Part shown: positions 1 through 64,000 of the stretch, piece after piece | How positions within the stretch are numbered: the stretch's first letter is position 1 | Layout: each line of letters opens with the position of its first letter | DNA from: Leucoraja erinacea | Lineage: Eukaryota | DNA length: 64,000 nucleotides | Reading direction: 5' to 3' | Assembly (NCBI RefSeq): GCF_028641065.1 | Contig: NC_073412.1 | Location: forward strand, 310,001 to 374,000 | The notes under the pieces: model-generated | The model's database searches: none | Told to the model about the DNA's origin: nothing | What the model saw: only the letters and a program-made list of their open reading frames with translations | Position numbers and translations under genes: made by a program

Positions 1-539
1 AGCTACACAGTACAGAAACAGGCCCTGCTGAATGTAACCATGCTGACCAAGTTGCCTAACCGAACAAGTCCCACTTGCCTGTGCCTAGCCTATACCCCTC
101 CATTTCTTTCATCGCCACACATTTATCCAAGTGTGTTAAATATCAGAATTGTAGCCACCTCTACTACTTCCAATTGTGGCTTGTTCCTTGTACCCACACT
201 GTGAAAAAATGACCCCTTGGTTCCCTTTTAAATCTTCTCCTCTCACCTTAAGCCTCTATTTTTAAACTCCCCTACTTTGGGGAAATAGCTATTCACCTAA
301 TCTATGGCCACTTTTGTGAAACAGCTACCTATAGTCCCCTCTGCTTCCTGTGCCCCGTATTGGAGGGTTATCTCCGTTGGAACAGTGAAGGCTGTGGAAA
401 GACTTAATCAAGGTGTGCAAATTGTGGTCGTGGGTGGAGTAAATAGGAAGGGCCTATTTCCTTTGGCAGTGGGATCAAAATAAGCAAGGTTTGTGATGTA
501 CATTGTTTCTCATTGATTTAACTTCTATTTGCTTACCAG

Positions 540-3500
540 GAACAGGAATTGTTTTTCTTCCATGAGCTCAGCCCGGGGAGCTGTTTCTTCCTCCCAAGAG
601 GTGCTTTCATTTACAACACACTGATGTCATTCATACAGGTAGGAGAGCCATTCGCTGATTTATTCATCAAAATACTAGAGTGGTGGACATGAACAATGAG
701 ACACCTCATAATCTCTCAGTGATTGCTGTCTTGCTTCTGGATCAAGGTGGTCCCAGGTTCCACTATTTAGTTGCTAAGGTCACATCCCATTGACTGAGGG
801 GAGGAGAGAAGTTGGGTGGATTACTGTTTCCATGTGTTCTCAACAGGTTTCTGTGGGAACAAGAAGGGGCTGTGATAGTGGAGTAGACTGCAGACTCTCA
901 TTTCCTGGGCCCAAGTAAGAACCAGCAATCTGCTTGGTTTTGCAACATCTGCTGGGGGTTTGGTGGAAAATGATGACCAATTCCTCTCAAGTATTGGTGC
1001 TGCGCTGGTGCGAGCTAGTATTTATGAGATGTGCCTCGACGATACTGTCACTGGCTTCAAAGGCTGTGGATTCAAGTTCCACTCCAGAAATCTGAGCACA
1101 AAGTCATGGCTGATAGTTCATTGCACCACCTAGCAAGTATGGTTTGATCATATGTATGTCCTTCAGATGTTACGCTGAATATTTGGTGGCATAAGGACTC
1201 GTGGTATTGTTTGAAGGACAAATTGAGGAGTTGCCCTTGAGGTTGCACCAATGTTCCTAGACCACTGCCACCAACAAGACCAGCTGGTCATTCAGTATCA
1301 CTGCGTTTGGGTGCGCGCTTTTTGTAAACTGCCAGCCCCATTCCTTGTTTAAGCAGCAAATGTTACTATTAAGAAATAAAAGCAAAAACAATATGGAAAC
1401 ATTCAGCAGGGCCAGCAGGTCAGGTCGTTTCTGAAAAAAGATAAACGCAGTAAGCACCTCAGGTCATACACCCCTCGTATGAAAAAGAATCTTCGACTTG
1501 AAATGTTAGCTCTGCTTCCCTTTCTGCAGATGCTGCTTGGCCTGTTGAATGTCAGCATTTTCTGTTCTATCACCATTCTTCAGAAAGAGCTTCATCGGTT
1601 GTGAAGTACCTGGTGAAATCCTTTGTTTCTTGGAAGACAAGAGATGCAAGTCAGGTTTGACTGTTTGTCTGTCCTGTTGCAGTCGGAGAACAGAAAGCGT
1701 GGGTTCAATGAAGTGGTCTCTCCAAATATCTACAGCAGACGTCTGTGGGAGATGTCCGGCCATTGGCAGCACTGCAGCCACAACATGTTCAGCTTTGATG
1801 TGGAGAAGGAGATGTTTGCGCTGAAGCCCATGAACTGTCCTGGCCACTGGTACATATGAACCACAAAAACAGTTATTGAAAAATTGATTATTTTAAATGT
1901 CTAGGCTGATATTCAGGTGATTTATCGGGGTCAACTGGAGTGAGGATCTATTCTGTTGTGTGGGTGAGCTGGTGTTTGTTACCAATCTGCTTCACAGATA
2001 AACACAGCTCGGACCTTCATTCACCTGCAGGAATCCAGGGCCCTCCCTCAAAGCCCGGTGGATCTTTGCAACAATGCAGCAATGTGCAGGAAGCCCTAGA
2101 GTTGCTGAAAATGTAACCGCCCAATGAATCAAATGCAAAGTGTTGAGAATGGCAAATATGGTCAAAATGTGGAATAACGTTCAAATGGCAAAAATAGTTA
2201 TTATTTATCTAAATGCTGAAGCATTTGTAACAAGGCAGTGAGTTAATGGCACGTTGAAGTGAATGGGTGTGATGTAATTATCCTCATAGAATCATGACTG
2301 CATGATGAGCAAGACTGGGATTCATACTCTCGATGCCCAAGTGATTTTGCACGTTTGAACAAGGTCTTCTCCCATTCTCATAAACTGTGGAGAATGCGGA
2401 CCTAGTCTGTTCATTTAACAAACATGCCATGGCAGGAACCAGTTTGGTGAATGTTTGCTGTAGTCACTCAGTGATAAGGCAAGGAAACCAAACCTGTATA
2501 TAATTTACATGTGCAGTCTCATCAGAGCTCTTCCAATTAACATCTCTCCTCCTGTGCTTGAATCTTCTCATAAACAAAGGCTAACATTCCATTTACCTTC
2601 CTAGTTGTTTGCTGCACATGTGTGCCTGCTCTCGGTGAAGTGTGCTGATGCAAAGGTCCCAGTCCCGTTTGGGGAACCAACCTTGGCTGTAGCGGTGACA
2701 TTGCAGTTACTGTCGGCTTGGCGAAGAAACTCTGCCAAAGTCTCATCACTGTCCAGCAACATCCTTTGTCAGAGTTGTTCACTGTTATGGGATAGTTGCA
2801 TTCACCTGGTCCCTTTGCTCAGGTGTGGGTCATGGTTGTGTGAAGGTGGAGGCAGAGGTTGGCTTAGGAGATCTATTTTTTTAGTTTGTGTATTTCTTCG
2901 GGTGAGGTTAGAAATGCTGACAAAGCCATTCACGATTGACCCTGAATTGAGTTGTTTGTGAAGTCCTTTCCACGGGCTATTGGCAGTGATCCGTATTGTG
3001 TCATGTCTGGACTCTCAGATTGGATAACAATGACATATTTCCTTTCAATGAGAACTTGAGCAAAGCAGATAGGGGTTTCCCACAATTAGGAGGGTCTTAG
3101 CTTTTTAATTTTAGATTTCTGTGGCATTAATTTATCTCATTCTGTTGCATGTTTAGTAAAGAATGTTGAAATAATCGTCTGCTGTAACTCTTTCAGTTTG
3201 ATGTTTAGCCATCGCCCACGTTCCTGGCGAGAGTTGCCTCTTCGGTTCGCTGACTTTGGCGTTCTTCACCGCAGAGAGCCTTCAGAGTTGTTAAACGGGC
3301 TGACCAGAGTGAGGCGATTTGAACAGGATGATGGCCATATCTTTTGCATGATGGAGCAGGTGGGTGATGAGGTGCTTCCTGGTCTCCCTGCTTAGCCTCT
3401 TCTCCATGGTAGCACCTTAAACATGAACAGAAATTGGACCAGTTATTTGCATTGGTTGTGATTTATATATTGAAGGTGTGACTCTACCTAGGTTACAGTC

Positions 3501-6500
3501 CCTGAAGGTGCTGACTCTGGGACACTGACATTGAACAGAGTTGATGTGCTCACTGTTGCTTTGGGACAGCTTCAGGGAAGCTGACGCTTGCAAAGCTATG
3601 GGCCTTTATTCTATGGAATCATGAGTAAGAGACATGTTTAATTGGTGGGTGTTGATACTCATATGTCTTGAAAGATTTGCTCTTCTTCCAGATTGAGGAG
3701 GAGATCATGGGCTGCCTCGACTTCTTGCGCTCGGTATATGGAGTCTTTGGTTTCACTTTCCAGCTGAAACTCTCCACGCGGCCAGAGATGTTTTTAGGAG
3801 ACCCGAACACATGGAATCAAGCAGAAGAGGCAAGTAATAACTGGGCTAAGAGGCTACAGTGTTCAGGCTGATGTTCTTGGATGTTCCAGGAGACTTGCTG
3901 GAAAACAAGTGGTTCATAATCCATAATTTCAGGCATCCAATATTTGAAATTCTCCATTTAGGAGCTGTCAAATCTCATGATGTAAAGGAAAGTTCCAGAA
4001 AGAAAGAGCTTTCTTTAGTGGCTGACTACGCTGTGTCACCTGAGAGCGTTGATCACAGACAGGTTGCTGGAAAGGGTAGACATTGGTTTCCAGTGAATGG
4101 CATCTGGACCTGAATAAGCATGAGGGTTATTAATTCCAGTTTAAAGTTGTATAAACGAAGCAATCATCATCAGTTGGAGCTGAGCCTTGGTTTCTTTGCT
4201 GTTTTAGCATTTGAAGTGCAGTTTGGATGCGTTTGGTGAGGCCTGGAGACTGAGTGCAGGAGATGGAGCTTTCTACGGACCGAAGGTTAGTGATGGAAGC
4301 ACTTGGGGTTTGAGAGACTGCTGTCAATCTTAATCTCCCAGACACTTTTATCTTCTCTAATTGACTGCAGATTGATGTTGACGTGAAGGATGCCCTGGGC
4401 ATATACCATCAGTGCGCCACCATCCAGTTGGACTTCCAGCTTCCTATTCGGTTTAATTTGACCTACGTTAGGTGAGAGTGGTTTCAGGATGCTAGGCTTG
4501 TGTTACATAGTTAGCTTGGTTGTGCTATGACATCAGGGTACTGACGGCTCCCACTCACCACTAACACTAGAGATGGAATGGGAGGGTTGGTGTTGTGTGC
4601 GTATGTTGCTGATTCATCTTTCTGTTTGTAGCAAGGATGGAGCGGATGAGAACCGCCCAGTTATCATCCATCGTGCTGTGCTAGGATCGCTGGAACGCAT
4701 GGTGGCTATCCTTGCTGAGGACTATGCTGGGAAATGGTAATGCTTCAAAGCCAAATAGCACAGGGCAAGTGAGTTTCCCCACTGAGTCTCGGGTCACCCT
4801 GGCACTGCGTTATTGGCTCTGTGGGGAATCCTGTCCAAGGTTATGTGCTTTATCAGTCCTGGAGAAGTTTCACAGTTGGATTGGGCTCTGTTACCTGTAT
4901 CAGGATGGGCAAATCAGATGTGAGCACAGCAGGGTGTTGAATGAAAGAAGACAGTCGCTAAAAAGCGTTGATAAAGAACTTATCAATGGCAGAACAGATA
5001 TCACAGGCTTTGTTAACTTGCTACAGCTGGGCCGTCGAGATTAAACCAAAAATTTATCCTCACACCGTCTGTCTCACATGCTTTCCCCGGGCGATATGTC
5101 TGTGATTATCCCACTGCCCCTAGATTGACCTTTGTCTTAATTGTTTTTCCATGTTCCGCCCCCCCCCTCCTGACTAAATTAGGGCTGGTTTGTTGTTGCC
5201 TCTACATGAGTGACCGCTTTTTTAATGGTCCCCTACCCTGGGAAAAGACTCACCTTATCTATGCCCCTCATGATTTTATTAACCTCTGAAACATCACGCT
5301 CAGCCTATCCGACTATTCCAACTATTAAATCTTCCAGACCATAACATCCTCATATCTCTTTTATATATTTTCCACTTGAATGACATCTTTCCTGTGGCAG
5401 GGCATGTAAAACTGTACATAGTACTCCAAATGTTGCTTACCAACGTCTTATGTAGCTGTAACTTGACGTCCCAACTTCTGTACTTCATACTCTCACCATA
5501 GAAGACAAAGATGCCGAATGCCTTCTTCACCACCCTGACTACCTTTGTTGCTACTTTCACTTTACCATGTACCTACATCCCTAGGCCTCTGCGTAGGAAG
5601 GAACTGCAGATGCTGGTTACACTGAAGATAGTCACAAAATGCTGGAGTAACGCAGCGGGACAGGTAACATCACTGGATAGAAGGAATGAGTGACATTTTG
5701 GGTCGAGACCTACAGAATGAAGGGTCTCAGATCTCAGTATGGAGAAAGGTCTGAACCTGAAACGTCATCCATTCTATCCAGAGATGTTGCCTGTCCCGTT
5801 GAGTTACTCCAGCATTTTGTGTCTGTCCCCAGGCTTCTGTGTTCTACAACACTCCCAGGTCCCTACCATTTATTGTGTAGATCATGTGTGGTTTCAACAC
5901 CTTGCATTTATCTGAATTAAACTCGATCTTCTCACAGTTGATAAAGATCCCATCGTAATCTTAAATAACCACCTTCACTGTCCACTATACCACAAATTAT
6001 CATGTCAATCTTCGTGGTTACCTCTTTAAAAAAAAAAAAAAAAAATCCCAATCAAATCATGAGACATGATTTCCCATGCACAAAGATAGGGGGAGTTCAG
6101 GGCTAGCATGTTCAGGTAGAGTGAAAGGCAAGGATGGCTGGAATAGGGAACCCATGGAAGACAAGAGATATTGAGGTTATGGTCAAGAAAAAGTAAGGAG
6201 GCATACATCAGCTTTAGGTGTCTGAAGACTGGTGTGTGTGAGTGCAAGGAAAAGCCTGAGCACTACAGATCGGTGAGCCTAACATCAGTGGTGGGTAAGG
6301 TGTTGGAAGAGTTTCTGAACAGCAGGATAGTGGCACACCTCTACTTATCTCATATTTGAAAGCCTTTCACTTGCCTGTAAACAACCTCCCCCAATTACCT
6401 ACTGAAATTTCCTTTTCTAATACCATTAAAATCGTGTTTATCCACGTTTAGAACTGGTTGGACCAGTCCTATCTTTTTCTGTAACTGTTTTAAAATAGAA

Positions 6501-7537
6501 TGGAAAAACTGTTAATTACTGAATGATTTGCTTTATATTTTTAAACAATTTCTACTTGTTTAAATCTAGGCCTTTCTGGCTGTCGCCGCAGCAGGTCCTG
6601 GTGGTCGCTGGACCAGGCTGTGAGGAGTACGGTAGGAGGGTGAGTACAAGCTGTAACTTCCTTGGGTGATGTGTGCCACCTGTGCCAACAGATACTGACT
6701 CTCGTTTCTTGTAGGTTTGTCAGGAACTGACTGGGGCTGGTTTCATGGCAGATGTGGACCTGGACACTGGCTCAGTGCCTTATAAGAAGAAGAATTCTCA
6801 GCTCGCTCAGTACAACTTTATCCTCGGTAGGCAAAACCACTCTGCTCTGAGATCTCGTTTTGATAGCCTGCCCTCCCCACGGCCCTATTGCCCTTATTCA
6901 GGCAGGTGCAGCTATTGGGGCAGACCTGGGTACTGCCTCAAGAAGATGTGGAATGATCACTCCTCGTTTTCCCAGCTAAGACTGACATCATGATGCATTT
7001 TTTCTGGTTTGACCAGACAGTTGAATTTCTACCTTGATTGTGATAAATGAATGTTAATCAATTTGGTGCTACCATGGAACTTTCAGGTGTATAGTGTGGG
7101 CTTCCCTACTTTGGAGATGTGCTTGCAGGGTGGTGAGGTGGAAGGCAAGTGCCCTCAGTCTAGAGATAGCAGAGCAGAGGGACAGAGGCATCGTGCCAGC
7201 CACATGGACCCACACAGAAGATGGTGTGTGGGCATTGATGACCCTGTGTGTCTTTTATGTTTACACTGCGCAAGTTTGCTGAAGTTTTTGTTCCATGTTG
7301 GTGAGTTGTACTAAAGATGGGTCAATTTTTATGGCAATTCTTTTGCTTGCAGCGGTCGGAGAGAAGGAGAAGGTGAATCACACAGTGAATGTCCGTATGA
7401 GAGATAACAAAGAGCATGTCGAGCAGTCGCTGGCAACAACGCTGGAGCAGTTGAGGTGGCTGCAGCAGCAACGAGCTCCGAGGGCCCAGGAGGATTTCCA
7501 GCTTTCAGTCTGTGGTCAGGCGGATCCAAAACCGTGA
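540..7537 (+). CDS. TARS3: Threonyl-tRNA synthetase, TARS3/TARSL2-like, 3' portion (10 exons; 5' exons lie upstream of the window)
   Basis: Exons read from splice sites with consistent phases: 540-638 ([26 protein letters not shown]), 1683-1849 (KPMNCPGH), 3197-3359 (motif 2 FGVLHRRE...[14 protein letters not shown]), 3692-3829 (GC donor), 4208-4285 (GDGAFYGPK), 4371-4471 ([12 protein letters not shown]), 4632-4736 ([11 protein letters not shown]), 6570-6639, 6715-6826, 7353-7537 (VGEKE...TGA). ThrRS identity is clear; the TARS3 paralogue call rests on adjacency to TM2D3 and the RGAFIYNTL segment. Confidence 0.88.
5220..5920 (-). mobile_element. CR1-type LINE fragment interrupted by a Penelope-derived inverted-repeat element (about 5592-5825)
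   Basis: Minus-strand translation VVKKAFG...[15 protein letters not shown] resembles the CR1 RT C-terminus. The insert has mutually inverted arms (cacaaaatgctggagtaac...gttactccagcattttgtg). Confidence 0.7.
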
Positions 7538-7581
7538 TGTACTGAGAATTATAGCACCATGGAAGCATTCAGAATCATTAA

Positions 7582-7683
7582 AATAAATTACTCATTAATT
7601 GGAATTGCAACCTTGATGTTCTGGGCTGGAATGTAATCGAGGAATTGATGTGAAATTCAATGAGGAAGTAACACTACAATAAA
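7582..7683 (+). terminator. Polyadenylation signals of the TARS3-like gene
   Basis: AATAAA at 7582-7587 and 7678-7683 downstream of the stop at 7537, followed by T-rich sequence. Confidence 0.55.
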
Positions 7684-7809
7684 AATAAACCAAAATTAGA
7701 TTGTTGATTTATTCAAAATATTGTTGATTCTGTGCATTTTTCTGGCAGTTGACTATTCGTGCGAATTTGTTCTGCTAATATTCAGTAGAATTACAGCAGC
7801 AATTCAGTG

Positions 7810-8370
7810 CAAGGACAGGTCCTTCAACACACCATGTCCGTGTCTACCATGATGCCAATCTAACTAATTGCATATGCTTGGACATGGCCCATATTCTTAT
7901 TCCTTGTCTGTTTATATGCCTGTCTAAATGCCTCTTAGACATATATGCTTCTACCACCCCCATAGACAGTGCGTTTCAGGTTACAATACAATACGGTTTT
8001 ATTCGTCACATTGCACATAAAGTGCAAGTGAAATGAATTCTTACTACTCTCTGTTTAAAAAGAAACTGACCTTGCAAATCTCCTTTAAACTTTCCCCACC
8101 ACATCTTCAATCTATGTCCTTAAGTATTTGACAGTTCTGCCCTGGGGAAAAGTCTTTGTGTACCCTGTCTATGCATTTCATAATTGTATATGCTTTTGTC
8201 CGGTCTCTCATCAATTACTGACACTCCTTATAAAAGTCCAAACTCTTTATAACTTTCCTTCCAATCCATGCAACATCCTGTTGAACATCTTCTCCACCCT
8301 TTAAAAATGTTATACTTTGTTCCTTTCAGTCCAGAAGTGCACATAATACTCCAAATATGGCCTAACCACG
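7810..8370 (-). mobile_element. Degenerate CR1 3' fragment with a nested Rex1-like 3' tail (about 7982-8040)
   Basis: Similar to the other CR1 3' copies in the window (tgtctaaatgcctctta, ttttaaactttcccc, atactccaaatatggcctaacc). The insert carries a (caata)n tail plus tttattcgtcaca. Confidence 0.55.
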
Positions 8371-8430
8371 GCAGCGTGTGTGATGGGGAACGGGCATCTG
8401 TAGGTCTCAGTGGGCAGTGTGTGGAGGGGA

Positions 8431-8622
8431 TAGACACAAAATGCTGGAGTAATTCAGCAGGACAGGCAGCATCTCTGGAGAAAAGGAATAGGTGATGTTT
8501 CGGGTTGAGCCCCTTCTTCAGTCTCTGCCTGAAACATCACCCATTCATCTCCAGAGTTGCCGCCTGTCCCAATTTGGGTCTATCTTTGGCTTAAACCAGC
8601 ATCTGCAGTTCCTTCCTACACA
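8431..8622. mobile_element. Penelope-derived inverted-repeat element
   Basis: Arms match the family seen at 41538-41853 and 62070-62278 (agacacaaaatgctggag...cccttcttcag / gaaacatcacccattc...ccagcatctgcagttccttcctacac). Confidence 0.65.
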
Positions 8623-8769
8623 GTGTGTGGAGGTGTGGGCAGGTTGGGCCGAAGGGCCTTATTCCACACTATGTGTGCCTCTATATATCTCTCTCTCTGT
8701 TGTGTGATGAACCACTTGTGCTTGTGCTTTCGCTCAGCATTGCAGCATCTGCAGCCTTGATTTCCACTC

Positions 8770-8865
8770 GCCGCTGATTGGTGGCTTTCCGCGCGGGCTG
8801 TGATTGGCCCACTCTCTCTGCGGTGTGATTGGCCGGTGTGGGTTGCCCCTCATTGGGCGGGGCAG
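8770..8865 (+). promoter_or_regulatory. TM2D3 CpG-island promoter with four reverse CCAAT boxes and a GC box
   Basis: ATTGG at 8777, 8803, 8828 and 8852; GGGCGGGGC at 8855-8863; CpG-rich through about 9400. Confidence 0.7.
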
Positions 8866-8870
8866 ATGCA

Positions 8871-11800
8871 ATGGCGGCGAGGAAGCTTCTGGAGCGCCTG
8901 CTGCTGCTGGTGATGGCGGCGGCGGCGGCACTGGGAGCGGGCAGCGGTGAGTGCGGGGCCGGGCCGGGCCGGGGCTGCTCCTGCTCCTGCTCCTGATGGG
9001 AGCGGGAGGTGAGTGCGCGCCGGGGATCCGGGCCCTGCCCGCTGTGGAGAACCTGGGCCCGGTCGGGGCGATGCGTTGGGCCTAACCCCTTTGCTTCTTG
9101 TCCACAGAGTCTCCGAGCACCGGCGCCCCCGATGGCCTGCTCCAGTCCCGGGGCACCAGCATGCCCGCCGCCGGCGGCCTGGACAGCACCCGCGCCCAGC
9201 CCGAAGTCGGTAAGTAAGCGCGGTGTGTGTGGAGCTCCACGTTCGCCGTGCCGCCGGTCTCCCTGCAATCACCATCTCTCTCTCTCCCTCCCCAGCGCCA
9301 ACCACGATGCCACCCTACCTGGCGAGATGCCCGAGCGCCGGGCCGTGCAACAGGCTGCCGCCCGACTGTGTCGACTGCTCGCTGCATTCTAATTGTGTCT
9401 ACGGAAAGGAGGTTTCGTTCAACTGCTCAGTCAAGCCAGGCGTACAATGCACGGTAAACAACCGATGTAACAATAGAGGAATCTGGTAGATAGATAAAGG
9501 AACGGGCCCTTCTGCCCACTATGGCTGTGTCAACCCCACTTGCCAGCAGATTGTGTGCATGTCCAACCAGACTTGGGGGCTTTCATGGCCTGCTGTTTAT
9601 GTTCTTGTCTAGGTCAAGTAGTGCCAGAATTAACCTAAAATGTTGACTTATTCCATACACAATAACTTATGTTTTGTGGCATTTTGTTTTTTTAATTATA
9701 TTCAGGAACACAAAATTCTTAACAGCGAACTCGATCTGTTCATCTTCTCGAGGTTCCCATGTGCAAATGGTTATTGGTTTTGTATTTTTCCGCTCTATTC
9801 TGCGTTTGTGTTTGCCTGTATGGGAAGCCAGCCTCCAGGTGTCTTGCCAGTATTCTTTCCTCAGCTACAAGTCAGTGCTACATGACTGCAGCTGTTGAAT
9901 CTTTCATTATTTTGGGAGATAGTGACAGTCTGTCAGGTCCCTTTGAGGATCTGTCAGAACCGAACTAGTTCTATCTGGTCGAGTGACTAATATTGTGGCT
10001 GGGTAACCCGCTGGTGTCCCAATGGCTTTCCACCATCTACAAGTCAGGATGTGATTACTTGCCAAGGCTATCTTGGCAGCAGCCTTCAAATCTGCAAGAA
10101 GAATAAGGGCAGCAAATGCACAGGATTGCGACTACCCACAAGTATCCTTCAGTTGCGCACCATCCTGCCAACTCCACTGCTATTACTGTGTCTAAATCCT
10201 TGAACCCCCACCCCCACTGCAGCTGTTCAAGTTAGTCTTAAAGGTAATTAATGTTGGACAGTAAATACAGACTTTGCCAGAAAAATGCCCAGATCTGAAA
10301 ACATAAATTTAAAAAAAAATGGTTCTCAGCCTTTAGCTTCTAATGTAGCACACTCATCCTTGGTAGAACATGGTTCAGGCATCTGGCAATGCTGCCACTC
10401 TGCACCCACCCCCAGCTTTGTAGTTGAGACACTTGAATATTGAAACCATTCACAACATTGGAGGGAAAAAAGATAAGGATTGCAATGGTTTATCAGAGGT
10501 GATAACTGGAGCCCTACGAGGAGCATGGGAGAAAAACATAGCTAACGTGTAGATTAGCTGACTTTGCATGTAAAGTAATGGATTCTGACACATCAGTGAC
10601 TTTGTTATCAATTATTTATTATTGTTCACGTGTTTTTATTCTGTTTGCTACTCAGGATGAGAATAAGATAGATCAAAAAACATTTTGGATATCAATGGTC
10701 TGTCAGTTCTGTTGGCAGTTACCCCCCACTCTGTACCAGTGCAAGGAAAGTACGAAATGCAAGACGGTGCGTTGCCCACGTGAATACTTTATCTCCAACT
10801 GCACAACTCTGGAACATGTGCATTGTCTTGGTAGGTAGTCTTCGAAGGGGCAAACATTGGTGCTGTGTGATTTGTGCAAGTGCAATTACTTTATTCAAAA
10901 TATGGATAGTTCTGCTATAATTCAATAGTTGCTTTTCTAAGAAACTGTTCATTATAGAAAATCCCTAACCCTGACCGAATATGTGGTATTCGCAAAGTCA
11001 TTAATGATTTATCCTGTTAGCTATATGGCAATACGTGAACCAATGTTTAATGGATTTGGTGAAGTCCAAGTAGTTTAATCATTTAAATGTAATGGACCGG
11101 TGTAAGAAATAACAATGTTGATTCTTATTTGGTAAGCTATAATACAAAGGATTAATATGATGCTGTAATAACAAATCAAAAGTCGGGTTAAGTTGAATAG
11201 TTCTAAGTAGTGCATCCAGGAAGAGTACATTGGGCTTTGAGGGAAGGCAGTGTTGATGTACTAGAGCTGATAACTGAATTCAAGCCTGGAGTTTCTTCCC
11301 AGAGGCCATTAGGAGTCAGAAGGCGTTTCTTCCCAGAGGCCATTAGGACTGTAAACTCCTATCTCACCAGGGACTAACTTTACTGTACCACTCTACTGCT
11401 TTTTTTAGTATGCTAGTTAATAGTTAATGCTGTTTTTTTCCCTTTTTCCTTCTGCCCACAATATTTAATATGTAAAAGAATATGTGATTCTGTTCCATTC
11501 TGTTTGTAGTTTGTTTGTTTGTCTTTTTGCACAAAGCCCGTGAGCATTGCCACTTTTCATTTCACTGCACATCTTGTATGTGTATGTGACGAATAAACTT
11601 GACTTGATTGCCAGGGTCATGTTCCCTGGCATATGAAGGTTTAATGACGGGATCAAAGTTACAAGTGAGGGAATACTGCTGGGATAAACAGAATCAACTA
11701 TTTTGATTTTGGAAAGGCTTAAAAATAGGGGATGCAGGTGAAGAATTGAGACCACAATGGTTTTCAGCAATAACTGTAAACACTGTTGTGAACTTGTGCA

Positions 11801-13011
11801 CCTTTTTCTACAAACTGCGATTTATTGTGTCATTTGTTAAAACCTGATTGATTGCACAGGTCGTTGAGATGTGCCAACCCTTTTGCGTGGCTTTGTGCTC
11901 TGACAATTTGGTAAATATTGTCAATCAAAGCTGGGCTGCACTTGGCTGAGTGCTGCTGTGTTGTCATGCAGTATTCTTCGGACCTCCTGGCGTCTGTACC
12001 AGGTCTACGTCCATAACTTATTCGTTAGGTTGGCACCAAGACTACTTTCACTGTAGTGATTTCTTGACCACTCTAACACAGACAAATACACACATAGAAC
12101 ACATCAAATGTAAATGTCTTGATGTCTGAGATTTTGTTTTCTTTGTTAGGTAATCGCACATTTCAGAAGAAGATGTATTGCAATTGGACAGGGGGTTACA
12201 AATGGTCAACTGCTTTGGCTCTGAGGTGAGGAAATATTTTGATTCTTGAGTGAGGATGTTTTGTTTTTAAACCTTTCTGTATGCTAGTTAATAGCCCCCT
12301 GGGAAGTAAGGTCGTTAAGAAGGATTTTCTTGCATGAAATGCATCCCTCAAGGCATTTATTCTTATAAATATATAATTCCTCTGCCTCCACTCAGTCCCC
12401 ACCGATCATCACCCCTTACCTTGGTAGTTATGGCCACAATGACTGGTGTTGAATGTAGAAAACTTTCTAATTGGCCCTTTGATTGTTATTTCTGGAGCAC
12501 TGATTGCATGTAATGTCAGTGCTAAAGCCAGCATTTATTGCATTACATTAATTGCTGCATGAATTTAATTACTTGCCAGACTATTTCAGAGGACAAAGAT
12601 GCACGCTGGAAAACAATGGTCAGTTAGAGATAATGTCTTGAGTCAATTACTTTAGACCAGAATTGTAGCCTCATTGGCTTGGAGTGCATGGATTAGGTGA
12701 GGGTGGTAGCTTTGGTTCCCTGATAAACATTGCCATGGCATTTTGCCTAAATCTGACAATTCTATAATCACAAATGGCAGCATTTGATTTCAGTGATGTA
12801 TCTGATTGTAATACTCTTAATATGTGAGCAGCAAGGGTTTGGAGTATTTAAATCTTTTGGAGTGTGGTGCAGTACTTACAAAAGGTTTCAGCTGAGCAAA
12901 TGAGGGACAGTGATAATATCAATTCAAAATTATTTGGATACAGTTCTATGGTCAGCAGCTCTATTTAAATCTAATCAAAGGCCTAATTAGTTTCAATTGA
13001 CCTGATTTTTT

Positions 13012-13042
<31 letters not shown>

Positions 13043-13743
13043 GCTGAGACAGCTAATCTCTGGTGAGGGAACACATTTTGACGTGTTCATTTTGCATTGA
13101 GCAAAGCAAAATTGTTTCATTGAAGCTGTGTGGTCTTTTTGGCTGGCAGTATTTGCATTCCCAGTAACAAACCGTTCTCAATCTTTGCAGTAAGTCCTGG
13201 GTTGTGTCATATGGTTGTTTTTTCCTCCCACTTAAGCAGAGAACCTACATGAATGTAGGCATTCTGTGGCTCTCTCGACTCATTCCAAATAGTGATTCAT
13301 TATGTAGAACATTTGAAAATGTTCATCTGTGCAGCAAACGGTGTCATATAATATATGTTGACAGAGGGGAGTGGATGGGAGGGGGAGACACTGGAACGTG
13401 GTCAGCAGCTGGGCTTGCGTTAATCGGTATACTTTCTTTTACCAGGACTTGGGCTGGACTAGTATCTAAGAGCAGGTGTTGAACCCACACTTCTAACGAG
13501 TTTGCTATCACGTAGACATATGCATGAGAATGAGCATACTTCCTCTTTGCTTAACTGAAATTTTGATTTAATTTCAGCATCACTTTGGGAGGGTTTGGAG
13601 CTGACCGATTCTATTTGGGCCAATGGAAGGAGGGTCTTGGTAAACTCTTTAGCTTTGGCGGCCTTGGAATATGGACCTTGATAGACGTGCTGCTAATTGG
13701 GATTGGCTATGTTGGGCCTGCTGACGGCTCGTTGTACATCTGA
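8871..13743 (+). CDS. TM2D3: TM2 domain-containing protein 3 (250 aa, complete, 6 exons)
   Basis: Exons 8871-8946 (signal-peptide-like MAARKLLERLLLLVMAAAAALG), 9108-9209, 9296-9453 (CPSAGPCNRLPPDCVDC), 10656-10830 (CQFCWQLP), 12150-12225 (YCNWTGGYKWSTALALS), 13578-13743 (ITLGGFGADRFYLGQW...GPADGSLYI*). Total 753 nt, all introns GT-AG and phases consistent. Confidence 0.95.
11291..11608 (+). mobile_element. 5'-truncated Rex1/Babar-type LINE 3' end
   Basis: Encodes FFPEAIRTVNSYLTRD* and matches the 3' end of the copy at 43311-44065; ends aataaacttgacttga. Confidence 0.75.
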
Positions 13744-14829
13744 GCTGCACAAGGACCTGTCCTGTGATACCACTTGGAGTTACGGAGCACAAGTTCAAAT
13801 ATTTTGGAGAATGCTCCATCTGTACAGAAATCACTTTCTTTGCCACTGTCAAGCTGAGGGCTTGTGCCAGGTTGGGTTGTCTTGCACCATTGCTTCCTGG
13901 TCAACCTTGGTGATGGTGATTATTGAGACTATCAATGAAGGCATCCTTGGGACCTTACAGTGACTTTTTTTAAATTCTCTGTGATTCTTCTTTTAATGGA
14001 GTTATTTCACATGCAACATTTGGACATATTTGCTGATAGATCAGAGACCTATGCCTGCAATTCTGACCATTTTGATAGGATGAGTTGTGGATGGCATGAG
14101 AGATGAAAAAGAGTTTTAAGATATTAACATCAAGCAAGTTTGAACATTGCCTTCTCAATGGGGAACAAAGGAAGATGGGAAACATAAGCAAATAGTTTTG
14201 GACTGCTGACTACAGACAAGTGCATAAGTAAGGCCATGAATCACCCGTTTGTGGAGTTTCTTGGCAATGTAACTTTACTGGTATTTCCAGTAACATGCTG
14301 AAAGCACAACTTCTGATTGTACTCCATGGTAAAAGTAAAGGCAGTTTGTATCAAGGGTTGGAATTAATCATTGCCTTCCATTGCACAAAAGGCGACCTGC
14401 CAGTTTCATGTGCTGGTGACACTCTGCTCAGTCCAGTCTGGGCCAGCTGTTTAGTTCTGGTGTGGTCCCATGGAGGTTTATTAGAAGACTCCAGTCGCCT
14501 AATGTTGGTCAGCTCCTAAGTTGCATTACTTACCATCAGGGATCTGAGCAATCCTGGGTGTGGAATGCAGTTTGAGGAGTGCAGGGAAGGGGAAACTGGA
14601 AGCTCACAGCTGTATCACTCCACACTTATCATGTTAGTCTATTGAGCTCAAATGGCATTTAATGTTACAGCTGGGCTGTTAAGGTGTGTGAGGAAAGGCT
14701 CTATAATGCACTATTAGGTGCCCACTGAAGATATCTGGCAGTGATTTCGGTCACCTTGAACATGTTTAACCAGCCTGTTGGATTCAGTGCTTTAGATATC
14801 TGTACTGTACATTGTTACAAAATTGTGAA

Positions 14830-14835
14830 AATAAA
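14830..14835 (+). terminator. Probable TM2D3 polyadenylation signal
   Basis: AATAAA about 1.1 kb after the stop, preceded by tgta motifs. Confidence 0.5.
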
Positions 14836-15229
14836 CATCAATATCAATTATTTGAATCTTGTCTCATAACTTGTATGAAACTTTGTGGCATGTTGGTCAC
14901 ATCTCTTACTATTCTTTATTGTATATTCCTGAAATAAGTGCATTCAAATGTTTCCAATATAATCAAAACGTTGGTGGGAAAGCACAGCAATGATGGAGCC
15001 AGGCCAGGTTTCAGATTGAGCTTTGCATTCATCTGATTAAATGTAGACAATGTACTCAATGTTTACCTGCAGTAAGATAACAGCAGAAAACAGTGGTTGT
15101 TAGGGATGAAAATCATGGCATGGGGACAGCCAATATTACTAGATTCCATTGTTGCATCACACAACTTAAGTATCAGATCTAACCAAATAACAACAGAAGA
15201 GATTGCTCCATGTGCAACCTCTTGGTTCA

Positions 15230-15620
15230 CACATCCCAATCCACCCAGGTAATTTCCCCCACAAACACATAAGATGCAAGACCTGTCCCTATACCCCCCT
15301 CATCTCCAGCAACCCTTCCAGGTTAGATAGAGGTTCACATGCAATTCCTCTAACATCACCTGCTGTTCACAATGTGGCTTCCTGTATATTGGCGAACATA
15401 AACCTGGCGACCAAATACTTGCACTGGGTTTGCAAAGGCCCGAATCTCCCAGCTGGTAACCATTTGAACTCTTCCTATTCCCACACTGACCTTTCTGCCC
15501 TGGGCCTCCATTGCCACAATGAGGTACACACAAACCAGAGGAACAGCATCTAATTCTGCTTTAGCAGCTTGCAACCCAACAGTATTTAAAAAAATATAAA
15601 CCAGCATCTGCAGTTCCTTG
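15230..15620 (+). mobile_element. Degenerate Penelope-like element fragment (Zn-knuckle/GIY-YIG region)
   Basis: RCKTCPYT motif followed by frameshifted sequence resembling 17929-18147; ends in the family tail ccagcatctgcagttcc. Confidence 0.6.
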
Positions 15621-16224
15621 TTTCAACAGCAGTAATTGCTTGGCTAAATGGGACACAGAGTGAGTTTCACTATATTGTACTAACTGTTGGGGGTATAATA
15701 TCACTCTGACTAAGCTATTTAACCTGGCACCTGGTGTGGGACACGAGGGTGTCAGGAGACTATTTTGGAAAAAAACACAAGTAATGTTGCTAAAAATCAT
15801 TTGCTGGTAGTGTAGTGCTAGATATGCAGGGTAGGAATGAACTATTTTATTTGCAAATCAATGAACAACCTGAGTGCAGGTGCTGCAGTATAATTCAAGC
15901 ATTGAACGCAGATCAGTATTCTAGTGACAGACTTCTGATCAACAGGAACTAGCAGCTACCCAGCATTTGTATACAAAAGCAGCACCTTCTGGCACAGGGG
16001 TCAGGTTAGGGGGAGAAGGCAGGAGAATGGGGTCGGAGGGAGATAGATCAGCCATGAATGAATGGCAGTGGACTTGATGGGCCGAATGGCCTAATTCCAC
16101 TCTAGAATTAGGACATTTGGGGAAGGAGATCGTGGGAATGTATGAATGTGGCAGAAACATTTTGGCAGGAAGGACAATTGTTCAAGTACAATCGACACAG
16201 GAGTAGAAGGATGTTTAATCTGCA

Positions 16225-16230
16225 TTTATT
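16225..16230 (-). terminator. Probable LARP6 polyadenylation signal
   Basis: AATAAA on the minus strand about 400 nt downstream of the LARP6 stop; ATTAAA at 16214-16219. Confidence 0.5.
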
Positions 16231-16624
16231 CAAATCACAACAATATACACCATCTTTTCATTCAAGTATGAATACCAGCTCAGTGTCCCTTTCTGCACCG
16301 TTACTCAACCTAATAAGTCCAAGTCTCTCCCCACATCCCCCAATTACCAGCTGCACTTTCATAGCATTGTCAGGTTAACAAAAATATTAGCCTTGGGTTA
16401 GGTTACAGCCCACTTGTAAACAATAGTTTAAAATAAAAAGGTAGGATATTTCACCCAAAAACATGGAAATAAAAAAATGCAGTTTACTCCTGCACAGTTA
16501 CATGAAATACCAACTCAACATAGGATACGTTTAAATCACATTACATATGGTTTAACTGAAATAATTTCAATTTACCAAGTACAAATCTGGCATTACTGAG
16601 GATAGCTAGGGTAGGTTACAAGAC

Positions 16625-19600
16625 TCAGATTACAAGCGGCTTGCTCCTCTCTACAGATGTTTGGAATCCTTTAGTGCCGTCTGGTCCTCTGGGCATGCGT
16701 ACTACTCCTGCAGGCAGCCCGCCTGCACTGTGCATCTTTCTAGAAAGCATGGGGCTGCCAACTGGAGTATTCTCATGTGATACCACCTGAGCTTGCTTGC
16801 GTCTCTGTACCCAGGGGCTGCCAGACGGTGTGTTGCTGCTGTCCGATGAATAGTCAGTCCACTTACTTCCAACCTCAGCATTTGCAGGAGCTCCAAGCTT
16901 AGCATCTGCAGTGAGCGGAGATTTGTGCACAGCCGTATCTTTCCGTTGCATCGATGGGCTGGAACGCGGACTGTTCCATGGACTAGCTCGGGGAGAAGTG
17001 TTAGGACTCAGGTGATTGTTTTTATAGGTGTTGGGGCTCAGTTGATTAATGGGTTTGGGTTTGCGGCCAAGCATAGGAGATGCAGGGTTGCTCTCTGGTT
17101 CAGAAGAGCTGCATGCTGAGGAATCTTCACATATATACTGCAACTCCTCCACTCGCTTATTGCTAGATTTGCTTTTCATCTCATTCTTGCCAACATCTTC
17201 AGCTTCTTTGTTCTTCTCTCTGACAACTTTCTTCTTTGGTGGTTTCATCTCTATTAGCACCACTTTCATTCCCCTTTCATCGTTTTTTCCAAGTGATTTA
17301 TGTGCCTTAATTGCAGATTCAACATTTTCATACTCTACAATTACACAGTCCTTTGTTCCCAACTGTGAATAGCGATTGCCCAGTCTTTTCACATCTGCAG
17401 GGAGCTCCTTCCCTGGCTTTATAACACGAACCGAGATAACTGGACCAAACACACCAAATGCCTTCAGTACGTACTCCATTATCCTTTCTTGCAAGCCAGC
17501 ATTGTCACATTCTAGATTATCATTTAAAACCTGGAGTTCTGGACACAGAAGCATATCATATACCAGCAGTATCTGACTTGGAAGATGCTCACTGGGGAAA
17601 ACTGGAACGACTGTCTTCCGTCTCACTTTTTTCCCTTCATCATTTAGTTCCAAAAGGTCAGAGTACTTCAGAGCAAAGGCAGTTGTTTGCCAGTCACGAG
17701 TGAGGTGTTTTACCTAGAACAAAAGGTTCTGTTTTATCTATGCCTATTCAACAGGAATGAACACCTGGACAATTCACTTAATTATAGTAATGAAATATCA
17801 AAGCAGTTAAACCATTGCTGAGGGAATAGATAGCGATGCTTCGGCTGGGACCCTTCTTTAGATTGAAGCAGGGTTGAGAATGTTGATAAAGAGAGATGGG
17901 GGAGGGGGCAAGGCATTGTAAGTGATAGGTGGAAACAGACCTCCGCTCTGTTCACAATAACCAACCTGATCTCCCGGTGACTCAGCACTTCAACTCCCCT
18001 TCCCATTCCGAATCCAACCTTTCTGTTCTGGGCTTCCTCCATGGCCAGAGTGAGGCCCACCGTAATTTGGAGGAGCAGCACCTCATATTTTGCTTGGGCA
18101 ATTTACACCCCAGCAGTATGAACATTGACTTCTCCAATTTCAGGTAGTCCCTGCGTTCTCCTTCCCTTCCCAGCTCTCCCCCAGCCCACTGTCTCCGCCC
18201 CTTCCTTTCTTCTTCCCACCCCCCACCCCCCCCCATCCTCATATCAGTCTGAAGGGTCTTGACCTGAAACGTCACCCATTTCCTTCGCTCCATAGATGCT
18301 ACCTCGCCCGCTGAGTTTCTCCAGCATTTTTGTCTACGGTGGATACAGACGAGAGGTTTGATGGGCAGATGTGGAATAAATTACAAAGGCTGGAGGTGAA
18401 GGTCAGATAATAAGAAAGAAATGTAAAGCTGGGAGGAATGTGGGTGCACAGGGATGGGCGGAGACCTAATGCAAGGCCTCTTTCCATACTCTATCTGTTA
18501 ACTAATGTAGGCTATCCCACTGAGCCCGTCCTGCATTATCAAGATCGAGGCTGATCACCTTCCTCAGCTTTACTTTACAATCCACATCCCTCAGTCCAGA
18601 AATCAATCATTGTCATTGCAAAGAATATAGCTTGAGGGAAGAGAATTCCACTGATTCACTAGCCTTTAAGGTGTACTTTTTTGAGAAACTGTGCTCCCGA
18701 TCTCAGACTCCTAAGCCGTCTAATGTCAAGCCCACAACCCCTTTAACTATTTTGTTTAGATCTGCTCTCATTATTGTAAATTTGAGATTATAATCCACTC
18801 ACCCTATTCTACGGCAAACATCCCACTTTTGGAATAGTCTAGTGAACCTTCACTAGACTTTCACTATGGCAACTATTTTCATTCTTAGGCGATACAAAAA
18901 CTAGTAAATATGGAGTCACCAAGAATGTATAGAACTGAACTGATTTTTTCTGCATTCAAATTCTCCAAATACTGTACTACATTCCTTTTGAATGACTCGC
19001 TGTACCGGCTCGATGTTCAGTTACTTGTGCAAGAGCAAACTTCAGTCTCTTTGAACATCCACACTGCCCAGTTTCTTACAATTTAAAACTTTCTCCAGTC
19101 TGAGCATTAAAATGGCGACCGCACATTATATTCCATCTGCCATGTTCTTGCCCACGCACCCAGATTGTTTGTATCATCTTGACCCTCTATCTTCATTGCT
19201 CGATCTCACCTTGTTTAGTGTTGGATGTGAACGATTTGGATGCGTGTCAAACTAGGTGCCTATGTGGCTGTTGGGTGAAATGACTGGCGTTATTCTGTTT
19301 GAATACATGGTAGTGATAACATTAAATGGTTTGCTGGGCCATTGCAATGGAACACAATAGTTAGTCTATGGGGCTAGTTCAGGGCAAGGAGAGTTCATTT
19401 CCTTCATGAGGACATTCATGAACCAGATGGGATTTGATCTTTCCAAATTCTTCTTTAAATGCCAGTGGCATTATTCATTCATTGAATACATACTAGCAAA
19501 ACAGTGTTTGGATTAACTCAGCAGATCGGGCAGCACCTGGTGAGGGAATGGACAGGTGACATTTCTGGACAGACCCTTCCTCAGACCGATGGAGATGGGG

Positions 19601-20662
19601 GAGAAAGCACGACAAGTAATAAGTGAATACACACGAGGGGGGTATTAGCAGATGGGTGGATTATTAGTTTTGAAATGCAAGTACTATACCACAATAATCA
19701 ACTATAGTTGAAAGTAGATGATTGGGACTTCAACGTTCTTCATCTATGTAATAAATCCCCATCATCCGACTTTGAGCAACCCAGCAAGGAGATTAAGTCA
19801 GTGAGGGATCCATTCTACTAACTTATTGGTGTTAGTCTAAAGCTTCAAATTAGCCACCGCCACCATGCAAGCTACAACACAAGACACTCAAAGTGTTGGT
19901 TTACAACAAAAAGATAACGTACTGGAGTAACTCCGCAAGACAGACAACATCTCTGTCATCATGGATGGGTAACATTTCGAGTCGGGACTGTTTGGGGGGG
20001 GGGGGGGGGGGGGCTGGAAGAGAGGAGGGCAGGGCAAAGCGTGGCAATAATATTAAAGAAGGGTCTCGACCCGAAACGTCTCCCATTCCTTCTCTCCAGA
20101 GATGCTGCCTGTCCCGCTGAGTTACTCCAGCTTTTTGTGTCTACCTTCGGTTTAAACCAGCATCTGCAGTTCATTCTTACGCAATAATATTAATGTTACC
20201 TTTTTGAAAGAAGTCAGCAGTTTAACACTGACATAGCCCATCTTATTTCTTCTCACGTGCTTTAGTAGAAATGCATCGTTTTCCAGGTAGTCATCAGACA
20301 GATAATATTCAATCTGGGCAACAAGTTTCTGTACCAGCTCACTGTCCGGTGGCGCCCACTCCGCCGCCAGATCATCTTCAGTACCGCTGTAACAGACAGG
20401 GAGCGGATTAACGAAGCTCCGACCCCCGCCTCCCTCCCTCCATCTCCCCGGCCGCCTCCTCCCTCCCCATCTCCCCGCGGCCTCGGTACCTGTTTATCCC
20501 GGGCCCGGGAGCCGCCTCTTCATCCGTGCCGCTGCCCACGCTGCCGCCCTCCGGCCGCGCCACCGGCTCCTCCTCGGCCGCCGCCACTTGGATGCGGACA
20601 AGCGGCGCGGCCTCCCCGGCCGTCACTGTCGCCCCGGTGTCGCCGAGCGTTCCCCCCTCCAT
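16625..20662 (-). CDS. LARP6: La-related protein 6 (482 aa from ATG 20662; 3 exons)
   Basis: Exon 1 20662-20490 (MEGG...LVRIQVAAAEEE), exon 2 20386-20200 (La motif QIEYYLSDDYLENDAFLLKHVRRNKMGYVSVKLLTSFKK), exon 3 17713-16625 (VKHLTRDW, RRM, SPWVQRRK, C-terminal VVRMPRGPDGTKGF). Total 1449 nt with consistent phases. Confidence 0.95.
17929..18340 (+). mobile_element. Penelope-like element 3' fragment: GIY-YIG C-terminus plus pseudo-LTR
   Basis: PVTQHFNSPSHS...LEEQHLIFCLGNLHPSSMNIDFSNFR*, then a C-rich tract and ctgaagggtcttgacctgaaacgtcacc (degenerate hammerhead core). Confidence 0.8.
19878..20180. mobile_element. Penelope-derived arms in LARP6 intron 2; the right-hand copy (20056-20180) has a 12-bp TSD
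   Basis: gcaataatatta at 20044-20055 and 20181-20192 flank aagaagggtctcgacccgaaacgtc...ccagcatctgcagttc. Confidence 0.7.
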
Positions 20663-20919
20663 GGTCAGCGGCGAGCACGGGCCCCCGCCCCGAGGCCGAG
20701 CCTGGGCCGGAGGAGGAGCGCAGGGCGGGGCCGGGGGTAGGGGTAGGCCGGGCCTACGAGCCGGCGGGCGGAGCCTGTGGTCCCGGGCGGGCGCCAGGGA
20801 TTCCCGGAGTGCCGGGGGCGCCAGGAAGGCGGCCCAACGCAGCAGCGCGTCCTGCAGGTTGTACATGGGAGGCGGCGGAACCTGGTTGCCACCATCGGCC
20901 GCTTATCAACAGCCCGCCT

Positions 20920-21750
20920 CCCAATCAACCCGGCCCGGCCCCAATCAACCCGGCCCGGCCCCCAGCCCAACCCCATCAAACCCAACCCTAGCCCTAGTAG
21001 CCCAACCCCCACCCCATTCACCCGGCCCGCCCCCCCAGCCCCAATCAACCCCCCAGCCCCAAAACCCGGCCCTGCCCCCAGCCAACCCCTAACCCAACCC
21101 TGGCCCATCCCTAGCCCTAGCCCAACCCCCAGCCCCAATCAACCCGGCCCGGCCCCCAGCCCAACCCCATCAACCCCAACCCTAGCCCTAGTCCAACCCC
21201 CTCCAGCCCAACCCCCAGCCCCATCAAACCCAACCCTGGCCCAGCCCTAGCCCACCCCCATTCAGCCCAACCCCCAGCCTCAATCAAACCCGGCCCAGCC
21301 TCATCCAGACCAACCCCCAGTCACATCAAACCCAACCCTGGCCCAGCCCCAATCAACCCGGCCCAGCCCCCACCCCCAGCCCCAATCAACCCGGCCCAGC
21401 CCCAATAGCCCTAGTCCAACCCCATTCAAACCCAACCCCCCCAGCCCCAGCCCAACCCCAACCCCAACCCTAGCCCCAATCAACCCGGCCCAGCCTCCCA
21501 GACCAAACCCCCAGTCACCAAACCCAACCCTGGCCCAGCCCTAGCCCAACCCCCATTCAGCCCAACCCCCAGCCCTAGTCCAATCAACCCGGCCCAGCCC
21601 CATCAACCCCCAGCCTCATCCAGTCCAACCCCTAGCCCCATTCAGCCCAAAGATCCTTCAGCCCAAAGATCCTTCAGCCCAACCCCATCAAACCCAACCC
21701 TGGCCCAGCCCAACGTCCAACCCCCAGCCCTAGCCCATCCCCGCCCCAGT
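20920..21750. repeat. C-rich degenerate hexamer satellite (CCCCAG/CCCTAG/CCCAAC/CCCTAA) upstream of LARP6
   Basis: Recurrent units ccaatcaacccggcccagc and cccagcccaacccc; strong C/G strand asymmetry. Confidence 0.85.
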
Positions 21751-21828
21751 CTCATTGGAGGGGAAGAGTGTCTAAATGCCTCTTAAATGTTATTCTTGTA
21801 GCTGATTCCAGCAGATCTCTGGCAGCAC

Positions 21829-21870
21829 CAAAGATCCTATAGAAAAGATCCTATTGCTATAGGATCTTTG
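21829..21870. mobile_element. 42-bp TIR-only element with 8-bp TSD (hAT-like)
   Basis: ggcagcac [CAAAGATCCTATAG AAAAGATCCTATTG CTATAGGATCTTTG] ggcagcac, inserted in a CR1 fragment. Confidence 0.8.
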
Positions 21871-22619
21871 GGCAGCACGTTCCAGATATCAACCACCCGG
21901 GTCCTAAACAGTCCGCCCTCAGATCTTATTTAAAACTTCTTACATTCACCTTAAACCTATGCCTACCATTGGAAGTTTGACTTTATATTCTCCGCCTCTC
22001 AAAATATTATGTGCTTCTGTCAGCTCACACTCGGCCTCCTTCACTTCAAGGAAAATAGCTTATCCAATCTTTTCTCGTAACTAAAGTCCTCAAATCCTGG
22101 TCAATCTCCTCGGTACATCTGCAGCGCAATCATATCCTTCCAGATGTGTGGGTGACCAGAACTACGCACATATTTGCCAGAGCTTTGCCCACACATTCGT
22201 TTCATTGCTTCCTCGTGTCCTCTCCAAAATTTACTTTCCTTCATAAGTCCATAAGTGATAGGAGCATAATTAGACCATTCGGTCCATCAAGCCTACTCTG
22301 CCATTCAATCATGGCTGATCTATCTCTTCCTCTCAACCCCATTCTCCTGCTATATCCCCATAACCCCTTCCGATGGTACTTGGTATGGTACTTTATTTCT
22401 GTATGGTACTTTATCTATTTCTGTATCATCAGCAAATTTAACAACCATATCTTCAGTGACTGCATCCGAATCATTGATCTGATTATAAAATGTCAAAGTC
22501 CCTGTACCAGTCAGTGGCACACCATTCCTCAATCCTGCCATCCACGTATCGTATGCCTATTCACCAGCCATTCTTCATCCACACTATTATTTTGTTATTT
22601 TGTCTTGTTTCATGGCAGT

Positions 22620-22830
22620 CGTTGCTCTGGGATGACGGTAGATTTTGATCAAAGGTCTTTTGCTTTTAACTTTTGCACTTTTTATAATGCATTTTTAATT
22701 TTGCTTTTCTTTTCTTTTAATTCTTCTATTTTATTTCATTTTATTGTATGACATGTTTTTATGTGAAGCACTTTGAGTCTGCCTCGTGTATGAAATGTGC
22801 TATATAAATAAAGTTGCCTTGCCTTGCCTT
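22620..22830 (+). mobile_element. L2-like LINE 3' tail
   Basis: gtgaagcactttgag...aatgtgctatataaataaagttgccttgccttgcc (stem-loop plus pentamer tail). Confidence 0.5.
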
Positions 22831-23169
22831 TGATTTTGATGGCGTGATTTTGTGAATTTCCTTGTCCGACCCTGCCCGAGATGCTGCCCGACTCGCTGAG
22901 TTCCTCCGGCAATTCGTGTTTAGGATACAACCTTTAGTATACTTTATTTTGCAGTAACAAAAATAAACTTAAGAGCTACAATAAAAAATTGCGGATTCCG
23001 TGTGAAAAGCTGTAATTGAAAGCCTGAAGCTCCCTCGTTCCTCATCTAATTGTTTCTATAAGGCGAGGTTTACGGGGAGCGCAAGGATTGCGTTAGCGCA
23101 GAACCACCGCCCTACTTTGTGCTTTCAGAAAGCTCCCCTTCACAATGTGCTGCACCCGGAGTGACCGAT

Positions 23170-23445
23170 CCCCCACTTGGCCGGACCGGGCCGGGAGTCG
23201 CGGCCTGCGGGGCGCTGGGGAACATGAAGCGCGGACACGGCGAATAGCGGAAGTAGCGGTTGCTAGGGAGCCGGGAGGGTGAGCACGGCGCCGGCGGCCG
23301 CAGTGGGAGTGGGGAGCGGACGGAGCGGGAGCGGACGGTGCGGGACGGGAGCGGACGGTGCGGGACGGGAGATGCTGCCCGGCAAGTATCGGGCGAGGCT
23401 GCTCGGAAACCCGGTTGGTGCTGTGAGTATCCATGGAAACCCAAC
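23170..23445 (+). promoter_or_regulatory. LRRC49 CpG-island promoter with ETS and RFX X-box-like sites
   Basis: CGGAAGT at 23248-23254; GTTGCTAGGGAGC at 23259-23271; GTATCCATGGAAAC at 23427-23440. Confidence 0.6.
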
Positions 23446-26400
23446 CCACGCCTCGCCCTTTGTGTGTGTGCGGTTCCGACCGGCGAGCCGCGTGTATCAG
23501 GTCTCGGCTACCGGGTCACTGTCCGGGGGTGAGGGGTCACTGTCCTGGGGTGAAGGGTCACTGTCCGGGGGCGCGGGGTCACTGTCTGGGGTGAAGGGTC
23601 ACTGCCCGGGGGTGAAGGGTCGCTGTCCGGGGGCGCGGGGTCGCTGTCCGGGGTGAAGGGTCACTGTCCGGGGGTGAAGGGTCTCTGTCCGGGGGCGCGG
23701 GGTCACTGTCTGGGGACACTGGGTCACTGTCCGGGGTGAAGGGTCACTCCGAGGGCACGGGGTCACTGTCCGGGGGTGAAGGTCACTGTCCGGTGGTATC
23801 ACACCGAGGGCACGGGGTCACTCTCCGGGGGTGAAGGGTCACTCCGAGGGCACAGGGTCACTGCCCGGGGGAAACCTTTGGCGCTCCAGAGAAAAGAATA
23901 CAAATTTGTGCAACCTCTCCTAGCCAATATCCTCTAATTCAGTCAACATCATATTTCCTGTCAATTTCTGAGCTGCTCTCGTTTTCATTTGAATCCATCC
24001 TCAAATCTCCTTCCTTCCTCCCTCAGCTACAAAGGAAGGAAGAGTTTGAATGAGGCCGCCTGCCACATTGGGGCTTTACTTAACAAAGAACCTTTCCTCA
24101 TCTTTTGACAACGAGATTACAGTCTTCCGTACCTAATGTCGAATTCATCATTTAAAACACTCATAATAGCCAATTGGGAGAATATTTCCTCATATTCCGC
24201 CTGGGGACCTTGCGTCCGGATGGCATTAACATTGAATTCTCCCAATTCTGCTAGCCCTTACTGTCTCCTCCCCTTCCTTAACCCTTGAGCTGTCTCCTCC
24301 CACCCTCCTATCCGCCCGCCCTCGGGCTCCTCCTCCTCCCCTTTTCCTTCCTTCTCCCCCCCCACCCCCCATCAGTCTGAAGAAGGGTTTCGGCCCGAAA
24401 CATTGCCTATTTCCTTCGCTCCATAGATGCTGCTGCACCCGCTGAGTTTCTCCAGCAATTTTGTGTACCTGTAATATTTCCACAATTCAGTTTTCTGTTC
24501 TGGTAATTTTGGGTTCAATTTGTTTTTACACCTCTGACAGCGCTATCAAACTGTTATTCATTAATAACTGCCTTCTGACACCCAGAAAATTGCATAGGAT
24601 TTACATGGAGGGTAGAAAAAGGGTTGCAAGCACCTGTTCATTTTACAAAGAAAAGTGGCTGGCATATCAATTCCTAGTTAGTAACTTGTGACTTAGAGTC
24701 ATAGAGTTATACAGTATTGAAAATGGTCTTTCGGCCCACTTTGTTCATGACCCTGGGCTAGTCACATTTATCTGCATTTGGCACGCAGCCTTGAACCCCA
24801 TCCTGTCCTTCTATCTGACATCTGTTGGAACACAACTCTCTAAATGTTGCCTCTGCCCTTCCACGTGCACCCTAACACTGGCACTCAGTTATCATTGCAG
24901 TCCCACTGAGGTCTGTACATTCTTCCTCAAGTGCAGTTGTTAGGACTGCCCAGAGTACTTCAGGTGTGATCTCTGCATTTGTTGGTGGAGTAAGTCTTGG
25001 TGAGGAGAGCCAATTCTGTGGCAATTGAACTGTGACAATTTTTGCAATACAATATTTTTCCATATTGTGACAAAACATTTTTTTGAGACATGACATTATC
25101 TATTTAAACCAAAAGAGTTGGCAATGTTGTGAGTCTGCCCTCTAATGGTTTAGTGTTGACAATGATGTGGTGAAAATTAGGCTTCTGATCACATAGTATT
25201 TTATTAGTACAAGGTACAGTGTATTACAGGTATTATAACTTAATTATTTTGTTTGCAGATTAATACTTGCAGTCTTCAGTTAACTGTGCAGGCTTCAGCT
25301 GTCGGAGATCGTTTATCTCAGAAGCAGCAGGTAAAAAGTGTCAATGATTGATAGAAATTACACTGAAAAAATACTGGTTTTACTTGCGACAAAAAATGTT
25401 GTTTTCTTCTTTTCTAATTAATGATAATTGTGCCAAGAATTGACTTTAGAATCAAAATGCGTTTTGAATGTCATTGGACCAAATATGTGAAATACTTTTA
25501 AATCAAATTTCTTCTCTCTTCAACCCTGCTCATTCTCTATTCTCCCCTGTCCTGTCAGGTAGAAGATACATAAGCTTGAACACATGTACCATCAGATTCA
25601 AAAACAGCTTCTTTCTTGCTGCCATCAGACTCATGAACGGACTTGTCAAACGCCCAATCTCCCAATCTACCTTGTTGCACCCTTGCGCTTGTTTTATCTG
25701 CACTTTCATTGTAGCTGGAACACTATATATGCTGCATTTTTTTCCTTTTCCTCTCTTGCACAACGTACTCATGTACAGTATGATTGACCTGGATAGCACA
25801 CAAAACAAATGTTATTCCACTGCCCCTTGGTACAGATGAAAATAATGACAACATTCTATTCTACATTATAGATGTTTGTGGTTTTATTCAGTGAATCATG
25901 AAATTCACTTCACTTAAATCTGTGTTTTTTATTTTGCAGCTTGATTATAGAGCAAATAAGGATCTCCTTCCTTCACATAAACTTTTGAATGTGGATGGAG
26001 ACAAGAATTTCCATGGAAAACCAGGTATGGTACATCTGCAAGTATTCACTTGTCTGACTACTAACATTTATCTCTCTCAGATTCAAACATACTTCAAAAC
26101 TGGACACAATACTCTAAATGTAGTCTCACCACTATCTTATATAACTGCAGCATGACCTCCCAACTCCTACACTCAATACCCTGACTGATGAAGGTCACTA
26201 TGCCAAAAACCTTTTTTGACCACCCTACAATTCAGTTCTTCTTCCACAATGCTTTAAACTCTCACGTGATCTTTTGTCTCTGGTTCTACTACAGAATGCA
26301 GCTTATTTTGTTTCCCTCTATGTAACAAAGACCTTATGAACTTTTGAAACAAATTTTCTGTAAAACAACTCTAAGATGAGCAAATTACCGCAACCCATAA

Positions 26401-29400
26401 TGGGAAAACGTTAATAATATGACTGAACTTCATAATAGTGCAAGGGAATGGGACTAATATTGCCTTTCACAGAATCACTGAGCTATCCTGGAAAATATAT
26501 ATTTGTGAGAAAAGTTTGGTATGTATCCCAAAAATGAACTCTGTAATAAAGTTTCATTCTGTTCTCATGGACAATTCTACACGTTTTCTATTGCTGTAAT
26601 TGATATTCTGTATATTTTAATAATATTTAATTGTTGATTATTTGAATGCAAATTATTGTACCTCCAGCACAAACATCATGCCAGGTAGACAAGTTATAGG
26701 GAGGCAGATTATACTTCTGTAGACTCTACATTGAATTTTGTTGTTCACAGAAATAACCTGTCATGATGATCCACTCCGCCACTACTCAGAACTGTCATTG
26801 AAGGAAACAGCTGGGGACATGCCATCACAAAGTCCCAGTTTACTAAAATCTCGACAGGGCTCTCAAAGTGCTGTGCCTTTCCATTCTCATGGTCACGGAA
26901 CCTTGCCGTACTTACCAGGTATTTCCTGTTTCCTGTTCGTAACCTATTCTGTTTCTGTTTTAAAAGGCCTAATGAAACAACAGTCCTATGTCAAGTGGGC
27001 TGAATTAGAATTGTACAAAACTATGAAAAATGCCTTTCTACTCTCAGTCCTGATATGGTTAAGTGGTTTATGAAACCACATGCCTATCAGCACCAACACT
27101 TTTTAATCTCTCCGCACATAAAAATCACATCACCTTTTTATTTTCTCCACTTTTCATATTTTTCTGCATTTTATTGCGTCCATGTCCTTGACCATTTACT
27201 CACCCTGTCCATATCATCCCAAAGCGTCTTGGCATCTCCTCACAGGGGAGACTGACTTTCAGCTTTGTGTCATCAGCAAATAGCGATAAACTGTAAATAT
27301 TCGATATTGATTGTGAGCAGCTGGGCATCGGCACTGATCTCTGGGACACTTCACAAGTTAGTTCTAACCTGAAAATTACCCTCTGTATTTAGTTTGTTCA
27401 TTTATCCTTAATCAATGCTCAGGTATTAATTACCCCAGCCCACCACCCACAGATCCTGATTTAATTTGAAAATCTTTTAACAAAGGTCTTCTGAAAGTTC
27501 AAATACACCACATCACATGATTCACCTTTATACAGTCTGCTTCTATGTTTTGTCTGATGGTCTTAGATTCTTTTGTTCATGCATGATGGAAATCCTGAAC
27601 ACTATCCAGAATATTGTTGAGGTTGGGGTGGTGGGGGTGATGGTTGATAAATGGAGAACTTTAAACCGGGGTTGTACATAAACTTCCTAGGCAGAGCTAC
27701 TCCAAGCTGTGAAACCAACATGGATTGATGAGGACAATGTATAAATCATGATTCCATAGAATGGTAAAAGCAGATTGCAGGGGCTTGTGATTTTTTAAAA
27801 CATTTTGTTATGAACTCAAAAGTCATCTTCCAAATAGGCTGAATTGCTGACTTGTAGAAGTAGCTCATTTCTGGCTTCCTTGTTATTTATTTAGTTGGAG
27901 CACCGTTTGTATGTTAGCCTGGCTACAAATGTTCCAGTCCAATGACCTTCTCTGTATGCTGAGAAATTCTGTATTATAACCAAACCCTTTGTAAATTCCC
28001 AGGTGACAATGTCATTTTCTCTGAGCTTCCTTCAACACCTGGAATACCAGTTGTATACCGCACACCCGAACAGCGGGCGGAATATGCAGACAGACTGAAT
28101 CTGGACAGGTGAGTATGATTTTAAAAGATTGAAAAACAGTATAGTTCAGAAATCAGCCCTTTGGCCCACAATATTTGTGCCGAACATGATGCCAAGTTAA
28201 ACTGATCTCATCTGCCTGAACATGATCCATTTCCCTCTATTCCCTGCACTTCCATCTTCCTATCTAAAAGCTTCTTAAAGGTCACTATCACCACCACCCT
28301 GGGCAGTGCATACCAGGCTCCCACCATTTTCTGTGTGATAGAACTTGACCGCACATCTCCATGAAACTTTCCCCCTCTCGCCTAATAGCTATGTCCACCA
28401 GTGTTGGACACTTCCACCCTGGGACAAAGGTTCCGACTGTCCAGGCCTCTCATCATTTTATATACTTCTATCAAGTCTCTCCTCAACCTCTGGCGAACCA
28501 GAGATACCTATCTAAATCTATCCCTGTAACTGAAACCCTCTAATCCAGGCAGTGTTTGGGTAAACCTCCTCTGCACCCTCTTCAAAGCCTCCTCATCTTT
28601 CCTGTATTGGGATGACCAGAATTGCAAGCAATAGTCCAAATGCTGCCTAATCCAAAGTCACAGAATTATACAGCAGGGAAACAGGCACCTTGGTCTAACT
28701 CATTCATGCCAACCCAATTGCTCTGTAAACTAATCCTATTTGCCTCTATTTCATCTTCTTCTTCTGTCGTGTGGCGTGCACAGCCTCAAGTTGTTGTATT
28801 TGATCTTCCGTTTGTACACGTCGAGTTGATTGCATTAGTCGAAACAGGGCAGACCACGTGAAGGTTGCCATCTTCCACCCCCCTATTTCATCCATTCTCC
28901 TCGAAACCTTCCCTACTCACATACCTGTTCAATGATAAGTGGTCCTAACAATGTAATTAAGTTCATGAATATAAAAGAAAGTTAAATCGATACGATTATA
29001 AATTGAGAGCATTTTACTGATATTTTTAGTTAAAACGTCAATTTATTATCTAGTAAACTGAAATAAGGCAGCCACAACTGTAATGAAACATTGCCTAATT
29101 GAAGAAAAATGAATTAGTAGACAATTAAAAAAATAGCATTTGTATTGAGAGGAGTGGAATAAACCTTCCCTGAGCTGCATCAGAATAATGACAGGTTTTC
29201 AGTGAGGTGTCTACATTACAACAGAACTACAGTGAATGAAGAAATTACAGCATTGTTCCCTTGGAACTACAGTGGGTAAAGTCAATAAATGTATTTTACA
29301 TAGGTTACAAACTAACTGTTTTCAACCCTCCCAATATGAACTGTTTTTGAATAAACCATCACAATATCTAAGCTCTGAACCCATAGCTCCCACATCATTG

Positions 29401-32400
29401 ACAACATGTAAATTCATCCTTTTACCCAAGTCTTAAATGAAAACAGTTTATAAAAATGTCCTGGAAAAATGCTCAGTGGTATTTTGTTGCAGATTACACT
29501 TGTGATCGGGCATGTTCTGTCGCGAATACTTGAACTATCTCTCGTACAGATTTAAATTTGAAGTTTTTAAATTTGTTTTTAATACCCATCTTTTGTTGAA
29601 ATGGAATTTATTCTACCATGCAAAACTTTACTTGCTGAATATCTAAGACTCATTACTTTCCATTAACAATTTAATATTTGTAATTATTAATCAGGCGAAA
29701 TCTAACCGTCTGTCCAATACTGGAGGGTGAGCAACAACTTCGCTTGTTGAATTTCCAGCACAACCTCATCACGCAGATACAGCACGTTTCCAACCTGCGC
29801 CGCCTTATCTTCTTGGACTTGTACAACAATCAGATTGAGGAAATCTCGGGTCTTTCTTCTCTGAGGTCACTCCGTGTGCTTATGCTGGGCAAGAACAGGT
29901 ACAAAATCCTTGTTCGTGTATTCAGGCAGTAGATTGCTCTCTCATTTGATGAAATGATTGACTCAGCAACTTTTCCCAAATTTGTTTGATCTCTCTGACT
30001 CCAGCCAATTGAAAATTTTCTTCCAATGCCTATTGAGTTCACTATTACTTCAGATTCTTAATGCCACATTTGGTGATATGATCTCTTGATGTAAGGATTC
30101 GCATGAAGGTAGTCAGATATCTTTGCAATATTTTGGGGAGTCCTGCCATGAAGCCTGATACAAAATATTCCTGTTTCTATCAGGCAAGAGGTACAGGCGC
30201 CTAAAGTCTCACACCAGCAGCTTTATCTAAAGAAAAAAGAAAATAGCAGGTTACAGCAATGAGATAAAGGAGGGGGTGGGTAGAACTGCTAATTCCCTGC
30301 AACTATTGAATTCTTCAACTGATCTGCACGACTCTAATCCTATCTCAGCTACAGGACATTTCTGACCACCTCTAGAATTGCAATAGACTTGATTTCTAAT
30401 CATGTTTTGCACGAATGTCTTGATTTTTTTAACATAATCTTTTCTCTTTTCACCTTGTTGAGTTTGTGTGAATTATATATAATTTATGATTTACGCCTCT
30501 GTACCTGTGATGCTGCTGCAAGTAAGGTTGTGCATTGTACCTGAACCTCACCGTACTTGTGCAAATGACAATAAATTCAACTTGATTGGGTTTAACTTAT
30601 CTTCCATTTATTTATTTCCTGTTATTAATCTCAAATTTTGACATCTGGATATCCAACACTTACACTTGTTATCCTCTGGCCTGGAATGTTTTGCCTCCAC
30701 TGGAGGTTACTTTGTCTCTACTGTTAACTCTGGTAAATCCTCATGAGGCTCCAACTTAATCAGCCAGTGATCCATCAGTCTGTTGGCATTCTGTCTCTGG
30801 GCACAAGATGCTGACTTGGACTTGAGAATGGCCAAAGAGTGGACTGGAGCAAGACAAGTCAAATACAATGGGCTTCCTGAAGAAGGAGGTGTTCTTTACT
30901 GGAGCAGGTGGTAAATGCATGTTTTATTATTCGCAGGATCAAGAATATCTCCAATCTGGAGAATCTGACTGATCTCGATGTACTGGATCTTCATGCAAAC
31001 CAGGTGTGGTAATGTCACAACTAACAGGCACAGAATCTGACAGCATTCAAATATTCAACCAGATTTGATCAGTTTTACACCAAAAACAAATCATTTATCA
31101 GATTGATTGTGTGATAATACTAGTTTTTAGTGTTTGGAATAATTGTTAAAGGTTTCTGTGTTGTGCCAGCAACTGACAGTTGTGTTCTGACACTTGGTGT
31201 AATGTCACTGATCAACTATTTTCTGGAAACTATTCAGATAACCCTGTCAAATAAATGGATTGTAATTTTTCCTGCTCAAGGTACCTGGTAAAGTGAGTAC
31301 ATTTTTACCCAAATCGAGTATCTAAAAAATGTCAGTATGTTCCTACTGTAATGTTAGTTTGCTCCAGGATATTAGTACTCCTGAACCACTAGCTTTCATG
31401 TCCTTCTCCATGGTAAATACAGGTGAGAAGTATTCATTCAGGACCTTGCCCATTTCCTGTGGTTTCAGACACACATGAATATCTCATTCCCCTTTATCGC
31501 CTTCCTAATTTCCTTCAGCTTAGGCAGTTGTGTATGCAAATGGAGGAGTCTCAGACCTGGTGGAAACCTACGCATGGGGAATGCTAACATCAATAGGACA
31601 GCGGAGGTAGAATGGAGTTGTAACAGAATTTTGAAAAGATAAATAAGAGAAATCTACATTTGTTAATCAGTTTATGCATGTGGGAAATATTTGTAAAATC
31701 ACTATGGAACAAATGAAAGGTGAGAATTCTATTACACACAATAATTGGGACTTGAACATCTAATCATGAACAATGGGAGGGAGAGAAGTCAAATTCACAA
31801 CAGGTAATACAAATAATGGATTTTTGGCAGAGGCCAGGGAACATAGAATTAACGTGATAGCAACAACTAGAAGTAGCAGAAGGAATTATTTAAGAAGGAA
31901 CTGCAGATGCTGGAAAATCGAAGGTAGACAAAAGTGCTGGAAAAACTCAGCGGGTGCAGCAGCATCTATAGAATGAAGGAAATAGGCAACGTTTCGGGCC
32001 GAAACCCTTCTTCAGACTGAAGAAGGAAGTTGATTGGGTGTATAAAATACTGCTGTGACTGTACAGAAGGGGTGAGGTTGTGGCATTCAGAAGTGAGCTG
32101 TATGAGATGTTATGAGGAAAGGATCTGCAGGGAGTTGTGAGGAGAGGGCAAGATAGTGGGACCAGTTGGATTTTTAAATCAAGCCGTTACTGTCTCAGTG
32201 GCCTGAATGTTAATGTTAATGCTTAATGTTGTAACTATTCTGTGTTATTGTTATAACCTTAAGGGGTAAAATGCCTTTGTATTCTGCTTCTATTGCCGTC
32301 TGTTTCATCTCAATGTGGATTTCTTGGCACGATGTTGTGAAGTAGAAACGCAAGCTGTGAAAAAGAGTGAAACAAAGTTCATTGGGCTGCTGTCCAGATG

Positions 32401-35400
32401 CTTGCACCTTCTGAGCAATGTCTCCCTGTACTTTTCCAATTGACTGGTTCTCAGTGTTGTAGCTACCACCTGAACAGGTCGAGGATAATGACTCTGTCAC
32501 TGACTGAAGCTATCGTTACCCATTCAAGTCTGACCTATTGATCAGAAAACCTAGCCTGCAGGATGTGGCTTTCATTCATCCATTGCACATCACACTGAAT
32601 TACTTGTGCTGGACAGGGCATCTGCTGATTTATATTTACAAATCAGCCTCTACCCACCCCTCCCTTATCTCATTACTGTAACCTGCTATTTTGTTTTTTC
32701 TTTGGATACATCTGCAGTTCTCACAAGTTTCTTCCTCTCCCAAAAGTTCCCTTTCCAAAACTGATATATAAATTAATAGGTCAAACCTGGAATTTGAGCA
32801 CACCAAGCTACAATTTATCAGTAGCCTCCTGACTTGCCAATTTATAATGAATTGAGATGTAGCAAGCCAGATTACAAGCTTATTGTATTATAAAATGTGA
32901 ATGTATGTAAACAAAGTAGGCGAAGAGTTATCATTGCCTCGGCCCTCATTAGCACATCCAGTTTTGCATTCAATGAAAACTTTGAACACTTGCTAATAAT
33001 TAGTGGAAGGGAAGTTGTATGCTCTGTTGCTGAGAGTCAGAGGCCACCAGCCAGTTAGAACAATCCCAGCGTAATAATCAGAGAGAGAGCGATGGGTCTG
33101 ATTAAAGACTGGGCAGTCTGTGCGCACTGTTTCAGTACGGTCAACTCATTTGCATAACTTTTCCATAAGACTCTGAGTTCTACTTTGTGTTTGGAGAAGA
33201 GTAATCATTATTTAAAACCACAATGTTTTCCTTATGTCTTTACTTGTCAATGTTCTCATTTTTATTTGCCACCTGAGGAAATGTGAGTATTCAAACTATA
33301 TTTATTGATAGATTTCGAGGATAGAGAACATTAACCATCTGACTGAACTCCGAGTGCTAAATCTTGCAGGGAACCTCATTGTTCATGCTGAAAATATGAA
33401 TGGTCTTGACTCACTAACAGAACTCAATCTCCGACGTAATCACATAGAATCTGTGGTAAGTGTTATCCATGGCCCATTCACTGAGCTGATTCATGATACT
33501 TGTCATTGTGTTCAACAACCTGGCTGTAAAAGACTGTGTTTTGTAATTTTCTTTAATTGATGATTTTTTTCCATGAAGATAAAGTTTCTGTTCGAGCATA
33601 TTTGTTTTATCCATTAGTAAACCAAGCCTCCTCCTGCTGCTTCCTCTGCTACTAAGTGTTCATGTTGTTGGAAGATTATCATTATCACGTCAGAGATACC
33701 AATTATGTTGCTATCCACCTTTGCTGTGATTAGTTTCATGGATGGGTTCCTGCCATCGGCTTATTCGACACACCCCACCTATTATCTTTCACAATCTTTG
33801 TACACCCTATTAAACCAGTTGATGTCGTCAACCAGTCACATGCATGACCAACCGACCACATCCGTTTTGCCACTGAAACAAGAGCAGCTGTACCAGTGTG
33901 CACTCCTCAGTAAGTATCAGGAGCCGAGGTCTCTGGCGTGGGACTGGAATCAGATGCAATGTGCTGAGTCAGTCACGCTCATTAAACACAGTGGAGAAAA
34001 CATTCATTCACATTGTAGGAACAATGGTAGTTTGATGCTGGTGTTGATTATATTGAACAATATTCAAGAGCTCTCTCTTCATCCCATTGATGAGCACCAC
34101 GGTTTGCTCTGTGGCACAGCTGGTGGTCGTAGCTCCAGTCCTGCTTCTCTCTCGGGCTTTGGGGGTTTTCTCTGGGTGCACCAGGTTTCACCCACACTTC
34201 ATTGGCATAATTACTCCGATAAACTTGCAGTTTTCTTGTGTGAGCATGTCCAGAATTACAGGTAATGGTCGACAAGTTCCTATCACCGATGCTCTACTTC
34301 CCTGCTGAGTGTTCCTTCAGTCTTTACAAGGGCAACCATTCCTGAAGTTCACATTTTATAAATTATTCTATCTGTAAAAAGCACAGAAAATGTTAAGTCT
34401 CATGAATGAACCAGCACGCTTTTAGGGTATGGGGAAAAAAATTTACATTCGCCTGGAGACATGGGACTGCAGGTGCTAGTTTACAAACTCAGTGGGTCAG
34501 GCGGTATCTATGGAGAACATGGATAGGTGACATTTCACAGAGTGCTGGTTTACAAACTCAGTGGGTCAGGCAGCATCTGTGGAGAACATGGATATGTGAT
34601 GCTTCACAGAGTGCTGGAGTAACAGTGGATCTGGCAGCATCTGTGGAGAACATGAGTAGATCTCCTTATCTGTCTGTACACCTGCAAATTATGCTCTCAT
34701 TTGGCCACCAAACCTCTTTTGATTATGTTGCCACTTAATTGCATGGAGAGGTGATTTACAGCAGTTGATAAACCCCAATGCATTTAGGATATGGGAGGAT
34801 GAAGCATGGGGTGAATGTACAAACTCCTCACAGAGTAATGTGTAATGAATGCAAGGTACATATTTAAAGCAAACTGAAACCCCTCATTTATTAATTGGCT
34901 GAAGCTTTAATCATGACTTCTGAATAAAGATTTGCTCATGCTGCATAATTCAGACCGCTGATCTTGAAAAGGAATGTTAGCAGTTCACAAAATAAATGTT
35001 AGACTAGGAAGGATGAACAGTATACAATACAATACGGTATGCAGCAGATACAGACTGTGATAACAAATTATCCAGGCATTAGTAAGGAATCTCTAATATT
35101 ATGCCCTTTTCCCAGACTTCAGGCACCCTGTCCCAGCTTTGCCGACATGGTGGTACGTGAACATACAAGAAACTGTAGGCGCTGAAATCTTGAGCAAAAA
35201 ACAAAGTGCTGTAGGAACTCAGTGGGTCAGGCAGTATTTGGGGTCATGACTCTTGAGCGTGAAGAAGAGTCCTGACCTGAAATGTTGTCTGTCCATTCCC
35301 TCCACAGATGCTGCCTAAACTGCTGAGTTCCTCCAACACTTTGTTTTTTTGTGGTGGACATGAGATGGGAGAAATAGTTTACACAAACTTGAAATAGCAG

Positions 35401-38400
35401 TGATACTGGCCTGGGAAATGATTCAAACAGGATTTTATCCAGATTAGCCTTGGAAGATTAACCAAAATTCTTTCTTTAAAGGAAACCAATGTCTTTGCAG
35501 CGCCAGCATAAATACAGCTTCAGTACACCCTGCTCCTTACTCAACACTTGACAAAGTATGATAACACAGACACCACCTTCTTTCATCAAAAATTCACTAG
35601 ATAATACAGATAGTATTAAATGAAAATATTAAACAACTGCAGATATTGCAAATCTGAAACAAAACAGAACACACTACAAAACTTGGCAAGTCAGGCAGCG
35701 TTTGTGGAAAGAGAAATAGTCAATGTTTCAGGTCTACAACCCTTCATCAGAACATAGAACCGTACCATACAAGAACATGCCCTTTGGCCCACAATGTCAG
35801 GTCAAACATGATGCCAACAACAACACTTATCTACCTGTACATGATCCATATCCCTCCATTACCTGCATGCCCATAAGCCTCTCTAAGGTTCTGAAATGCC
35901 ACTATGATCTCTGCCTACATCACCATCCTTGACAGTGTGTTCCCGGCTCCCACCACTCTGTACAAACAAAACTTGCCCCACACATCAGCTTTAAAGTTTG
36001 TCCCTCTTACCTTAAAGCCATGGTCCTTGACATTTCCATCTCCCCGCAAGCTCTGACATTCTAGATGAAACAATCCAACTTTGTCTGATCTCTCCTTCTA
36101 GTTAATATCCCCTAATGCAGGCAGCATTTTGCCAAACCTCTTATGCACCCCCCTCAAAGCTTCCACATCCCTTCTGTAATGGAGCGACCAGAACTGCACA
36201 CATTACTCCAAAAGCAGTTCAACCAAAGTCCCATAAGGCTGCAATAGAAAGGTACTGCAGATGCTGGTTTATACCAAAGATAGACACAAAATGCTGGAGT
36301 AACTCAGCGGGTCAGGCAGTTTCTCTGAAGAAAATAGGTAGGCGTCGTTACAGGTCGTGATGCTGCAACATGACTTCATGACTTTTGTACTCAATGCCCT
36401 GATGATGAAGGCAACTATACCATTTGCCTTCTTTACCACTAATGGTGTTGCCACTTTCAGGGAGCTATGGTCTTGAACCCTTTGATCCCTCTATACGGCA
36501 ATGCTGTTAAAGGTGGAGGAACACAGCGGGTTGAGCAGCATCTGTGAGGGGAAGGGAGAAAATTTTGGTGTTTCCAGTATGAAGAAGAGAGGGCGAGGGG
36601 TGTGAAGGGCCAGTAGGTGATCGGTGGACCAAGGTGTAGTGAAGGATCGCGGACAGATGGAGCGGGGGGGGGGGGGGGGGGGGGGGGCCGGGGGGGGGGG
36701 GGAGGAAGGTGGAGACAGCTAATGTTGCAGCTTTTCAGCGTGTTGGGGCTGTTCTGCCTCGTGCTGTCTCGTATCACAAGGTTTACCCAAAGCATCAGGG
36801 TTACACTCTCATGTCCAGACAGAAATCTCCATTGTGGTCTCTTCTTCACAGAGTTTATTCGGTATGTAGTTCTTACTTTCTCTGTTTACTGTTAGATTGT
36901 CGGTATATTTTAGCCCATTTGGTGGCGGGTCCATAATATTTGCATTTCACTTAAATTAAAAATCGGTACTGAACAGCTCCACTAATGTGGCCGATGAATA
37001 AAAGGCAAAAAATTAACTTGTTTTAGTAGTCCTTTGGGGAACAGCCACACTGTAAGGACATGCTGAGCAGAGTGAGAGTGGCAGGTTGAAGAGCCAGTCA
37101 GTGATGCTGTGCAGTGACTGCGCAGGCTTCTACAACCGTCACTAAGACAGCAGCTTGGCCCTGCCCGTGGCTGCAGCAACAGCATCCGAATGACAAATTC
37201 ATCTGTCTGCTCTCCTGCAATGCTTGCTCTTAACCAGGGGCTCAGTCGCTGTGAGCAAAACCTTTTGACCAGGCTGCAGTAAATGGAAGTGCAAGAATGC
37301 TTCCGAAGGCTGCTGCGATGTTATGCACTGTCTTGCTGACAACTCCCTCTTTATCTTTCCTTCACAGAGAGATGCAGACTCTTTACCTTGTCTCCAAAGA
37401 TTTTTCCTCAGCTTTAACAACATATCCAGGTAAGAGCTGCATCCTTTTATTATTAACAAGAAATGCCAGGCAGTTCCACAATGCCTCGATGCTCACTGAG
37501 TTAAAGGCCAAAGCCTTTGCTTACTGTTACTGCAGAGGCATTTAATCTATTCACATTTGTGTTTGCTGCATTTTCGGTAATTAGTTTTTATGTTAAACAG
37601 ACAAATTGAATAAAGCCAGTGATTTTATTTTCTGGCTTGGTTTTATTTCAGCACATTGCTGACTCGTGTACTCGACTGCATTTGTCAGCCTGAGCCTGAT
37701 TGCTGCAGCCATTTAACAGTGTCTCAGTGAAGGGCACCCGTACACCAGGAAGTACCGCCAGCAAGCTCTGCACCTTCTGTCACAAGTTTAATTATATAAT
37801 ACCTCATTTTCAACATTATTTAGTCTTGATAATAAATAGTGATACAGATTTTACACAGTTTAAAATAAAATTATAAATGTTTATTAAATGGAATGTGTGT
37901 AAATCAGATGGAGTTTATTATTCTGCAGAATATATTCCAATACACTGTTGTAAGGTGTATAGATATGTATTCATGATAAATCAACATGCATGCATTGATA
38001 TTAATAGAGTGACGTGGCATCTGAAAATGTTGGCTGTTTATTGTTAAGGTTCCTTGCACCCAAAATAACCAGAAAAAACCATGAAGACTTTGGTTCCCAG
38101 TCACTGCCATCTCATGTTTTATAATTTTACTTCACAGACAGCCTGTGATCAATACAATTACTAAATCCATTACCTGTTTGTGAAGAAACCTGAGGGAAGG
38201 CTCTGGACAAAGTTTACAAAGTCAGCCAAACTGAGACGAGAAATTGATTCACATCAAGAAATTGTAATTTACTAACACATGTTAATATTGAAAAAAACAG
38301 ATTAAGGGTCAAAGCTGAGGAAAAATGTACAAAAATTATATATTTACGACTGCGTTAGAAAGCATAGCTGCCCTGCCTTCATCAATGTCATCTCTTAAAA

Positions 38401-41400
38401 ATTTGTAGACATGATTTCCCACACTAAAAGCCTCACTGACCATTCCTAATCAGGCCATTTCTTTCCAATTGTATGTCAATCCTGTCCCTTAAATCTGTGG
38501 TTCCAAATGACTCTTCTGCCAAAGGAACAGGTTCTTCGTCTTGCGTATGGCGTGCACAGCCTAAAGTTGTCGGACAAATTGTTCTATTTGATCTTATTTG
38601 ATTGTGCACGCCGGGTTGATTGCATTTGTCGAAACAGGGCGGACCAGGTGAAGGTTGCAATCTCCCACCCAGGGAACAGGTTCATTTGTGTTCACTTTGA
38701 CTAGGCCTCCGCTCCAATCGAACCTCCTCTCAGTTCCACCCCTGCCTTTAGCAGTTTCTCTTCAAAATTATAATGTTTCAACATTGGCAGAATCCTTGTA
38801 CACCTCAGCTGCACCCTTCATGCGATGTTTTGTCTGCAGCCGTTGACAGTTGGCTCAATATGACTTAAATAATGTGTAGGAAGGAACCGAAGATAGACAC
38901 AAAATGCTGGAGTAACTCAGTGGGACAGGCAGCATCTTTAGATAGAAGGAATGGGTGACATTTCGGGTCGAGACCCTTCTTCAGGCCTGTCCCGCTGAGT
39001 AACTCCAACATTTTATGACTTAAATAATGTTTGTGTGATTCAACGATCACCTCCCTGCGCTTGTGTTCTATATCAGGCGGTCCCATACTTAGCTTCTTGT
39101 CCAACTTTGCATTGCCCTACATGGAACTGCATGAGAGAGCAATTTCACCAGATGGAATCCCATCTTTCCAGCTCAGTTAAAATTGGGCAATGAATGCAGT
39201 GACACTCGTATCTTGAGAATTAATATGCAAACATTTGATCTTTGCATATTTTCATAAACCCGTGGGCAGCAACACTACCTGCTGCTCCACTTACTGCACC
39301 GTTGTTTTATTCAATTTAAATGGATACTCTATTGGATCCCACTGCAAGAAACTGATACTACTTCGGAAGTGAAAGATACTAGTTGTGAGATGTGATTAAA
39401 TTAAATATTCATTTTATCTTGATTAGCAAGCTGCCACAATAGACCAGAAATCAGGCTGAATTAATGCAACAGAGATAGTGACCATAAACCTTTGGGATGG
39501 GATGGGAGTGCAGTCTGTGAGATAGTTAGCAAAGCAGAGAATCCATCTTTGCTCATTTATGTTCAAGATTCTCAGAGATGGTTGTATCCATTAGTTATTT
39601 CTCATTTCTTAATTGTATTTAATACAGTTTCATTAGCCTCTTTAATTAAATGTTTTCATAAAACGCAGATTTGAGAACATTGCTTGCCTGGCAGACTCTG
39701 TATCACTCTCGGAGGTCACCCTGGATGGCAATCCCATAGCTCAGGAGTCATGGTACAAGCAAACACTTCTCCGACACATGGTGCAGCTCCGACAGTTGGA
39801 CATGAAGAAAATAACAGTGAGTCTCCAAGGCTGGCCGCACTGGTGGGATGTGTGCCGTAACATCCAGCTCTGCCACTGTCCATCAGTCCAGTGGGCTGAG
39901 CAACAAGACACTCATGGAATGCTCTCTTATACTGACCCACTGCTTCATCTCGTTGAGGAATAGTTTTGAGACTTTGGGATTAACTAGTTGAATTGGGGAT
40001 TAGAAAGATGATTGAAATGGAATTTGAAAACCATTTGTGACATTGATAGAAATACAGTATAGCAGCCAGTGATACATGACAGACTCCAGGACTGTGGTGC
40101 ATTTGGAGTTTAATTTGATTAGGCAGATTTAGATTTCCAGATGACTGGGACTATTTCTAGGGATGTTGGACCTGCGTAAGCTGAACCAGAAAGACCCAAC
40201 ATCCTCAAAGGGAGGTTTGCTGGGACTGTTGGGAACAAGTCTGCATCTAATTTGGCAGGGAATGGGACATAGACCAGATTCCCCATAGACAGTCTGGGGA
40301 AGGTGCAGTCAAATATAGGACAGCAAATCAGCCCAGTAAAAGCACAGGCATGGGTGTGATCAGCCACTTGGGGGGAATGTGAGACTAAATGGAAGTTATT
40401 TTAATGAAAGAAGGTGAACGTAGTGTGTTTGTCAACTCATGGGAAGGAATGCATTTCGTTGTCTCTGTACTGTACACTGACAATGACAATAAATTGAATC
40501 ATTTCATTTTTTCATTTCATTTCATTTCATTTCATTTCATTTTTTTTTGATACTGTTGCTGTCACACTGACATGGTTAAATGGAGAGCAGGAAGGGCACG
40601 GTACAGAATCATCGGGCCTGTTGGAGGGTTGGGGAATAATGGTGGGATGTAAAAAATGGGATTTTAAGGAATCTATTACTTTGTTCAATAGAGAGGCAAT
40701 TCACACGTTTGATTTCTTCGCAGGAAGAGGAGAGGAGAATGGCATCGGTCATGGCCAGGAAAGAGGACGACAAGAAACGTGAAATCCACAAGCAGGCAAT
40801 CTTGAAGGTGCGGGCTCACTGCTGGAGTATTAGTTTCATATTCATTGCAAAAATAATCCAATAGTCAATAATTGAAAATCAAATGTGAAATAATAACAGA
40901 ACATTCGGTGGCATGAATAGAAAGAGAAACAGTGTAGATTGCAGGAGGCCATTTACTTTCAGTCCTAGCCATTACACAGCCATAAACTAACCAAATAGAA
41001 TCATATTGAATTATTGTGCATTATATTTAAGATGTTTTTGGGTTCACAGCCACAACCTAAAGAGTAAAAAGTTAGTAAAAAATATCTTTTAAAACAACAG
41101 AAATGGATAATTTATCAAAGCCAATCTCAAATTTAATTTAATGTAGTTTTACTGAAAAAAGAATGTTCAGTAAATAACTAATGGGAGTAGTATTGATGAT
41201 GAGTGAATATCATTCCAGCAGAAACAGCTGCGTTCAAGGTTCAATGTCTGTGCCAAATCTCCTCTGCCACCACATGATCCGTATCCCTCAATTCTCAGCA
41301 TGTTTGTATGCCTATTTAAAAGCTTTTTATATGTCACTATTGCATCCGCCTCCACCACTATCCCTGGCAGTGCGTTCAACATACAACAACCACCCACATT

Positions 41401-44400
41401 GTAAAGTAAAATTGCTCCTCGCATTTCTTTTAAACTTTGTCCCTTTCACCTTAAAGCTATGTCCACTAGTTGACATGTCCACACTGGGAAAAAGGTTCTG
41501 ACTGTCTACCCTGTCTATGCCTCTTCTAATTTTCTATAGATAGACACAGAAAGCTGGAGTAACTCAGCGGGACAGGCAGCATCTCCAGAGAGAAGGAATG
41601 GGTGATGTTTCAGGACGAGATCCTTCTTCAGACCTGAAGGGCTGAAGAAGGGTCACGACCCGAAACATAGAAACATAGAAATTAGGTGCAGGAGTAGGCC
41701 ATTCGGCCCTTCGAGCCTGCACCGCCATTCAATATGATCATGGAAACGTCACCCATTCCTTCTTTACAGACATGCTGCCTGTCTTGCTGAGTTACTCCAG
41801 CTTTCTGTGTCTATCTCGGGTTCATACCAACATCTGCAGTTTCTTCCTACACATCTAAATTTCTATTCTTCTACAGCTCTCCCCTCAACCTCCAGCATTT
41901 CAGAAAATCAATCTGTCTGTCCAACCTCTCCTTGGAGCTAATACCCCCTAATCCAAGCAGTCTTCTCGTAAATCTCTACACCCTCTCCCAAGCCTCCACA
42001 TTCTTCCTTTATTGCGGTGACCAGAACGGCACGCAATACTCCAAATGCAGCCTAGTCCAAGTCTTATAGCACCGCGTCTTATACTTAATCCCCTGACCAA
42101 TGAAGGCAAGCATACCCTGCACATTCTGACCCGTGAGGACCTCTGCCATTTCTCTTATTCCTATTTTTAATTTCCCAGTCTTATCCTCGCAGGGACTAAT
42201 ATTTGCTTCAGCTTGAACTTTGCTTATATATTGCTTATACTTGCATCAATTCTCTTTTTACATTACGTAGGTTTTCTCTCATACTTTATCTTCTCCTTCT
42301 TTATAACTCTCTTGGTTATCCTTTGCTGATTCCTAAAAAATTCCCATTCTCTGGCCTAAAGTTAATATTTGCAATGTTGTATGCCTTTTCTTTCAATTTG
42401 TACCATTGTTGAATTCCTTAATTAGCGATTGATAGTGAATCCTTCTGAGAGTGTTTATGTTTCTCTGGTGAAGTTATACAATATCTTCATAAATTTCTTC
42501 CATTGCTATTCTTTGGTTTTGCTCATTAATCTATTTTTCCTGTCCACTTTAGCCATCTCCGCCTCATACCATTGCATTGCTTTATGCTTATGACACCTAT
42601 TTTCAGGCCCTTTTTCATTCTCATCTCAATGTGAAATTTCACCATACCAAGATCACTCTATCCATGGAGATCTTTATTATTAAAAGAATTAATTAATTCT
42701 GCCTCATTAGACATTACCAGACTTATCCACAGCCACACGTTTATCTGTTCCACCTTCCTATTTATGTACTCATTAGCACAAGCACTAGAGCTGTCCTGGT
42801 CTGGGGTCACCGCCTTTCGTCTCCATACAACCTGTGTGAAGGACCACTGTAACTTTGCCGATTCTCATCTCACCAACCAGTCCCCACCCCACCCACCGCT
42901 CCACGTAGATAGATGGGTGTTCATCTCATGCATTGCTTGCAGATTTTGTCATTCATTGATTATCTCGCCTAAACTGGAAGCCCTAACTGTCTGCTCCCGG
43001 TCACAGGAGAAGCGACGCTTGGCTATTAGTAACGCTGCCAGACAGTGGGAGATGCAGCAAACGTTCACAACAGACAAGGAGGCACAGCAAGCATACTCTC
43101 TCTGCACAGTCAGTAACAACAGTATTCACAAGCCCTGCCACCTCACCCAGTCTGAGCAGGAACTGTGGCCCCGAGAATCAAGGTACTTTCTTGTACTGCG
43201 TCACCTGGAGGGGGAGGATCTTAATGATGGAAATCATCAAATGGAATCAGTTTGGATGGAGCTAAGAAATAGTGAGTTGGGAGTTGCCCTCAGACTGAAT
43301 AGTGCAGGAGGTCAAGTCAAGTCAAGTTTATTTGTCACATACACATACGAGATGTGCAGTGAAATGAAATTGGCAATGCTCGCGGACTTGTGCAAAAGAC
43401 AAACAACCAAACAAACAAACTATAAACACAATCATAACACACATATTCTTTTACATAATAAATAATGTAAGGAAAAATATTCAGTAGAGTTAGTCCCTGG
43501 TGAGATGGGCGTTTACAGTCCGAATGGCCTCTGGGAAGTAACTCCTTCTCAACCTCTCCGTTCTCACCGCATGGCAACGGAGGCGTTTGCCTGACCGTAG
43601 CAGCTGGAACAGTCTGTTGCATGGGTGGAAGGGGTCTCTCATGATATTGTTGGCTCTGGAGTTGCACCTCCTGATGTATAGTTCCTGCAGGGGGGCAAGT
43701 GAAGTTTCCATAGTGCGTTCGGCCGAACGCACTACTCTCTGCTGAGCCTTCTTGTCCTTGGCAGAGCAATTCCCAAACCAGATGGTAATGTTCCCGGACA
43801 AGATGCTTTCCACCGCCGCTGCGTAGAAGCACTGGAGGATCCTCGGAGACACTCTGAATTTCCTCAATTGCCTGAGGTGGTAAAGGCGCTGCCTTGCCTT
43901 ACTCACGAGTGCTGAGGCGTGTGATGCCCATGTCATATCCTCGGAGATGTGGACTCCCAGATATTTAAAACAGTTCACCCTATCCACAGGATCCCCATTT
44001 ATCCTCAATGGAGTGTACGTCCTCGGATGATGTGCCCTCCTAAAGTCCATGATCAGCTCCTTCTGAACAGCATAAACCAGCAAATCTGAGATCCAGTACA
44101 GGCAAAGAATAGTTAAAGTTAATGTGGACCCGTTAGAATCTGATTCAGATGCAATTATACTGTGAATTTGGGAAATTCAGAGAAATTAAAGAAATGTTTT
44201 GTGTCTTTTCTCACTGAAGGAGACCTAAAAACATTCACAGAAAGACTAGGGAACTCGAGGTCCAGCGAGGTTGCTCAAAGAAATTAGTATCAGTAAAAAA
44301 ACTGTTGGGGGTTTAATGAGAATGAAAGGAAATAAATCAGTAGGAGCTGAAGACCTATGTTGTGGAGATTGTGGATGCAGTGCTTCCAGCATTCCATGTA

Positions 44401-47400
44401 GTTGGGAAGGAATCGCACTTATACTTTTTAAAATATATATATATGTGTGTGTGTGTTTAAAACCCGTTGCCTCTCAACAGCCTGCAGAGTCCTAAAAGCA
44501 GCAGTAGGAAGGAAAGAGCAGAGAGCAACAAGCAAGAACTGCAGTCACTTTCACCTCATCTCTTTTGTCTCTGGTGTGTCATGTCAGTGAGGAGGTGTGG
44601 AGTACAAAACTGGGCATTAGGAGTCACAGAGGAACCATGTGAATTTGTGGTGGAAAAGAATGCTCTGCCTCAGTCCTGTCCACCTGCCTCGCCGCTCATT
44701 CCCATTGTCGCCCCAGTCTCGTCATGAGAGTCGTATGCAGTTCACCCAGGTATTTGAGCGGCTCATCAGCCACCACACGAAACCAGCACGAACCAGAGTG
44801 AAGCAGGGCAACTCCTTGCCTCCTTGAGGCAGGCTTGTGGCTCCCGTTAAGTAGTCTCAGCATCGTGCTTGTTGCCAATACTGGCGGAAGGAACCAGTGG
44901 CTGTTGTTGAACGTGTAGTAGATTGGTGGGGCAGAGTAGTTTAGCCCTCTCAGCCAGGGTGTCATTTGTACATGTCGTTGCAGATCCTCCAGACATTCGA
45001 AGTGGATAAACAATATCCCGAGGAGGGGATGAAAGAGAGCCTAGTGGATACCGCGAGAGGGTGCAGTTGGCTGAGGTCGCGCTATCATGTGGCCGCCCCC
45101 CGGGCTCCTATTTCTCTTTATGAACATAATCAAATGATTTGGGGCAGATCTTCATTGTCACTCACAAGTTTGGGCAATTATCTTGGCCCGTTGTTGAACT
45201 CAAATTGAATGTAGCCCATCTTCTCTGTATGTGCATTCGGCGAATGTTTGTTGCTGGGACCCATAGTCATTAACTGAGTGTCTCTGCGCTATGTTTACTG
45301 ATGTCAACATGGCAAGTGTAGCTGGCAGATTGGCTGGCAGGACGACTCAATAGCATACACGTCGAGCGATGCAGGCAGAAATCTTATGATGCCACCGTCT
45401 GTTGACAACTCATTAAAAGCTAGCACCTCTCCACAGTTCAGCGAAAAAAAAGTGGTCTGATCAAAAGTCCAAGTGACCATCTCGCCGATGCTTTTGCTGT
45501 GTGTTGTGCAGGTCTCCTGAGGGGGATTGCTCAGTTGCCCTCTGGATTGCAGGGACTGTCCATTGCAGAGTCTCACCTGGCGGAGCTGGAGAGAGATACA
45601 CTGCACTTGTACGGGCTAGGTGCCCTGGAATCCCTGGAGCGCAGCTGGGGGGTGCAATCCGCAGCTGCCGTCACCACCGTCTCCTTTTCATGTTAACTTA
45701 TACGACTAAACTAATCGACGTCGACTGAACTTATTCCCACGGTTTCCCCTATTGTGTTTAACGGATTAAAATTACCAAAATTTTTTGTAATGATCTTTGT
45801 TGGGACGACATAGATTGATGTCGACAAGGTATAAGGCATAACTATATAGAGTGGGGACTGATAATCCTTGCCCTTATAGGTGCAGACGATTTTTATTTTA
45901 ACACCAGACTCTGCCATTGTTGACGCATTTAAACATTGTTGCTCGTCATGGTTGTTGAGAATATACCTTGTTCTGCGATTTTGATGATCGTGCAATCCAG
46001 TCTCTCCGCTATCAGTTGTTTTGCCAGGCATTTCATCAGTTCAGGATCACAAACCCTACAACGAACTGCAGTCCATTTCCAGGCTGCGTCCTGTCCCACG
46101 TTCGGGCCTCCCTTCGCCGTTTTCTTGGACATCCCACCTCACCGTGCAGTGCCCTTCAGAGGGCACCCTGTGGTGAGCTTCAGTCTCTTGAAGTACTACC
46201 TTCCTCTTCGGCTCAGTCACCTGTCTTTGGTCCTTCCAGAAATCAAATGAGGCAGTATCGGTAAGTCACTGTCCCGTCCTCAGGTACATTCATGAGTGGT
46301 GCCCCCACATCACGGGCCCAACATCAAGGGCCCCAACATCAGGGGCCCAACATCGAGGGTGGCCCAACACTCCCACTTGCTCCATCCCCATTGTGTCTCC
46401 AATATCCGTAAGGGGGCACGACAGAATATTGGCGGCAATAGGGCTTAATTGTTTTTGGGCTGTCTACCCAGTTCTACGGTTAGTCCCCTGTTTCTGAATC
46501 CATGTGCCTTTGGAGTGCTCCTGTCGTTGTGTGCCTTGGGCAAGACACTTCAACCACCTTGCCTGTGTGTAATGTAATGTAATTATGTGAAGCACTTTGG
46601 GTGATCAATGCAAGTTTGACCTAAAAATTGTGTGGCTATACTACATTAATACATTCATTACATTATTATTATTATCTTCAAGCTGACCTCGCTGTTATAT
46701 CGTCACCTCTCCTTATAGAAGACTCTCCCTCCTTGGCAAATTCACTCCAATTCTCTTCTGTTATCTCACAGGTTTCCATTACAGTACATTATCAAAACTA
46801 CCTGAATTGTAGATCTGATGTACAAATACTTGAAAGACACCAAGTTGATTGTAACGTTCCCGTGTCAGACATCATTTGCCCTAGGACGGACCAATATGTG
46901 ATCTGGTGGTTTGTTCCATGACTGCATAGAAGTTCCCTCCCCGAACATACTCATCCCTCAGGCACCCTTCTGCGTCATACCTTTCCCCTACCTATCCATG
47001 TTCTCTGCCAGAGATTGCTGCCTGGCCCTCTGAGTTACTCTAGATCTCTGTGTGCACAATCATCACATATCCGTTACGCCTATGCCCCGCAGTGGTACAG
47101 ATGTCTCGCCTTTGAGCCCTCACGCTGAGTTTACCTCGATATTTACTTTCTGCTGAAACCATCACCGACTCCATTGTTCTCGCACAGCAGTTGCTCTGCC
47201 TGACCCACCTGAGTGTTACTCTAGGAATCTGTGCTGTGCTCATTTCTTTTCCTCGTTCCATCCTCAGATCCGTCTAGTCATTAGACATCAGTCTTGGCTT
47301 TCTTACTGCCTTTATATTTTTACTTCTTGTGTACCTGGATTACTCTCCATGATTATCTTGTCTTCAATATGATGAAAGTTTTTTTGGTTGCACCTGGGAC

Positions 47401-47578
47401 TTTACATCCTCAGGTTAAGCACATTGTTTTGTTTTTCTAATTGTATACAGGTACCTCCCATGGATGTGGTGATTAGAGCTGTAGCGAACTCTTTTGCTGG
47501 CATTTTCTCACGTTCACTAGCTGTGCTGCTTACACATCATCCCCCAACCTGCCTACTTTCAGTACTTGGAGAAATCAA
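23372..47578 (+). CDS. LRRC49: Leucine-rich repeat-containing protein 49, 3'-incomplete
   Basis: Clean exons: 23372-23422 (MLPGKYR), 25259-25330, 25940-26024, 26751-26918, 28003-28108 (DRLNLDR), 29695-29898 (LRLLNFQHNLI...LRVLMLGKNR), 30937-31003, 33312-33455, 37368-37429, 39669-39816 (TLDGNPIAQESWYKQ), 40724-40807, 43007-43182. Damaged or garbled exons: 45512-about 45780 (LYGLGALESLERSW), 46028-46260 (GHPVVSFSLLKYY...RLSHLSL), 47451-47578. Terminal exons not found. Confidence 0.9.
23512..23870. repeat. About 21-bp GC-rich minisatellite in LRRC49 intron 1
   Basis: Tandem gggtcactgtccgggggtgaa / gggtcactgtccgggggcgcg units, roughly 17 copies. Confidence 0.9.
24178..24470 (+). mobile_element. 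Penelope-like element 3' fragment with pseudo-LTR and hammerhead core
   Basis: EYFLIFRLGTLRPDGINIEFSQF, a C-rich tract, then ctgaagaagggtttcggcccgaaacatt (24377-24404). Confidence 0.75.
25520..25850 (+). mobile_element. Degenerate Rex1/Babar 3' fragment
   Basis: HSLFSPVLSGRRYISLNTCTIRFKNSFFLAAIRLMN. Confidence 0.7.
28140..28650 (-). mobile_element. CR1 LINE 3' fragment
   Basis: Matches the other CR1 copies (gcccacaatatttgtgccgaacatgatgcc, accagaattgcaagcaatagtccaaatg). Confidence 0.7.
28756..28881 (-). mobile_element. Short non-autonomous retroelement headed by an HDV-like ribozyme, copy 1
   Basis: TSD ctatttcatc (28746-28755, 28883-28892); minus strand begins GGGGTGGAAGATGGCAACC and ends ...CGACAGAAGAAGAA; homologous to 38535-38670. 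Confidence 0.85.
28828..28881 (-). ncRNA. Minimal HDV-like (CPEB3-type) self-cleaving ribozyme, predicted
   Basis: P1 GGGGUGG / J1/2 AA / P2 GAUGGCA / P3 ACC / L3 UUCACGU / P3' GGU / P1' CUGCCCU / GU-UUCGA / J4/2 CUAA / P2' UGCAAUC; nested double-pseudoknot order with a G1-U wobble. Confidence 0.78.
31890..32020 (-). mobile_element. Penelope pseudo-LTR-derived element with intact hammerhead core
   Basis: Minus strand 32018-31985: agtCTGAAGAaGGGtttcggCCCGAAACGTTgcc. Confidence 0.75.
34465..34655. repeat. About 2.7 tandem copies of a roughly 68-bp Penelope-derived unit
   Basis: aactcagtgggtcaggcagcatctgtggagaacatggata...cacagagtgctgg repeated in tandem. Confidence 0.65.
35750..36485 (-). mobile_element. 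CR1 fragment with nested Penelope-derived arm
   Basis: Minus-strand VVKKANGIVAFIIRA; insert at about 36245-36340 (ctgcagatgctgg...aactcagcgggtcaggcag). Confidence 0.65.
38535..38670 (-). mobile_element. Short non-autonomous retroelement headed by an HDV-like ribozyme, copy 2
   Basis: TSD ggaacaggttc (38524-38534, 38673-38683); perfect 10-bp stem ggcgtgcaca/tgtgcacgcc (38549-38558, 38603-38612); GAA-type tail. Confidence 0.85.
38618..38671 (-). ncRNA. Minimal HDV-like ribozyme, copy 2 (G1 missing, L3 G-to-C; probably impaired)
   Basis: (U)GGGUGG GA GAUUGCA ACC UUCACCU GGU CCGCCCU GUUUCGA CAAA UGCAAUC; perfect 7-bp P2 and 3-bp P3. Confidence 0.72.
38876..39013. mobile_element. Penelope-derived inverted-repeat element with 17-bp TSD
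   Basis: tatgacttaaataatgt at 38859-38875 and 39014-39030. Confidence 0.75.
40440..40545 (+). repeat. LINE 3' tail with (ATTTC)n microsatellite
   Basis: catttcgttgtctctgtactgtacactgacaatgacaataaa followed by atttc repeats. Confidence 0.55.
41270..42120 (-). mobile_element. CR1 fragment containing a Penelope-derived inverted-repeat element (41538-41853), itself containing a CR1 3' tail (41667-41742)
   Basis: TSD tctaa(t/a)tttctat at 41525-41537 and 41854-41866; long inverted arms; GAAAC duplicated around the inner insert. Confidence 0.75.
43311..44065 (-). mobile_element. Young 5'-truncated Rex1/Babar LINE (RT C-terminal region and 3' UTR)
   Basis: Uninterrupted ORF KELIMDFRR...FKYLGVHISEDMTW...KARQRLYHLRQLRKF...FPEAIRTVN; (CTTGA)n tail at 43311-43326. 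Confidence 0.85.
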
Positions 47579-48029
47579 GTAAGGATTTCATTTTATTGAT
47601 ATTCGGTTTAAACATAGGTTTCTCGTCCAGGCGCCATAGTCGTTCGTTTTATTGCTTATTTCGTGAAATTTTTGTTTCAGAAATACTTGCTGCCAAGTAA
47701 TCGTTTATACGTTCCTCCCTGTGTTGCACTGAAGTCCGCATTGTAGAAGCGAGGTTCCTTCTTTTATTCTTGTACAATTAGCCAGCGTTTTGTTTGGAAA
47801 GGCCGTGTAACTCAGGGCCCTTTCGGCACCATAAGCCCCCCAGCACACATATATGCTGGACCCTCCACCACGGATCGGTTACAGTATCACGCCCCTACCC
47901 CCAACTCAATAATTCGCTTCACCCAATCGGGTCATAGCCCCCCAACTCTAATATTCCACATTCCAGACACTCACCACCAAGCCCACTGTTTCCTGCCTCT
48001 AGCTTCATCATAGACATCATCAAGACATA

Positions 48030-59629: not shown

Positions 59630-59830
59630 CTCTCACCGCCAGCCAAATGAGGTCTTGGTGTTTGGTCGTGAGGCCTGGTGGAGGCATTTCAGCGGACAAA
59701 CTGGGCAGTCTGCTCAGAGAAACACGTCACAAGATTCATCAAGTCCTTGTCCCTCAGGATGCCCCATGCTGATCACTGCCTGAGTGACATGGTAAAGGTG
59801 TTGGTCTGGAAGAACTTTTCCAATTGAATG
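59630..59830 (-). mobile_element. Possible L1/Tx1-like LINE ORF2 relic
   Basis: Stop-interrupted minus-strand peptides EKFFQTNTF...FSEQTAQFV...KHQDLIWLAVR; family assignment from recall only. Confidence 0.4.
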
Positions 59831-61594
59831 TATTGAATTAAATGCTTATGATGTCATCTCCTCTGTATTGGAGAAAGCAAGGGAACATTGGATGATTGGT
59901 TTGCAGGACACCACTGTTCAAGGGTGACCATGAGCTAAAAATTGCCTGTTACTTTAATGTCTGTCCCACTCCCAAAGATTTCTTTTAGCTCCTACATTGC
60001 TTTAATGTAAGCTTGAGGAACAGCATCTTGTCTGCCATCCAAGCACAGAACTCCCACAGGACCTATCGGATCACCAGACTTAATGTGTAGGAAGGAACTG
60101 CAAACGTCACCTATTCCTTTGCTGCCTGACCCGTTGAGTTACTCAAGATTTTTGTGTAGATCGCCAGATTTTCCAGTTTATGTCAGATATGGCCTATTAC
60201 GATAAAAGGTCATCCTATTACACTGTTAATTCTTCTCCTCCACAGATGCTCCCTGAGTTGCTGTGTCTTTTCAGATTAATTTCAAATTTCCAAAAACCAC
60301 AGTGTGTGCATCTCCCAGTTTCGGGTAACAACTTCCTGGGCTGAGCACTCTCTGCCCATTTCCTAGCTGGGTTCTTTTGCCAAGAATCTGTTGTCTTTGG
60401 CTCTGATCTCCATCTGTCAGAAACTATTTCTGTTCATCTGAAAAGCAAAATTAATTATTTATAAACTCAGCAGCTTTCTTGGAATAGAATTAAACAGCGA
60501 GCAAAGAAAATTTGGGAAGTTTTATTGAAAGCACAAATGTTATCATTTTGGAGAGAATACCCAGCAACTGCATTGAGGCTGTCATCCAAACCTTCTTCCA
60601 TTTCATTCAAAATGTATGGTATCCCTAAGGGTGTGATATACAGGTCTCAAGAGAAAGTGAAGAAAAAATATCCAGATGGCCGGCACTGTATGTGGTTTCA
60701 TCAAGCTGTGCTCAGAGCCTGTAAAAGCCCAGACTTAATCTGCCCTCATACAACAAAACCCTCACCCCACCAATCAATCTGGTGAATATTTGTTGCACTC
60801 TCTCTATTGCAGATACATAGGGAGCTCAGACCTACGCAGAATATTGCAGTCACTCTACTTCTCTCCTCAAACAGGTTTCTCGTGCAACAGCAGGAGTTTC
60901 AACACTTTGTCCCTTCCCTCTCATCAGGTCCTCCCAGTGAAGCAGTGATTCACTTGTACTTTCTACCAAAGATCTTATAGTATTTTGTGTTCACAATCTA
61001 TTTTCACAACTAAAACCAAACATTTTGAGGAGCACGCTGTTTAGTCTGCAGCAGTGACAGTAAGTTGACGTGAGACCAATCTCACATTGTAGTTCCCAGC
61101 ACTCAATTCTGTAATCAACAATTTCAGGTTGTTGGCTCTGTCTGTGTCAGATCCGACCAAGCCTGCTGCAGATGATCTACTGCAACATTACCTCAGGTTT
61201 CCCTGTACACAGACACTGCCTAGTTGCTGACCATTTCCACATTCATCTTTTTGTTTCAATCTCCACAACAGCTAAGACCACATTTTATAGATTTCACATC
61301 TCTTTGTTTGTTCTCTCTCTAACTGCTCTCATTAATCCATCAACCTGATGCCTTTTTAAACAGCATGTCACCATGGCAACTTCTGGCCTCACCCTTTAAG
61401 AGATTTTTTTGTCAGTTCCATGCCCTCTCTCATTTTTTCTACAACTTGAAACTAAATAGTTTTCTTGCTTTTCGCGTTCTGATGAGGAGCCTTTGACTCT
61501 TTTGATAGACGCTGCCTGGTTGTTTCCAGCATTTTTATTATATTATTGCTGGTAGAATCAATAACTAGCTCCATTTTGCTGACATTGAGGAAGA

Positions 61595-61725
61595 CTGGTC
61601 TGAAGAAGGGTTTCGGCCCGAAACGTTGCCTATTTCCTTCGCTTCATAGATGCTGCTGCACCCGCTGAGTTTCTCCAGCATTTTTGTCTACCTTCGATTT
61701 GCCAGCATCTGCAGTTCCTTCTTGA
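61595..61725 (+). mobile_element. Penelope pseudo-LTR-derived element with hammerhead core and 13-bp TSD
   Basis: acattgaggaaga at 61582-61594 and 61726-61738; ggtCTGAAGAaGGGtttcggCCCGAAACGTTgcc at 61597-61630. Confidence 0.8.
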
Positions 61726-62069
61726 ACATTGAGGAAGAGGTTATTGTCCTAGCACCATGTTACTACTTCCAGTGGCGTTGTCTGCAAACTTGTAGATGGA
61801 GGTTGAACATGGAGTTTAGCCATACAGTTGTGAATGTATAAGGAGTATAGTAGGGGACTGAGAATCCTTGCAGGGCACCAGTGTTGAGTTATTGGGGGGG
61901 GGGGGGGGGGGGGGGGAGTTATTGTTGCTTATCCTCACTGATTGAGGGCTGTGAGTCAGAAAGTCAAGGATCCAGCGGTGAGGGAGGGAGGGGGGAGTAG
62001 GTGCACATTGTAATTGTAGCATGTGTCTCTCCTCAAATCCTGTTGCATTAAAGGCCAACATACTTTTTG

Positions 62070-62278
62070 CATCAAAGATAGAGACAAAATGCTGGAGTAA
62101 CTCAGTGGGACAGGCAGCATCCCTGGAGAGAAGGAATCGGTGACGTTTCGGGTCGAGACCCAGTCTGAAGAGTCACCCATTCCTTCTCTCCAGAGATGCT
62201 GCCTGTCCAGCTGAGTTACTCCAGCATTTTGTCCCTATCTTCGGTTTAAACCAGCAACTGCAGTTCCTTCCCACACAT
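62070..62278. mobile_element. Penelope-derived inverted-repeat element
   Basis: gacaaaatgctggagtaactcag...gtgac / gtcac...ctgagttactccagcattttgtc arms of about 65 bp. Confidence 0.75.
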
Positions 62279-62572
62279 ACTATTTGCATCTATAGCTTCC
62301 TGCTGAACTTTTATATTAGTTTTCAGCAATTCATATATAGATTCTGTGTATTTGTAGCTGAAGCATTTGTTTCTCCGCCCCCAGGTCTGTGTAATCCACA
62401 AGGAAGTGTCCAGGCTCACAGTGTGGAGGTGAGGCGGCGGCCGCTGCTGCTGTCCTAGGCCCCGTTGCCATGGGGACGGGCGACGGCTGCGGAGGCGCGC
62501 CTGCGCGGGAACGGCGCTTCCGGGTGTGACGGCCCAGCTTCCGCATCCGCTTGGCCGCCGCCGGCCTGCAGG

Positions 62573-62787
62573 ATGTGGCGCGTCGCTGCCGGCGTGGTGC
62601 TGCTGGCCGTCGGTCTGTTCTTCCTGCATCCCACCTGCCGCCTGGAAGCTCCACAAATACTCACACGGTTCCTCTCACACAGTCTGGCCCGCAGCTCCGC
62701 TCAACAGCCGCTGGAACAGCTACTGGCCGAGGCCTGGGATTCCATGATCAGACCGCCCAATGTGGGCTGGACCAGGGTGGCCGTGGG
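62573..62787 (+). CDS. ADPGK: ADP-dependent glucokinase, exon 1 (gene continues beyond the window)
   Basis: MWRVAAGVVLLAVGLFFLHP...LEQLLAEAWDSMIRPPNVGWTRVAVG|gtgagt matches the ADPGK N-terminus (hydrophobic leader; AW..I..P...W.RVAVG); lies in a CpG island. Confidence 0.88.
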
Positions 62788-62794
62788 GTGAGTG

Positions 62795-63245
62795 GCGGGC
62801 CGGGCCCGGCCGGGGGGGGGTGGGGAGGGGGGGGGAGGGGAGGAAGGGGTGGGGAGGGAGGGAGGGGAGGGGGAGGGAGGGGGTGGGGGCAGGGAGGGGT
62901 GGGGAGGGGGGGGGGTGGAGAGAGGGGGGGGGCAGGGAGGGGTGGGGTGGAGAGTAGAGGGAGGTGGGGAGGGGATGAGGAAGGGGGCAGGGAGGGGAGG
63001 GGAGGGGGTGGAGGGTGGAGAGTAGAGGGAGGTGGGGAGGGGGGGAGGGGAGGAGGGGGAAGGGGGGGGGGGGAGGGGGACGGAGTAGAGGAGGTGGGGA
63101 GGGATGAGGGAGGGGGTGGGACGGGTGGGGGGGAGAGGGTGGGGAGGGGTGGGGAGGGGGGGAGGAAGGGGGGGAGGGGAGGGGTGGAGATGGGTGGGGA
63201 GGGGTGGGGAGAGGTGGGATGGGTAGAGGGAGGGGCGGGTGAGAA
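62795..63245 (+). repeat. G-rich low-complexity tract at the start of ADPGK intron 1
   Basis: Dozens of G3-G10 runs (ggggagggggg). Confidence 0.85.
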
Positions 63246-64000
63246 GGGTTCAGAGAGGAGTGAGGAATGAGAGAGAGGGTGATGTGGTAAAGGAGAGTGG
63301 GTTAATGTATAGAGGGGGTAATGGGGACAGTGGGATAATGCAGAGGTGGGTGTTGGTGGGACAGAGGTTGGGGTAGGAGAGATGTATTGGGGAAACATGG
63401 GTAGTGTGGAATGGGGGTAATAAGAGTGGGCAAAGGGAAAAGTTCCCTGGGGTGGTGGGATTTTGTGGGTGGATAGTTTGGGCAGAATGGACCTACATTT
63501 TGTTGACAATGGAATGCAAGTTAATCAATTGAAGAGTACCAAATCCTTCTGAGGTTTGACAGGGTCCATGCAGGGATGGCTGCTTTCATGGCTGGGGTGT
63601 TGCAAACCATGGGTCTCATTCTCAGAATAAGCGGTTGATTGTTTAAGACACGGACGAGCAGAAACTTCTTCACCCTGAACATGAAGAGTCATTGGAATCC
63701 ATTACCCAAGGAGGCTGTCAGGTGGTCACCAAGTACATTTGAGACGACCTTGGGTAATACCAGGAATGTAAACAGAATACGCTGGAAACGCTCAGCAATT
63801 CAGGCAGAATTATGGCAAGAGTGACAGCTGACATCTTTGGATGGTGCCACTCCTAGAACTGTGTATGAAGTTGCAGACAGCAGGGTGGAGAGAACAGGTG
63901 TATGCCGAATAGAATAGGGACCAAGGTTGTCCTTTGCACATGACTTTCAGTGCAGGTGCTTTAAGTAAATCGTGTTGGAAGTCTGAAATGAAAGATGAAT

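Follow-up and report, generated by a model that had tools for sequence, protein, structure and literature searches.

Within the 64,000-nt window of Leucoraja erinacea DNA analysed here (contig NC_073412.1), exons encoding La and SUZ-C domains are located approximately 8 kb downstream of the element described below and on the same strand (Table 1). These exons presumably belong to a LARP6-like gene. A U3 snoRNA gene and an adjoining tRNA gene were identified using Rfam. The window also contains an abundant repeat of approximately 200 bp with inverted ends, present at many sites in addition to those listed, and a long low-complexity purine/pyrimidine tract with stretches of N.

The element of interest is a member of subfamily A of a mini-element family, M1, in which the 5' and 3' ends of a LINE (V0) are fused. 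The first-pass annotation of this stretch described it as a SINE-like mini-retroelement headed by an HDV/CPEB3-type ribozyme. Its 54 letters for the minus strand of the head are those of the sequence, and both copies of the proposed 10-bp TSD match each other. A single extra G separates the upstream TSD copy from G1, which places the start of the element within 1 nt of the predicted cleavage site, and the proposed (GAA)n end is (GAA)3 in this copy. The annotation had also stated that the element lacks a tRNA head and A and B boxes. The sole Rfam tRNA match of the window is located elsewhere, and scanning two near-consensus copies revealed neither an A nor a B box, so the features of a tRNA-derived SINE were not found by either scan. 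No remnant of a Vingi-type ORF was found in the window.

Compared with a near-consensus copy, the flagged copy carries U13G, which produces a G x A mismatch in P2, and C31U, which produces a G.U wobble in P1. Three more changes are found further 3', along with a 12-nt deletion in the 3' part. Because of the P2 mismatch, the ribozyme of this copy is probably impaired and the copy itself is probably a weakened passenger. The second M1 copy of the window, from subfamily B, is probably inactive.

Table 1. Features of the 64,000-nt window, numbered from its first nucleotide.
Feature	Position	Strand	Remarks
La and SUZ-C domain exons	16625-17713, 20152-20493	-	
U3 snoRNA gene and tRNA gene	56881-57098, 58384-58455	-	Rfam
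Repeat of ~200 bp	5589-5827, 8429-8622, 62075-62277		many other sites in the window
Purine/pyrimidine tract	48900-54800		contains N stretches
Flagged mini-element, M1 subfamily A	28756..28881	-	126 bp; fused 5' and 3' ends of V0
Predicted minimal HDV-like ribozyme	28828..28881	-	G1 at 28881; descriptor parse and covariation
P1 of predicted ribozyme	28881-28875/28852-28846	-	descriptor parse
P2 of predicted ribozyme	28872-28866/28834-28828	-	descriptor parse
P3 of predicted ribozyme	28865-28863/28855-28853	-	descriptor parse
L3 of predicted ribozyme	28862-28856	-	descriptor parse
G37-U38 of predicted ribozyme	28845-28844	-	descriptor parse
Stub of 5 nt replacing P4	28839..28843	-	descriptor; stub of mini family M2 is of equal length
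J4/2 (C-U-A-A)	28835..28838	-	predicted catalytic C44 at 28838
Copy-specific U13G, G x A mismatch in P2	28869	-	likely weakens the flagged copy
Remaining LINE 5' UTR and short linker	28797..28827	-	includes 5' arm of stem pairing with the 3' end
LINE-derived 3' end, ~40 nt	28756..28796	-	(GAA)3 tail at 28764-28756
Upstream TSD copy, 10 bp	28883..28892	-	extra G at 28882, before G1
Downstream TSD copy, 10 bp	28746..28755	-	repeat of 28892-28883
Second M1 copy, subfamily B	38532..38670	-	begins at G2; G25C in L3; 11-bp TSD

Predicted fold of the element head

The structure descriptor follows the HDV-like strand order P1, P2, P3, L3, P3', P1', P1.1', (P4), J4/2, P2', and it parses the head of the flagged element in the double-pseudoknot order that had been proposed for it. 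The parse comprises a 7-bp P1 with a G1.U wobble, a J1/2 of 2 nt, a P2 of 7 bp, a P3 of 3 bp and an L3 of 7 nt. The P1' strand is followed by G-U, a 5-nt stub, C-U-A-A and P2', in agreement with the earlier description of a 54-nt fold in which P4 is cut to about 5 nt. With one P2 mismatch allowed, the flagged head is the single descriptor match in the window, and replacing the catalytic C by A, G or U gave zero matches in the window. A set of 100 Markov-simulated 64-kb sequences contained four descriptor matches in total. On the fetched loci this false-motif control is confounded, the 23 matches obtained with A being probably alternative parses of the same heads.

An Rfam scan of the window, which had been suggested as a check, gave no HDV or CPEB3 match for the flagged copy at E<=1. 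The fold therefore rests on the descriptor and on covariation rather than on Rfam. Single-strand folding gave ordinary z-scores (-0.52 and 0.78), as expected from a folding program that cannot model the pseudoknot.

The M1 family and its partner LINE

A search of the 2.19-Gb genome with the M1 element returned 2,572 candidates, and an exact 22-mer spanning J4/2 has 6,065 matches with the catalytic C and 556 without it genome-wide. CpG decay accounts for 74 of the first 100 non-C matches listed. The base next to C44 varies freely, while C44 is kept in all amplified subfamilies. The family has at least 6,600 copies, and since two copies were met by chance in 0.44 Mb of unselected DNA, its total is put, very roughly, at 10,000. 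Subfamily A copies average 97% identity to the near-consensus copy.

The 5' ends of these copies pile up at G1 genome-wide, as the first-pass annotation predicted. Among 92 distinct copies, a set filtered for near-full length and with 60 of its loci chosen by similarity, the alignment begins at G1 in 77, at G2 in 9 and at positions 3-8 in 6. A fairer test is provided by loci chosen by their 3' pattern alone, 30/30 of which reach to within 8 nt of G1, with one split by another insertion. A TSD was found in 89/92 copies by calls that allow one mismatch, a few of which are probably chance, and it ends at offset 0 or +1 in 64/92. The genomic bases preceding G1 are mixed and not mostly G. One locus (L056) considered as a longer derivative was rejected due to an unrelated insertion inside it.

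A genome search using PF00078 identified L1-like ORFs only, and the partner LINE was not among them. The Rfam CPEB3 model applied to the genome gave 59 scored candidates, 48 of which were at or above the cut-off, and many of these head a 3.15-kb single-ORF LINE, V1. In the loci L121-L170, heads recognised by this model top the LINE families V1-V4 and also M2, another mini family, which is approximately 170 bp long with a 5-nt P4 stub, TSDs and a (GAA)n tail. A set of 70 LINE loci did not contain the partner LINE of M2.

Searching with the V1 RT led to related families, and the 3' end of the flagged element closes 2 of the 40 loci fetched; these represent the family V0. The element's 3' ~39 nt terminate 24 of 30 V0 loci picked by RT, an M1-type head starts 11 of the 15 V0 5' regions shown, and both head and tail are present in 4/12 fetched V0 stretches, of which L311, L312 and L316, at the least, also have TSDs. 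V0 thus carries the M1 head and tail and is the LINE sharing both ends that the earlier reading had called for. The flagged element exhibits the features of a bipartite non-autonomous LINE (SIDE), namely both ends in common with V0, a deleted ORF, TSDs and a simple-repeat tail. Judged by these sequence comparisons, it is an internal-deletion derivative that joins the front ~80 nt of V0 to the back ~40 nt. The label of SINE-like mini-retroelement stands insofar as the element is non-autonomous and headed by a ribozyme fold, but it is no de novo SINE and belongs to a known class of LINEs that have lost internal sequence.

V0 is a decayed single-ORF LINE of ~3.1 kb, and its frameshifted APE-RT ORF covers most of a 1,019-aa relative. 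This relative, the intact P0122 (75% identical), contains APE and RT domains and no RNase H. Vingi elements are defined as compact LINEs with a single ORF encoding APE and RT and without RNase H (PMC13708176), and this organisation was found in P0122 and in the V0 fragments. V0 groups with V1-V5 and with sea urchin, insect and Anolis proteins (support 98), the group comprising proteins of ~1,000 aa that have APE and RT but lack RNase H, a multi-copy Anolis protein among them, in trees without a named Vingi, Ingi or RTE reference and with an Anolis protein that carries no clade name. This group is apart from the RTs in the loci that we take, from their motifs, to be CR1-, L1- and L2-like, and the V0 subclade differs from that of V1. 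A PDB search identified only L1, R2 and group II RT relatives.

The first-pass annotation had favoured an RTE-like partner, and one could picture a SINE-like element mobilised by an RTE that acquired its ribozyme head independently. RTE elements do yield bipartite derivatives and have ribozyme heads (PMC5786205), and the RT trees contained no RTE reference. Both ends of the element derive from the one LINE, V0, however, and via P0122 the V0 RT is 47-55% identical to the compact APE-RT group, including the Anolis protein, and less than 30% identical to other LINE types in the loci. Independent acquisition with RTE mobilisation is therefore regarded as very improbable, and V0 is likely a Vingi rather than an RTE, as far as RT similarity and domain content indicate.

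The V0 copies seen are all decayed and ~85-90% alike. They predate subfamily A, which weakens the case for them as the source of the protein behind its latest burst. In the V0 head of L271 (389-634), J4/2-P2' contains an ATG that shares its reading frame with the beginning of the endonuclease ORF. The 5' heads frequently lie in the opposite orientation to the ORF remnant, a pattern resembling twin priming that was observed in 6/30 RT-picked V0 loci (L243, L248, L255, L260, L264, L270) and in six V3 loci (L149, L324-L327, L330). Pairing is possible between the stretch immediately 3' of the ribozyme and the one immediately preceding the tail (L154, L158, L206, L063, L271/L242). This pairing exceeds shuffles in V1 (1/500), M2 (3/500) and V4 (9/500), is borderline in V0 (31/500) and M1 (26/500), and is absent in three other cases. 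The P0002 cluster brings together a protein of the teleost Aldrovandia affinis and one that is 84% identical to V1, a hint of horizontal transfer.

Covariation, RNA ends and the proposed cycle

The covariation alignment contains 13 heads from seven families and compares sister families rather than copies within M1; its related rows are not independent. The P1, P3 and P1.1 cells are paired in 96.5% of cases, and both sides have changed in 5 of 11 pairs. None of 500 shuffles was as high, and slid structures were also far below in cells paired and covariation score, with two of five covariation measures not above shuffles. The P2 cells are paired in 89/91 cases with a sequence that differs by family, the two exceptions being the flagged copy and one old V3 copy. 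The catalytic C of J4/2 is present in 12/13 heads. The M2 head also has a 5-nt stub and its helices differ from those of M1, and one P1 pair is U-A in V0 and U.G in most mini copies. The covariation of P1, P2 and P3 anticipated by the first-pass annotation was thus observed, the pairings being kept by compensatory change across the sister families.

RNA evidence was obtained from four raw-read runs of the same species label, two single-cell runs (from one study) and two bulk runs, aligned to the near-consensus copy L013. In the single-cell runs, 1,897/2,749 and 1,638/2,634 aligned reads carry loose letters just before G1, with a consensus agreement of 0.71 and 0.67. We take this consensus to be a template-switch oligo, complete with its three Gs, which joins G1 directly with no extra G. 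A minor class of 126 reads (agreement 0.5) joins the oligo straight onto an A at position 1, also with no extra G. The oligo is unlikely to have invaded the strand at the G run, as all three oligo Gs are outside the element's four Gs. Loose ends that are A-rich or poly(A) are found near the element tail. The loose letters of the bulk runs come mostly from mixed flanks, with both strands equally represented, as predicted for read-through. An RNA 5' end at G1 was found for M1 family reads aligned to L013. At a template-switch junction, capped RNA is reported to usually gain one extra base and uncapped RNA none, and uncapped RNAs starting with G are favoured (PMC6885630), so RNA abundance cannot be read from these counts. 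The oligo junction carries seven Gs, in agreement with an uncapped start at G1 but also with a capped one at G2.

Changes predicted to break the fold total 12.8% and 18.9% in the sense single-cell reads, whereas the six control read sets give 29.3-36.8%. For two neutral CpG changes, the totals are 20.9-22.6% (sense single-cell) and 19.7-31.4% (controls). Among the changes listed (those above 2 in 100), 10 of 12 fold-breaking changes are depleted in sense single-cell reads (rank test p 0.009), where the classes were set by the structure model after the table was seen and reads sharing a locus do not count as independent. C44U is at 2.3% in sense single-cell reads, 6.0% in antisense and 4.3% in bulk reads, with one bulk run at just 2.8%. 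U13A, another change at the position of U13G, is about tenfold rarer in sense single-cell reads. Two fold-breaking changes (U29C and G49A) are not depleted, and the structure-keeping G32A and the 'neutral' U39G are. Overall, the depletion of fold-breaking changes in sense reads fits self-cleavage in vivo.

These data were weighed against two other readings of the RNA ends. In the first, the head would act chiefly as an internal Pol II promoter producing short RNAs capped at G2, with ribozyme activity secondary. The seven Gs can be read in this way as oligo, one cap-derived G and G2-G4, 9/92 copies align from position 2 only, and Pr77 of the L1Tc/ingi clade is described as both promoter and ribozyme (PMC4035085). 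A promoter requires neither the covariation of P1, P2 and P3 nor the depletion of pair-breaking changes in sense reads, though, and it does not account for the 126-read class, which starts at an A in position 1, or for the mixed genomic bases before G1. This reading is considered unlikely.

In the second, the fold does not cut and instead blocks 5'-3' exonucleases or binds the LINE protein, so that decay stops at G1. Uncapped G1 ends that need an intact fold would be expected here too; cap-like protection by such folds is noted in a review of R2 (PMC13708176), and P4 is almost gone. A non-cutting fold leaves unexplained why C44 is kept in amplified subfamilies beside a freely varying neighbour, why its losses among the first 100 listed are mostly CpG decay and why C44U is depleted in sense reads, and HDV-like ribozymes without P4 are reported to cleave in vitro (PMC10879173). 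A purely protective role is held to be less probable still than a promoter.

We consider it probable that M1 is a V0-derived mini-element whose HDV-like head releases it just before G1 and which is copied by a LINE protein. In the proposed cycle, a host read-through transcript containing the element would fold the pseudoknot, and C44 would drive cleavage just before G1 to free an RNA with an uncapped 5'-OH end. The LINE protein would then bind the RNA 3' end and copy it by target-primed reverse transcription up to G1. The 3' product would retain the ribozyme, so that any intact copy could go through this cycle again without a promoter. Mobilisation in trans by V0, the lack of a promoter and the clade name are what we infer, and a P4 reduced to a stub may not permit fast cleavage.

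Relation to the CPEB3 ribozyme and to known systems

The suggestion that this family could bear on the origin of the mammalian CPEB3 ribozyme holds through the sister LINE heads, which pass the Rfam CPEB3 cut-off, but not through M1. No match to RF00622 (gathering cut-off 35 bits) was found for M1 in the window, L013, L063 or L281, whereas the sister LINE heads score 38.8-64.9 bits. Counted by eye against the Rfam CPEB3 consensus, M1 matches 27/49 core bases and V1 41/49, and the V3 head in L139 matches 54/63, including all 14 P4-stem bases. M1 resembles the CPEB3 ribozyme in segment lengths, L3, the G1.U wobble, a single C-G P1.1 followed by U, and a C-N-A-A J4/2. The CPEB3 ribozyme is single-copy and intronic with a full P4 (RF00622; PMC8233481), unlike M1, which is a dispersed multi-copy family. 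M1 is thus a cousin of the CPEB3 ribozyme and not its source. Because the sister heads are so close to the mammalian ribozyme, the Vingi-type LINE group is its likely source.

In 7 of the 8 V3 loci examined, the head is associated with ORF remnants from that LINE group, six as inverted neighbours. In the eighth (L139/L323; L323:1490-1595, minus strand), a CPEB3-like head is found alone between 10-bp repeats. The CPEB3 ribozyme has been reported as not found outside mammals, leaving it with no outgroup (PMC8233481), while a review describes structure-based relatives from lamprey, lancelet and sea urchin, as well as a spread by retrotransposition (PMC8256844). The sister LINE heads offer outgroup candidates as well as a route to a solitary head, which inversion of the twin-priming type could leave behind. 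We modestly favour a wider picture, in which CPEB3-type ribozymes generally head Vingi elements, these have given rise in this vertebrate to ten-thousand-copy mini-elements driven by a ribozyme without P4 that is active in vivo, and mammals have domesticated a solitary Vingi head, like the TSD-flanked lone head in L139/L323, as the CPEB3 ribozyme.

Literature searches, with Repbase, Dfam, patents and supplements outside their scope, returned nothing on the M1 family or on Vingi ribozymes, and no precedent for the Vingi-type partner, the P4-less vertebrate head, the copy number or the CPEB3 tie. If the reading is true, M1 would be a high-copy vertebrate P4-less HDV-like ribozyme with RNA support, a type otherwise reported nearly exclusively from phages, and its thousands of intronic copies could cut host transcripts. 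Vingi elements are under development for gene insertion (PMC13708176), and a self-cleaving 5' UTR and a natural template of ~140 nt bear on such designs.

The bipartite internal-deletion class to which M1 belongs is already known from R2 SIDEs and from NARTc/RIME. In the R2 SIDEs of Drosophila, a 5' HDV-like ribozyme is joined to the 3' end of the element's own LINE, with release from a co-transcript and copying by target-primed reverse transcription (PMC3414825). M1 differs from these in its APE-type partner, dispersed insertion, TSDs of ~7-14 bp, thousands of copies, vertebrate host and 54-nt ribozyme. NARTc, RIME and SIDERs of the L1Tc/ingi elements, with the L1TcRz/Pr77 head, are likewise short and internally deleted with an HDV-like ribozyme as their head (PMC4035085), and Ingi is the sister clade of Vingi. 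The trypanosomatid L1TcRz/Pr77 head, which has promoter activity, is 77 nt with a P4, and its partner contains an RNase H (PMC4035085). The head of M1 is 54 nt, and the relatives of its partner exhibit no RNase H. The internal deletions described for Vingi-1_EE are also bipartite 5' and 3' derivatives of a compact single-ORF LINE (PMC5786205). M1 shares with the minimal HDV-like and theta ribozymes an HDV-like fold without the P4 domain; these have been described nearly exclusively from gut phages, beside tRNAs (PMC10879173), whereas the M1 ribozyme heads a vertebrate retroelement.

Follow-up and report, generated by a model that had tools for sequence, protein, structure and literature searches.

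Where does a 136-base element come from that begins with a predicted HDV-like ribozyme and ends in a simple-repeat tail, and what is the role of the perfect stem near its 3' end? Two copies of this element are present in a 64,000-nt stretch of the Leucoraja erinacea genome, hereafter the window. An earlier note on the window had described the element as a ribozyme followed by a local 3' stem-loop, recognized by the reverse transcriptase (RT), and a tail, inserted by target-primed reverse transcription. The copy considered here consists of the following parts, listed together with its flanks and the other copy.

38535–38670, minus strand: element headed by a predicted HDV-like ribozyme, 136 bases
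38673–38683, minus strand: 5' copy of the target-site duplication, 11 bp; counting 38671–38672 extends it to 13 bp, one of them mismatched
38524–38534, minus strand: 3' copy of the target-site duplication, 11 bp
38618–38671, minus strand: predicted minimal HDV-like ribozyme; the same head is found on the parent LINE
38665–38671 and 38636–38642 (P1'), minus strand: ribozyme P1
38656–38662 and 38618–38624, minus strand: ribozyme P2, perfect
38653–38655 and 38643–38645, minus strand: ribozyme P3, with L3 at 38646–38652
38629–38633, minus strand: remnant of ribozyme P4, 5 nt
38628, minus strand: equivalent of the catalytic C
38671 and 38647, minus strand: T at the G1 position and C at the G25 equivalent in this copy
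38613–38617, minus strand: A/C spacer of 5 nt from P2' to the 5' arm (4–6 nt in other families)
38603–38612, minus strand: 5' arm of the end helix, from the parent 5' UTR
38559–38602, minus strand: 44-nt loop with the deletion junction
38549–38558, minus strand: 3' arm of the end helix, from the parent 3' UTR
38535–38548, minus strand: terminal A-N-N-C-G motif, common to the Vingi families in this genome, and (AAG)n tail
28759–28881, minus strand: copy 1, of subfamily B; 12 nt are missing from its loop, and P2, P1' and the 5' arm carry private changes

The landmarks named in the earlier note, namely, an 11-bp duplication different from that of copy 1, a fully paired P2, the P1' strand, and a perfect 10-bp stem around a 44-nt loop, were all found, and the length difference between the two copies indeed lies in the loop, where copy 1 has its deletion. 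The two copies are 77% identical. Compared with the majority of its 29 closest relatives, the 38535–38670 copy shows four differences, at G1, at G25, and at a single position each in the loop and the tail, and the 13-bp parse of its duplication spans the G1 position. The loop holds about 8 nt of 5' UTR, about 20 nt of filler, and the final codons of the parent ORF with the TAG stop (38561–38563). The 10-bp stem forms locally in the folded short element; the folding energy of the element is unremarkable (z = −0.83, with 41 of 200 shuffles as good) in a program without pseudoknots.

An abundant family with precise 5' ends

The element belongs to a large family. A 24-nt motif of the 3' end had 3,243 exact matches in the genome, parent 3' ends counted in, and a 35-nt ribozyme core had 2,496; both reversed controls gave 0. 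At first look, the candidates for the two window copies had numbered 1,749 and 2,325 in the 2.19-Gb genome (40 scored each). The genome holds, in a vertebrate, a natural set of about 2,500 predicted minimal ribozymes whose predicted catalytic core is intact. Most copies are complete: 85 of the 90 loci examined reach the 5' end, among them 25 of the 30 chosen through the 3' motif alone. Target duplications of 7–16 bp were present in 79 of the 85 full-length copies, compared with 6 of 425 in a swapped-flank control. All 79 end at most 1 nt from G1, the predicted cleavage site, in a search that allowed offsets up to 4. The earlier note had placed the 5' boundary shared by the two copies at G2, but 78 of the 85 full-length copies have a G at G1, where the family starts; copy 1 has this G as well, and its junction parses two ways.

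The similarity between tail and target that had been noticed at this one insertion extends to the whole family. In 62 of the 79 cases, the (AAG)n phase ran at least 1 nt into the duplication, and in 36 at least 2 nt, compared with chance expectations, by our own estimate, of about 1 in 4 and 1 in 16. Target duplications of variable length and a simple-repeat tail show that the family amplified on its own, and because of them a MITE was rejected. A tRNA-derived or other classical SINE was also considered and rejected: Rfam gave no match to a tRNA, 7SL, 5S, or snRNA head at either copy, and the head is the 5' end of the parent LINE itself, not derived from an RNA gene. Median divergence was 5.9% across 25 unbiased full copies. 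Of the 23 sequencing runs listed, 19, under seven organism codes and with RNA labels that we guessed, contained at least half of the sequence words. Contigs from these runs indicated dispersed insertion, with mostly CpG-type changes, and neither the parent junction nor proof of transcription was found among them.

The HDV-like head

In the family majority, every pair of the nested double pseudoknot (P1, P1.1, P2, and P3) is possible. The core is kept as well, with U20 in 87, C22 in 83, G25 in 75, and the catalytic C in 85 of 90 copies, and the majority shows the G1-U wobble, U20, G25, the catalytic C, and A78. The 38535–38670 copy lacks G1 and G25. Because U20 and G25 are described as near-invariant in HDV-like ribozymes (PMC3386971, in part), this copy is probably impaired, as had been suspected. 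Two positions that had been pointed out as variable indeed vary, in the form of subfamily variants: position 8 in J1/2 is G in 50 and A in 37 of the 90 copies, and position 45, after the catalytic C, is A in 37, T in 36, and G in 14.

The argument that the second copy restores pairs imperfect in copy 1, and that the two together support the fold, did not hold. Copy 1 is a member of a different subfamily, and the pairs broken in it go back to mutations of this copy alone (the P2 break and the P1' change are private even within its subfamily, and the latter, C to T, still leaves a G-U pair), so that the two window copies are no test of covariation. The alignment of many copies that the note had proposed gave almost no covariation either: among 90 copies, the few cells with changes on both sides come with truncated alignment rows. 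One P1 pair is A-U in the parent and G-U in the short element. Support for the HDV fold comes instead from other LINE families. Across nine families with different letters, one copy each and family G, whose fold was parsed separately, left out, paired cells numbered 58 of 63 in P1, 53 of 54 in P2, and 25 of 27 in P3, and P1.1 was paired in 9 of 9 (C-G in 8, U-A in 1), a count that is partly circular since the stems were assigned by the analyst. The U-A pair belongs to the 5' end of family D (L182, L165). By eye, the 3' UTR of the same family repeats the 5' strand of P2 and could compete for P2'.

An Rfam scan of the window (E ≤ 1) gave no HDV-type match, and an intact family copy scored 15.5 bits with CPEB3 (threshold 35) and 14.4 bits with HDV-F-prausnitzii (threshold 44), both sub-threshold. 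The low CPEB3 score is explained by P4, which in this family is reduced to 5 nt instead of a stem. P4-less natural HDV-like ribozymes have been reported as active-type motifs (Riccitelli 2014, as cited in the accessible part of PMC6326823), so that the missing P4 marks a minimal variant. Like CPEB3 (RF00622) and the minimal P4-less forms, the family has a 7-nt L3, a one-pair P1.1, and a C-N-A-A junction; it differs from CPEB3 in its score and in the lack of P4, whereas the sister families A, I, and C score above the threshold. Self-cleavage 5' of G1 is likely, and the 5' boundary at G1 speaks for it indirectly.

Alternatively, the head could act mainly as an internal promoter, with a fold that no longer cleaves without P4 and a fixed 5' end that is simply the transcription start. 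The first 77 nt of L1Tc are reported to be both promoter and ribozyme (PMC3383444, in part), and the minimal P4 and weak Rfam scores fit a decayed activity. However, a boundary exactly at G1, the retention of all core positions in the majority, and the P4-less motifs just cited argue against this explanation, which we consider very improbable.

Among 13 loci scanned, four passed the 35-bit CPEB3 threshold, two of family A and one each of I and C: L129:1471-1555, L127:1467-1551, L126:1473-1545, and L170:4446-4533, with 62, 57, 52, and 44 bits. These matches, at the 5' ends of sister Vingi families, point to a Vingi origin of the mammalian CPEB3 ribozyme.

The parent LINE

The source of the element is a decayed, Vingi-type LINE of about 3.1 kb in the same genome. 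A loose ribozyme pattern first led to a LINE of family A. This family has an HDV-like head and an APE-RT-zinc-finger frame and differs from the direct parent; with the APE of family A, related elements were then listed, of which 60 loci were fetched, and the parent, family P, accounted for 10 of these. The first ~80 nt of the short element match the parent at 86–93%, and the last ~42 nt, a stretch that includes the stop codon of the ORF, at 86–100%. Made of the first ~80 and the last ~42 bases of the parent, the element is therefore a non-autonomous LINE of the bipartite type, and its HDV-like head lacks P4. By eye, 21 of 30 parent 5' loci carry the ribozyme; the same terminal sequence was found in 27 of 30 3' loci, and both ends occur together in L192, L194, L176, L183, L184, and L195. 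Parent candidates numbered 636 for the 3' stretch versus 39 for the 5' stretch.

The parent lacks an ORF1. Colinear pieces, from copies that are all broken, read as a compact single ORF with Pfam matches to APE (E 4.7e-9), starting about 150 nt after G1, and to RT (RVT_1, E 3.1e-21). Pfam gave no RNase H match in the two post-RT pieces scanned, and the length of the parent would leave no room for this domain. The parent copies seen are about 85% identical to L194 and all decayed; none of 150 scored C-terminal matches was intact, and the longest open frame had 435 aa. Presumably, the short element was mobilized in trans by the protein of a LINE.

The parent is called Vingi-type on the following grounds. 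In a quick RT tree, which did not include named Vingi proteins, it joins families A to H (SH-aLRT 88). By eye, similarity to Vingi-2_Gav and Vingi-1_BF, whose 5' ends are printed in the supplement of PMC5786205 (in part), is seen in families A and I. Vingi elements are described as single-ORF and without RNase H, which separates them from Ingi (PMC13708176, in part).

Two other searches did not lead to the parent. Sampling through the 3' motif yielded no LINE among 30 loci, and a search with Pfam PF14529 gave, in 30 fetched loci, an unrelated two-ORF LINE. The latter is young: its open frames span about 1,200 aa, and its copies (L095, L097, L098, L109, and L114) are nearly identical. It has no relation to the element. 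Copies of Vingi elements with an inverted 5' part are common (L122, L126, L131, L176, L183, L184, and several of L245–L269), and the inversion often reaches the ribozyme end.

A probable helix between the two ends of the LINE

In the parent, the two arms of the 10-bp stem lie about 3 kb apart. The 5' arm belongs to the 5' UTR and follows P2' after 5 nt; the 3' arm, part of the 3' UTR, follows the stop codon after 2 nt and adjoins the terminal motif directly. In the architecture proposed by the earlier note, the ribozyme-like head, the simple-repeat tail, and target-primed reverse transcription are supported, whereas the local 3' stem-loop as the site of RT recognition has to be given up. A stem-loop taken over from the 3' end of a LINE, as in L2- or CR1-dependent SINEs, would fit the local folding of the stem in the short element, but the 3' end of the parent contains only one arm, the other being located behind the ribozyme, so that this origin is hardly credible. 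Instead, the stem appears to be a remnant of a helix between the 5' and 3' ends that recurs across the Vingi families.

This recurrence was analyzed in silico in nine families, in which each 25-nt window that follows P2' was paired with every 25-nt window that precedes a terminal motif; the windows were set after the pattern had been noticed by eye in most of them. Pairing within the own family was the best of 362,880 permutations, with a mean of −13.2 kcal/mol compared to −7.5 ± 3.8. Windows of 18 nt and 35 nt ranked 1 and 3 of 362,880, and four shifted-window controls were not significant (ranks 40,226 to 309,011). Own-family pairing also ranked 1 of 5,040 after removal of families P and D, which are palindromic, and 1 of 720 for the six families other than P, A, and E. 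The number of shuffles, out of 500, that paired as well was 7 for P, 0 for A, 7 for B, 34 for C, 29 for D, 3 for E, 66 for F, 0 for H, and 26 for I; by this measure, the signal is weak in family F and borderline in C, D, and I. Families H and I are represented by one or two copies, and the ends of H were taken from two loci that are 91–92% identical.

The register is shared as well. In most families, 4–6 nt separate P2' from the start of the helix, and the helix extends right up to the terminal motif. Flush runs, with one mismatch allowed and a spacer of 4–5 nt, comprise 9 pairs in P, 9 in A, 8 in C, 6 in F, 11 in H, and 10 in I; in B, D, and E, the flush end is interrupted (2–5 pairs) and pairing continues further in. 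An A-C mismatch is present in the stem of the parent and of subfamily B, and there were no two-sided changes in the stem among 90 copies.

Family G allowed a prediction. Its 3' end had been unassigned, and the arm, predicted beforehand with a hint from the sister locus L189, was found at 9 of 10 pairs. The predicted pattern had 476 matches, with 0 in the control; among 100 listed matches, only 3 have the letter of the strict complement and the remainder have 9 of 10 pairs. The matched loci belong to family G by DNA identity (for example, 87–91% over about 900 bp in L276). Several of the matches are short two-ended derivatives of this family, in which the 3' piece reaches barely beyond arm, motif, and tail. 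These ribozyme-headed derivatives fall into at least two size classes, of about 190 nt (L272, L280–L282, L284, and L299) and about 300 nt (L291, L294, L297, and L298).

The complementarity could be a by-product, in which 5' inversions or template switches placed an inverted piece of the 3' end behind the ribozyme, without any function now. Inverted 5' parts are common in these LINEs, two families have palindromic arms, and the filler in the loop looks, by eye, like inverted 3'-end pieces. A by-product would hardly explain, however, why the register is shared by families whose RT pieces are only about 36–54% identical to that of the parent, why the letters differ between families, with G-U or bulged pairs, and why the signal persists without the palindromic families. 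We consider this origin improbable.

A more serious alternative is that the two-ended derivatives are what they seem and the helix is real but serves another purpose, such as stabilizing the RNA, a part in translating the single ORF, or controlling how the ribozyme folds. The complementarity is strong and position-specific and is silent on function, and the competition for P2' that appears feasible in family D would fit control of the ribozyme. On the other hand, the helix reaches exactly to the terminal motif, at which copying begins, and non-coding derivatives of two families, that of the 38535–38670 element and G, keep both arms although translation is irrelevant there. On balance, a different purpose seems unlikely to us.

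Because the families keep the match between their ends while the letters change, Vingi RNAs likely close end to end. The full proposal, that Vingi LINE RNAs close by a family-specific helix, which extends from about 5 nt after the ribozyme to the terminal motif, and that the RT recognizes this helix, is in our judgment evenly poised between right and wrong.

A model for the origin and spread of the element

For the element itself, we favor the interpretation, which we regard as fairly probable, that the fused ends of a Vingi-type LINE have been inserted at thousands of sites, with an RNA that likely self-cleaves at G1 and is likely recognized by the RT via the helix between 5' UTR and 3' UTR. 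The HDV-like head would trim a transcript that was read through or started internally and would thus create a fixed 5' end. In the parent, the end helix would close the RNA of about 3 kb and bring the ribozyme next to the terminal motif and the (AAG)n tail as one binding site, and priming would occur on the tail with 1–3 nt of pairing to the nicked target. An internal deletion that spared both arms would make a local hairpin out of the long-range helix, leaving a short template that could be mobilized in trans. Such deletions would account for the two-ended derivatives in the Vingi clade.

Comparison with known elements

The class of the element is already known; what is added here is the proposed end helix. 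Vingi-1_EE derivatives, RIME (Ingi), NARTc (L1Tc), and RTESINE1/2 likewise consist of only the two ends of an autonomous LINE, have no head from an RNA gene, and carry a LINE-type tail and target duplications (PMC5786205, in part). The closest tested case is the R2 SIDEs, which, according to the accessible part of PMC3414825, also combine a 5' HDV-like ribozyme with a 3' end and are moved in trans; cleavage has been shown for them, and they differ in being rDNA-specific and low-copy. In the R2/R1 hybrids of the same source, R1 needs only its 3' end, whereas the Vingi ends are matched to each other. The Pr77 sequence of L1Tc/ingi is likewise an HDV-like ribozyme, which occupies the first ~77 nt of an Ingi-group LINE and also of the short derivatives of this LINE; it differs in that these are trypanosome elements and promoter activity has been shown there (PMC3185411, PMC3383444, and PMC4035085, each in part). 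By eye, SINE2-1_AMi (PMC5786205 supplement, in part) has a similar order: a ribozyme remnant is followed by a spacer of 5 nt and a short stem, and then by the terminal motif seen here and an A-rich tail. It differs in its tRNA head, which precedes a Vingi 5' part, and in a 5-bp stem with a 3-nt loop, and the listing gives the origin of its 3' part as unknown.

A literature search, for which patents, Repbase, Kojima 2011, and Ruminski 2011 were outside the scope, found no description of this family or of pairing between Vingi ends. The accessible part of PMC13708176 mentions neither, and that of PMC5753468 contains nothing on ribozymes. Two-ended non-autonomous derivatives have been described from RTE, Ingi, Vingi, and R2, a bias whose cause is left open in PMC5786205 (in part). 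End pairing is a testable answer to the question of why only these four yield such elements; if true, recognition of the ends would explain the two-ended mini-elements from Vingi, perhaps also from Ingi. Vingi-1_Acar is in use as a platform for gene insertion, with templates flanked by both UTRs (PMC13708176, in part). Because these templates carry both UTRs, an end helix would bear on their design and, if true, would amount to a design rule for Vingi-based gene-insertion templates.

Context of the element and other features of the window

Leucine-rich-repeat exons are located on the plus strand at 29684–29929, 33312–33557, and 39646–39960, and further ones probably near 43.0 and 45.5 kb; we take the gene to be LRRC49-like. 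Both copies of the ribozyme element are opposite in strand to this gene. Because the 38535–38670 copy is intronic and antisense, its ribozyme strand is absent from the pre-mRNA of the gene. This copy is a passenger whose ribozyme is probably weak or dead.

The minus strand of the window also contains genes for a U3 snoRNA (56881–57098, 170 bits) and for a tRNA whose anticodon is GUG (58384–58455, 61 bits). An abundant repeat of about 100 nt, which looks like a MITE family, is present in both orientations at 38891–38998, 5626–5733, 8428–8535, 20056–20152, 36278–36385, 41538–41645, and 62066–62250, once as an inverted pair of 84 nt with a distance of 17 nt. Tandem arrays lie at 20.9–21.7 kb and 23.5–23.9 kb, and the region from 49000 to 55000 consists of about 6 kb of near-pure C/T low-complexity sequence.
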